A DNA stretch of 64,000 bases from Raja brachyura (lineage: Eukaryota): contig OY740799.1 of assembly GCA_963514005.1 (NCBI GenBank), positions 8,680,001 through 8,744,000 on the forward strand, read 5' to 3'. The notes under the pieces are model-generated. The model searched no databases. It had not been told where the DNA came from and worked only from the letters and a program-made list of their open reading frames with translations. Below are positions 1 through 64,000 of this stretch, one piece after another; within the stretch, counting starts at the first letter, position 1, and each line of letters starts with the position of its first letter. The position numbers and the translations under genes were made by a program.

Positions 1-379
1 GAAACCACTGTGGGAACTGATGGAGCAATGAAAACTGGGCAGCAATCTAACTGACGGGATAGTTTCAATTAGCACTCGGCCTAATAGAAAACTCAGGCAC
101 GGAGAAAGGGTTGCAAGAGGAAAACAGTGGCTCGTGGAATCAGTCTATTAAAGGCCCCACATTATTTTAAACCATTGTTGACATGAATCACGGTTGTCAG
201 CATCGGATCACAACATTTAGCAAACTGCGCATCTAGTAGATATTCAACACACAAAAGGTTAAAACTGGGCACGAGTGAGAATGATTTGGCACAGGCAACA
301 AAATCCCTGGGAGACCTTTTGAGAGCCCTGTGGTTTTCCCCAGGGTTCACATTCCAGTCAGGAGCAGAGCAGAAAGAAT

Positions 380-526
380 CTCTCTCTCTGTATCTCTCAC
401 TCACTCACTCACTCACCTCACACACACATGCATGCACACTCACTAACTCAAACACTCACTCACGCACACACACACACTCACTCACATACATACTCACACG
501 TATGCCGACACAGACACACACACACA
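380..526. repeat. (CT)n/(CTCA)n/(CA)n compound microsatellite
   Basis: Runs of tctc, cact and caca visible directly. Confidence 0.85.
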
Positions 527-610
527 AATCAACCCACCAACTCTAAACAATAGTTTAAGAGGACAATGTTTTTCCCCAATGACGGTGTCCAAGTGTTTTT
601 GTCTCAAGAC

Positions 611-882
611 ACCATATAACCATATAACAATTACAGCACGGAAACAGGCCTTCTCGGCCCTTCCAGTCCCTGCCGACCATTCATTTTCCCCTAGTCCCAT
701 CTACCTGCACTCAGACCATACCCCTCCATTCCCTTCCCGTCCATATACCTATCCACTTTACTTCTAAATGTTAAAATCGATCCTGCCTCCACCACTTCTG
801 CTGGAAGATCATTCCACACAGCCACCACTCTCTGAGTAAAGAAGTTCCCCCTCATGTTACCCCTAAACTTCTGTCCCTTAAT
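611..882 (-). mobile_element. CR1-clade LINE 3' fragment (subfamily with TATGGTTA tail)
   Basis: Minus-strand peptide GQKFRGNMRGNFFTQRVVAVWNDLP...MEGYG; tail accatataaccatataac; near-identical copies at 22461 and 45469. Confidence 0.85.
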
Positions 883-1185
883 TAACACAAAATTAAAAGG
901 AGAGGTGGTCACACAGTTTTGGTGTGACTTCATCTTTTATTGGTTTAAGGGGTCCAAACTACAATACAGTGAACATGCACAAGGGGCGAGGCAGGGGCAA
1001 GGTGCTATGTCATGGCATTGATGTATGGCTCACAGAGAGGACAGAAGAGAGTTGAGAGAGACCGCAACGTGGAATTTAATGGAAAGAATGAGTTGGAATA
1101 AGAGTGTGTAACTACCACAGTGTGAATGCATAGGTTAGAAGGGATATGGAAGTAGGAGCAACAAGAGATGGGTGTTAACAAGGGT

Positions 1186-1490
1186 GCAGCACAGAAACAG
1201 GCCCTTCGGCCCAGCGAGTCCGTGCTGACCAGCGATCCCCGCACACTAGCACTATCCTGCACACTGGGGACAATATTTGACAATTCTTACCAAAGTCAAT
1301 TAACTCACAAACCAGTACTTGTTTGGAGTGTGGGAGGAAACCCGGAGAAAACTTGCACGGTCACGGGGGGGGGGGGGGGGGGGGGTGGGGAAGACATACA
1401 AACTCCTTACAGACAGCACCTGTAGTCAGGATCGAACCCCGGGTCTCTGGCGCTGTAAGGCAGCAACACTACCGCTGCGCCACCGTTCCG
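1186..1490 (-). mobile_element. HE1-like tRNA-derived V-SINE
   Basis: Reverse complement has A box GGTGGCGCAGCGG, B box GGTTCGATCC, central ggtttcctcccacactccaaa motif and gggccgaagggcctgtttc tail. Confidence 0.85.
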
Positions 1491-1541
1491 TCGACATTTT
1501 ATGTCGATAAAGCAAAGATGATTATCAGAGGGGAAGGTGGC

Positions 1542-1616
1542 CACAAAATGCTGGAGTAACTCAGCGGGACAGGCAGCGTCTCTGTAGAGAAGGAATGGGA
1601 GACCCTTCTTCAGACT
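1542..1616 (-). mobile_element. Penelope 3'-terminal (pLTR) fragment, hammerhead partly deleted
   Basis: cacaaaatgctggagtaactcagcgggacaggcagc...gacccttcttcagac, homologous to the 3' end of the Penelope at 7059. Confidence 0.7.
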
Positions 1617-1889
1617 GAATGTGGGAATGGACAATACACCTTTACTTGTCACCTGGTCTAGCGTTGTCGAGTGACTCAAACTTGTTCCTCCATTCTCCAC
1701 ATTCTGTTGCACAGGATACAACCCAGGTTATAAATACGTTCACACAAGGCAACCTGGTTTGTGTAGGGGAGTTTATAGCTTTGAAGGACTCTGTATATAT
1801 CTGCACGTAACTAAATTATATAGACATAAATAATTAGTGACGGGTAAAAATGCAGCACCTTGTCTCCAGTGTGTCTGAACCAGTGCCTT

Positions 1890-2444
1890 ACATAGAGGAA
1901 CATAGAAAATAGGTGCAGGAGTAGGCCATTCAGCCCTTCGAGACTGCACCGCCATTCAATATGATCATGGCTGATCATTCATCTCAGTATCCTGTACCTG
2001 CCTTCTCTCCATACCCCCTGATCCCTTTAGCCACAAGGGCCACATCTAACTCCCTCTTAAATATAGCCAATGAACTGGCCTCAACTACCTTCTAGGGCAG
2101 AGAATTCCAGAGACTCACCACTCTCTGTGTGAAAAATGTTTTCCTCATCTCAGTCTGAAAGGAATTCCCCCTTATCCTTAAACTGTGACCCCTTGTTCTG
2201 GACCTCCCCAACATCGGGAACAATCTTCCTGCATCTAGCCTGTCCAACCCCTTAAGAATTTTGTAAGTTTCTATAAGATCCCCCCTCAATCTTCTAAATT
2301 CTAGCGAGTACAAGCCGAGTCTATCCAGTCTTTCCTCATATGAAAGTCCTGACATCCCAGGAATCAGTCTGGTGAACCTTCTCTGTACCCCCTCTATGAC
2401 AAGAATGTCTTTCCTCAGATTTGGAGACCAAAACTGTATGCAAT
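1890..2444 (-). mobile_element. CR1-clade LINE 3' fragment
   Basis: ORF 2092-2355 LSYEERLDRLGLYSLEFRRLRGDLIETYKI...FFTQRVVSLWNSLP; (TTTCTATG)n tail. Confidence 0.9.
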
Positions 2445-2599
2445 TATATAGTCTTCATTGTAACTAAAAGCAACAGGACGCTGCGGGAACTGCTCCAGTA
2501 CATCGAGCGCGCGGGCCGACTGGACTTTGGAACACCCGCATGCGTAATATATGCAAAACCCATTTCACTGCACATTTGTATATGTGACCAATAATGCAT

Positions 2600-2790
2600 C
2601 ATGGAACCAGTGCCTTCCATACAGTTTCTAGTGGAACTGAACCAGTACCGTCCATAGTCTCCAGTGGACTTACTGTCTTCCATACAGTCTTCATTGTAAC
2701 TAACCCAATGTTGTACATGGTCTCCATTGTAATTAACCCAATGCCTTACATAGTCTCCAATGTTACTGACCCAATGCCTTCCGTAGTCGA
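2600..2790. repeat. Degenerate ~30-bp tandem repeat
   Basis: Recurring units like catagtctccattgtaactaacccaatgcc; one further unit at about 2447-2466. Confidence 0.65.
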
Positions 2791-2974
2791 CAGCACATCA
2801 GGGAGAGAGAATGCCGCAGGACCAAAGCCACAAACTTCAGATGTGATGTTGAATGACCACCTGTCCTCTTCTGCAAACAATCCCATGACCAGTGGTCTGG
2901 GGGTGGATTCCCAGTGCCCGGGGCAATGTCTTCCCTCCACCAGCACCACAGTAACTGATGACCCGGTCCTCATC

Positions 2975-3330
2975 TTGGTTCTTGGATCGTGGTTGGTTCT
3001 TGGTTTTCCAAAATATTCCAAATCGAATTTAAACTGGAGGTGGTGAAGGGAGGACTTAAGCCAGAAAGGGTTTGGGTAACTATGGTAGGGTGGAGATTAT
3101 TCCGTGCTTTTATTGTGCGGGAGAAGAACGAATTGCTGTACGCATCTGTCTTGGTAGCTGGGACCACAAATTGGTGTAGGGCTTGTAATCTATGTCGAGC
3201 TGGCCATTTAACATTTTGTAAAAACAGGTCAAAGGGTGAGCTTCACGTCTGTCTTGCAGAGGGTTCCACCCCAGAGAATTCAGAAGTTTGGGGTATCACT
3301 CGCTTCTCTCTCATAGGTGTTGGTAACATC
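2975..3330 (-). mobile_element. CR1/L2-group LINE ORF2 C-terminal fragment (subclade uncertain)
   Basis: Minus-strand VPATKTDAYSNSFFSRTIKARNNL and upstream VTNTYEREAS; (aaccaag)-type tail. Confidence 0.65.
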
Positions 3331-3864
3331 GCATCGCTCTAGAGGGACACAGTTGCATGCAACCGGCTGTCATGTTTTGTCCAAAGCCCACACTGGAGGC
3401 TGCTGTTTGTTGCTTTAAGCCCAGATCCCTGGGTTAGAGCTTGCACATTTTTACTGCCAAATTGCTTCTGCCATGATTACACTCGGCCTGATTACATCCA
3501 TGTAGGTGAAATATTGCCACTGTTATCAATCTACACTCCAAAGAGATGGATGAGGAGGTTTTATTACTGAGAATGTTCCAAGCCTCACTAAAGACGATAT
3601 GAAATAACTATAAAAGATTGGAAAGGCTGACAACGTGTTGCTGAATTCTAAACTGCCTCCATACATTGTATCCCGCAGAGACTGGGGGAGAGAGAGGGAG
3701 ATCAGGACAACGGGGGGGGGGGGGGGAGAAACAGTGAAGAAAAAGAGAGATAGAGAGGGTGCAAGGCAGTGACTGAGCAAGAGAGAGGGAGGAAAATAGA
3801 GTACAAGCAAGGGGGTGAGAGAGAACGGCACAGCAGGCACAGGGGAGAGAACATGATAGTGGTA

Positions 3865-4021
3865 GGGTACACAAAAAGCTGGAGAAACTCAGCAGGTGCA
3901 ACAGCATCTAAGGAGCGAAGGAGATAGGCGACGTTTCGGACTGAGGAAGGGTCTGGACCCGAAACGTCGCCTATCCCCTTCGTTCCTTAGATGCTCCAGC
4001 ATCTGCAGTTCCTTCTTTAAC
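3865..4021. mobile_element. Penelope-derived inverted-arm mini-element with 14-bp TSD
   Basis: Inverted arms; flanked by acatgatagtggta at 3851-3864 and 4022-4035. Confidence 0.85.
3941..3968 (+). ncRNA. Minimal type I hammerhead ribozyme core
   Basis: CUGAGGA-A-GGGU(CUGG)ACCC-GAAAC-GUC. Confidence 0.75.
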
Positions 4022-4038
4022 ACATGATAGTGGTAACT

Positions 4039-4280
4039 NNNNNNNNNNNNNNNNNNNNNNNNNNNNNNNNNNNNNNNNNNNNNNNNNNNNNNNNNNNNNN
4101 NNNNNNNNNNNNNNNNNNNNNNNNNNNNNNNNNNNNNNNNNNNNNNNNNNNNNNNNNNNNNNNNNNNNNNNNNNNNNNNNNNNNNNNNNNNNNNNNNNNN
4201 NNNNNNNNNNNNNNNNNNNNNNNNNNNNNNNNNNNNNNNNNNNNNNNNNNNNNNNNNNNNNNNNNNNNNNNNNNNNNNNN
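4039..4280. other. Assembly gap followed by (GGGA)n tract
   Basis: N run; gggaggga repeats at 4281-4365. Confidence 0.98.
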
Positions 4281-4389
4281 GGGGGGAGGGGGAGAGGGAG
4301 GGAGGGAGGGAGGGAGGGAGGGAGGGAGGGAGGGGGACGGGGAGAGGGGGAGAGGGAGGGGGAGACGGGCAGACAGAGTTGACTTTGGA

Positions 4390-4689
4390 GTTACAGCATG
4401 GAAACGGGCCCTTAAACCCATCGGGCCCTTCAACCATCAATCACCCATTCACATTTTTTTTAACCTCATCCCAGCTTCACATGCACTCACTACACGCTAG
4501 TGGCCATGTACAGAGGCCAGTTGACCTACAAACCCGCGCGTCTTTGGGATGAGGGAGGAAACCGGAGTAAACCCACGCGGTCACAGGGACAGCGTGCAAA
4601 CTCCACACAGACAGCACCCGAGGTCAGGATCGAGCCCAGGTCTCTGGCACTGTGAAGGGGCAGCTCTACCAGCTGCACCACCGTACTGC
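4390..4689 (-). mobile_element. HE1-like SINE (older subfamily)
   Basis: acagcacccgaggtcaggatcg, ggaggaaaccggag and ctctaccagctgcaccaccgt motifs. Confidence 0.75.
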
Positions 4690-4912
4690 TCAAAACTCAG
4701 AGTTGGGCAGGGAGAAACAAAAAGGAAAATCTTTGCACTTCCTTATCTCAAAAGGTCCCAAATAATTTTTCAACTGGTGATGGAGGAAATTCAGCAATTC
4801 AATTTGTGCACCAGCCCGTCTAGTCCATATCTCATCCCCTCAGCAACAAACGACCTGTTGAGCTTTTTTTATGCAATACTGTTAAGGGATAAAAATTACT
4901 CAAAACAAAATA

Positions 4913-5201
4913 GGGCGGCACGGTGGTGCAGCGGTAGAGTTGTTGCCTTATGGCCCCAGAGACCCGGGTTCCATCCTGACCACGGGAGCTGTCTGTACAG
5001 AGTTTGTACGTTCTCCCTGTGACCACGTGGCTTTTCTCCGGGATCTTCGGTTTCCTCCCACATTCGAAAGACGCACAGACTTGTAGGTAAATTGTCCCTA
5101 GTGTGTTTAGGGTAGTGTTGGTGTGCTGGGATCGCTGGTCGGCACGGACTCGGTGGGCAGAAGGGCCTGTTTCTGCGATGTATCTCATAACAAAACTAAA
5201 C
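4913..5201 (+). mobile_element. HE1-like SINE, full length
   Basis: gggcggcacggtggtgcagcggtagag head, V-domain-like core, aaactaaac tail. Confidence 0.88.
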
Positions 5202-5435
5202 AGAGAAAAGGCCTTTGCTCTTCGTCATAGGAGGTGCCTTGAGAATTGCTGCTTCTCACAGAGAGAGCAGTGGGGCTTCTCTTTAAAAACTGGTGACCAA
5301 GGCACTGAAAGACCACAATCTCGTAACTATTGTGTGACCTCTGCCTGCCACCATCTGACTATGGAGATTATCAACGGGAGATGACTAACACTTCCCTTTA
5401 ACACCACTACCTGCCCCCAACAAATGCATTCCACC

Positions 5436-5712
5436 AGACACTAAATACTGGAGTAACTCAGCGGGACAGGCATGGATAGGTGACGTTTCAGGCCAGGACC
5501 CATCTTCGGACTCCAGCAGTACGTGAGGGTCTCAGACAATTCCCATCGGAGAGAGGAGAGGAACGTCTTCAAAGTAGGTGTGCCTTGAGCGGTAGAGACA
5601 AGGAACTGCAGATGCTGGTTCACACAAAAGGACACAAAATGCTGGAGTAACTCAGGGGGTCAGGCAGCATCATTGGAGAACATGGATAGTTGACGTTTCA
5701 GGTCAGAACCCC
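5436..5712 (-). mobile_element. Two Penelope pLTR fragments
   Basis: ggagtaactcagcgggacagg...gacgtttca at 5436-5511 and aggaactgcagatgctgg...gacgtttcaggtc at 5595-5712. Confidence 0.65.
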
Positions 5713-5950
5713 CATTCCCGAAATACAAAAGCAGAGGAATTGATAATGAGTTAATTCAGTTAATGAGTTAATGAGTTTACTGTTATAAAAAAATAATAAA
5801 ATATTTTTAAAAATCTGCCTCATTTGCCTATTTTACAACTAGTGAATACACTTCTCGAATGGCCAGAACTTGGCTGAGAATTCCCTCTTGGTAAAACATC
5901 TATTACCATTCACTGTTCCGAACTTTCGCTAATTAAAGGCTATCAGAGAG

Positions 5951-6160
5951 TAGTTTGAGTTTAGCTTATTGTCACGTGTACCGAGGTGCAGTGAAAAGCT
6001 TCCTGCTGCGTGCTAGCTAACCAGTCGGCAGAAAGACAATACATGAATACAATCTATCCATTTACAGTGTACAGATACGTGATAAGGGAATAACGTTTAG
6101 CGCAAGGTAAAGCCAGCAAAGTCTGGTCAAGGATAGTCTGAGGGACATCAAAGAGGTAGG
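5951..6160 (-). mobile_element. Rex1/Babar-type LINE 3' UTR fragment
   Basis: Reverse complement of the cactgtacctcggtacacgtgacaataaactaaac tail that ends the coding copy at 30995-31590. Confidence 0.7.
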
Positions 6161-6164
6161 CACA

Positions 6165-6363
6165 AAGATCTGCCAATGTTGGAACCTCGAGCAAAAAAAC
6201 CAACTGGTGGAAGGCTCAGCAGGTCAGGCGGCATCTGTGGAGGGAATGGGGAGGTGACAATTCATGTAAGGGTCCTTCTTCCGCCTTCAGTATCATCATC
6301 TAACCATTCCCTTGATAGATGCAGCTTGACCTGTTGAGTTCCTCCAACACATTGTGTTTTGCT
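6165..6363. mobile_element. Old Penelope-derived inverted-arm element
   Basis: ggctcagcaggtcaggcggcatct ... agatgcagcttgacctgttgagtt inverted arms, diverged. Confidence 0.6.
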
Positions 6364-7125
6364 ATTAAATGATAGTTGCTTACTGAGTAGTCGTTTATCA
6401 GCAGGGGTCACATTGAGTGCTGGGAGTGAAAGGCCAGTCAATTCTATGAGTTAAGCTTAAATAAAACAAATTCTTTGATCTATTGTCTGAGAATCAATTA
6501 TGAGTCGTGGCCGCTTTTTGTGAAAATCGAGGGAGAAAAATCTTTAACAAAATGATCGAGGGAGGGGAGATCTTTAACAAAATTGCAAGATTGCAATCAT
6601 TGATTCCAACAAGCCGCACAAGCGGCGTTAATTTAAAAAAGTAATCAGAAGGAAGCTGAATCAATTCCATAAAATAAGGTCATTCATTGCTAAGTTAGTG
6701 CGCGGGGGCTGGCTGCTTATCAGAAGGTTACTGGGCAGGGGGTAATAAAGCAGGACAAATTCATAGTGCTCTTGGGTCAGTTTTAATTGCCAGGCACTAA
6801 TTATCTGGCTAGCATTCCAGCAGCAAGATTAGATTATATGGGGTTTTTTAATTTCCTTGACAGGTTTGGCTGGTAATTCAAGTGAACTCTCCCCACTCTA
6901 CTTCAAGAACCCCACTCCATGTCCGACAACTCTTCAATATTCTCTTAATTGGTAATAAAGTCCCGAGATTGTCAAAGCTACTGGAGAGATAAAAGTTATT
7001 TTTTTCCACAAACACCCTTCGCACTCAGCCATCTCCTCAGTCGCCGTGTTGAGTTTCAAGGGTTACACAAAAAGCTGGAGAAACTCAGCGGGTGCAGCAG
7101 CATCTAAGGAGCGAAGGAGATAGGC

Positions 7126-7153
7126 GACGTTTCGGGTCGAGACCCTTCTTCAG
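7126..7153 (-). ncRNA. Minimal type I hammerhead ribozyme core in Penelope 3' UTR
   Basis: Minus strand CUGAAGA-A-GGGU(CUCG)ACCC-GAAAC-GUC. Confidence 0.8.
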
Positions 7154-7387
7154 ACTGGTTAGGGATCAGGGAAACGAGAGATATAGACGGTGATGTGGAG
7201 AGATAAAGAACAATGAATGAAAGATATGCAAAAAAGTATCGATGATAAAGGAAGCAGGCCATTGTAAGCTGTTTGTAGTGTGAAAATGAGAAGCTAGTGC
7301 GACTTGGGTGAGGGTGAGATAGAGAGAGAAGGAATGCCAGGGCCCGAGGGCTGAGGGAGAGGTGGGAAGGGGAGGAGGCAGCAAGGG

Positions 7388-8680
7388 TTAACAGAATTGA
7401 GAAAATTCAATGTTTAAGCCCAGAGGATGCAGACTCCCCAAGCGGAATATGAGGTGCTGTTCCTCCAACTTGCGGTGTTGCTCACTCTGGCCGTGGAGGA
7501 GGCCCAGGACCGAGAGGTCGGATACGGAATGGGAGGGGGAGTTGAAGTGCTGAGCCACCGGGAGGTCGGGTTGGTTATTGCGGACCGAGCGGAGGTGTTC
7601 GGCGAAACAATCGCCCAGCCTCCGCTTGGTCTCACCGATATAGATCAGCTGGCATCTGGAGCAACGGATGCGGTAGATGAGGTTGGAGGAGGTGCAGGTG
7701 AACCTCTGTCGGACTTGGAAGGACTGCTTGGTTCCCTGAAAGGAGTGGATGGGGGAGGTGAAGGGACAAGTGTAGCATCTCTTGCGGTTGCAAGGGAAAG
7801 TGCCTGGGGAAGGGGTGGAGCGGGAGGGAAGGGAAGAATTGACAAGGGAGTTGCGGAGGGAGCGGTCTTTGCGGAAGGCAGACAGGGGGGGAGATGGGAA
7901 GATGTGGCGAGTGGAGGGGTCACGTTGGAGGTGGCGAAAGTGGCGGAGGACTATCTGTTGTATGTGCCGGCTGGTGGGGTGAAAGGTGAGGACCAGGGGG
8001 ACTCTGCCCTTGTTGTGAGTGGGGGAATGGGGAGAGAGGGCAGTGTTGCAGGGTATGGAGGAGACCCTGGTGCGAGCCTCATCTATAGTGGGGGAGGGGA
8101 AACCCGTTCTCTGAAGAACGAGGACATTTGTGATGACCTGGTGTGGAACACGTCATCCTGGGAGCAGATGCGGCGTAGACGGAGGAATTGGGAATAGGGG
8201 ATGGAGTCCTTACAGGAAGCAGGGTGGGAGGAAGAGTAGCCCAGGTAGCTGTGGGAGTCAGTTGGTTTGTAGTGGATGTCGGTCAGGAGTGTATCACCTG
8301 CAATAGAGATGGTGAGGTCAAGGAATGGTAGGGAAATGTCGGAAATGGTCCAAGTGTATTTGAGTGCCGGATGGAAGTTGGTGGTGAAATGGATGAAGTC
8401 AGTCAGTTGTGTGTGGGTGCAGGAGGTGACATCAAAGCAGTCGACGATGTAACAGAGGTAGAGGTCGGCGGTGGGGCCCTGGTATGCCGAGAACAAGGAT
8501 TGTTCGACGTGCCCGACAAAGCGGCAAGCGTAGCTAGGGCCCATGCGTGTGCCCATAGCTACGCCTTGTGTTTGGAGGAAATGGGAGGAGTCAAAAGAGA
8601 AGTTATTGAGGGTAAGGACCAACTCCGCTAGGCGGAGGAGGGTGTCAGTGGACGGGTATGGGTTGCTCCTCTGGTCGAGG
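7388..8680 (-). pseudogene. Penelope RT / GIY-YIG endonuclease ORF remnant (frameshifted)
   Basis: QTQGVAMGTRMGPSYA, YIVD (degenerate YIDD), LPFLDL, YKPTD; then CNRKRCYTC and SNLIYRIRCSRCQLIYIGETKR...LGLNIEFSQFC-stop (stop at 7388-7390). Confidence 0.9.
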
Positions 8681-8683
8681 AAA

Positions 8684-8938
8684 TGAGTTTCATTGTCTGT
8701 AACCCTTTTTCACCGAGCCACAGGGTAACAACGGCCTGCTTCCTTTATCATCGTTACTTTTTTGCGTATTTTTCATTCATTTTTTTCTGTATCTCCCCAT
8801 ATCATTGATTGTATCTCTCGTTTACCTTTCCCCGAGACTCTCAGTCTGGAGGAGGTTCTCGATCCGTAACGTCACCTATTCCTTTTCTCCAGAGATGCTG
8901 TCTGACTCACTGAATTACTCCAGCTTTTTGTGTCTATC
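8684..8938 (+). mobile_element. Older Penelope 3' UTR (host of the 7059-8683 insertion), decayed hammerhead
   Basis: ggcctgcttcctttatcatcgttactttt...ctggaggaggttctcgatccgtaacgtc...ccagctttttgtgtc; left part lies at about 7030-7058. Confidence 0.7.
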
Positions 8939-9139
8939 CACAGTATCATCAATGGCTTTGGGGAGTTAATCTGCCTCTTTGTTATCCCAGACCAAAGCAT
9001 TCTTGCCAAGGTCTCCTGAGGATTTGGCATTCTAGTCACACAACCATTTCAAGACTGCAATTCTCAGCATGCCTTTCTAAACTTCACCCAGTGGTCTACC
9101 CCCCTACTGTTTAACAAGCACTGGTTTTCGTTTTTTTTT

Positions 9140-9910
9140 AGTTTTATAGATACACGTGGAACCTGCCAACCAGGAATACCCGTACACTATCCTACACACG
9201 GCAGACAATTTACAATCTTAACCATAGCCAATTGATCCACAAACCTTCTGGTCTCCAAATCTGAGGAAGGACATTATTGCCATAGAGGGAGTGCAGAGAA
9301 GGTTCACCAGACTGATTCCTGGGATGTCAGGACTGTCTTATGAACAAAGACTGCATAGACTCGGTTTATACTCTCTAGAATTTAGGAGATTGAGAGGGGA
9401 TCTTATAAAAACTTTCAAAATTCTTAAGGGGTTGGACAGGCTAGATGCAGGAAGATTGTTCCCGATGTTGGGGAGGTCCAGGACAAGGGGTCACAGCTTA
9501 AGGATAAGGGGGAAATCCTTTAGGACCGAGATGAGAAGGACTTTTTTCACACAGAGAGTGGTGGGTCTCTGGAACTCTCTGCCACAGAGGGTAGTTGAGG
9601 CCAGCTCGTTGGCTATATTTAAGAGGGAGTTAGATGTGGCCCTTGTGGCTAAGGGGATCAGAGGGTATGGAGAGAAGGCAGGTACGGGATACTGAGTTGG
9701 ATGATCAGCCATGATCATATTGAATGGCGGTGCACCTAATTTCTATGTTTCTAACCTGTACGTCTTTGGATTGAGGAAGCGTCCGGTGAAAAACCCACAT
9801 GGTCACGGGGAGAACGTACAAACTCCGTTCAGACATCACCTGGAGTCAGGATCGAACCCGGGTCTCCGGCGCTGTGAGGCAGAAACTCTAACAGTGCGCC
9901 ACAGTGCCCC
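9140..9910 (-). mobile_element. HE1-like SINE split by a CR1 insertion
   Basis: SINE halves 9140-9246 and 9753-9910 rejoin as ccacaaacctgtacgtctttgg. Confidence 0.75.
9247..9752 (+). mobile_element. CR1 LINE 3' fragment with 5-bp TSD aacct
   Basis: ORF 9291-9695 is the CR1 ORF2 C-terminus; aacct at 9242-9246 and 9753-9757. Confidence 0.88.
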
Positions 9911-10204
9911 CCCCCCCTCGCCTAGACATGAAAGAAACTGACCCAGAGAGCACCTGTCGCAGAGTTATAAATAAGGGAAGAATGGACTGGAGTGATTTAT
10001 CAATGAAATTGTTGTACCACCATCTTAATATCATTAGCTGGAGGACATCAATCTCATAAGTCAATCTCTTCAATGTAGAAAACTACTGGTGTTTATTAAA
10101 TTGAATATTGGAGAACTTTCCGAATAAAATAAGTTTATGACAAGAAAGCCTAATGATGGATTAAATATTCAAAGAAGTTTCCTTCCTCGTCTTTAACTAC
10201 TTCT

Positions 10205-10532
10205 ACCATAAGACCATAAGGTACAGGCGTAGAATTGGACCCATTTACCGTCCCATCACGTCCACTCCGCCATTCAATCATGGCTGATCGGTCTTTCCAT
10301 CTCAACCCCATTCTCCAGCCTTCTCCCCTAACCTTTGACGCCCTTCCTAATCAAGTACCTAATCATCTCAGTTTTATAAATACCCAATTCTAGACCTCCA
10401 CAGCCTTCTGCGGCAATGAATTCCACAGATTCACCACCCTCTGGTTAAAAAAAAAATCTTCCTCATTGCCATTCTAAAGGTACGTCCTTTTATTCTGAGA
10501 CTGTATCCTCTGGTGCGAGACTCTCCCATTAC
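10205..10532 (-). mobile_element. CR1 LINE 3' fragment
   Basis: ttccacagattcaccaccctctgg; accataagaccataag tail. Confidence 0.75.
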
Positions 10533-11100
10533 AGGGCTCCTCTGGGCTCGGCTGACTAAAGCCTAAACCAATCTACTCTTTTCTCTGAGCACATAATGGG
10601 GCAAAGAGATGGGCGGAGTCGGGCAAAATTCTCTTGCTATTCTTTTCCCTTATCTTCAAAGTTAGTATGGAAGCTTCAGAGACTGAAAGGCTGAGCCAAA
10701 CATAACTGGTCGATTAGTCATCTTCAAAACGATATAATCTGTCTGATTGGTAATTCAGTGAAATGAATAGCTTTCATGAGGCTGCGTTATTATTTTTCTT
10801 CTCATACCATACTTTTAATAAGTAGTATTTGTTAAACTGACAAACTCCCTATCTACAGGTTCCTGCCTCTCTGATAAAGGCTTTCATTCCTTCCCGAGAC
10901 AATCGTCTCCTCCAAGGAGACCGGCCTTCTCTGGCAGGGCTTAACCCGTAGAAGGTGCAAGGGAACTAAAAGGTGATCAACCGGGAATGTTAATGCAGGT
11001 TGTTGTCTGCACACGCGTGGCCTGACCTGCTCAGTATTTACAGCATCTCCCACAGTTGACACCTGCGATATTTCACTATTTCATTTAGCTTAGAGATAGA

Positions 11101-11392
11101 GCGGCACGGTGGCGCAGCGGTAGAGTTACTGCCTTACACCGCCAGAGGCCCGGGTTCGATCCTGACTACGGGCGCTGTCTGTACGGAGTTTGAACGCTCG
11201 CCCCGTGGGTTTTCTCCAAAATCTCCGGTTTCCTCCCACACTCCAAAAGACCTACAGGTTTGCCGGTTAATTGGCTTGGTGCAAATGTAAAATTGTCCCT
11301 AGTGTGCGTAGGATAGTGTGAGTGCGCGGGGATCGCTGGTCGGTCCGGACGGTGGGCCGAAGGGCTTGTTTCCGCTCTGTCCCTCTAAACTA
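11101..11392 (+). mobile_element. HE1-like SINE
   Basis: gcggcacggtggcgcagcgg head, gggttcgatcc B box, ctctaaacta tail. Confidence 0.88.
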
Positions 11393-11519
11393 TCCTAATT
11401 AGAAATACAAAATGGAAACAGCCCCTTCAGTCCACGCAAAGCATCCACACTGTCCATCCCCTGAGACTGTTGCACTGGTAAGCTCTTCCCATGGCATTAT
11501 GTCAAAGTCGTGAGCTATC

Positions 11520-11665
11520 GCTGGAGTCCCAGTCAATGTTTATTCCTTAATCAACATTGCTTAAACTGATTAACTGGTCAATTATCTCGTTGCTGCTTCG
11601 AGGGACAGCACTGTATGCAAATCGTCTGCTGTCATTCCTGCATTGAACGGTAATTGAGCCTTGTG
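11520..11665 (+). mobile_element. Ancient Deu-domain SINE relic (SacSINE1/AmnSINE1-like)
   Basis: actggtcaattatctcgttgctgc...tgtatgcaaatcgtctgctgtcattcctgcatt resembles the DeuSINE core; recalled similarity, not aligned. Confidence 0.45.
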
Positions 11666-12035
11666 GAAATGGAAGCTTTTGATGGCAGATGAACTGCTCA
11701 TTCTCACAACTGATACCATGCACGGCAATTTCTCAGCGAGACAATGGCTTCCCTGTTGTTGCTGATACTGGGTAATAATGCCACATCTGTTCATACGGGC
11801 CAATGCGCTACTCTGCGCCACAGTGCTGAGAACTGTATTCTGCACTCTGTGCCTTCCCTGTTGCTCCATCTATTGTAGTTGAGTTTGAACTGATTGCATC
11901 CAAGGATGGTATATCTGATCTGTTTGGATAGCATGCCAAGCCAATCTTTTCACTGTACCTCAGTACCCGTGACAATAATAAACCCCTCTCATCTCCATCT
12001 CATGCCACATCTCACTTCACCAGCTACTGATATAG

Positions 12036-12398
12036 ATAGTTCATAAGTTGTAGGAGCCAAATAAGGCCATTCGGTCCATCAAATCTGCGCCTACTTTCAA
12101 TCATGGCTGATCTATCTTTGCCCCTCAAACCCATTCTCCTGCCTTCTCCCCGTAACCCCTGACACCCGCACTAATCATGAATCTATCAATCTCTGCCTTA
12201 AAAAATATCCATTGACTTGGCCTCCACAGCCATCTGTGGCAATGAATTCCACAGATTCACCACCCTCTGGCTAAATACATTTCTCCTCATCTTCTTTCTA
12301 AAGGTGTGTCCTTTTATTCTGAGTCTGTGGCCTCTGGTCCTGGACTCTCCCACCAGCAGAAACATCCTCCCCACATCCACTCTATCCAGGCCTTTCAT
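12036..12398 (-). mobile_element. CR1 LINE 3' fragment
   Basis: ORF 12198-12398 KGLDRVDV...FSQRVVNLWNSLP. Confidence 0.85.
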
Positions 12399-12767
12399 CC
12401 AGTACCGAGATTATGGGATGCTTATCACTCACTGGTCCACCAGTCCACCAACCACCTGCCCAGCATATTTGGGGCCAGGTATTCCAGAAGAGGGGTCCTG
12501 CGATTCCTGCCACGCCCTCCTACCCCCAAACCCCAGGATCAGCATGTTGTTTTGACCCTGCCGTGCAGCAGATGCCAAGGCAAGGGCGGCATTAACCTCG
12601 GGGATAAGCCAGCAACCAAGAAGACAATCTAAGAAACTCAATAAATACAAATTAGCATGGAAATTGGATCATGCCGGCAGAGTTCTGGGTAGGGTCAGTC
12701 ATGATTCCTGGCCTGGGATATTTGCAAGTATTTCCACTTGGCTAATCTGGGAGGGCAGCTTTAAACA

Positions 12768-12991
12768 GGTGCTGTCTGAACGGAGTTTGTACGTTCTCCC
12801 CGTGACCTGCGTGGGTCTTCGGTTTCCTCCCGCACTCCAAAGACGTACAGGTTTGTAGGTTAATTGGCTTGGTAAATGTAAAAATTCTCCCTAGGGTGTG
12901 TAGGATAGTGTTAATGTGCGGGGATCGCTGGTTTGCGCGGACACGGTGGACCCAAGGGCCTGTTTCCGCGCTGTATCTCCAAACCAAACTC
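12768..12991 (+). mobile_element. HE1-like SINE, 5'-truncated
   Basis: Core and tail present, tRNA head absent. Confidence 0.8.
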
Positions 12992-13364
12992 AAAAGGGCA
13001 AATCCTCTTCACTGAAATTCTTTGCTTTGATCCGTGCAGCTTCCAGCTTTATTAACGCCGCACCAGGTAGGAAAAGGTGACCCATTAATGGCATTTAATT
13101 TAAATATGTATCAGCCATTTAGACTGCATTCCAGTTATAGAAGTGTTATGCGCTGAAATTTCACACAGTTCTCCAACGGAAAACAGAGACTCGTTGCCTC
13201 CTAAACCCAGTGCTGGTAATTAGAGACAAATGGTGCGCACACACACACTCGTACGCTGCAGACACAACTGTTCCTTAAATTAATGTCGTTTCTGATGAAG
13301 AGTCTCTCCCGCTCAACACTTCCACTCAAACTGCCAACGTTTTCTACTCTTTCTTCCTCTTTAA

Positions 13365-13612
13365 TCCTACCACAGCTCGAGAGAAGACCCGAACTACTAT
13401 CTAGCTCACCTCATTGGAGACCCTCGGACTATCTTCGATCGGACCTTACTGGCTTTATCCTACACTGAACGCTATCCCTTTATCGTGTACCTGTACACTG
13501 TGAATGGCTTGGTTTGAATCGTGCATTGTCTCTCCGCTGACTGGTTACGCAGGAAACAAAAGCTTTTCACTGTACCTCGGTACACGTGACAATAGACCAA
13601 ACTGAACTAAAC
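13365..13612 (+). mobile_element. Rex1/Babar-type LINE 3' UTR fragment
   Basis: cattggagaccctcggactatc...cactgtacctcggtacacgtgacaata, aactgaactaaac tail. Confidence 0.7.
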
Positions 13613-13777
13613 AGTAAATCCATCCGTCACGCTGATGATGGTAAGATTCAGGACATGGAGAAAGCTCCTGCATCTCCTGATACCATCACGGTGCGTCCTT
13701 TTACAGGAGAGAGTCCCGAAATATTCATTTGCAATGCTGCACACCCGCATTGTTGCACAGACTCTCGCACAGTGTTA

Positions 13778-14345
13778 AGGGCCTGTCCTACAAGCATGCA
13801 ACTCTATGCGATTAGCGCGACCTAACGTGGTGACGTGGTCGCAGGGCTGGTCCCACTTCGATCGCCGGAGCCGTGCGGAATTGTGCGGAGTTCGTCCCGA
13901 CATCGCGCGGGGCTCCGAAAAACTGACTATGTTCAAAAATTCCGCGCGGCAACAGCTTGTCGGCTCGCAGTCGCCTCGACGCATTACACACCACCTCGAC
14001 GTCGTGCCTCCGTGAACCTATCTGTAGGTGCCTCCGTGACTCTCTATGTGTGTGGCTCCGTGGCCCTCTGTGTGTGTGTGCCTCTGTGCCCCTCTCTGTG
14101 TGCCCCTCTCTGTCCTGGCGAACTTACCTTAGACTTCGCTCCAAGTTCGCCTCACTTTGCGCCGCGTTGTGCCACTCACCCGACCTCTGCGCGACCCCTG
14201 CTGCCAGTTTGGTCGCGCTTGCCGCATGCAGGCGCATGCTGGTGGGAACGGCCCTGTACAGGGGATCACCCGACCTCCGCGCGGCCCCCGCTTCTAGTTT
14301 GATCGCGTTCATCGCATAGAGTTGCATGCTTGTAGGACAGGCCCT
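13778..14345. mobile_element. PIF/Harbinger-like MITE, family 1 copy A
   Basis: 35-bp perfect TIR agggcctgtcctacaagcatgcaactctatgcgat; TTA TSD at 13775-13777 and 14346-14348; no ORF. Confidence 0.88.
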
Positions 14346-14504
14346 TTACACTTCAGTACGGGTTTAACGGTTGGAATGAAATCTGAACCAAAATCTTCCC
14401 CACTCAATGTTAAAGCGCCGAGCTTGAGTCACACCAGCTGCCTTTGCTCACCACAAAATTTGGAGCCGAATTTCAGAAGTCATCTTCTTTTTATAAAAAA
14501 GTGA

Positions 14505-14785
14505 GTTAGCACGGAAAAAGGCCATTCAGCCCACCGAGTCCATGCTGACCATCGATCACCCGTTCACACTAGTTCTAATGTTATCCAGCTTTCTCATCCA
14601 CTCCCTGGCAATTTACTGAGGCCAAATAACCTGCAAGCCCGCATGTCTTTGGGATGCGAGAGGAAACCGGAGCACCCGGAGGAAACCCACACAGTCACAG
14701 GAAGTCCGACACAGATAGCACCCGCGGTCAGGAACGAACCCGGGTCTTTGGGGGCTGCGAGGCAGCAGCTCTACCAGCTGTACCT
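14505..14785 (-). mobile_element. HE1-like SINE (older subfamily)
   Basis: aggaaaccggagcacccggaggaaacccac, gaacccggg and ggcagcagctctacc motifs. Confidence 0.75.
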
Positions 14786-14854
14786 CCCTACTGTTTCCCC
14801 TGACCCTTTTCCGCGGTAGAGAAAGCCCACCCATCGGATATGGCTGCCAACAAA

Positions 14855-15158
14855 GGTGGCACGGTGGCGCAGCGGTAGAGTTGCTGCCTCACAGCTCCAG
14901 AGACCCGAGTTCGATCCTGACTACGGGTGCTGTCTGTACGGAGTTTGTACGTTCTCCCCGTGACAGCGTGGCTTTTCTCCGAGATCTTCCGTTTCCTCCC
15001 AAACGTCAAAGACGTACTGGTTTGTAGGTTAATTAGTTTGGTATAAATGTAAAAATCGCCCCGTGTGTAGGTTGGTGTTAATGCGGGGGGATCGCTGGTT
15101 TGCGCGGACTCGGTGGGCCGAAGGGCCTGTTTCCGCGCTGTATCTCTAAATTAAACTA
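14855..15158 (+). mobile_element. HE1-like SINE, full length
   Basis: ggtggcacggtggcgcagcgg head to tatctctaaattaaacta tail. Confidence 0.88.
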
Positions 15159-15429
15159 GTGGTCCAGACGCTGCTGGCTCCACAGTGAAACATCCATCCA
15201 TGAATGGACTGATAGAAAGGGATGCTTGTTCACGAGGTTTCGAGGCTCCACCACCAGTCTGATATGTCGTTGTCAACATACAGTGCCTATAATCAGATAT
15301 TAAGTTAACCTCCTACACACTGGCCTTCACATTCCACGACTCATCCTTCTCGGATCAGGCACAGAATATTCTATTGGGGCAACAAAAGCAAAGCCCTGAC
15401 GCCTTGGAAAGTGATAACTTCTTCAAAGA

Positions 15430-15740
15430 GACCGAGGAAGGGTCTCGACCCGAAACGTCACCCGTTCCTTCTCTCCAAAAATGCTGCCTATCCCGCTGAG
15501 TTACTCCAGCATTGAGTGTCTGTCTCGGAAAGAGATAACTTTGGCTCGGATCACACATGGGTCAAACTGCTGAGCCTAATCCTTCTGCCATGTACAGAGG
15601 GGCTACCGACCTGCAGAATCTTTTCATACCTCCAGCTTCCCTTCCCCTGTCGGAAAATGAGTCTCGACCTGAAACACCACTTACACCTTTCCTTCAGAGA
15701 TGCTGCCTGGCCCACTGAGTTACTCCAGTATTTCGTGTCT
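15430..15740 (+). mobile_element. Two Penelope pLTR fragments (hammerhead cores mutated)
   Basis: ccgaggaagggtctcgacccgaaacgtc at 15432-15459; second decayed copy at 15651-15740. Confidence 0.7.
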
Positions 15741-15839
15741 AGCCTCTGTAGGAGCCTTCTTGCATGCAGGACTACAGACACTTGTATATTGCCATTCAAC
15801 AAAAGGAGGCCATTCACCCCATCATGTCTATGCAACATC

Positions 15840-16820
15840 ACAATAGACAACAGGTGCAGGAGTAGGCCATTCGGCCCTTCAAGCCAGCACCGCCATTCAC
15901 TGTGATCATGGCTGATCATCCCAAATCAGTACCCCGTTCCTGCCTTCTCCCCCATATCCCCTGACTCCGCTATTTTTAAGCGCCCTATCTAGCTCTCCCT
16001 TGAAAGTATCCAGAGAACCTGCCTCCTCCGCCCTCTGAGGCAGAGAATTCCACAGACTCACAACTCTCTGTGAGAAAAAGTGTTTCCTCGTCTCCGTTCT
16101 AAATGGCTTACCCCTTATTCTTAAACTGTGGCCCCTGGTTCTGGACTTCCCCCAACATCGGGAACCTGTTTCCTTCCTCTACCGTGTCCAAACCCTTAAT
16201 AATCTTATATGTTTCAATAAGATCCCCTCTCATCCTTCAAAACCCCAGAATGTACAAGCCCAGCCACTCCATTCTCTCAGCATATGATAGTCCCACCATC
16301 CCATGGAATTAACCTTGTGAACCTACGCTGCACTCCCTCAATAGCAAGAATGTCCTTCCTCAAATTTGGAGACCAGAACTGCACACAATACTGCAGGTGT
16401 GGTCTAACTAGGGCCCTGTACAACTGCAGAAGGACCTCTTATCTCCTATACTCACCTCCTCTTGATATAAAGGCCAACATGCCATTTGCTTTCTTCATTG
16501 CCTGCTGTACCTGCATGCTTACTTTAATTGACTGATGAACAAGGACCCCCAGATCCTGTTGTACTTCCCCTTTTCCCAACTTGACACCATTTAGATAATA
16601 ATCTTCCTTCCTGTTTTTGCTACCAAAGTGGATAACCTCACATTTATCCACATTAAACTGCATCTGCCATGCATCTGCCCACTCCCCCAACCTGTCCAAG
16701 TCACCCTGCATTCTCATAGCATCCTCCTCACAGTTCACACTGCCACCTAGCTTTGTGTCATCTGCAAATTTGCTAATGTTACTTGTAATCCCTTCATCTA
16801 AATCATGAATATATATTGTA
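15840..16820 (-). mobile_element. CR1 LINE fragment (~1 kb) including the RT catalytic region
   Basis: ISKFADDTKLGG...LGEWADAWQMQFNVDKCEVIHFG; followed by an oppositely oriented CR1 3' end at 16859-16978. Confidence 0.92.
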
Positions 16821-17221
16821 TGCCCCAAGGGATGAATATATATTGTATGCCCCAAGGGATATGGGGAGAAGGCAGGCACGGGTTATTGATTTGGGACGAT
16901 CAGCCATGATCACAATGAATGGCGATGCTGGCTCAAACGGCCTCCTCCTGCACCTATTGTCTATGTTTCTATGTTTTTATATCACAGGGCAACACCGCCT
17001 CCAACTAGCTTTCCCCAGAACCTACTCACCTTGTCAACATTTCACCGACATTGGACAGATACAAGAATAGGGCAGAATTAGAGGGATATGTAAATAACAT
17101 GAGCTAATAGGACTAACCTGAATGCTGCACCTTGGCCGTTGTGGACTAGCTGGGCTGAAGGGCCTGTTCCTGTATTGTATGACTGGGACTCTAATTACAC
17201 CAGCTCGGCCAGATTCAACCA

Positions 17222-17414
17222 TTCACTGGGGCAATTTACAGCGAGTCAGTAAAATAAAACCCCCACACATCTTTGTGATGTGGGAGCAAGCTGAAGCATG
17301 TTGTCACAGGGAGGACATGTAAACTCCAAACAGACAGCACCCGAGGTCAGGATTGAACCTGGATCAGTGGAGCTGTGATGCAACAGCTCTACCTGTCGTG
17401 CCACTGCGCTGCCC
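17222..17414 (-). mobile_element. HE1-like SINE (partial, old)
   Basis: cagacagcacccgaggtcaggattgaacctgg. Confidence 0.65.
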
Positions 17415-18563
17415 AGAACTACTTTCGATGCAGACATTCCCTAAAGTAGTTTCGGCACTACTTTGAAGAGTCAGACATTTCTCCCTCTATTATCTTCACC
17501 GATATTTATCCCTTAACTAATGCAACATGATGGATGATCTGGTCACAGGCATAACGCTATTGACAGCAACCTGGTGCATAAAAACCAGTAGCATAATGTT
17601 CCTTCATTTGACCGCATTTGAGTACTTCATCGACTGCAAGGCACTTTGCAATTTCCTGAGATTATAAGAGGAGTGGCATTCTCTCAATTGATCAAAAAGC
17701 CAAATGCTCTATTGGAAAGGATTGAAATAGATTACAACGTGGCACCTTTAAATGCAAAACACATCATATTTAATCGCAGTGACCTTTCGCCATCCTTCAG
17801 CAAGCAATTATTCTACAAAGTAAATAGAGCCACCAAATAGATTTTAGCAGGTCAATGCCTGCCTGTGGTTACCAAGTCTAACAGTGCCTCCGAACAACAG
17901 GCGTTTACAGTAAAGGAGGTCAGGGAAAGAGCCACAGTGATTAATCACACTTCCCAGCCCTCAAGTCACAGCCAGCAGATTACAGCAGATTTAGTACTCT
18001 TCCAAAGTCTTCTTTTCAAATGAAATGAGGATTTCCCATCCGGGCACCAAGTCCTAGACACCCACCACTCTCTGGGTGAAAGCATTTTCTTCCAACTGTC
18101 CCCTTACCATTGTACTGAAAGCACTGAGCAACTCAGTTAATTAAATTAATTAGTTCTCGGAGCAGAATTAGGCCATTCGGCCCATCGCGTGTACTCCGCC
18201 ATTCAATCATGGCTGATCTATCTCTCCCTCCTAACCCCATTCTCCTGCCTTCTCCCCATGGCCCCTGACATCCTTATGTCAACTTCTCAGGACCAAGAGT
18301 GTTTGTGCAGTCAAAATGTAGAAACAAAGAACTGCAGATGCCGGTTAATACACAAAAGGACACAAAGTGCTGGAGTAACTCAGCGGGTCATGCGGCGTCT
18401 TTGGAGGACATGGATGTTTCAGGTCAGCTTTCTGCGGACTTTCCAGTATTAGCAGCCGGCATCTGCAGTTCTTTGTTTCTGCATTTTGACTGCTCCACTG
18501 TGAAATTCCAGGTATGCAGTATGAGGGAGGGTCTCGACCCAAAACGTCACCTATCCATGTTCT

Positions 18564-19161
18564 GTTTAGTTTAGCATGGAAACAGGTCCTTCAGCCCACC
18601 GAGTCCGCGCCGACCAGCACACTAATAGCCCTGTCCCACGGTACGAGTTCATTCCAAGAGCTCTCCCGAGGTAAAACAAAAATCAAACACGTGGTAAGCA
18701 CGGAGAATGAACGTAGCGGGTACGTCGGAGCTCGGGGACGTCTCTTAACGCAAACGGCAGCTACTCGAGAAGACTCCCTAACGGCAGGTAAGCACGGGAA
18801 GACTTGTGAAGATTTTTCAACATGTTGAAAACTGTCCGCGAGAGCCCCGAGTACCGACAAGTGGCCATTACTGTAAATCTCTGAGTTAGAATCAGGGCAA
18901 ACGCTTGGAATGAACTCGTACAGTGGCACAGGGATTTAACACTCCTGCACACACTAGGGACAATTTTCAATTTTACCATGCCAGTTAGCGTACAAACCTG
19001 TACACCTTTGGAGTGTGGGAGGAAACCGAAGCACCCGGAGAAAACCCACGTGGCCACGGGGAGAACATACAACTCCGTACAGACAGCACCCGTAGTGAGG
19101 ATTGAACCCGGATCTCTGGCTCTGCAAGGCAGCAACGTTGCCGCTGCGCCACCGTGCACCC
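18564..19161 (-). mobile_element. HE1-like SINE interrupted by a MITE
   Basis: SINE pieces 18564-18625 and 18937-19161; short TSD gttct. Confidence 0.8.
18626..18936. mobile_element. PIF/Harbinger-like MITE, family 2 copy A
   Basis: TIR agccctgtcccacggtacgagttcattccaag / cttggaatgaactcgtacagtggcacaggga; TAA TSD at 18623-18625 and 18937-18939. Confidence 0.85.
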
Positions 19162-19796
19162 TCCGTTCTCCAGAGATGCTGCCTGACCTGCTGAGTTACT
19201 CCAGCACTTTGTATCTGGGCATTAGACCAGTTGCAAATTACCAACTACTGGCCAAAGGCATCAATGCTCAAGATGCTTTCTGTGAGGCCTTGAAGTCGTT
19301 AGTGTTTGCAAACAAGGTAGCTTTAGTTCCACTCACAGCGCCCTGGATCAGCACACTGAACGTGCTTCTGCTGTTGAATGCCTTATTTATCATTTCAAAT
19401 GACTGCCAGTGCTGACACAACCGGGCTCTGTGCAAGCTTTCTTCTTGCCTGCTCGTTAAGTTGGAGGCAACGTCGACAGGAGGAAAGACGAGACAAAAGG
19501 AGAAGCAAAATGCAAGACTTTGTGTGGAAGGACTCTGGCTGGACAATAAGGCTGGCTATTTGTCGGAGCCCAGCTGGGAAGAAAGGCCAGGCCAGAGCCA
19601 GAGCCAAACAAAACATGAAGACTTGAGATGATCAACTATTGCTGAGCAAATGTCTGCCTGTCAGCAGCAGAAAACAAGCTGGATTCATTCTTTGGGGAGG
19701 GGAGGATGGCAATGGGAGCAGAATTGACCCTTTCCAAGACGGCAATAAACTGGAAGCAACATCCCTGACCAGAAGCCTGAACTGGTTCAGCTTTCC

Positions 19797-20103
19797 AGTA
19801 GAGTTGCTGCCTTACAGCACTTACAGTGCCAGAGATCCGGGTTCGATCCCGACTACGGGTGCTGTCTGCACGGAGTTTGCACGTTCTCCCCGTGACCTGC
19901 GTGGGTTTTTCTCTGGGATCTTCGGTTTCCTCCCACGCTCCAGAGACGTACAGGTTTGTAGGTTAATTGGCTTGGTATAAGTGTAAAAAATTGGCCCTCG
20001 GGTAGGATAGTGTTAATGTGCGGGGATCGTTGGGCGGTGCGGAACTTGTGGGCCGAAGGGCCTGTTTCAGCGCTGTCCCTCTAAACTAGACTAAACTAAA
20101 CTA
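19797..20103 (+). mobile_element. HE1-like SINE
   Basis: gtagagttgctgccttacagc...ggttcgatccc...ctaaactaaacta. Confidence 0.85.
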
Positions 20104-20221
20104 GTTTCAGAATCCTGCACCTGCAGTTTTCTTTGTTTTCCCTCGTACATGGAAGCTTTTCAATTTGGAACTATTTTCCATATTTCCTCTTCCAGTATCT
20201 AGAGATTTTCGCCGTTGAGTG

Positions 20222-20610
20222 ATACCACATGGAAACTGGCCCTTTGGCCCAACTTGCCCACGCCGACCAACATGTCCCATCTACACTAGTCCCACCTGCC
20301 AGCGTTTAGCCCATATCCTCTTAAACCTGTCCTGTCTATGCACCTGCCCAAATGATTTTTAACAGGAGATTTAATGGGAACCTGGGGGGTCACTTTTTCA
20401 CACAAAGGGTGGCGGGTGAATGAAACACGCTACCAGAAGAGGTAGTTGAGGCAGGTACTATTGCAACGTTTAAGAAACATTTAGACTGGTGATGGAAAAG
20501 ACAGGTTTAGAAGGACGTGGGCCAAGAGTGGGCAGGTGGGTTAATTGTAGATGGGACATGTTGGACGGTGTGGGCAAGTTGGGCTGTAGGGCCTGTTTCC
20601 ATGCAGTGTG
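20222..20610. mobile_element. Two CR1 3' fragments in opposite orientation
   Basis: Minus fragment about 20222-20360 abuts plus fragment about 20362-20610. Confidence 0.65.
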
Positions 20611-20694
20611 ACCTGCTCTCTCCTGTGCCTCATGCTCACTTGCAGTACCTTTTACAGGCCCATGTTAACCAAACCAAGCAGTAAAAAGATCGAT

Positions 20695-20806
20695 CTTGAC
20701 CCTAAACGTCACCCAGATACTGAGATACTGCCTGTCCCGCTGAGTTACTCCAGTTTTTTGTGTCTATCTTCAGTTGAAACCAGCATCTGCAGTTCCTTCC
20801 TACACA
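20695..20806 (+). mobile_element. Penelope pLTR fragment with tail
   Basis: aaacgtcaccc...gctgagttactccag...accagcatctgcagttccttcctacaca. Confidence 0.7.
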
Positions 20807-21299
20807 ATTAAACACCTGTGCACGTTTTTAAATTCCGGGAATCGCTGCAGCAACAGCAGAACTGTTAATGCCTCTGTGTTGAATGCAGAGACGGGAAGAG
20901 CTGGGTTTTAGCTGATTAAGCACTTTGTACAGTGGGATAAGGGTCACGAGGGGGGAGTTTGTTACATGGAAGCATTCTTCTGCTCAGCTGTGTCCAGCAC
21001 CGACCCAGCCAGTAAATCAGCAGTCCACTTCTCTTCCTCAGCTCCCTGCCTCATTAATATACAAGATCCTGTCTGCAACGTTTCTCCATGAACAGGCAGG
21101 TCCCCCGGGTCTTGGCAACAGCGAGCTAGTAGTATTGTAAATGCGAGAGCTGATGGCAGCCGGCCAAGATAGGGCCAGGTTCACTTCTACAGCATCTGAA
21201 AATAAATTCCCTCCAAACCCCCGTCCAAAGATCCAGCTCTCAATCATGTCTGCGTCTCAGTCAAACCGGGCAGGCGGTACAGTTTCATTTTAATCAAAA

Positions 21300-21725
21300 T
21301 TATGGATTCAAATATTAAAATACAGTAAAGTAAAAACTGCCCGTGGACAGCGTGTAGTCCCTTTCTCCTGCCACCCGGGCACGGACGTAGCTTCGGAAAA
21401 GCCCAGCCCTCCCCCGCCTGGCGTTGTGACTCAGGCGGATGGCCCAGGAGCAACCCAACCAGGACATCCTCTGCCCCAAACCCTCTCCCCTACGCACAGG
21501 GTGTCCAAAGATGAGGATGGTGGGTGAGAAGTGCAGCCACAAGGCAAGGAGAAGCCCCTTTGGATAATGGAACGGGGGCTGCAGCCTCACACACTTCATA
21601 TACACGTGGCACACAGATTCGCCCAGCCCGCGTAAGTAGCAGGCGGCCGGCCAGTCGGTGAACCGCGAGAGAAACAGTTGCAAGAGACTCCTCGGTGCAG
21701 TACCCTCCACCCCAGGACCCCGATG
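21300..21725 (-). pseudogene. Tx1/L1-clade LINE ORF2 C-terminal (zinc knuckle) remnant
   Basis: Across a frameshift: GVLGWRVLHRGVSCN / FLSRFTDWPAACYLRGLGESVCHVYMKCVRLQP...LWLHFSPTILIFGHP. Confidence 0.75.
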
Positions 21726-22266
21726 GATGAGCGGCACAGTGGCGCAGCGGTAGAGCTGACAGCTACCAGTGCCATCGACCTGGGTTCCATCCTCAGCATC
21801 CTCAGGCGGTGTCTGGCTGTACACAGTTTAGCTTGGTTTAGAGACACGGGGACAACTTACAATTTTACCCAAGCCAATTAACCCACAGACCCGTACCTGT
21901 CTTTGGAGCTTATATTTTCTCCATATGACCGCGTGGATTTTCTCCGGGTGCTCCGGTTTTCTCCCACATTCCAAAGTGGTTGGTGTGAGTTTAATTGGCT
22001 TCTGTAAGTTGTCTGTAGAGTGGAGGATAGAACGAGCGCACGGGGTGATTGTTGGTCGGTGCAGACTCAGTGGGCCGAAGGGCCTGTTTCCACACTACAT
22101 CTTTAAACTAAACTTCTCACCTTCTTGGTAACCAGGATCAAAATCTACACCTACAAGATGCCCCTCTCAGCATGAGCCCCTTCAGTTTGTCTTGGTCAAG
22201 GGCGAGAGGGAGCAGAGGCAAACACTGTGGTTGCAGGCAAAACGCAAGACCGCAGTCAGCCGGTAA

Positions 22267-23313
22267 TGGGCCTGTCTAACTTAGGCGATTTTAATGGCTA
22301 CTACCAGCAACTGTCGTAACAGGTCACCCAAAAACCAGCGCCTGGACCCACCCCCCCACGACAATGTCGACAACAACCTACCACCTAGTCGACGTCAAGC
22401 TGCGGCAAGCTACCGACAACCGGCGACCCATTAGGACGTCCACCTACGACCTCACCTGGGACCATATAACCATATAACAATTACAGCACAGAAACAGGCC
22501 TTCTCGGCCCTTCCAGTCCGTGCCGACCATTTATTTTCCCCTAGTCCCATCTACCTGCACTCAGACCATACCCCTCCATTCCCTTCCCATCCATATACCT
22601 ATCCACTTTACTTTTAAATGTTAAAATCGATCCTGCCTCCACCACTTCTGCTGGAAGCTCATTCCACACAGCCACCACTCTCTGAGTAAAGAAGTTCCCC
22701 CTCATGTTACCCCTAAACTTCTGTCCCTTAATTCTCATGTCATGCCCTCTTGTTTGAATCTTTCCTACCCTCAATGGGAAAAGCTTATCCACGTCAACTC
22801 TGTCTATCCCTTTCATCATTTTAAAGACCTCAATCAAGTCCCCCCCCTTAACCTTCTGCGCTCCAAAGAATAAAGACCTAACTTATTCAACCTTTCTCTG
22901 TAACTTAGTTGCTGGAACCCAGGCAACATTCTAGTAAATCTCCTCTGTACTCTCTCTTCAGTAGGACCTAGGACAACCTACGTCCACCCACGACAAGGTA
23001 AGGCAATTCAGTCTCCGGTACCTGTCGCCGTAGGTTGACGTAGGTAGTCGCCAATGGAATTCACCGAAGACAGCAGCGGCGGCAACCTACCTCACTGGGC
23101 GACGATCTTCGACAGCACCTACATCAGGAGAAGTCAAGCTATGCTCATTGGCGTCAAGCCCACTGTCGCCAACTGTTGCCGAAAAGTTTTGAAGATTTCA
23201 AAATCCAGCGGCGAGCAGGAAGACGCTACGACTCTTTGGGTGACTGAGGAGGTGACTCACGACCATACAGGCGAACACCCAGGAGGCAACCTAGTCGCCC
23301 AAAAAATTGCCCT
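22267..23313. mobile_element. PIF/Harbinger-like non-autonomous element, family 3 (right TIR partly deleted)
   Basis: Left tgggcctgtctaacttaggcgatttt; right aaaaattgccct; TAA at 22264-22266 and 23314-23316; internal cgac/cctac repeats; carries a CR1 insert. Confidence 0.65.
22461..22956 (-). mobile_element. CR1 LINE 3' fragment nested in the family 3 element
   Basis: ORF 22541-22837 IEVFKMMKGIDRVDVDKLF...; tail accatataaccatataac. Confidence 0.9.
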
Positions 23314-23562
23314 TAACACTCCTGGCTGCAGGTTGTTAGATTTGTGTGGCAACTCCCAAGTCAGTGCAGACGATGTGAAAACTCCCACCAAAACATCACA
23401 GCGACCTCCTTCTCTGCCCTCCAGCCCACTGCTTCTCAATGCGTTGGGAGAGTCAAACCAAGCATTGGGAGGTTTCTCAACGTCCCAGCCAACTTTACCC
23501 ATTCATTCACATCCACTCAACAGATACCCAATGTCACTAATGGAGAATTGCGTTACAGTGGA

Positions 23563-23888
23563 GTTTAGAGTTTAGTTTAGAGATACAGCACAGAAACAGG
23601 CCCTTCGGCCCACCGAGTCCACACTGGCCAGCAATCCCCGCATATTAATGCTATCCTACACACACTAGGGACAATTTACACATTTATACCAAGCCAATTA
23701 ACCTATAAAAACCTGTACGTCTTTGGAGTGTGGGAGGAAACCGAAGATCTCGGAGAAAACCCACGCAGGTCACGGGGAGAACGTACAAACTCCGTACAGA
23801 CAGCACCTGTAGTCGGGATCGAACCCCGGTCTCTGGTGCTACATTCGCTGTAACGCAACAACTCTACCGCTGCGCCACCGTGCCGTCC
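23563..23888 (-). mobile_element. HE1-like SINE, full length
   Basis: gtttagtttagagatacagc tail to ccgctgcgccaccgtgccg head. Confidence 0.9.
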
Positions 23889-24499
23889 AACCTTTAACTT
23901 AGAACTTTTCGCCGGTCATCAAACAAAATGGAGTTACTTCCTCCATGGACAACTGGGATTGGGTGATTATGGGTGGCCTTGGCAGAGACCCAGAATAGGA
24001 ATATCCAGCCAGTGCGCATACGTACAGAAACAGTCAGCGTTGAGGGGCCGCGTATCAGGAATTTGGCAAGATCCAAAAGGAGGAAATCAGGAATTTAGAC
24101 AGAGAAATAAAACAGGGGAGATAAACCATCACAAAGGCAGAGAAGGCAGACTAGAGTGGACCTGATCCAAGCACTCCTGGAGCAGTAACGGTGTTGTGCA
24201 TCATTCATGACTGGAGCTTGGCTCCAAGGTAAAGCAATGAGGTAAATGCCCCAAGGAGGCCAACAATCACTTCTGAGTATATGCTGTAAACTCATGGAAT
24301 CGGCCTTTGCCCAGAACTGCAGTTTTGCAGAAGGACACTGCTGGATGTGTCCAAAGGTGCAGCAACCTGTCGTCATGGCTAATGTGTCAAAATAAATGGA
24401 TTCAGCCAGGAAATACTATTGCTGTTAGTATTTAGTTTGGGGAAACAGCCTTTCACTGTACCTCAGTACAGGTGACTGTAAACTAAAGGCAAACTCGTA

Positions 24500-24735
24500 C
24501 ACTTGTTTGATGTTATCCCACTTTCACATCCACTCCCTACAATTTTTTTAAATGTTTTAGGGAAGCCAATTAACCTACAAAGCAGCACATCTTTGGGATG
24601 TGGAAGGAAGCCCGAGCACCCGGAGGAAACCCACACGGTCACAGGCAGAAGGTACAAATTCCACACAGACAGCACCCGAGGTCAGGATCGAACCTGGGTA
24701 TCTTGCGCTGTGAGGCAGCAGTTCCACCAGCTGCA
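24500..24735 (-). mobile_element. HE1-like SINE (older subfamily)
   Basis: gagcacccggaggaaacccac...ggtcaggatcgaacctggg. Confidence 0.7.
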
Positions 24736-24870
24736 AGATACATTGTTCTCAGTCAGGACAGCACTGTAAGGTGGAGGCAATGTAGGTGATGTGTGGTGGA
24801 GAATGAGACATAGATCAGTTCAGCTTCTATCCACAAGATCCATCTGCCAGGAATAGCAAATTCTACCTTT

Positions 24871-25100
24871 TTGTACGTTCTCCCCGTGACTTGCGCGGGT
24901 TTTATCCGAGATCTTCGGTCTCCTCCCACACTCCAAAGGCGTACAGGTCTGTATGTTAATTGGCTTGGAATACATGGAAATTGTCCCTAGTGTGCGTGTG
25001 GGGTAGTGTTAATGTGCGGGGATCGCTGGTCGGTGTGGACCCGGTGGGCCGAAGGGCCTGTTTCTGCGCTGTATCTCTAAAAGTAAGCTGAAACTAAAGT
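24871..25100 (+). mobile_element. HE1-like SINE, 5'-truncated
   Basis: ttgtacgttctccccgtgac to ctgtatctctaa. Confidence 0.8.
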
Positions 25101-25569
25101 AACTATACATCCTGTTCAAGTATCAGCACCAGGAGAGGGAAGAGGAAGTCAAATTGGCCAAATTGCTCATTCTGGTCAGCACCGCTATTGCACTGCTCCA
25201 GAGTCTTTGGGTTTAAGCTGCTTAAACTTGCCGCGAGCAAACCGAGGGGAAAGACTGCCAGGGTATTAGTGGGGCGGCAAGGAGAGCAGGGAGAAGGCGG
25301 TATTCCGTGCAAGAGGAAAATTGCAACGTTCAATTAAAACACAAATCACTCCGGGATTATTTCAATGAAACCTCTGTTTGTCCATTCCCAATGTCCCTGG
25401 ACGGAATAAGTGGGTGCGGTATAGGATACGATTCCCCTCACAGCGGGGCCAGAGCCAGAGCCACAGAACGCTTCTGGAGTTGAAATTCTGCCCTGGGTTA
25501 AATTAGGCCGTTTGCAAGGGAAGCGTGAGTGGTTTGGACAATGAATCAGACTCAGAGAGGGAAACAAAA

Positions 25570-25800
25570 TAAAGAATGTGGATTTACGTGTGGGGCATTC
25601 CCGCAATCCCAGTGCATTCCAAAGGGCTTGAGAGCCAAAGTGCTTTTGAGGTGCAGTCACTGCATGAGAGCAGCCAATTTGCACAAAGCAACTTCTCACA
25701 AACAGCAAGAAAAGACTGCCCGCTTGACCCAGAACGACAGGCAGGACTCCCTGTCCCTCTTCAGAATGGGATCACGGGATGTTTTGATTCCACATGGGGC
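25570..25800 (-). mobile_element. Ancient Deu-domain SINE relic
   Basis: aagtgcttttgaggtgcagtcactg...gcagccaatttgcacaaagcaa...cacaaacagcaa; related relics near 17500-17680 and 42815-42945. Confidence 0.55.
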
Positions 25801-26070
25801 TGCAGTACCTGCAGCCTCGGTTTATAATTTCACCCAAACGATACCTCTGTCGGGCCAGCACTCCCTCAGTCCCGCAGCAGAAAAACATCCATGTGGGATT
25901 TGCTGTTCAAATCACCGCAGAAGCAGCCTCCACCATCAGCTCTCAACGACATAGACTTGGGGCAATTGGTTTTGTCTTTTTGCACTATTACTGCTTGTAG
26001 CTTTATGTACACATATGTATGTACATACGTATATATGTTTGTGTATATGTACAAGTGTGTGCATGTGTTT

Positions 26071-26344
26071 ACAGTTTAAGGATAAGGGGGAAATCTTTTA
26101 GGGCCGAGATGAGAAAAACATTTTTCACACAGAGTGGTGGGTTTCTGGAATTCTCTGCCACAGAAGGTAGTTGAGCCCAGTTCATTGGCTATATTTAAGA
26201 GGGAGCTAGATGTGGCCCTTGTGGCTAAAGGGATCAGGGGGTATGGAGAGAAGGCAGGTACAGGATACTGAGTTGGATGACCAGCCATGATCATATTGAA
26301 TGGCGGTGCAGGCTGGAAGGGCCGAATGGCCTACTCCTGCACCT
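26071..26344 (+). mobile_element. CR1 LINE 3' fragment ending at a gap
   Basis: ttaaggataagggggaaatc...ggcctactcctgcacct; gap at 26345-26571. Confidence 0.85.
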
Positions 26345-27680
26345 NNNNNNNNNNNNNNNNNNNNNNNNNNNNNNNNNNNNNNNNNNNNNNNNNNNNNNNN
26401 NNNNNNNNNNNNNNNNNNNNNNNNNNNNNNNNNNNNNNNNNNNNNNNNNNNNNNNNNNNNNNNNNNNNNNNNNNNNNNNNNNNNNNNNNNNNNNNNNNNN
26501 NNNNNNNNNNNNNNNNNNNNNNNNNNNNNNNNNNNNNNNNNNNNNNNNNNNNNNNNNNNNNNNNNNNNNNNGTACATAGACACACACTTACACAAGTACA
26601 TACACACACACATACACATGTATATATATATATAATTTTTTTTATTACAGAGTACCATGTTTCCATATTTTATTGTGCAGCTGCAAGTAAGAATTTAATT
26701 ATTCTGTTTGGGACATGGCAATAAAACGCTCTTGACTCTCGAATATGTTTTAATCTATTCTTCAATACGATGTAGGATCCAGCGTTTATATATTGTCCAT
26801 CCTCAATGGCACTCAATAACTGGTGGTGTGCAACGCTGTGACAATCCATGCACCGTACACACTAGGGACAATTTACAGAGGGCAATTATCCCACAAACCT
26901 GCACGTCTTTGCAAGGCGTGAGGAAACCGGAGCGCCCGGAGAAAACCAATGTGGTCACAGGAAGAACGCGCATAGTCCATACAAATCTTTTCTTGCTTTA
27001 AAATGCTTCCAAATGCTTTAAGATTCCACATATTCACCACCCTCTGGCTGGCTGAAGAAATTGCTCCTCATCTCCATTCTAAAGGAACCTCTTTTTAATC
27101 TGAGGCTGTGTCCTCTGGTCCTCGACTCTGGCACTGATGAACAGAAAGGTCTCCTTCTGTGTTAATAAACAGTGGTTCTATCATGCATGCACATGATGTG
27201 GCCGTCATGCATTATACCCACAAAAATACATATTTTAGACATAAATACTCCATGATAAACCCCAACCTTGAGTCTCGAGGCTGAATCACAGCCAGCCAGT
27301 TTATTGAGTAGGAAGGAGTTGCAGATGCTGGCTTACACCCGTTGCTTCTCTCCAGAGATGCTGCCTGTCCACTGAGGTACTTCGGCAATTTGTGCCTTGC
27401 CACTTCATGGATGCAGCTGAACCGACAAACGTCTCTCGCATAAATTTGGGGGACTAATGAGGAACGGTCCGCTGGCTTCAGGGCTGCTCAGAGGGCAGCC
27501 TGCCAACGGCAACAGAGTCCTCCTACCTCATCCTAGGCTGGGTCTCCACTCCTCGGAGCACAAGGGGGATGAGGGGAGATCTTTTAGAGGTGTTCAAAAT
27601 CATGAGAGGGAATAGATTGGGAAGATGCACAGAGTCTCTTGCCCTGAGTAGGGGAATCGAGGACCAGAGGACATAGGTTC

Positions 27681-27734
27681 GGTGCGGGAGATTGCAACCT
27701 TCACGTGGTCCGCCCTGTTTCGCCGAATGCAATC
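27681..27734 (+). ncRNA. Minimal HDV-like ribozyme (no P4)
   Basis: P1 GGUGCGG/CCGCCCU (G1-U wobble, one mismatch), P2 GAUUGCA/UGCAAUC, P3 ACC/GGU, L3 UUCACGU, J4/2 CGAA. Confidence 0.8.
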
Positions 27735-27817
27735 AACCCCGCGTGCACAATCAAATAAGATCAAATAGACCAAGTTGTCCTACAACGTTAGGCTGTACAC
27801 GCTGTACGCAAGAAGAA
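27681..27817 (+). mobile_element. 137-bp non-autonomous retroelement (Vingi/ingi-like 3' end) headed by an HDV-like ribozyme
   Basis: TSD ggacataggttc 27669-27680 / ggatataggttc 27818-27829; ends tacgcaagaagaa. Confidence 0.75.
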
Positions 27818-28142
27818 GGATATAGGTTCAAGGTGAAGGGGAATAGATTTATTGGGAATCCGATGAGCCCTCCGCAGTTGCCGCTACGGGCGGCCCGATG
27901 TTCAGGGTGATGTAAGTCCGACGTCGGGGCTGGGGGACCTCCTCAGTGGCCTGGACAACAGAGTCGGCCCCCTCCTACCGGAGTCCACGGCTCCCAAAGT
28001 CCGCAGGCCGCGCTGGGCGGAGATACAACGCTGGCGGCCCGCGGCAAAAGCGCAGGCAGGTGGGACTAGCGCAGCTGGGACATGTTGGCCGGTGTGGCCA
28101 AGCTGGGCCGAAGGGCCTGTTTCCACACTGTATCACTATGAC

Positions 28143-28374
28143 TCGAACCAGAGAGCAGCGCTGAACTACTATCTACGTCTTTGGTGACCCTCGCACCATC
28201 CCTGATCGGCCTTTGCTGGGTTTCCTTTGTGCTAAACGGTATTCCTTTATCGTGTCGCGAAACACTGTAAATGCATTGATGGTAATCATGTACTGTCTTT
28301 CCCTTGGCAGGTTAGCACGCAACAGAAGCTTTTCACTGTAGCTCGGTACACGTGACAATAAACTGAACCGAACT
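28143..28374 (+). mobile_element. Rex1/Babar-type 3' UTR fragment
   Basis: ctgaactactatctac...cactgtagctcggtacacgtgacaataaactgaac. Confidence 0.7.
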
Positions 28375-28460
28375 GATGCGCTGGTTAAACAGATGAATTG
28401 AAATCCCAGCCTCCATCTCCACGAATGAGAGTGGGAGGACCAGCGCCAGGGAGCAACGTG

Positions 28461-28665
28461 GAAACATAGAAAATAGGTGCAGGAGTAGGCCATTCGGCCC
28501 TTCGAGCCAGCACCGCCATTCAATGTGATCCGGGTCGATCATCCAAAATCAGTACCACGTTCCTGCTTTCTCCCCATATCGCTTGATTCCGTTAGCCCCA
28601 AGAGCTAAATCTAACTCTCTCTTGAATACATCTGGAGAATTGGCCACTACTGCCTGCTGTGGCTA
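28461..28665 (-). mobile_element. CR1 3' end
   Basis: gaaacatagaaaataggtgcaggagtaggccattcggcc. Confidence 0.8.
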
Positions 28666-29359
28666 TCATTGCTCAGGGGGGAGCTAAGTTGCAACTGGCC
28701 CACTGGCAACACGCTGGGCCCCTGTCTTGGGGATTAAAGCTACATTATTAAAGCAAAATCCCCCTCGGAGCAGCGGTGAGGAGGCAAGGCGGAAACACCG
28801 GGGGGTAACAGTAATTAGGGCCACAATCCTTGGACAACCTTTCCAGGAGGCAGAACAATTAGTACACAAACGTCGGGCCACAATTAGGGCGGATGCCACT
28901 AATTACTCGGCACTTGGACACTTCCAGCGCAACTTCTCATTCAGCCCCCCCCCCCCCCCCCCCCCTCCTCCCGATCACCGCTTGCAAAATAGCAGATACT
29001 GAGACAGATAGATTCAGGTTAATTAACGAGGGTGGCTCGGCCAATGTGGAGAAGTAGGGCATACAGAGCATGCTCCCCCCCCCCCTTCTCTCCTCCCCCC
29101 CCTCTTCTCTCCTCCCTCCCCCACCCCCTCCACTCCCCAGAGAGCCCCTGAGCTATCACGTCTCCAGGGAGCATAGCAAAGTGGGGAGTGAGGGTGAAGG
29201 GGTCAGGGTTCGGACAGGGTCCCAACATGGATGAAGCCAGACCTCGGAGGTCCCAGGTCCAGTTGCGTACACACAGAGGGGGGGGGGGGGTACCCTGATG
29301 ATCGTTAAGCACATGAGCAGCCTGCATAAATGCGTCAGGTGCAGAAACTTAACATGTGA

Positions 29360-29772
29360 GTAGGCTGGGTCTCTATTCCATGGAGCGTAGGAGGATGAGG
29401 GGGGATCTTATAGAGGTGCATACAACCATGAGAGGAATAGATCGGGTAGAGTCTTTTACCCTGAGTAGGGGAATCGAGGACCAGAGGACATAGGTTCAAG
29501 GTGAAGGGGAAAAGATTTAATGGGAATCCAAGGGGTAACTCTTTCACACAAAGGGTGGAGGATGTATGGAACAAGCTGCCAGAGGAGGTAGTTGAGGCTT
29601 GGACTATCCCATCGTTTAAGAAACAGTTGGACAGGTACATGGATAGGACAGGTTTGAAGGGTTATGGACCAAGCGCAGGCAGGTGGGACTAGGGTAGCTG
29701 GGACATTGTTGGCCGTTGTGGACGAGTCGGGCCGAAGGGCCTGTTTCCACACTGTATCACTCTATGACTCTA
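29360..29772 (+). mobile_element. CR1 LINE 3' fragment
   Basis: KGKRFNGNPRGNSFTQRVEDVWNKLPEEVV; ctctatgactctat tail. Confidence 0.85.
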
Positions 29773-29777
29773 TATTC

Positions 29778-30168
29778 TAGGAAGGAACTGCAGATGTTGG
29801 TTGGGACCGAAGATAAACACAAAATGCTGGAGTAACTCTGCGGGACAGGCGACATCTCTGGGGGGGGGGGGGGGGGAATAAACTGGAGGCGAGAAAAGGC
29901 CAGAACAAATCCGGGCTGGAAACGGATGACCACAGGAAGGATGGAGCCCACAATGGTCTATTGTTGGCTGGGGACGGTGTGATGACAAGAGGGATACAAC
30001 AACAAGGATATGACCAATGGAAGTTTCAGGGTGACTAGAGTGGGGGAGGGTGCGGGAGGGTGGGGGGGGAGAAGAGAGGGGAGTGGTGAGGGAATGCAGA
30101 GGTTGCTTGAAATCAGTGACATCAGTGGTCATCCGGCTGGATTGTTAGCTGCCCAAGCAAAATATGAG
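29778..30168 (-). mobile_element. Penelope 3' end (tail, UTR, last codons)
   Basis: ggaaggaactgcagatg...ggagtaactc; ctgcccaagcaaaatatgagg matches the end of the GIY-YIG region at about 7435-7455. Confidence 0.65.
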
Positions 30169-30597
30169 GAGATTATAGGAGGATTTACAACACGTCTCTC
30201 TGAGTTGAATCAAATTCAAATCCCTGCACATGCCCCAAATGATGGCCACAAGATTCGAACCTCCAGACAACTCCAGAGTGGACACCAACTGGAGAGGATT
30301 TCAGTTACATTGAGTTCCAATTCTGGATATCCTGCGCCATCCTGAGTTATGAAGTTGGTTTGGATCAATTGGCAAAGTTTAAAGGAGATAGTGCTCTCTG
30401 GTCCACCCAGTCACGTCATCCATTGACACTGATTCCATCTTACACTTCCCCACATTCCCATCCAATCCTCCCAGATGCCACAACTCCGCCTCTGCACTAA
30501 GGATAACTTACAGAGGCCGATTATCCTCCCAACCTGCATGCCTTCGGGACGTGAGGGGAAAGCGGAGAACCTGAAGGAAACCCGTGGGGGAAAGAAA

Positions 30598-30815
30598 AAG
30601 ACACAAAAGTCCTGGAGTAACTCAGCGGGTCAGACAGCATCCCTGGAGCACAGGGAGCATACGGATGCCCTGATCCATACAGGGCTGAAGAAGGGTCTCG
30701 ACCCGAAACGTCACCCATTCCTTCTCTCCAGAGATGCTGCCTGTCCTGCTGAGTTACTCCAGGATTTTGTGTCTACCTTCGGTTGAAACCAGCATCTGCA
30801 GTTCCTTCCTGCACA
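30598..30815. mobile_element. Penelope-derived inverted-arm mini-element
   Basis: gacacaaaagtcctggagtaactcagc ... gctgagttactccaggattttgtgtc plus tail. Confidence 0.8.
30685..30712 (+). ncRNA. Minimal hammerhead ribozyme core (intact)
   Basis: CUGAAGA-A-GGGU(CUCG)ACCC-GAAAC-GUC. Confidence 0.78.
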
Positions 30816-30994
30816 TACAGGTTCCAGTTCTGGCTCATGACCCTTCTTCAGATACGGCGACTTCGGGTTTCAAGGAGAACGTGCAAACTCCATGGGTTTG
30901 CATTGAATCCGTGTCTCTGGACCTGCAAGGCATCAGCTCCCTCAGCCCTGCCACTGCTGCCCTGTGGAGCAATATTTTGGATGCCACCCTTATG

Positions 30995-31590
30995 TTGTAG
31001 GGTCACAGACCAACCCTCTACTTCCTTAGTTGCCTTAGGAAGTTCGACATGTCGCCAACTACCATCAACAGCTTCTACAGGTGCATCATAGAAAACTTTT
31101 ATCAGGATGCATCACTGCACGGTTTGGGAACAGCTCCATCCAAGACTGCCAGAGACTGTAGAGAGTTGTGGACGTAGCCCAGACTGTCACACAAACCAAC
31201 CTCCCTTCCATTGACACTCCATGTTGCTTCATCAAGGCTGCCAGCAGAATCAAGGGCCAGATTCTCCCCGGTCACTCACTCTTCTCCCCTTTCCTTTCAG
31301 GCAAGAGTGAATACAGAAGTGTGAAAACACACACATCCAGGTTCAGGAACAGTTTCTTCCCCGCAGTTTCTTCCTGACCTCCCATCTGTCCCATTGGAGA
31401 CCTTCGGGCTATCTTTAATCGGACTTCACTGGACCTTATCTTGCATTAAAGATTATTCTCTTTATCCTGTATCTGAATGCTGTGGACAGCTTGATTGTAA
31501 TCACGTCTAGTCTTTTTGCTGACTGGATAGCACACGCAAACAAAAAGCTTTTGACTGTACCTCGGTACATGTGACAATACTAAACTAAAC
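30995..31590 (+). mobile_element. Rex1/Babar-clade LINE 3' fragment (ORF end plus UTR)
   Basis: Translates LYFLSCLRKFDMSPTTINSFYRCIIE...GCITARFGN and THTSRFRNSFFP; taaactaaac tail. Confidence 0.8.
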
Positions 31591-31899
31591 CACAGGGACA
31601 CACAGCGCAGAAACAGGTCCTTCAGGTCTGCACCAGGCATCTACGCCCTTTGTAGTAATCCCACATTAACCCCATGATGTTTTAGGCTGTGACCCACAGC
31701 GCTGTTCTTTGAGGTTGCCCTGTGTAGCCCCCTTGGCCACATTGCTAATCCCATTCTGGCATCACGCCTCCCTGCTCCATCCTCTTATCCACACTGGCCA
31801 CACAACACCACACCAACAGAATCCTTCTCCTCCTTCAATCGCTGACTCGCACCTACAATTGAGAGACCCCCCCCCTGCAACTCGAGTAACCTCAGAATC

Positions 31900-32165
31900 A
31901 AAGGATGTTCCTTTGGGATGGAGAAGAGGAGGAATTTCAGAGGGTGGTGAATATGCAAATTTGCCACAGACAGATGCGGAGGCCAAGCCAGTGGATATTT
32001 TTAAGTCAGAGATAGTTATAGATTCTTGATTAGTACGGGTGTCAGAGGTTATGGAGAGAAGGCAGGAGAATGGGGTTAGGAGGGAGAGAATAGATCAGCC
32101 ACGATTGAATAGCGGAGTACACTCGATGGGCCGAATGGCCTAATTCTACTCCTATGACCTTATGA
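31900..32165 (+). mobile_element. CR1 3' fragment
   Basis: cagagggtggtgaat...ggagagaaggcaggagaatggggttagg. Confidence 0.75.
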
Positions 32166-32623
32166 CTTACTGTATAACGGCAGGACGACGACACAAAATC
32201 AGATTTCAATGCAAATTCCTGGGCAGTCCGCATTCGCTGATAAGCGCAGGCAATTTCACGGTAAATTGGTCACAAGTGCCGAGCACCTCCCACCACCACC
32301 CCAGTGCCCGAGGTCACTACCGCTGTGCTTGGGAGTTCTTTAACTATCAAAGCAGGCTGCAGATTAACAGAGCTGATTTAAGCAGCTCACACGACTCATT
32401 ATTAAGCAATGCTGATAAGCCTCGTGTCCAACAAATGCTGGGATGAAATTTCAAATGCCTTGAAACAATATCTCCCCGCTGCCCACTCAACCACACTTAT
32501 CCTCCATGCCCCTTTGAAACTCCGTCTGCAGTGCCACATTCCAGACACTGACACAGCTTTTGCATCTTCATTTGCCACCATGGTTACACTGAAAGAGGAG
32601 ACATCCCAGGGGATGGAGGCTGC

Positions 32624-33253
32624 AACAAGAGGAGTTCAGTATCGGAGTAAAGAGGTTCTTCTGCAGTTGTACAGGGCTCTGGTGAGACCACATCTGGAGT
32701 ATTGCGTACAGTTTTGGACTCCTAATTTGAGGAAGGACATCCTTGTGATTGAGGCAGTGCAGCGTAGGTTCACTCACGAGATTGATCCCTGGGATGGCGG
32801 TTCTGTCATATGAGGAAAGATTGAAAAGACTAGGCTTGTATTCACTGGAGTTTAGAAGGATGAGGGGCTATCTTATAGAAACATATACAATTATAAAAGG
32901 ACTGGACGAGCTAGATGCAGGAAAAATGTTCGCAATGTTGGGCGAATCCAGAACTAGGGGCCACAGTCTTAGAATAAAGGGGAGGTCATTTAAGACTGAG
33001 CTGAGAAATAACTTTTTCACCCAGAGAGTTGTGAATTTATGGAATTCCCTGCCACAGAGGGCAGTGGAGGCCAAATCACTGGATGGATTTAAGAGAGAGT
33101 TGGATAGAGCTCTAGGGGCTAGTGGAGTCAGGGGATATGGGGAGAAGGCAGGCACGGGTTATTGATAGGGGACAATCAGCCATGATCATGATAAATGGCG
33201 GTGCTGGCTCGAAGGGCTGAATGGCCTCCTCCTGCATCTATTTTCTATGTTTC
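32624..33253 (+). mobile_element. CR1 LINE 3' fragment
   Basis: [26 protein letters not shown]; LSYEERLKRLGLYSLEFRR. Confidence 0.9.
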
Positions 33254-33809
33254 AATGCAACAGGATTCCATTCTCTCACATTGTCACAGCCCTGGTCAAT
33301 GCTGGCTGCACAGAGCCTGGGATAACACTCTCTCTCCCCTAACGCCTTGGGATCAGTGCAGCAGCTATTCCCCCTCAGCCCGCAGGTTGTGACTTCAAGG
33401 GCCCTACTAAACTAATGTGCCATTCCACAAACATGCACACAGCAGAGCATTGCTAAAGGATTCTCCTGCCTTGGAATAAGTGCTGATGATAAGACACAAA
33501 AAAGCTGGAGTAACTCAGCGGGACAGGCAGCACCTCTGGACAGAAGGAACAGAGAACGTTTCGGGAATACGTGCTGTCTTTCAGAAAGAAGTTAAACCCC
33601 AAGATTTTGACGTCTTCTCTGATGAAAACATTTAAAAGACGCTTGGACGGGTACATGAAAAGGCACTAAGTGCGGGAGTAACTCAGCAGGTCACTCCACA
33701 TCTCTGGGGAACACGGATAGGTGACATTTCAGGTCGAGGCTCTTCTTCAGATAGGTTTAGAGGGACCAGCGTAGATGGACCAGCTTAGATGGAGCATCTT
33801 GAACAGCAT

Positions 33810-34430
33810 TGGGTATAGGTGTTGGGAGGGTGTGTGCTGCAGTTGTATAAGATGTTGGCGAGGCCACATTTAGAGTATTGTGCTCAGTTTTGGTCACCAT
33901 GTTGTAGGGAATATGTTGCCAAGCTAAATATGTATGCCAGGACTCAATGGCCCAAGCTATAGGAAGAGGTTGAGCAGGCCAAGAGTGAAGGAGGATGAGG
34001 GGTGATCTTATAGAAATGTACAAGATCATGAGTAGGACAGTTTGGGTAAATGCACAGGAGTCTTTTGCCCGGAGTGAGGACATTCAGAACCAGAGGACAT
34101 AGGTTTAAGGTGAGTGGGGGAAAGATTTAATAGGAACCTGAGGGGTAACTTTTTTTAGACAAAGGGTGATGTGCGTATGGAACGAGCTGCCGGAGGAAGA
34201 GATAGTTGAGGCAGTTATTACTGCAACGTTTCAGAAAAATTTAGATGAGTACAGGGAATAAGATAGGTTTAGAGGAACATGGGCCAAACGCAGGTAGGTG
34301 GGACTAGTATAGAAGGCCATGTTGGTCAGCGTGGGCAAGTTGGTCCAAAGAGCTGTTTCCGCACACTGCATGGCTCTATGGCATGGGCACGTTGGGTTGA
34401 AGGGCCTGCTTCCATGCTGTATGACTCTAT
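33810..34430 (+). mobile_element. CR1 LINE fragment (decayed)
   Basis: gaggccacatttagagtattgtgctcagttttggtcacc; ggaacgagctgccggagg. Confidence 0.75.
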
Positions 34431-35717
34431 AACAAATAGCACCGCATGGCAGGCACCATTTTGAAAACAAGCAGATATCTCAGTCATCTCTTGGCCGACA
34501 TTCTTTCCTCAACCAGCGCCAAAGCAGAACATAGCATCTGACAGCAGCATCAGCACATATTCAGTGGCAGCATCCCACAATTACCTTCTCAGGGCAATCA
34601 ATGGGAACGAATAGTTAAAGTGGACTCCAATCCACCTTTCATCTCGTGTGTACCACTCTTCCATATTCTGAAATGGAATCTTAAGATGAGTAATTCCCAG
34701 GAATGAACATCTATTCCCGGTCACAAAGTAGGGAAACAAGAGTCAAGAGAAAATCACGAGTTTTTCATTGTCGGAGGTACCAGCAACAAGGACAATGACG
34801 TTCTCTTTCGCAGCAGCACAACAGGCCTATCTACAGAAAACAAATAGACAATATAGAATGCGCAAAAAAAATCAATAAATTAATACTAGGACAAAAATAA
34901 CCCAACGTCTTTAATGCAGCCAAAGACCAAACATGGTTTGTCGTTGAGGCTAGTGTGTGCAGAGTTCATGAGCATGATGGTTGTTGGGAAGAAGCTATTC
35001 TTGAACCTGGTAGTCACAGTTTGCCAACTCCCAAACCTTTGTCCCAATGACAGGAGCAAAATACGAGTGTGGCCAGGATAGTGCGGGTCTTTAGTCAGAA
35101 GGTGGTTCACCTGTGGAACTCATCGCCACAGAGGGCTGCGGATGCCAAGTTAGTGGATATGTTTAAGGCAGAGATAGACAAGTTCTTGATTAGAACGGGT
35201 GTCAAGGGTTACGGGGAGAAGGTGGGAACATTGGATTTGGAGGCAGAGATCAGCCATGATTGAATGGCAGGAGTAGGCTCAACGGGCCGAATGGCCCAAT
35301 TCTACACCTCTAACGCGGACTTGTCTTTGATGATGCTGGCTGTACTTTTGAGGAGAAAAATGTGCAGGTCTTTAAGGAAAGACAAGGGAAATTAGGGCAA
35401 TAGAAATAGCCCACCAGGGGTCTGCATACACTCGATAAGCTACTGTAGATTGTTCCCTTGTGAGATATAAAAAAGTTCTGTGACTCCACAATGAGGGACC
35501 AAAAACAGTGAGGTACCAATTCACAGGAGATTGGACTAATTTACTGCTTGGATCACCTTGTTTTCAAAATACCCACATTAAAGCCACATGCTCCACGTAC
35601 TCCATTAATAATTTACTGATCATGAATGCACATGTTACATTTAAATTAAGAATTTCATGCCTCAGTATCCTTCACCTGCAGTGCAGGGAATAGCATTCTT
35701 ACCTTGAGATTTGACAA

Positions 35718-36023
35718 GGGCGGCGCAGTGGTGCAGCGGTAGAGTTGCTGCCTTCCAGCGCCGGGTTTGATCCTGACTACGGGTGCTGTCTTTGCGGACT
35801 TCGTACGCTCTCCCCGTGACTTGTGTGGGTTTTCTCCGACATCTTGTTTCCTCCCACACTCCAAAGACGTACAGGTTTGTAAGTTGTAATTGGCTAGATA
35901 TAAATGTAATATTGTCCCGAGTGTGTGTAGGGTAGTGTTAGTGTGCGGGGATCACTGGTCGGCACGGACTCGGTGGGCCGAACGGCCTGTTTCCGCGCTG
36001 TACCTCTAGACTAATCTAAACTA
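35718..36023 (+). mobile_element. HE1-like SINE
   Basis: gggcggcgcagtggtgcagcggtagag head to ctaaacta tail. Confidence 0.85.
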
Positions 36024-36065
36024 GGCGTCCTGGGTTCAAGTCCTAACCTAACTCTAGGGCTGAAA

Positions 36066-36615
36066 AGGACACAAAGTGCTGGAGTAACTCAACAGGTCAG
36101 GCAGCATCTCTGGAGGACATGGATAACTGATGTGTTGGTCAAGAACCATCTTTAGTTGGGGGGGGGGGCGGGGGCGGGGGGGAGAGAGGGGAGAGAGGGC
36201 AGAGAGGGGAAAGCTGGCAATGGGGAGAAGCTGGACAAAGCGTGGCAAGTAATCGGTCGACACAAGTGAGGAGAGATTTTTGATAGGCAGATAATTGGAA
36301 CAAAGTCCAGAGATGAGAACAGTAGGTATGAGACAGGTTTGGAGCGCTGCAGATTATAAGGCACTGTGCCCGTTGATGTTTTCATCGATGATTATGATGA
36401 TGATGAGATTGTGAAGCCAGGGGGGCGGAAAGTGGAAGGAGGGGGGGGGGGGGGGAGAAAGGGGGGGGGAGAAATAGATGGGAATCCTGGTGAGGCACAT
36501 GGGGAGGGGGGGGGGGGGGAAGAGAGGGGGTGTGATGGGAGATGAAGGGGGGTTTAGTTAGAGGCTACCTAAATTGAAGAATTCAATGCTCATGTTTTGT
36601 AGGCAACCCATTCGG
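36066..36615 (-). mobile_element. Penelope 3' end with G-rich UTR
   Basis: ggacacaaagtgctggagtaactc; aaattgaagaattcaatg (end of ORF) near 36570. Confidence 0.6.
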
Positions 36616-38879
36616 AGTGTGAGCACAAAGTCGTGAGAGATTCGCCAGAACCTGTGGAGGTCGTGCACTGACAAAGGTGTTACAGTTCAGAAGAGGCATT
36701 AAAACAGAAGCCGCGTGGGCGTAAGAAGGATCTTTGGGGAAAAAAACCCCATGCAGTTATTCCCAGTACCCTGGTCAATATCTAACCTTCACTCTCGACA
36801 TGATGGTAACATCAGAGCGAGCTTGCAGTACACGTACAGCCTGATTGCCCTTTGTATTTCCTCCTTTACAATAACCAGTCGTCAATATTGAAGCACTATT
36901 GGACTGCCATGAAAGAAACCAAAAGGCAACAAAAACGTACGTCCTTTTTGAAAACAAAATCCATTTTCCACTTCACAATCAATAAAGCTTCAATAGCACC
37001 AAACAACAACAATATTCTCCACTGCCTGCATCAAAATAAAAGATCAAAAGTAGTCTGTACCCAAGATTTCTTTAGAATTGCATGAAAGCAGGTGGCTCGT
37101 GTTAGGTCCCAAACGCAAGGCTCTTTAAATAAGTGACTCCGCTTTACAAGATGTTCAAAGGAATGTGTTTCTCACTTTCATCATAGCAAAGGTTCACGGA
37201 CGTAACCCTCAGACTACATCTAAAAGCAACCTGTTTGATGTTGGCTGTGCAATGGGGGGCACATCTCGAGGATATCACGGCGTGCCCTTTGGCATTTTGT
37301 GAAAAGTACAATGAAACAGACGGTGAAGCAAGAGGGGCCTTCGCCCTCATGTGCCAACTGCATTGTGTCCCCATGTCTTAAACTCACGCCTAGGGGGCAA
37401 GGTGGGGAAGGCACAGAAAAATTGGCCTTGTTATCGAGAGGAAGGAGAAATGCTTTGGACTGAAGGAGTATGTAACCAGTGCCCGTCCCGCTGAGTTACT
37501 CCAGCATTTTGTGTCTATCTCCGGCTTAAGCCAGCATCTGCAGTTCTTTCCCACACGATAGTCTGGTCAGTTGGGTGGGAAATAAAATGTAATCCAGGTA
37601 AGTGTGTGGAATTTCATTTTGTGGAGAAGCAACAGGCTAAAGGGATTCAACAATAAACGGGAGAACATTGATGGGTGGATCAATGGGCCTTGCAGTGGTT
37701 GTCTATAGATCTTCAAAGGTTCACTGCACAGATCACAAAGGTGGCTGAAAGACATAAGAGATGCTATCTTCTGAAAGCCAAGGCGTACAATAATCAATGG
37801 GAAACTGCACACAATAATAGTTGAGCAGGTTGGAACTCTATTCCCTGGAGCGCAGGAGGATGGGTGGGGTGATCTTATAGAGGAGTATAAAATCATCAGA
37901 GGAATAGATCGGGTGGATGCACAGAGCCTCTTTTGCCCAGAGTGGGGGAATCAAGAACTAGAGGGCATAGGTTTATGGTTTAAGGTGAGTGGGAGAACAT
38001 TTTATAGGAATCTGAGGGGTAATGTTTCCATGCAAAGGGTGGCAGGTGTCTGGAACGAGCTGCCAGAGGAGGTCGTTGACGCAGGGCCAGATATGGTAAA
38101 TAGGAAGGTCCTTATGTAGAGGGATGAAGAACCATGGAACATTGGTTTAAAATCATTCAAAGAAGGATTAGCGAGCAAATAAAGGGAAAAAAAATCACCA
38201 ATGGTGCTGATTGTATGGAACTCATTGCCTGAAAGAAGAGTTACAGCAGACACATTGTTCACTTTGAAACCATTTTTAAAGAGCAGGTCTGCAGGTTTTC
38301 TAGTCTGCAGATCCAACCTGGTTCAGAAGTTCATTAGTTATTGGAGCGGAATTAGGCCATTCGGCCCATCAAGTCTACATGGCTGATCTATTTTCCCCTC
38401 TCAACCCCATTCTCCTGCCTTCTCCCCATAACCCCTGACACCCGTACTAATCAAGAACAAGGTTGGATTATCCTGGGTAGCTCTTCTCCAGCCAGCACCG
38501 GCGTGATGGGTTGAATGGCCTTGTGCATTTTGTAAACGTTCTGTGACTACCTCTTGCGAATTGTATCCCATTCGCGGGCATCATCCATTTATCTTTAGCT
38601 AAGTGCTTGCATTTATTTGGATTAAGATTCCAATTGATGGAAAGTGTAAATGCAAAGAATCTATATAATAGATCTGAATGGGATCGAGAAGTCACGGTCC
38701 CTCACGGAGCTCAAAGCAAGTGCTCTCAACCTTCAACTTGATTTCTTAGCCACAAAGGACAAATAATCTCTACAACCAAACAGAAATCCAATGGGCCAAA
38801 CCCCATCGTCATTGCATGTCCTTTTCTCATTCAATTTGATCACATTGAACTCCAATGGTGCAGGTACCTGCCAGTATAA

Positions 38880-39704
38880 TGTGGATGCAGTATAATGTGG
38901 ATAAATGTGAGGTTATCCACTTTGGTGGCAAAAACAGAAGGGTAGACTATTATCTTAATGGTGGCAAATTAGAAAAAGGGGAGATGCAACGAGACCTGGG
39001 TGTCATGGTACACCAATCATTGAAAGTAGGCATGCAGGTGCAGCAGGCAGTGAAGAAAGCAAATGGTATGTTAGCATTCATAGCGAAAGGATTTGAGTAC
39101 AGGAGCAGGGAGGTTCTACTGCAGTTGTACAGCGTTTTGGTGAGACCACACCTGGAGTATTGCGTACAGTTTTGGTCTCCAAATCTGAGAAAAGACATTC
39201 TTGCCATAGAGGGGGTACAGAGAAGATTCACCAGACTGATTCCTGGGATGTCAGGACTTTCATATGAGGAAAGACTGGATAGACTTGGCTTGTACTCGCT
39301 AGAATTTAGAAGACTGAGGGGGGATCTTAAAGAAACTTACAAAATTCTTAAGGTGTTGGACAGGCTAGATGCACGAAGATTGTTCCCGATGTTGGGGGAG
39401 TCCAGAACAAGGGGTCACAGTCTAAGGATAAGAGGGAATTCCTTTAGGACCGAGATGAGGAAAACATTTTTTACACAGAAAGTGGTGAGTCTGCCACAGA
39501 AGGTAGTTGAGGCCAGTTCATTGGCTATATTTAAGAGGGAGTTAGATGTGGCCCTTGTGGCTAAAGGGACCAGGGGGTATGGAGAGAAGGCAGGTACGGG
39601 ATACTGAGTTGGATGATCAGCCATGATTATATTGAATGGCCGTGCTGGCTCGAAGGGCCGAATGGCCTACTCCTGCACCTATTTTCTATGTTTCTATGTT
39701 TCTA
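38880..39704 (+). mobile_element. CR1 LINE 3' fragment with open ORF2 C-terminus
   Basis: ORF 38855-39607 WMQYNVDKCEVIHFG...[13 protein letters not shown]...GYGEKAGTGY; (tttctatg)n tail. Confidence 0.92.
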
Positions 39705-40321
39705 TAAGGAATTGCAAATCAGTTCCAGTCATTCTCAGCATGAGGAATTGCAAAGGACCAAAGCCGAATCTATTTGCTCCTGTTATAAAGAGAATCAGCA
39801 TCCAATCCTGATCCTTCAGATGCACCGAGTTAAATCAGCTATCTTGCACCCCATGGTCAATTTAACTCCCATTCAGTCTTCCCCGAATCTGATTATGAGG
39901 TTTGTGAACACTCGGCACATTGGCTACGATCCATCCCACATTATTCACAGGGCGGCACTTTTTCAAAAAGCTAATCGGTATTTTCCAAAACATGCTATTG
40001 TGTTTTATGGTGTTTGTGCTCCGATTGAAGCATCAAACAGATGATTAAATGGACTGCACGAGGAGGATTTGCCCATTGATCATTTTTATCCGCAGTGTAT
40101 AAAAATCTTGAAAATGTCCTGTCAAACTCAATTACGGAGTTATCAGCATTCAACAGAAGCACAAAGACCAAAGAAAACCAATTACTGAACCGGTCTTGGT
40201 TAAAAAAAGCTTGGGGTAGACTCCTTCTTCACCACGGCACTCCAGAAGCTCTGGAATACTGGTGAGGCACAGAGAGGCTTCCGATAGCCACGTGTTCATA
40301 GTACACATGGTACCGGATGCA

Positions 40322-40546
40322 AGACACCAAGCGCTGGAGTAACTCAGCGGGTCGGGCAGCACCTCTGGAGAATGTGGATAGGCGACGTTTCGGATCGGGA
40401 TCCTTCTTCAGAGTGTGGACTGCAAGGTAGGGTCCCAACCCCAAACCGTCACCTACCCATGTTCTCCAGAGATACTGCTTGACCCGCAGAGTTACTCCAG
40501 CACTTTGTGTCCTTCTGTGCGAACCAGCATCTGCAGTTCCTTGCTT
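40322..40546. mobile_element. Penelope-derived inverted-arm mini-element
   Basis: Inverted arms plus tail accagcatctgcagttcc. Confidence 0.78.
40384..40411 (-). ncRNA. Minimal hammerhead core with compensatory stem II change
   Basis: Minus strand CUGAAGA-A-GGAU(CCCG)AUCC-GAAAC-GUC. Confidence 0.75.
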
Positions 40547-40879
40547 CCACTGGATGCAAGAGATGGTTGGAGGGGAATGCTGGCTTGGAGTACAATGGAC
40601 GTGAATCCTGCTTTCCTATCCCACTTTTCCCCGCAGCCTCACCTACTGGACAACCGGGGAAGGCTGATTAAGTTTTATTAATGCCTCAAGTTCACGCTCC
40701 TTTGAACAGCGTCAATTCATCCCAGGCTCTGAGGCAATATTTATCAAATACTTCACAAATATCTGTCCCTTAAATAGATAATCAAATTGTTGCGCGCAAG
40801 ATAGCTGACCGCACCGTAAAACCTCAGGGTTTACCGCTCAAACACTGCCCTTGGAACTCACACAGTGGCATAAAGGGGA

Positions 40880-41165
40880 GCAGCACTAGAGTTGCTGCCT
40901 CCCAGCGTCAGAGACCAAGGCTCGACCCTGACTACCGTGCTGTCTGTACGGAGCTTGTACCTTCAACCCGTGACGGAGTAGGTGTTCTCCGGTTTCCTCC
41001 CACGCTCCAAAGAGGTGCACCAGAGTTGGTTGATTGGTTTCGATAAAATTGTAAATTGTCCCTGGTGTGTAGGATAGTGCGAGTGTGTGGGGTGTTTGCT
41101 GGTCGGTGTGGACTACAGTGGGCCGAAAGGCCTGTTTCCCTGCTGTATCTTTAAACTAAACTAAA
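40880..41165 (+). mobile_element. HE1-like SINE
   Basis: tagagttgctgcctcccagc...taaactaaactaaa. Confidence 0.8.
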
Positions 41166-42364
41166 GCCACTATAAAATGACCGCTCTGCTAGAACCACAG
41201 CTACTGCGTCTTAATGCTGCTCTTTTAAATCTCCTTTGCTTCCCCTGTTTACAGCTCCACAATCTCCGTGAAGCCTACAAGCCCTTAACCTTAACTGCTA
41301 ACTCAATTTATTTTTCAAAGCTTACCAAAGAAAATACCAACTTACAGTGCAGTGGAGCTATTCACAAAGTGTATTACCTTGCATTACGCACTTGGAAACA
41401 AAAGTCAGGGTTTTTTTTTCCAAGTGCGGTCTCCATCGTTATGTTAGCAAATCCAGCAGGCATCCTGCGCTCAGCACAATCCCAATGCAATAATGACCAG
41501 AGTATGTGATTTAAGCATTGATTGTGGAGTCAGTACTGTGCAGGACAAGGATTTAAAGTTTCCCGGCTCACTTCTGAATTGTCCCATTCCATCGACCCAT
41601 CACGCTGCCTCGACAAGGCCAGCAGCAAAATCAAGGACCAGCCACTCCTCCCCTCTCCCATCAGGCGTAAGGTATTGAAATGTGAAATATGACTATCTTT
41701 GATCGGACTTTACTGGCTTTATCTGAATTTCCCTGAGGGGATCAATAAAGTATTTATTATTATCATCATCTTGCACTAAACATTATTCCCTTATCATATA
41801 GCTGTACACTGTGTGTGGCTCGATTGTAATCATGTATTGTCTTTCCACTGACTGGTTAGCACGCAACAAAAGCCTCGGTACACGTGACATTCAACTAAAA
41901 CTGAGCTGAACGGATGCAATTGCCATCAGCTCAAGGAGCGGAGGATGAGAGAAGAAGCAGCTTTGCATCTTGTCAGACACACAACGTCTCTGACAGTGCT
42001 GGCCTCCCCTGGTACTGCATCCAGGTGTCAGCCTAGATTTTATGTTTAAGGCTTTGGAATGGGACTTGAATCTTCGCGCCCCGAGACGGGGAATTGCACC
42101 AGGCGAGTGAGCGAAGGCGGGCAAGAGTAAAGGAGCAATTTCACGAGGGAACTTTGAAAGCAGAAACGTTTTGCTCGACAAGACATCGGGAAAGCAGATG
42201 CATCGCAGTGCACGACACTTCCAACACTTTGGTGCTCAAAGTAAAAGTAAATACAGTTTAACAGGCAGGAGGACGGCAAAGCCTTCATGAATCTGGCTTC
42301 TCCACTGCTCTTGGCATCGCTGTGACTTGGGAAGGGAAGAGAGGAGGAGCAGAAATACGACGTG

Positions 42365-42530
42365 GACACAAAGTGCTCGAGTGACTCAGCGGGACAGGCA
42401 GCATCTCTGGAGAGAAGGAATGGGCGACGTTTCGGGTCGAGGGTCTCGACCTGCCTGTCCCGCTGAGTTACTCCAGCGCTTTGTGTCTATCTTCAGTTTA
42501 AAGCAGCACCTGCAGTCCCTTCCTGCCACA
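42365..42530. mobile_element. Penelope-derived inverted-arm mini-element (centre deleted)
   Basis: gacacaaagtgctcgagtgactcagcgggacaggcag ... ctgcctgtcccgctgagttactccagcgctttgtgtc. Confidence 0.78.
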
Positions 42531-43003
42531 CGAGGTTCAAAGAGGGGTTCGCCTTGACACTGAAAGTAATTCCAAGCAGAATTAATCAATGCGACGAGAG
42601 AGGGGAAGAGTCACAACCCATCACTTGTCCCAGGTCTTGGCGATGGAATGAAAATTGAAGGGAAACAGCAACATATCTGCTTGGAATTCCACGAATCCAT
42701 TCCGGTATAACAGGCAGTACTTGCCAATACCAATCTGAAACATTCCCGAAGGTTTTAGTCATCGTTTTTTTTCACTGCCGTTGTCCGGTTAACTGAAAGT
42801 TTTCACCCCATAGGATTGCATTTATATAGCGCCTTTCAAACACCCCAAAGCACTGTGGCCAATGTTGGATCCTAGATTCAGACCCTGCAAACGTGTAGGA
42901 AATACAGCTGCCTATTTGCACAGCACAAGGTCCCTGCATTGTTCCATTATAATGGTTAGGAGGGAGAAATAGATCAGCCATGATTGAATGGCTGAGTAGA
43001 CAT

Positions 43004-43496
43004 GATAGAAACATAGAAAATAGGTGCAGGAGTAGGCCATTCGGCCCTTCGAGCCTGCACCGCCATTCAATATGATCCTGTACCTGCCTTCTCTCCATAC
43101 CCCCTGATCCCTTAAGCCACATCTAACTCCCTCTTAAATATAGCCAATGAACTGGCTTCAACTACCTTCTGTGGCAGATAATTCCAGACACTCACCACTC
43201 TCTGTGTGAAAAACGTTTTCCTCATCTCGGTCCTAAAGGAATTCCCCCGTATCCTGAGACTGTGACCCCTTGTTCTGGACCTCCCCAACATCGGGAGCAA
43301 TCTTCCTGCATCTAGCCTGTCCAACCCCTTAAGAATTTTGTAAGTTTCTATAAGATCCCCCCTCAATCTTCTAAATTCTAGCGAGCACAAGCCAAGTCTA
43401 TCCAGTCTTTCCTCATATGAAAGTCCTGATATGAAAGACCTTCTCTGTACCCCCTCTATGGCAAGAATGTCTTTTCTCAGATTTGGAGACCAAAAC
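43004..43496 (-). mobile_element. CR1 LINE 3' fragment
   Basis: ORF 43112-43390 SLEFRRLRGDLIETYKILKGLDRLD. Confidence 0.88.
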
Positions 43497-44169
43497 CATG
43501 ATGGGCCGAATGGCCTAATTCTGCTCCTATCACATATGAATTTATGTATTTATGATTATCTGCAACATGCTATTAATTTCCACCTTGGCACCAGGCATAG
43601 TTCCCCTGGACAAGCTATGTCTACTGTCTCATCCAAAAGACATCTTCTTAAATGGTGGGCATTCTCTCAGGATTGCCATGAATGTCTACAATTTAATGCT
43701 CAGGTATCTGGACTAGTACTCGAACTATCAGCTTTCTGCCTGAGGAGAGATCATCATACCAAATGTGCCACAGTTAAACGCTCCAACCACAGTTTTATTT
43801 ACTAACAAGTCAAAAGCAATGAAGAAAAGCAGTGTTCTTATTAATGCCTCATGGATCTTTCTCCTCATTTGCTCACAGCAGCAGTCGAGAGATTAATTTT
43901 CAACACTGGGAAACTTGGATAATCTCAAATACATAGAGCAACATAGCACAGAATATTGTGTCCACATTGTCCATGTGGACCAAATTGATGTACTGAAACA
44001 GTCCCATTTGCCTACATTTGGCCCATTCCACTCCAAAACCTTCCTGTCCATACAAATGTCTGTTAAATCCCTTTAATCCTTAATGATGTTACAATTTCTT
44101 TGATTTGCTAAAAGGTAGGAAAGAGTCATTATGATAATAACCCGGGCAGGATTCGAAGTTTGGTTTTTT

Positions 44170-44360
44170 TGTTAGCTAATTGACCTACAAACCCGCCCGT
44201 CTTTGGAGTGTGGGAGGAAAAGCGAAGATCTCGGAGAAAAACCCACGCAGGTCACGGGGAGAACGGACATGCTCCGTACGGACAGCACCCGTGGTTAGGA
44301 TTGAACCCGGGTCTCTGGCGCTGAAAGGCAGTAGCTCTCCTGCTGCGCCACCATGCCGCC
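44170..44360 (-). mobile_element. HE1-like SINE (5' half)
   Basis: ctttggagtgtgggaggaaa...gctgcgccaccatgccgcc. Confidence 0.8.
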
Positions 44361-45116
44361 TATCAAACTGTCAGTGAGACAGTTTGGGTCGCCTCTATAT
44401 TATAAGGGATAAGATCTTTCTTTCAGCTTGCCTGGGAGCCCCTGTGAATGGGGATGCGGCAGGAATGTCAAGTAAGCTGTGCGCTCTGTGCCACAAGTTA
44501 AGCAGCCTTTTATAATCACTCCCGCATTTTAAACTAGCCTGCGTTCAGTTTCTGTATTCTCCATTGCAGGCCACCTTAATGGGATCCCTTGTCCCCAGTG
44601 TCAGTACAAATATAATGCAGTGCCGTTGGATTAGACTCCTGTTGGCAGGGAGTAGTATTGATGTATTTGTTTGTGGCAACAAAATTAACTGCCAGGATGA
44701 CTTTAGCAGTTCAGCCCATCAATCCCCTTTCTATTATTAGACAAAAGTTGTATATTCATCGATAGCGTTCCTCCGTTTTTCTGCTGGGTTCACAAATGCT
44801 TCAGACTGTTTATTAAAACATTTTTTTTTAATCTACGCACTCGGAGAGGAATCGCGTGTCCCTGGCTCTTGCAATGATTCCCCCTGCCCTGTTCCTCCAT
44901 TAATCCGCCACCTACCATCCTTCCCAACCATGTTTCAGTCACGGCTACTCATCCCAATCTTGCCTCAGAAGCCTCATTTCATTCAGGAAAGCAGGCCCAG
45001 AAATTGACAGCAAGGAGGATGCTGCTCTTCCACAGTACCTTGTTTCTATCCCTGCATCCACAAACTCCCTCCTTCACCCTAACCTCATCCACTTCTTATA
45101 CAACATCGAACTATAC

Positions 45117-45333
45117 AGACACAAAAGGTCGGAGTAACTCAGCTGGACAGGCAGCATCTCTGGAGAGAAGGAATGGGTGACGTTTCGGGTCGAGACCTAT
45201 CTTCAGACCCAGGTTTCGACCCCAAAACTTCACCCATTCCTTCTCTCCAGGGATGTTGTCTGTCCCGCTGAGTTGCTCCAGCTTGTTGTGTCTATCTCCG
45301 GTTTAAACCAGCATCTGCAGTTCCTTCCTGCAT
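45117..45333. mobile_element. Penelope-derived inverted-arm mini-element
   Basis: Inverted arms; near-intact minus-strand hammerhead at 45179-45206; tail. Confidence 0.8.
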
Positions 45334-45468
45334 AGAACTGTACAGCATCGGAATAGGTCCTTCAAACCACAGTGCCGGTGCTGAACATGATTCCAAGTGA
45401 AACTAATCTCCTCTGCGTGCACGCGATCCGTATACTTTCATTCCCCGCTTACCCAAGCGTCTATCCAA

Positions 45469-45888
45469 AACCATATAACCATATAACAATTACAGCACGG
45501 AAACAGGCCCTCTCGGCCCTTCCTGTCCGTGCCGACCATTTATTTTCCCCTAGTCCCATCTACCTGCACTCAGACCATACCCCTCCATTCCCTTCCCGTC
45601 CATATACCTATCCACTTTACTTTTAAATGTTAAAATCGATCCTGCCTCCACCACTTCTGCTGGAAGCTCATTCCACACAGCCACCACTCTCTGAGTAAAT
45701 AAGTTCCCCCTCATGTTACCCCTAAACTTCTGTCCCTTAATTCTCAAGTCATGCCCTCTTGTTTGAATCTTCCCTACCCTCAATGGGGAAAGCTTATCCA
45801 TGTCAACTCTGTCTATCCCTTTCATCATTTTAAAGACCTCAATCAAGTCCCCCCTTAACCTTCTGCGCTCCAAAGAATAAAGACCTAA
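45469..45888 (-). mobile_element. CR1 LINE 3' fragment (same young subfamily as 611 and 22461)
   Basis: LGLYSLERRRLRGDLIEVFKMMKG. Confidence 0.9.
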
Positions 45889-46254
45889 GACAATAAGACC
45901 TAAGACAAGAATAAGACAAAGAAAAGCATCTGAAAGCCAAAAGCCACTGTCGTATCTGCCTCCACCACCATCCCTGATAGCATGGGTCAGCACCCATCAC
46001 CCTTTGTGCAAAGAAGTTGCCATGCACATCCCTTTAAACTTTCCTTTTAAAAGCCCTGCCCTCTAATCTTTGACGCTGGGAAAGGTTCTGACTGTCTACC
46101 CTATCTGTGCCTCTCATGACTTTATACAATTCTCGGCTTAGGCTTATATTTTAGTTTCGGTTCATTATTGGCCCATGTACTGAGGTCCAGTGAAAAGCTT
46201 TTGCGTTCTGTCCAAGCAGATCGGACACATCATACATGGAAACAATCAGAAGAC

Positions 46255-46458
46255 AGACGCAAAAAGCTGGAGTAACTCAGCGGGACAGGCAGCATCTCTG
46301 GAGAGAAGGAATGGGTGACGTTTCGGGTCTGAAGAAGGGTCTCCACCCAAAACGTCACCCATTCCTTCTCTCCAGAGATGCTGCCTGTCCCGCTGAGTTA
46401 CTCCAGCATTTTGCGTCTACCTTTGGTTTAAACCAGCGTCTGCAGTTCCTTCCCACAC
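46255..46458. mobile_element. Penelope-derived inverted-arm mini-element
   Basis: About 70-bp near-perfect inverted arms; plus-strand hammerhead 46329-46356 with G12 changed to A. Confidence 0.82.
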
Positions 46459-46520
46459 ATAGATATAATCAGTTCACGTTGAAGTACAGTAGATAGACCA
46501 ACGGGGCAGATACAGAGTGT

Positions 46521-46945
46521 CAATGTGAAAAATAAACATCTTCTAGATGCGCTGGGACGCATCCTCGGTGATGTGACCCGGGGTCATCGGGTGTTTCGGG
46601 TCTCACAACATCAGACACCCTCGCCCAGGCGACCCAGCCGGGGTTGATCAGGCCCCGACTTGCGTCCCAGCAGCAACCGCCCACGGATCAGCCATCTTAG
46701 TAACCACTCTGCAGGGGTTGGGAGACTCTAGTGCGTGGAGGGACTGGGCTCTGTGGGGTGACTCCCGGCCGGGCTCCTCCTGCATCTCACCAAGATCAAG
46801 GCCTTTCTCCTTCTCCGAGCATTTCATTCTCGCCTGATGGACGTTTGGGCCACGATGGTTCATTAGGCCTTTCCGTAGCTTTGTTGGGTGTCAACCCAGC
46901 CTTTCCCGGGTGCCGTCTTTCCGTGCCATCAACCGTCTCTCCAGT
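46521..46945 (-). mobile_element. Internally deleted HERO-like (R2 group) non-LTR element
   Basis: ORF 46648-46863 joins an N-terminal zinc-finger remnant (NHRGPNVHQARMKC...GEMQEEPGRESPHRAQSL) to a C-terminus (ADPWAVAAGTQVGA-stop); 3' UTR tcaaccccggctgggtcgcctgggcgagggtgtctgatg; family recognised from memory. Confidence 0.68.
46556..46620 (-). ncRNA. Candidate pseudoknotted (non-circularly permuted) hammerhead ribozyme
   Basis: GGGUGUC-UGAUGU ... GACCC-GAAA-CACCC ... ACAUCA-CCGAGGA-U-GCGUC; stems I and III each 6 perfect bp. Confidence 0.55.
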
Positions 46946-47311
46946 AATATAATTCTCAGCATTGTAGCACTTCAGTTCCCCAGACAATGTCCATTGTCCG
47001 CAATGTGGCAGAAGTGAACCAAATAGTACCCTAGCTTATGGAAAATAACAGGGGAAGAAGCTGTTCTAGAGTCTGGTGGTGCGCGCATTCACGCTTCTGT
47101 ACCTTCTGCCAGATGGGAGCAAGGCGAAGAGGGAATGACCTGGGTGGGACAAGTCTTTGATTATGTTGGCTGCTTTAGTGAGGCAGCGAGGTGTAGATGG
47201 ATTAGATGGTGCTCTGCTTGATGGACTCAGCTACACCGCAATTCTCTGCAATCGATTGTGGTCTTTGGTTGAGCTATTCCCAAACATAGCTGTGTTTACG
47301 ATAGAGTCTGC

Positions 47312-47589
47312 AGAGGTAGAGTTGTTACCCTACAGAGATTGCAGAGCCAGAGACCCGGGTTCGATCCCGACCACGGATGCCGCTTGTACAGAGTTTGTGC
47401 GTTCTTCCCGTGACCGATTTTCGGTTTCCTCCCACACTCCAAAGACGTACAGGTTTGTAAGTTAATTGTCTTGATATAAATGTAAATCGTCCATCGTGTG
47501 GGCCGGATAGAGTTAATGTGCGGGGATCGCTGGTCAGTGCGGACTCGGTGGGCTGAAGGGCCTGTTTCCATGCTGTATCACTAAACTAC
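47312..47589 (+). mobile_element. HE1-like SINE
   Basis: ggtagagttgttaccctacag...gggttcgatccc...ctaaacta. Confidence 0.8.
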
Positions 47590-48344
47590 TGAATTTATTT
47601 GTAACAATTTCAGAACCCTCACCCTCCAAACGCTTGTACAATCTTGCACTCCTCGAACTAGTATTTACTTGCCCCTCACCAAGTATCAGGCAACATTAAT
47701 TTTCAGACTACTGTGCATCGAAGGAGCTAACTGGATTTGAATACCAACTTTGCAGACAGCAGCAGTTTCAACGTTGTTATTCAGAAGCATGGATGGGAGT
47801 TAGCCTTGGTGAATTGTGGAGTGCGTGTCAAACACAAATACATCAGGACGCTCTGCAAACTTATGGATGCCTACACCAATTAACTGGTGAGGGGATCATG
47901 GGGAAGTGGAAACAATTTTAGCCATGGGTCTTGCCAAGTGTTAAAATACCTCACTGGAATTAATAGGGCCTGTGGGTATAAAAACCACTGCAATAAAAAT
48001 GCATGCTGGCCCAACTAGCCAGGAAGGAAACTTAACTTGGTTGCAAATCATAGACCCTCATTCTGGCAACAGCTGAACCGATCACAGTATTTCTTCAGTG
48101 TTGTCAACAGATATATTTTTCCTTATGATCACTTCATTTGATGCAATTTGTAACGGGATTAAAAACTTAAGACTACTGTGAAGGGATAGACTGTGCATGC
48201 TTCAAGGGTGGAAGGAGGGTGAAAATGTATTAGCAGAGTTTTATTTGTAATCTCGTGTTGATTTAGGAAGGAAAAGCAGCTGGGCTCTGCGAGTCAGTAC
48301 GGTTTTGATTTTATTTCTCTACTGGAGAGTATAGGGCATTGACA

Positions 48345-48825
48345 GCTGTAGAGGTGCTGCCTCACAGCGACCAGGGACCAGGGTCCTGACCTGCCTGCAT
48401 GGAGTTTGTACGCTCTCCCCGTGACCACGCGGGTTTTCTCCGGGTGCTCCGGTTCCCCCGCACACTCCGAAGCCGAGCAGGCTTGTAGGCTAATTGGCTT
48501 CTGCGAGCGTGTCGGATGCAAAACTGGGATAACATAGAACTAGTGTGTGGGTCGACAAAAGTGCTGGAGAAACTCGGCGGGTGCAGCAGCATCTATGGAG
48601 CGAAGGAAATAGGCGACCCTTTTTTCGGCCCGAAACGTCGCCCATCTCCTTCGCTCCATAGATGCTGCTGCACCCGCTGAGTTTCTCCAGCCCTTTTGTC
48701 TACCTTTGATTTTCCAGCATCTGCAGTTCCTTCTTAAACACTAGTGTACGGGTGATCATTGGTCGGCGCGGACTCGGTGGGCAGAAGGGCTTGTTTCCAC
48801 GCTGCATCTCAAAATTAAACTCTAA
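48345..48825 (+). mobile_element. HE1-like SINE interrupted by a Penelope-derived hairpin
   Basis: SINE pieces 48345-48546 and 48740-48825. Confidence 0.75.
48547..48739. mobile_element. Penelope-derived inverted-arm mini-element with 8-bp TSD
   Basis: TSD actagtgt at 48539-48546 and 48740-48747; inverted arms plus tail. Confidence 0.82.
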
Positions 48826-50329
48826 GCCGAGCTGTAATTCTGCCGTGATTTCTGGGAAATTTATTTCACCATCTCGAAACTTTTTCGTGTCGCGAGTTGC
48901 CAGTTCTATTCGTCTCGCTCCTGAAACCTGTTGGATCGAGTGGAAGCTAAGACTGCGAATGTCATAAGCAGGGCCTGGGGCGGTTATAATGCGTTGTGGA
49001 GCACCAGTGACTGGGAAGGGTGCCAATCCAAACTGTGGCCTGCTGGGTTTATTGGCTACTACACACGCTGGATTAGTCACCCAACTGATTGGGACTTGCT
49101 CCAGTCTATTATCTATTATGTGTGCGTGTCGCAGAATAGGCAAAAAAGAATCCCGAAGCAGATCTACTAAAGAAAGGCGTATTCTCTTCACTTGAGGCCT
49201 CATTCAGGAAACTCTCATCGTAATCAAATGATTCTGTTAAACCTGACTAATGATAAACTGCTCAAAATCCCGATGGGATAATATAAATGAGGTCATGTGC
49301 TTGCTCGGTGTGGAATTCTGCGGAATTCGTACCTTCCAAAAAAAAAAAAATTCTGAGAAGAGAGTACTAATGGAAGTGGAACAGTTCTAGGCTGACGATT
49401 AAAAAAATACCACCACATTAATCATAATGAGAGCCAAATTTATCAGACACTCTGGCTCAATTGTACTTGGTGGTTTTGCTATTATTTAGGGGAAAGTTCA
49501 AGTGAAGTTTGTACTCTTTGGATGTTCTCTGTCAATCCTGTCAAATAAAAATCTCCCCGTCTTGGTGTTGAAAGCTCTGATAGCTACACAGCGCAATGGG
49601 CAGTCGGGAGGAGGTACGTTCTGGCCTTTTCAAGTGACCTCCCCCAGCCCACCTTGCCCTCATTCCCTCCGACTATCCATCCACCAGCTTGCGTTAATTC
49701 AGCTTCCTATTAAAAGGGTAGCCACGTAATGCGTCTCAGGTGATGCCCACATACACATCACTCTCGGCAAATACGTTTTCCCCGAGTTCCATACTGGAAT
49801 AATTAGTGACTATCTCGAGACTTATCCCTGACAGGTGTCTTAGAAAGTTAAGTAACCAGCCATTTGTTATATTTAGATCTTCTTAGGCGCATTGTCCCGG
49901 GATTTAAAGGCCCGGGAACGAGGCAGAGTTCTGCATTGTTCCTCTGTTGAACGTTACACTAAACGAGTCGGCTTTGCAATTACTGAAGCCCCACGTACTT
50001 GGTGCACAACCCAAGAACTTCTCATAAAATACAACCTTTGCGCTACACCTTTGATTATCTCAATGTATTGCAAGCAAATTCTTCCTTAGACTTGAGATGC
50101 GGTGCGGAAACAGGCCATTCGGCCCACCACACTTCTCCATTAGTGAGGGTGTCAGGGGTTATGGGGAGAAGGCAGGAGAATGGGGTTGAGAGGGAAAGAC
50201 AGATCAGCCATGAGCGCATGTTGGAGTAGACGTTATGGGCTGAATGGTCTCATTCTGCTCCTAGAAATTACGAAGGCATCTGCCATGCACGACACAGTTG
50301 AGAAGACATTTTATTTAACTCGGAGAGCA

Positions 50330-51484
50330 AGAGGGGGAGAGAGGGGTGGGAGAGAGGGGGGGGAGGGAGGGGAGAGGGAGGGGAGAGGGGGGGGATAGGG
50401 GGGGAGAGAGGGGGGGANNNNNNNNNNNNNNNNNNNNNNNNNNNNNNNNNNNNNNNNNNNNNNNNNNNNNNNNNNNNNNNNNNNNNNNNNNNNNNNNNNN
50501 NNNNNNNNNNNNNNNNNNNNNNNNNNNNNNNNNNNNNNNNNNNNNNNNNNNNNNNNNNNNNNNNNNNNNNNCGNNNNNNNNNNNNNNNNNNNNNNNNNNN
50601 NNNNNNNNNNNNNNNNNNNNNNNNNNNNNNNNNNNNNNNNNNNNNNNNNNNNNNNNNNNNNNNNNNNNNNNNNNNNNNNNNNNNNNNNNNNNNNNNNNNN
50701 NNNNNNNNNNNNNNNNNNNNNNNNNNNNNNNNNNNNNNNNNNNNNNNNNNNNNNNNNNNNNNNNNNNNNNNNNNNNNNNNNNNNNNNNNNNNNNNNNNNN
50801 NNNNNNNNNNNNNNNNNNNNNNNNNNNNNNNGGGGAAGAGAGAGGGGGGAAGAGAGAGGGGGGAGAGAGGGGGGAAGGAAAGAGGGGGGGAGAGAGGGGG
50901 GGAGAGAGGGGGGGAGAGAGAGGGGGGAGAGAGAGGGGGAGAGAGGGGGAGAGAGGGGGAGAGGGGGGGCGAGGGGGGGAGAGAGAGGGGGGGAGAGAGA
51001 GGGGGGGAGAGAGAGGGGGGGAGAGAGAGGGGGGAGAGGGGGGAGAGGGGGGGAGAGAGGGGGGGAGAGGGGGGGCGAGGGGGGGCGAGGGGGGGANNNN
51101 NNNNNNNNNNNNNNNNNNNNNNNNNNNNNNNNNNNNNNNNNNNNNNNNNNNNNNNNNNNNNNNNNNNNNNNNNNNNNNNNNNNNNNNNNNNNNNNNNNNN
51201 NNNNNNNNNNNNNNNNNNNNNNNNNNNNNNNNNNNNNNNNNNNNNNNNNNNNNNNNNNNNNNNNNNNNNNNNNNNNNNNNNNNNNNNNNNNNNNNNNNNN
51301 NNNNNNNNNNNNNNNNNNNNNNNNNNNNNNNNNNNNNNNNNNNNNNNNNNNGAGAGGGGGGGAGAGAGAGGGGGGGAGAGAGAGGGGGGGAGAGAGAGGG
51401 GGGAGAGGGGGGGGAGAGAGGGGGGGGAGAGAGGGGGGGGAGAGAGTGGGGAGAGAGGGGGGGAGGGAGGCGGGGAGAGGGAGA
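50330..51484. repeat. Purine-rich (G/A) low-complexity tract with two assembly gaps
   Basis: gagaggggggg units; N runs at 50418-50831 and 51097-51351. Confidence 0.95.
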
Positions 51485-52064
51485 AATTTAGATTTAGATG
51501 CATTGTGGCATTTTGTGGAGTCAGGGGAATGACTCCGATTCCCCAGACATAAACTTGGTTTCAACCAGATGAAGCTGTAATTGATTCCACCAACTCAATC
51601 TGCACTTGGATGGCAAAACAAAAGGCAAGAATTTATCTACGCAATAAAAACACAGCCTATTTTCAAGTTGTTCTAAAATTAGTCAAGCATGATTAAATGT
51701 TACGTTGACTTTAATTATGCTGAAGGTTTGTGTTGGCAGGAATGCAGCAATTCAGCAGAAATTGCTCAGCCAAACCTTCTGCAGGAACCCAGGCACTGGG
51801 CACCACCAATTCTCCAGGCGTCCGGCCCTTAACGAGCATCTTGCCCTTTCAAAAGTCATCCTCCTCCTTTTGAGCTTATACATTCTCCCTGTGACCACGT
51901 GGGTTTTCTCCGGGTGCACCTGGTTTCCTCCCACACTCCAAAAATGTGCAGGTTTTGAGTTTAATTGGCCTCTGTAAATTGTCCCTGGTGGGTAAGATAG
52001 AACTGCATGAATTCCCTTTTTATTCTCCCCAGTTCTCGTCAGCTGCCCCAGATTCTACACCACA

Positions 52065-52248
52065 CTCCTATGAGCCTTTTCAAACCTCTAGTCTCCCCCT
52101 CCCCTGACCCTCGGTCTGAAGAAGGGTCCCGACCCAAAATGTCACCTATTCTTTTTCTCCAGAGATGCTGCCTGACCCGCTGAGTTACTCCAGCTTTTTG
52201 TGCGTCTATCTCCGGTGTAAACCAGCATCTGCAGTTCCTTTCCACACA
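52065..52248 (+). mobile_element. Penelope 3' end with mutated hammerhead and tail
   Basis: ggtctgaagaagggtcccgacccaaaatgtcacc...accagcatctgcagttcc. Confidence 0.75.
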
Positions 52249-52411
52249 TTCCGGGTTAACTGGGTCACCATAACATTTCGTTTCAGTTTGAGTTTATCGT
52301 CACGTGCAAGGAGGCACGGGGAAAAGCCATTGTTGCGTGCTAACCGGTCTGCAGAAAGACAATCGAGCCATTCGCAGTGTACAGATACATTGATACATGA
52401 TAAGAGAATAA

Positions 52412-52968
52412 AGGGCCTGTCCCACCAGCATGCAACTCCATGCGATGAGCGCGACCTAACGTGGTCGCTTGAGCCGTCCGGCGTCGCGGGGCCGGTCCCA
52501 CTTCGATCGCCGGAGCCGTGCGGAATTGTGCGGAGTTCGTCCCGACATCGCGCGGGGCTCCGAAAAACTGACTATGTTTAAAAATTCCGCGCGGCAACGG
52601 CTTGTCGGCTCGCAGTCGCCTCGACGCATTACACACCGCCTCGACGTCGTGCCTCTGTGACCCTCTATGTGTGTGGCTCCGTGCCCCTCTCTGTGTGTGT
52701 GCCTCTGTGCCCCTCTCTGTGTGCCCCTGTCTGTCCTGGCGAACTTACCTTTAAGACTTCGCTCCAAGTTCGCCTCACTTTGCGCCGCGTTGCGCCACTC
52801 ACCCGACCTCCGCGTGGCCCTCGCTGCCGGTTTGGTCGCGCTTGCCGCATGCAGGCGCATGCTGGTGGGAACGGCCCTGTACAGGGGATCACCCGACCTC
52901 CGCGCGGCCCCCGCTTCTAGTTTGATCGCGCTCATCGCATGGAGTCGGATGCTGGTAGGACAGGCCCT
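52412..52968. mobile_element. PIF/Harbinger-like MITE, family 1 copy B
   Basis: About 42-bp imperfect TIR agggcctgtcccaccagcatgc; flanked by TAA / TTA; highly similar to 13778-14345. Confidence 0.88.
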
Positions 52969-54013
52969 TTACAAAATATGATGGGGGAGGAAACTGGAGC
53001 AGCTGAATGAGGCCCACGTGGTCACGGTATGAACAGGAAAACTCCACACAGACAGAGCCCGAGATTAGGCTTGAATCCAGGTCTCCGGCTCTATGAGGCA
53101 GCGGCTCTGCTCTTTACACCACTGTGTTGCGATAGATTGACCATCCTTACACACACGGCATCGTCCTCTGTGCCCCAATTCTGTCTTGCTTGGAACTTGG
53201 AGAAATAAGCCACCAATCTGAGCCACAATCCTCATACATCCCTCCTCACAGCGGATCCCTCTTCACATTGGTATTGATTTAATATTGTCACATTATCAAA
53301 CCATAGCCAGTTGCCCATTCAATATCATCATGGTGGATCACCCTGAATCAGTAGCCCGTTCCTGCTTTCTCCCCATATCCCTTGATTCCGTTAGATTGAA
53401 GAGCTAAATCCAACTCTCTCTTGAATGCAATCCAATGACTTGGCCTCCACTGCCTTCTGCGGCAGAGAATTCCACAGCTCTGTGTATAAGCGCCGTGTTC
53501 TGGTATAACTCCAGCCCTGACAGGCTGAAGGATCAACAGATCACAGTGTGACCCAGACACTGCAGGGTTCACTGGCCGACCAGTGGAGCGGTCCACAACC
53601 TGCAGAAACATGACCCTTGCTGCCTCGGGGCTGCTAGTGTTATTTACTGTTTAATTACACCCACGACCCCTGGGGTGAAACAGTACTTTTCAATTAAACA
53701 AAGTGTCACATATTTTACAGCAGCTCACTGTGTCCAGGAGGGGCAGGGGCCTGGTGATGCCAAAGGGAAGGGCATNNNNNNNNNNNNNNNNNNNNNNNNN
53801 NNNNNNNNNNNNNNNNNNNNNNNNNNNNNNNNNNNNNNNNNNNNNNNNNNNNNNNNNNNNNNNNNNNNNNNNNNNNNNNNNNNNNNNNNNNNNNNNNNNN
53901 NNNNNNNNNNNNNNNNNNNNNNNNNNNNNNNNNNNNNNNNNNNNNNNNNNNNAGAGCGTGAAAGAGAATGAGCAAGTGTAGAAAGAGTGAGTGTGTGAGT
54001 GTGAAAAGCAGAT

Positions 54014-54196
54014 AGTGTGGGCGAGCGTGAGCGAGTGTGGGCGAGCGTGAGCGAGTGTGGGCGAGGGTGAGCGAGTGTGGGCGAGCGTGAGCGAGTGTGG
54101 GCGAGCGTGAGCGAGTGTGGGCGAGCGTGAGCGAGTGTGGGCGAGCGTGAGCGAGTGTGGGCGAGCGTGAGCGAGCGTGAGCGAGTGTGAGCGTGA
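54014..54196. repeat. 20-bp minisatellite (agtgtgggcgagcgtgagcg), about 8-9 units
   Basis: Directly visible tandem units next to the gap at 53776-53952. Confidence 0.92.
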
Positions 54197-55228
54197 GAGA
54201 AAACGTGAAAAAGATACACAGATAAAGAAAGAAAGCGAGCGAGAGAGAGAGAGAGAGAGTGTGCGAAAGAAGGGAAAGATGAGAGTCAGAGACAGAGCAA
54301 AGAGAGGTTTTAAAGAGAGAGTTAGAGTTAGCTCTTGGGGCTAACGGAATCAAGCGATATGGGGAGAAGGCAGGAACGGGATACTGATTTTGGACTAACA
54401 GCCATGATCACATTGAATGGCGCTGCTGGCTCGAAGGGCCGAATGGCCTACTCCTGCAACTAATTTCTATGTTTCTCTGTTCCCATATAAGGTTAAGAAA
54501 CTGTGATGCAGAGGGACATGAGAAAATCGAAGAGCAGAGAGAAAATTAGGCTGATGTTTTAACTGGCTAAATGATTAATGGAAGCTCTCTGTCAGTAATA
54601 AATATGTATCCTGTGCTGTATTTTAATTGGATCATTGCTAAAAATATGCCTGATATTAGCAGGCAAGCCAAGTGCTAGAATGCGTCATTCCCCTCACATC
54701 TGCAGTGTATATGAATGTCCCAATCCATTCTCCCGCACACACAAGGCAAACATTAAAAAAAAACCCAATGCATCATTTAAGTAAAGCCCAGTCAATGCGG
54801 TCTTTGGGTTTTGTTTGGTTTGTACAAACATCACTGCAGTTTGAGACCAGCTGTGAATAATCCGTCAGTTTGAAATCTAGATCACGCCCGGAACAATCTG
54901 TAGCGTTCACTTTCGTTGTCAGCAAACATCCCATTACAGCAACTTGATCGCTTACCGTGAGCCAAAGCTTCAGTGTAATATTGACAGAGTGCTGGTACAA
55001 CAGCAACAAAGGTGTCACACAGCAGTTATGCAGAGCCGCCTCGGTGAGCCAGTACCTGGAATATTGAGCCAACGACTGGCCGACAAGCCACTGAGGGAAG
55101 GCAATGCTGTCACCCCAGTGTGATTTTGCTGGGATGGCGGGGGGGGGGGGGGGGGGGGGAAGGGCGGAAATGTTCCCTTGCGCTGGCTGGGGTAACTCTC
55201 TCGATTCTTAAGCGCGTGACGCCATTTG

Positions 55229-56179
55229 AAGATAGACACAAAATGCAGGAGTAAAGGGCCTGTCCCACCAGCATGCGACTCCATGCGGTGAGCGCGATGT
55301 AACGTGGTCGCTTGAGCCGTCCGGCCTCGCGGGGCCGGTCCCACTTCAAACGCCGGAGTATTGCGGGGCTGGTTCCGACATCGCGCGGGGCTCTGAAAAA
55401 CTGACCGTGTTCAAAAATACCGCGCGGCAACGGCCTGTCGGCTCGCAGTCACCTCGACGCATTACACACCGCCCCGACGTCGTGCCTCCGTGACCCTCTC
55501 TGTGTGTGGCTCCGTGTCTCTCTGTGTGTGTGTGCCTCCATGACCCTCTCTCTCTCTGTGACTCCGTGACCCTCTCTGTGTGTGCCTCTGTGACCCTCTC
55601 TATGTGCCTCCGTGACCCTCTCTGTGTGTGCCTCCGTGACCCTCTCTGTGTGTGCCTCCGTGACCCTCGCTCTGTGCCTCCGTGACCCTTCTATGTGCCT
55701 CCGTGACCCTCTCTGTGTGACTCCGTGACCCTCTCTGTGTGTGCCTCCGTGACTCTCGCTCTGTGCCTCCGTGACCCTTCTATGTGCCTCCGTGACCCTC
55801 TCTACATGTGCCTCCGTGACCCTCTCTCTGTGTGACTCCGTGACCCTCTCTGTGTGCCTCTGTGTCGCTCTCTGTGTGTCCCTCTCTGTCCTTGTGAACT
55901 TACCGCGGACATCGCTCCAACTTCGCGCCACTCACCCGACATCCGCGCGGCCCCCGCTGCCGGTTTGGTCGCGCTCGCCGCATGCAGGTCGCACACTCGT
56001 GGGACCGGCCCTTTACTCAGCGGGACCGGCAGCATCTCTGGAGAGAAGGAATGGATGATGTTTCTGGTCGGGACTGGTCTTCAGTGTGAAGAAGGGTCTC
56101 GACCCGATGCGTCACCCATTGCTTCTCTCCAGAGATGCTGCCGGTCCCGCTGAGTTACTCCTGCATTTTGTGTCTATCT
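55229..56179. mobile_element. Penelope-derived inverted-arm element interrupted by a MITE
   Basis: agatagacacaaaatgcaggagtaa | MITE | ctcagcgggaccggcagc ... gctgagttactcctgcattttgtgtctatct. Confidence 0.8.
55255..56012. mobile_element. PIF/Harbinger-like MITE, family 1 copy C, with expanded internal minisatellite
   Basis: TIR agggcctgtcccac / gtgggaccggccct; (gtgcctccgtgaccctctct)n at about 55481-55890. Confidence 0.88.
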
Positions 56180-56307
56180 CCAATCGTCTTGGCCCCGCTC
56201 TGGGAGTAGGAGTGGGGGCGGATTCGGATCCGCAACGGCCGTGAGCCCCAGGCCGAGCTCAAGATCGCTTGCCTGCTTCTGCTGCTGCTGGAGATGAGAC
56301 GTTGCGT

Positions 56308-56511
56308 CGCGCCCATCCCACTTGGCCGTCAGTTACGCAACAGGCCGGTGGTGCGCAAAGGTTTCGTCCAGAACGAAATCCTAGAGCGCTGCGCGATACC
56401 GCGCGCAACTCCACACACTTCCACGCCATTCCATGCGCCCGTCCCGCGCTACCCACACGCTACCAGGTCGTGTAAATGGCGCACAAATGACGCCCAAGTG
56501 TGACAGGCCCG
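56308..56511. mobile_element. PIF/Harbinger-like MITE, family 4 (degenerate)
   Basis: Left gcccatcccacttggccgtcagtt versus right aaatgacgcccaagtgtgacaggccc, followed by TAA. Confidence 0.55.
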
Positions 56512-57300
56512 TAAGAAGCCGTCCAGGTGATTGGAGGGTGACCTACCAACGTCTGATGGATCTTGACCGGGTCAAGATGTAATGCAGACGCTCTATAAGG
56601 CACTGGTTTGACCCGGAGTATCGGGAGCAGTTTTGGACCCAATATCTGAGGTAGGATGTGTTGGTGTTGGAGAGGGTCCAGAGAACGTATATGAGAATGA
56701 TCCCAGGAATGATAGAGCCCTAGAGGCTAGTGTTAGATAGGCTCTAGAGACTGGTGGAATCAAAGGATATGGAGAAGGCAGGCACGGGTTAATGATTGTG
56801 GATGATCAGCCTTGATCACAATGAATGGCGGTGCTAGCTCGAAGGGCCAAATGGCCTCCTCCTGCACCTATTGTCTATGTTTCTATGATTGGGTTAACAT
56901 ATAATGAGAGTTTGACGGCACTGGGCCTGTGCTCGCTGGAGTTTAGAAGGATGAGGGGGGACTTCTTTGAAACTCCCCCCATGCAATCGTTACCGAACAG
57001 TGGATGTGGAGAGGGGGTTTCCACTAGTGGGGGAGTCTGGGACCAGAGGCTGAGACCAGTGGTATTTCCACAGCTTTTAGATATGGACATGGATATGCAC
57101 GGAATTGGAGGATATGGGCCACGTGCAAGCAGCTGAAATGAGTCTATCTCGGCATCACATGCGGCACATTGTGGGCTGAAGGGTCTGTTCCTTTGCGGGT
57201 CTGTTCTACGTTCTAAGTTCTAATTGAGTATCTTACCTATGGTGTACAGTGTGACGAGACCTGACTATAAGGGAAGAGGACTTTGTGTGAATGTTGATTA

Positions 57301-57949
57301 GGGCGACACGGTGGTACAGCGGTAGAGATACTGCCTCACAGCGCCAGAGACCCAGGTTCAATCCTGACCACGTGGGTGCTTGTCTGTACGGAGTTTGAAC
57401 GTTCTCCCTGCGACTGCGTGGATTTCCTGTTAGATCCGGGGTTTCCTCCCAAACTCCAAAGAAGGACAGGTTTGCGGGTTAATTGGCTTGGTGTAAATGG
57501 GAGTAAGTTTATTGGCCAAGTATTCACATACAAGGAATTTGCCTTGGTGCTCCGCCCACCAGTAACAACATGACATACAGTGACAGTTACGAATGACTCG
57601 GAAAACACTAAACGGTATTAATAATAATAAAACATTAATGATAAAACACCATTGATCACGCATGTGAGCCAACAAAATACCAGATCAAAGGGAGGCTACA
57701 GATTTTTGGCTGTTGAGTAGAGCAACTACTCGTGGAGAAAAACTGCTTTGATGTCTGGCTGTGGCAGCTTTGACAGTCCGGAGTCGCCTTCCAGAGGGAA
57801 GTGATTCGAATAGTTTGTGGCCAGGGTGAGAGGGGTAAATCCTTTGTGTGCGCACAGAGTAGTGTTAATGTGCGGCGATCGCTGGTCGGTACGTACAGGG
57901 TGGGCCGAAGGGCCTGCTTCTGCGCTGTATCTCTAAACTACACTAAACT
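57301..57949 (+). mobile_element. HE1-like SINE interrupted by a LINE 3' fragment
   Basis: Head gggcgacacggtggtacagcgg; resumes at 57841. Confidence 0.8.
57499..57834 (-). mobile_element. LINE 3' fragment (Rex1/Babar-like) with 6-bp TSD
   Basis: gtaaat at 57493-57498 and 57835-57840; minus strand reads LPSGRRLRTVKAATARHQSSFSPRV. Confidence 0.7.
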
Positions 57950-57957
57950 GGATTGAG

Positions 57958-58044
57958 GGGTTACACAAACAGCTGGAGAAACTCAGCGGGTGCAGCAGCA
58001 TCTAAGGAGCGAAGGAGACAGGCGACGTTTCAGGTCGAGACCCT
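57958..58044 (-). mobile_element. 87-bp Penelope 3' end with 14-bp TSD
   Basis: taaactggattgag at 57944-57957 and 58045-58058; same terminus (gggttacaca) as 7059. Confidence 0.85.
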
Positions 58045-59095
58045 TAAACTGGATTGAGTTCAGAACAGGAAAACCAGTCGCAAAAGCCCACAGAGTTTTA
58101 TTTCGTTTCAGTGGAAGCTTCACTGCATATTATTTGCAAGCTTTCTTAATTATAATTCAATATGTGCTTTGCTATTTCAGCAGATCAATGGGATGCAATG
58201 TGTTGTGCCTGAATGTGCGCTGATTAAACTATCTGGGTGAACATAATTAGCTTCACTCATTGAATATCAAAAGGCCCAGAGACCACCTGCATGACTGAGC
58301 ACCACTGAATCAATAGCAAGGCACCTGAATGGCTGAGGGTTTGGTAATTAAAAATTATTTAAAGAATTGGAACTCATCATGCTGCATCATGTTTGCAAAA
58401 TAAAACAATATCATCTGCCTTGGAGATTGCTGAACCCATAAACAATATCTCAGCTCCTTTTATTTCCCGACGAAGGAGGTGAGGATTGACAACTCGTTCT
58501 TTAACTGTTCAGTTTGCAGATGTTGTGGGCGAGACCAGCGTCTACTTCCAGTTGTCCTCAGTTTGGGGTGGGGCGGGGCTGATGGACAACCTCCTTGAAC
58601 CCCCGGAGGTGTGCGCGAGGTACGAAGGTATCTCCACCCAACATTCTGCTGGGGCAGGAGTTGAGACATTTGACTTGGCAGCAGTGAAGTTGTACCCAGA
58701 TCAAGAATGGACAGCGTTGCAGAGATGCACTTGCAGATGAGGAGCTCTCAATAGTCCTGCTGCTTCTGGCAGGGGAATGGGGTTGAGAGGGAAAGATGGA
58801 CCGGCCTTGAAACTTGAAGGGACGAATAGCTGCTCCTGTTACGTATGACCATGAATTTCTAGCTGGTGCTGGGGACCAGGCATCGAAAGGCTATCCGGCA
58901 GCTATGGAAATGCCACAGGGGCCGCTGTACTCCAGGTAAGCTGGTCCGCATGAAAATATTAAATATTTGAATATTAAATATCAATATTAAACAGCAAATG
59001 TCCAAATATCAAAGACTCTATCCACCCGATTGTGTTCACTCTAATTTGTGGGCATTATTTATATCATCAGAGGGTTGCTAAATCACGCTTGCGAA

Positions 59096-59422
59096 AAGCC
59101 GTGCCCCACGGTACGAGTTCATTCCAAGAGCTCTCCCGAGTTCTAAAAAAAAATCGTGGTAAGCACGGAGAATGAACGTAGCGGGTACGTCGGAGCTCGG
59201 GGACGTCTCTTAGAGGCTCGTAACGCTCACGGCAGGTACTCGGGAAGACTCGCTAACGGCAGGTGAGCACGGGAAGACTTGTGAAGATTTTTCAACATGT
59301 TGAAAAACGTCCACGAGAGCCCCGAGTACCGACGAGCGGCCATTACTGTAAATCTCCGAGTTCGAATCAGGGCAAACTTGGGAGAACTCTTGGAATGAAC
59401 TCGTACCGTGGGACAGGAGCTT
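59096..59422. mobile_element. PIF/Harbinger-like MITE, family 2 copy B
   Basis: cccacggtacgagttcattccaagag / ctcttggaatgaactcgtaccgtggg; homologous to 18626-18936; TAA on the right. Confidence 0.85.
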
Positions 59423-59895
59423 TAAGGCTCATCTTTCAACAACTTTGTCTGGTGCGCTTTAGGTTCAGGTTTATTATTGTCAGGTACAGAGAAAGAGGTT
59501 TGTCCGCTCGCCATCCAGATACTTCTCTACACAAGTACAACCAAGCCAAACTCAAGGACAGAAGGCAGAGTGAAGACAAAGGTGCAGAGCGTATGGTTCT
59601 CAGTATTGCAGCACAACAGTCCAAAGTCCACAATGAAGTAGGCTGGAGAATCAGCACAGTTTCCATCTGGACCGTTGTTCAGCAGTCTATTACCCAAGGG
59701 GAAGAACCTGCCCCCGAGTCTGATAGTGCGGGGTTTCAAACTTCCCAATCTTCTGCCTGACCGGAATGAGGAGAAGGAGGAGGAATAACCAGGGTGGGAA
59801 AGATCTTTGATTATGTTGGCAGCTTCCCCCAGGCAGCTTGAAGAGTAGATGGGCCAAATGGTGGGGAATCTGATGCAGAAACAAAGAACTGCAGA

Positions 59896-60334
59896 AGCTC
59901 ATCATCATCATCTTCATCATCGTCGAAAACATTAGCGATGCAGCGGTGCTGGTTTCCAACGGGAACGGTGATGGACGCACCACACACCTCTGTCCTCCAG
60001 TTCCTGCGGACTTCCGCCGCTGGAAGTCTAGGATTTTGGTGTGTGTGTGTGTGTGCGTGTGCTTTATCATCATTCCTTACAATGCCGTGTACGACAGTGA
60101 TCGCAACCTCTACTGAAGTGTGGATGGCCGTTGGCTCGCTAGAAGCTCACCCGCTCCTTGACAGGTCTTGTCCTTGGTCCTGCTGGGGGTCCACAGCCCC
60201 CCTCCTCACCTGGCAAACCAGGCGGGGGAGACGGTTTAGTCGGCGACTATCCGACCATGGAGAAGGTAGCAGGGGATTACATGGTACCTGTGGAGGGGGG
60301 GGAACTCCCCCCGAACTGACATCATACTCAAGGA
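59896..60334 (-). mobile_element. Unclassified ~440-bp structured element with (GAT)n tail
   Basis: Splits a Penelope tail (aagaactgcaga | cagacgctggttt); GC-rich hairpins; (atc)n at the plus-strand left end. Confidence 0.55.
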
Positions 60335-61029
60335 CAGACGCTGGTTTATACCAAAGACCGATACAAAGTGCTGGAGTAACTCAGTGGGTCAGGCAGCATC
60401 CGTGGAGAAAATGGATGGGTGACGTTTCGGATCAGGCTGCCCTCCTGCACTCCAAGGAATAAAGTCCCAGCCTGCTCACCCTCTCCCCAGAGTTCAGCTG
60501 CATATTTTCAATGAGGGCCTCGATTCAATCACAAACAGAGAGGGCATGAAGTCAGTATTACGCACCGGTCGCAAGGATGGGATTGTCATTCATTAATGTC
60601 ATCCTGAACCGCCACTTGCAACTGGTGTTCAGCAGCTCCAAGGCTGACAGAGTTTAAATGGATAATTACACCAACTTCAAACGCAACACACACACACACG
60701 CACAGAACTAAACTTTCATTCTTCCACCACTGCTCTACATTCAAACGATTCATCTCAGGCCTCCAGCTCATCCGTCACTGCCTCTTCTAATTCCTTGATG
60801 CAAATTTAATTTGATGCCTTTTGAAAAAAATATCTACCAAAAAGACTTGCAACTTTCATAGCATTCGGGGTGTCCCACACTCTGCTCAGCCAAGGAACAG
60901 GCGCTCCTCGACCGAGTAACTATTCTAACAAGGGACCTTACCCCACAGCAGGCACCACAGAAGCAACAATAACAACAATGAGATAATGAGGCCATAAACT
61001 TGTGCACATTCACACACACACAATTAGAC

Positions 61030-61440
61030 AATAGTCTCAGAATTAAAGGACGTTCTGTTAGGAAGGAGACGAGGTATAATGGTATATGGACACACTGATC
61101 TGTTTTGTAGTCAATGCCTACTATGTTCTGTTGTGCTGAAGCAAAGCAAGAATTTCATTGTCTTATCTGAGACACATGACAATAAACTTGAGGTGGCATT
61201 TCTTTAGTCAGAGATTGGTGAATCTGTGGAATTCTATACCACAGAAGGCTGTGGAGGTAAAAGTTGGTGGATATTTTTAAGGCAGAGAAAGATCGATCCT
61301 TGATCAGTACGGGTGTCAGGGATTATTGGGAGAAGGCAGGAGAATGGGGTTAGGAGGGAGAGATAGATCAGCCATGATTGAATGGCAGTGCAGACTTGAT
61401 GGGCCAAATGGCCTAATTCTGCTCCTATCTCTTATGATCT
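61030..61440 (+). mobile_element. CR1 3' fragment with internal insertion
   Basis: ctcagaattaaaggacgttc ... ggtgaatctgtggaattc ... ggcctaattctgctcct. Confidence 0.7.
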
Positions 61441-62597
61441 CATGATGAGTCAAAAGCGTTTTATTGTCATATGTTGTCCCAGATAGAATGGAATTGTCCA
61501 TTGTAATGTCAGGCTGTAATTTCTGGGTTGTCCAAACTGATTGAAGTGTGAAGCACCAAGAGCCAGGAGATACCATCAATATTATGCCGGTTAAAATGCC
61601 TCTTCCAGACAAGACTGTTTTGTAACCCAGAGAGCAAGCACCTGACACTGTCCACAACAAGCTGCCGCCCGAAAGCAACACCTTTTGCTAGGAATACAAT
61701 TCTGCCCAGAGTCAGAGACACACTCCAACACAGAGGTCGCAGTCGGAGCAGCAAGGCTGTCAACACCCAATGAAAATCCAATACTCTCCAGAGACAGAGG
61801 ACGTCTAAGCAAAGACGCAGGTGAACACCACGGCAGTTAGGCAGTTAGGCAGTTAGTCGTGCCGCATTTATTTTGTTGCCAGAGGTGAACAAAGCCACGC
61901 ATTCCTGCCGACCAAATGTACAGCCTTCATTTAGCCCAACCTACGCAAAGTGGCACATTTTCAAGGATGACACAGAAGTACGATTAGCAAGTTGAGGCAA
62001 TTACTATAAATCAGCATGTATGAATTAAGTCTGAAATTTCTGCAATATGCCCGCCACACGAAGGCTTTCAGCGGGCACAACAGTTAGTAATAATCATTGT
62101 GTCATTACCACTTGCTGTCTCTAAAGTATAGCACAGTTGCCTGCGAATAATATTTGTAAGGGGCCAGGAATTACACATTTAATCCATTCGACAGACTGCA
62201 TTTGCAGAGAATTAGACCGTTCAGGTCCCAACCACAGCAAATGACATTAAGAGAGATGACTCTTTTTTACACTGACAAAAGAACAAACTAATGTGGTTTA
62301 ATGGGTGTGTGCCATTAATGCTGGGCAGAAATTAGGGCAAGTGACCAAGTTCATCAACTTAATTAAGTCGACACCCACTTAAATAATTAACCTTTGGATT
62401 CCTCCATTGCCCATGCTATATGCTGCTTTCACTTGGCCAGTAAAAGAGTTTTTACAGATTTATCACAAATATATTAACTTGAAAGACCTATTGCCCTGTT
62501 TTTCTTAAATGGCTATTTCTCTTTCCTTTATAAGAGGTGTATGTTGTTAAATCATTCACTTCCCACTAACATTTTACTTCCCACCCCCCCACCCTCG

Positions 62598-62870
62598 TAG
62601 TTTAGTTGGTTTGGTTTGGTTATGCAGCACGGAAACGCTGAGTCCACAGTGGCGAACAATCTCCGCACACTAACGTTACCCTACACACACTAGGGACAAT
62701 TGTACATGTATACATTTATACCAAGCCAATTAACCGGCAAACCTGCGTGTCTTTGGATTGTGGGAGGAAATTGAAAATCTGGGGAGAATTCCACGCAGGT
62801 CACGGGGAGAACGTGCAAACTCTGTGCAGACAGCACCCGTAGTCGGGATCAAACCCTGGTCTCTGCCACT
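62598..62870 (-). mobile_element. HE1-like SINE
   Basis: cctacacacactagggacaat...cagacagcacccgtagtcgggatc. Confidence 0.78.
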
Positions 62871-62899
62871 GTGCCTCCCTGTTGAAGCACGTTATAGTT

Positions 62900-63090
62900 T
62901 TGTGCGATGGCTATGCCACCATGTCACCCTCGGTTCTCCCCACTTCTACGCGGATTGCTCGAGTACTGGTGATGGAAATAACTTGCTCTCTGCTGTCCCA
63001 ACAGATTACAATGTCATCGGCAATATTCCCACGGATGCGTTCAATCATCTTGTCCAGCGGACATATAATGGAACAGCCCCGTTGACCCTC
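62900..63090 (-). pseudogene. Possible reverse transcriptase catalytic-motif remnant
   Basis: LDKMIERIRGNIADDIVICWDSREQV contains an xADD motif; short and decayed. Confidence 0.35.
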
Positions 63091-63224
63091 AATGTCCGAA
63101 GCAAACATGATACCAAGGCCATCTCTTCTCTAACTGCACATCACCCATATCTCTCCAATCCCGACATATCCATATGCCTATCCAAAGGTCTCTTAAATGC
63201 CACCATCGCATCTAGCTGAAGACT

Positions 63225-63965
63225 GAAGGGGAAAAGATTTTTAAGGTGAAGGGGAGAAGATTTAATAGGAATCTGAGGCGTGACTTGTTTACACAAAGGG
63301 TGGTGAGTGTATGGGACAGGAGGCTAGAGGAGGTAGTTGAGCCTGGGACTATCCCAAAGTTTAAGAAACAGTTAGACAGGTACATGGATAAGACTGGTTT
63401 GGAGGGATATGGACCAAGTGCAGGCAGGTGGGACTAGTGCAGCTGGGACATGTTGGCCAGGTGGGCCTGTTGGGCAAGAGCAATGACTCTTGCATCTGGA
63501 GTCATGAGGCAGAGAGTTCAACACCCACTGTGGACAATTCACGACTCTCTACGCACACCTCCAGATTCAGGGACAGTTTCCTCCCGGTTGATATCAGGCA
63601 ACTGAACCGTCCCACCAACAACTAGAGAGCGGCCCTGAGCTACTATCTGCCTCAATGGAGAACTTCAGAAAATCATTCATCGGACTTTTCTGGCTCGATT
63701 GTGGAAAGTTTTCACTAGTGAGTGAGTCCAGGACCAGAGGCCACAGCATCAGAATATAAGGACGCACCTTTGGAAAGGAATGAGGAGGAATTTCTTTAAT
63801 CAGAGTGTGGTAAATCTGTGGAATTCATTGCCAAAGGCAGCTGTGGAGGCCATCAATAGATCTTTTTAAGGCAGAGATTGACAAATCCATGATTAGTAAG
63901 TGTGTTATGGGTTATGGGGGAAAGGCAGGAGACTGGGGTTGAGACGGAGAGATAGAATGAATGGT
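63225..63965 (+). mobile_element. Cluster of CR1 and Rex1-type 3' fragments
   Basis: KGRRFNRNLRRDLFTQRVVSVW (63246-63437); THTSRFRDSFLP (about 63550); CR1 at 63705-63965. Confidence 0.75.
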
Positions 63966-64000
63966 GGACTCACCACCCTCTTGACTAAAGGAACTCCTCC

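Follow-up and report, generated by a model that had tools for sequence, protein, structure and literature searches.

A short repeat in Raja brachyura joins the two ends of a Vingi-type LINE and carries a predicted P4-less HDV-type ribozyme head

The stretch analysed here (the window, 64,000 nucleotides of contig OY740799.1 from Raja brachyura) contains a 137-bp insert that we interpret as a decayed, non-autonomous copy built from both ends of a Vingi-type LINE ~3.1 kb long. Its P4-less HDV-type head likely cuts at its own first base, G1, and thereby likely fixes the 5' ends of the family. We assign this reading a probability of roughly three in four, on the basis of a predicted fold, its covariation among related LINEs and the position of genomic junctions.

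The insert is flanked by target-site duplicates (Table 1), and the interrupted host sequence had been described in an initial annotation as a CR1 fragment with a 12-bp duplication. When the insert and one duplicate are deleted, a continuous repeat is restored that is present at 14 other places among the fetched loci and the window, in agreement with that description. We take the host repeat to be CR1 from a familiar C-terminal motif, which is also present in a window ORF at 38849-39607. Elsewhere in the window (7388-8709, minus strand), we observed fragments of a reverse transcriptase (RT) and a GIY-YIG-like ORF, presumably those of a Penelope-like element.

Table 1 Features of the insert and its surroundings, in window coordinates
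Feature	Coordinates	Strand	Remarks
Host repeat, CR1-like LINE 3' fragment split by the insert	27560..27870 (bounds approximate)	+	Clade name presumed
Left target-site duplicate	27669..27680	+	12 bp; one mismatch to the right duplicate; family median 11 bp
Non-autonomous element, subfamily A copy	27681..27817	+	
P4-less HDV/CPEB3-type ribozyme fold, predicted	27681..27734	+	Predicted cut 5' of G27681; common to parent LINE
P1, 5' strand	27681..27687	+	Partner 27710-27716; T27683 is a decay change (family G)
P2, 5' strand	27690..27696	+	Partner 27728-27734
P3 and 7-nt L3 loop	27697..27709	+	P3 27697-27699/27707-27709, L3 27700-27706; C27702 predicted partner of G27717 (single-pair P1.1), by likeness to the Rfam CPEB3 consensus
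7-nt linker replacing P4	27717..27723	+	In the family, UUCG loop with one putative closing U-A pair (73/80 copies); broken in this copy
J4/2	27724..27727	+	Predicted catalytic C27724; second base G in subfamily A, U in B, C and the LINE
Remainder of LINE 5' UTR-derived part	27735..27750	+	In the family, potential pairing of 27740-27749 with 27794-27803
Subfamily-specific middle	27751..27779	+	No match to the LINE; 5' arm of a short hairpin
LINE 3' end: last ORF codons and stop, 3' UTR, (GAA)n tail	27780..27817	+	38/38 between majorities
Right target-site duplicate	27818..27829	+	

The first 54 nucleotides of the insert can form a nested double pseudoknot, and the elements proposed for it (P1, P2, P3, L3, G27717 and J4/2) were recovered with the same coordinates and pairings. 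P1 includes a G1·U wobble and one U·C mismatch, and P2 comprises seven Watson–Crick pairs. Run over the window (64 kb, both strands), a descriptor of the HDV fold matched this site only. Shuffling the 54-mer 20,000 times never produced a sequence that satisfied it, which argues that the fold is not due to chance. An Rfam scan of the element returned no HDV match and no CPEB3 match, the latter because its stems differ from those of the CPEB3 model and P4 is absent. The pseudoknot-free minimum-energy fold of the element is unremarkable (z = 0.53); plain folding is uninformative here because pseudoknots lie outside its model. An origin as an ordinary pol III SINE whose fold arose by coincidence seems to us scarcely credible: its length, duplications and microsatellite tail are SINE-like, but A box, B box and T4-run patterns found no match in it (the absence of pol III boxes had already been noted), no shuffle reproduced the fold and the head is the 5' end of a LINE (see below), which contradicts such an origin. 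The Rfam scan likewise returned no tRNA, 5S or 7SL match over the element.

The suggested search for further copies uncovered a multi-thousand-copy family. In the 2.7-Gb genome, a 26-nt head pattern has 6,111 exact matches, a second head pattern 6,788 and a 3' pattern 2,473, and reversed control patterns have none. Because the exact 26-mer head occurs in just 4 of 30 copies chosen by their 3' end, the true copy number is likely in the tens of thousands, as a rough estimate. The family has amplified as several subfamilies, which differ in the middle of the element. Subfamily A, which holds the window copy, is represented by 21 sampled copies lying 6.3% from their own majority, and subfamily B by 25 lying 3.6% from theirs; C and D are rarer, and 16 of 62 copies are unclassified. 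The subfamily-level head changes, at positions 8, 32 and 45, fall in J1/2, at a U-A pair that becomes U·G and at the free base of J4/2, and each preserves the fold. A majority sequence taken from the 32 copies closest to the window copy differs from it at 9 of 137 positions; the P1 mismatch (G3-C in the family) and an A43-to-C change in the short linker are among them. With nine changes, one of which breaks P1, we regard it as a decayed copy and not a master. The family was also found in DNA contigs of four organisms and in contigs from four sequencing runs that we guess to be RNA; such contigs cannot reveal transcript starts or strand.

Subfamily C led to the parent element. Its tail codons read Leu-Asp-Leu-Gln-Leu-stop, and a pattern for this ORF end has 306 matches in the genome. 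Among 20 loci fetched with it, 17 are 5'-truncated LINE ends that share this 3' UTR, and walking upstream yielded L214, a full-length element of ~3.1 kb that bears both the family head and the family 3' end. L214 has a ~105-nt 5' UTR and a single ORF that encodes an endonuclease, an RT and, at its C terminus, a CCHC motif; the ATG ~105 nt past G1 reads into the endonuclease, and the Pfam APE model was matched on the partner's own copies. Between majorities, element and LINE agree at 65 of 70 head positions and 38 of 38 tail positions, so that the autonomous partner sharing both ends, whose existence had been postulated, is now in hand. In subfamily C, everything between a point just past the ATG and the ORF end is simply deleted. 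Because the parent carries the same P4-less head, the element is best described as a bipartite, internally deleted LINE and not, as initially labelled, a SINE, or a SINE whose head was gained separately. A stem between its 5' and 3' parts is predicted (Table 1), but 12 copies contain no compensatory change in it.

Copies of the LINE lie ~5% from their own majority and all located copies are broken; no intact partner was present among 67 matches to the related protein P0002 (45 candidates scored). P0002, a close relative, contains APE and RT domains, and intact relatives are APE-RT proteins of ~1,000 amino acids. RNase H is absent from all three relatives scanned and present in the distant relatives L293 and L294. 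Lack of RNase H is given as a Vingi feature in the accessible part of PMC13708176, and the intact relatives match that description. A 30-row RT tree places the partner and all head-bearing LINEs in one 19-row clade (100/99); its rows include no named Vingi, Ingi or RTE element and its deep order is weak, so 'Vingi-type' denotes a build and not a placement. The Vingi/ingi-like LINE that had been proposed as the mobiliser is matched by the partner in its build (single ORF, APE-RT, no RNase H).

Several observations accompany these searches. A route to the partner through Pfam PF14529 was abandoned, as its top matches belong to an unrelated, two-ORF I-group-like LINE; L092-L121 are members of such a family, which is young (copies 93-98% identical) and unrelated to the element. 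An initial metagenome scan with a single-protein query gave no match. In the partner copies L133, L147, L168, L207, L209, L210 and L219, the 5' part with the head is inverted relative to the 3' part in a twin-priming-like arrangement, and another copy is interrupted at L203:2652-3236 by an intronless coding sequence, which we take to be ferritin-like. The partner's nearest proteins, P0001 and P0002, come from eel (67% over a C-terminal piece) and from another contig, with others ~50% identical to P0002; this closeness may point to horizontal transfer. A subfamily C pattern search returned short copies only, and 14 of 30 were passengers of a larger duplicated block. The block carrying one such copy recurs in many contigs at 95-99% identity (L066, L074, L077-L080, L082, L083, L085-L090). 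In subfamily C (for example, L064 and L067), the LINE start codon is fused in frame to the last codons, creating a 7-codon mini-ORF.

To locate the 5' boundary, we took the first 100 head matches listed and used 80 of them; the pattern spans positions 10-35 only, so that the choice is blind to the 5' end. Eighteen lack a clean 3' end and 10 a called duplication, leaving 52 usable copies. The duplication ends within one base of G1 in 40 of these (exactly before G1 in 23, with a one-base overlap in 9 and one base short in 8) and farther from G1 in 12, a distribution that agrees with the claim that G1 is the first inserted base. Shuffled flank pairs gave any duplication in 2 of 225 cases, and an earlier, BLAST-biased set placed 41 of 54 junctions within one base of G1. 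Duplication length is variable (median 11 bp in the 52 copies). Purines begin 44 of 52 duplications, a figure inflated by the longest-match search, and such starts fit priming at the GAA tail. The bases that separate the duplication from G1 are mostly T, with an extra G in at most 7 of 52. Work on L1 leads one to expect an extra G before G1 when capped RNA is copied; T-rich junctions and a rare extra G fit run-off from uncapped RNA, without proving it. A start at G1 alone does not demonstrate cleavage, because any full-length LINE derivative begins at the LINE 5' end.

These junctions bear on a different account of the head, in which its main role is that of an internal pol II promoter starting transcription at G1 and the ribozyme is secondary or vestigial, as in the dual Pr77/L1TcRz. 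There is a precedent, since the same 77 nt of L1Tc and NARTc act as both ribozyme and internal promoter (accessible text of PMC3383444); the parent LINE, at dispersed sites, must be transcribed somehow, and its head is reduced relative to those of its relatives in having no P4. We nevertheless consider this account unlikely, given the rarity of the extra G and the retention of the catalytic C, G1·U and all stems in every subfamily majority and in the LINE. Promoter and ribozyme roles are also compatible with each other, and because the equivalent trypanosome head serves as both, the description of our element as promoterless lacks support.

Little covariation is found within the family, as copies decay after insertion; the informative comparisons are between subfamily masters and between LINEs. 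An apparent compensation at P1 pair 5 was rejected: C5 occurs in 10 of the 32 best BLAST matches and in none of 80 unbiased copies, and is probably a ranking effect. Heads with other stems and a P4 region are present in L393, a second LINE family of this genome (10 exact matches), and in the metagenome loci L232, L277, L246 and L245. In the covariation check that had been recommended, 7 of 10 P1/P3 pairs are changed on both sides across eight heads, a level reached by none of 500 shuffles (slid registers, 0-3) in a set whose relatedness inflates the shuffle test, three rows being from the element's own family and one (L245) misaligned in P1. Across seven heads, double changes occur at 5 of 7 P2 pairs, and G1·U and a catalytic C first in J4/2 are found in all seven. 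P1.1 can form one C-G pair, as in the CPEB3 consensus, and never covaries across heads. A strict descriptor detected heads at 4 of 21 upstream regions of related LINEs, many of them truncated or decayed; three of these four are probably one locus, and three more candidates were recognised by eye only. We consider the HDV/CPEB3-type fold to be supported by covariation across related LINE heads, of which a small number, distant from one another, are independent.

Three minus-strand descriptor matches in 636 kb of metagenome loci look like chance. The second Vingi-type family in this genome (L393:958-1046, L402-L411) carries an HDV-type head whose P4 region is long and whose stems differ, and L410 resembles a short bipartite derivative of it. 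At least three further Vingi-type LINE families with GAA tails are present in the same genome (L386, L388-L401).

A folded head may still be inactive. The single-pair P1.1 and missing P4 could render it slow or dead, and the fold could be a leftover of the LINE that is kept for protein binding or nuclease blocking, its G1 end being that of the source RNA. Subfamilies A and B also have a U·G wobble at P1 pair 5, and HDV folds shield the 5' ends of R2 templates, according to the accessible part of PMC13708176. This possibility appears to us improbable, more so than the promoter account, given how the active-site strand varies: the C-N-A-A of J4/2 is kept, with a catalytic C in 75 of 80 copies and change at the free position only (N = U in 42, G in 28 and A in 10). 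P4-less ribozymes are, moreover, described as active in vitro (PMC10879173, accessible text). Among sampled copies, G occupies position 1 in 69 of 80, and the full predicted fold (all P1 and P2 pairs, G1, G37 and C-N-A-A) is kept in 42 of 80.

Under the preferred reading of a self-cleaving head, a source copy would be transcribed, with the start either in its upstream flank or in its own head. The head would cleave 5' of G1, with loss of upstream RNA and retention of the ribozyme, as suggested by fold, covariation and junction position. The LINE endonuclease/RT would bind the 38-base 3' end that both elements have in common, with priming at the GAA tail. Reverse transcription would then reach G1, and the copy would land with the 11-12 bp duplication seen in the genome.

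Ribozyme-headed deletion elements are already known, namely NARTc (PMC3383444) and R2 SIDEs (PMC3414825); the comparisons that follow draw on the accessible parts of the papers cited. In trypanosomes, NARTc/L1Tc and RIME/ingi (PMC3383444, PMC4035085) likewise pair a short element with an Ingi-group LINE whose 5' ribozyme head and 3' end it shares, and in NARTc/L1Tc the cut is predicted just upstream of +1, as here. NARTc is 263 nt long with a 77-nt head that includes P4, whereas our element is 137 nt long with a 54-nt P4-less head; the present system further differs in its vertebrate host, a parent without RNase H, a GAA tail and thousands of copies, and its ribozyme and promoter activities are predicted or putative. 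Drosophila R2 SIDEs (PMC3414825) also combine a ribozyme head with a LINE 3' end through internal deletion, but they are rare, confined to rDNA and dependent on R2 or R1 protein, whereas our family is dispersed and tied to an APE-type protein. Non-autonomous derivatives of Vingi-1_EE (cited in PMC5786205) are bipartite deletions of a single-ORF, RNase H-less APE LINE, as is our element. Minimal P4-less HDV-like and theta ribozymes (PMC10879173) share with it the lack of P4, a short J1/2 and a catalytic C first in J4/2; nearly 99% of them are reported to be in phages, often beside tRNAs, in contrast to a vertebrate retroelement with no tRNA-like head. Theta ribozymes are defined by a phage genome and a cut at a tRNA 3' end, whereas here the genome is 2.7 Gb and repeat-rich and a variable target duplication lies upstream. 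A review (PMC6765202, accessible part) mentions HDV-like ribozymes in certain LINEs and SINEs from a range of animals. Our literature search found no Vingi ribozyme, no report of this family and no instance of a P4-less head with a Vingi-type parent in a vertebrate host; Ruminski 2011, Kojima 2011 and Webb 2009, which may list such heads, lie outside its scope.

The noted identity of L3 with that of the mammalian CPEB3 ribozyme is borne out by the RF00622 consensus, which also shares with the element a 2-nt J1/2, a single-pair P1.1 followed by U and the J4/2 of subfamily A, and differs in its stems and in having P4. A closer likeness appears in a related LINE. The head at L277:3251-3323, L278 and L280:2199-2271 scores 55.6 bits against RF00622 (L277/L280; cut-off 35, E = 1.5e-12), and 35 of 37 bases from G1 to G37 equal the consensus, as counted from the alignment. 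A short distance downstream of it lies a broken ORF from the partner's clade. We count these heads as one observation, because L277 and L278 represent a single locus, to which L280 probably belongs as well. As HDV folds require only six invariant bases (PMC8256844, accessible text), this degree of identity suggests that the CPEB3 ribozyme and the L277/L280 head share descent. A Vingi fossil, X12_LINE, is described in the human genome (PMC5753468, accessible text). No CPEB3-like head was present in 14 Raja brachyura loci of three sister LINE families, mostly 5'-truncated. The L388 family, for which the captured sequence includes no head, groups as sister to the CPEB3-like lineage of L278. On the minus strand of L150 near 938, a degraded sequence is similar to the P3-L3-P1 core in the CPEB3 consensus, which may be chance. 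Our literature search found no proposal of a retrotransposon origin for the CPEB3 ribozyme, and the accessible part of PMC10919898 is silent on one. A broader reading, which we offer tentatively and hold at just short of an even bet, is that the Vingi-type clade carries HDV-like heads, that this family shrank its head to a working 54-nt P4-less ribozyme present as thousands of intact cassettes, and that the CPEB3 ribozyme is a domesticated head of this kind.

Our analysis gives P4-less HDV-like ribozymes, so far described almost exclusively from phages, a candidate job in an animal, that of setting the 5' end of a retrotransposon. By extrapolation from the sampled copies, ~3,000 or more members of the family retain the full predicted fold, and those in sense orientation could cut host transcripts. 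The element also defines minimal RNA ends for a Vingi-type protein, which bears on the Vingi-based gene-writing tools that are being developed, as discussed in the accessible text of PMC13708176. Finally, where the CPEB3 ribozyme came from becomes a testable question, given how nearly it is matched by the head of a related LINE.
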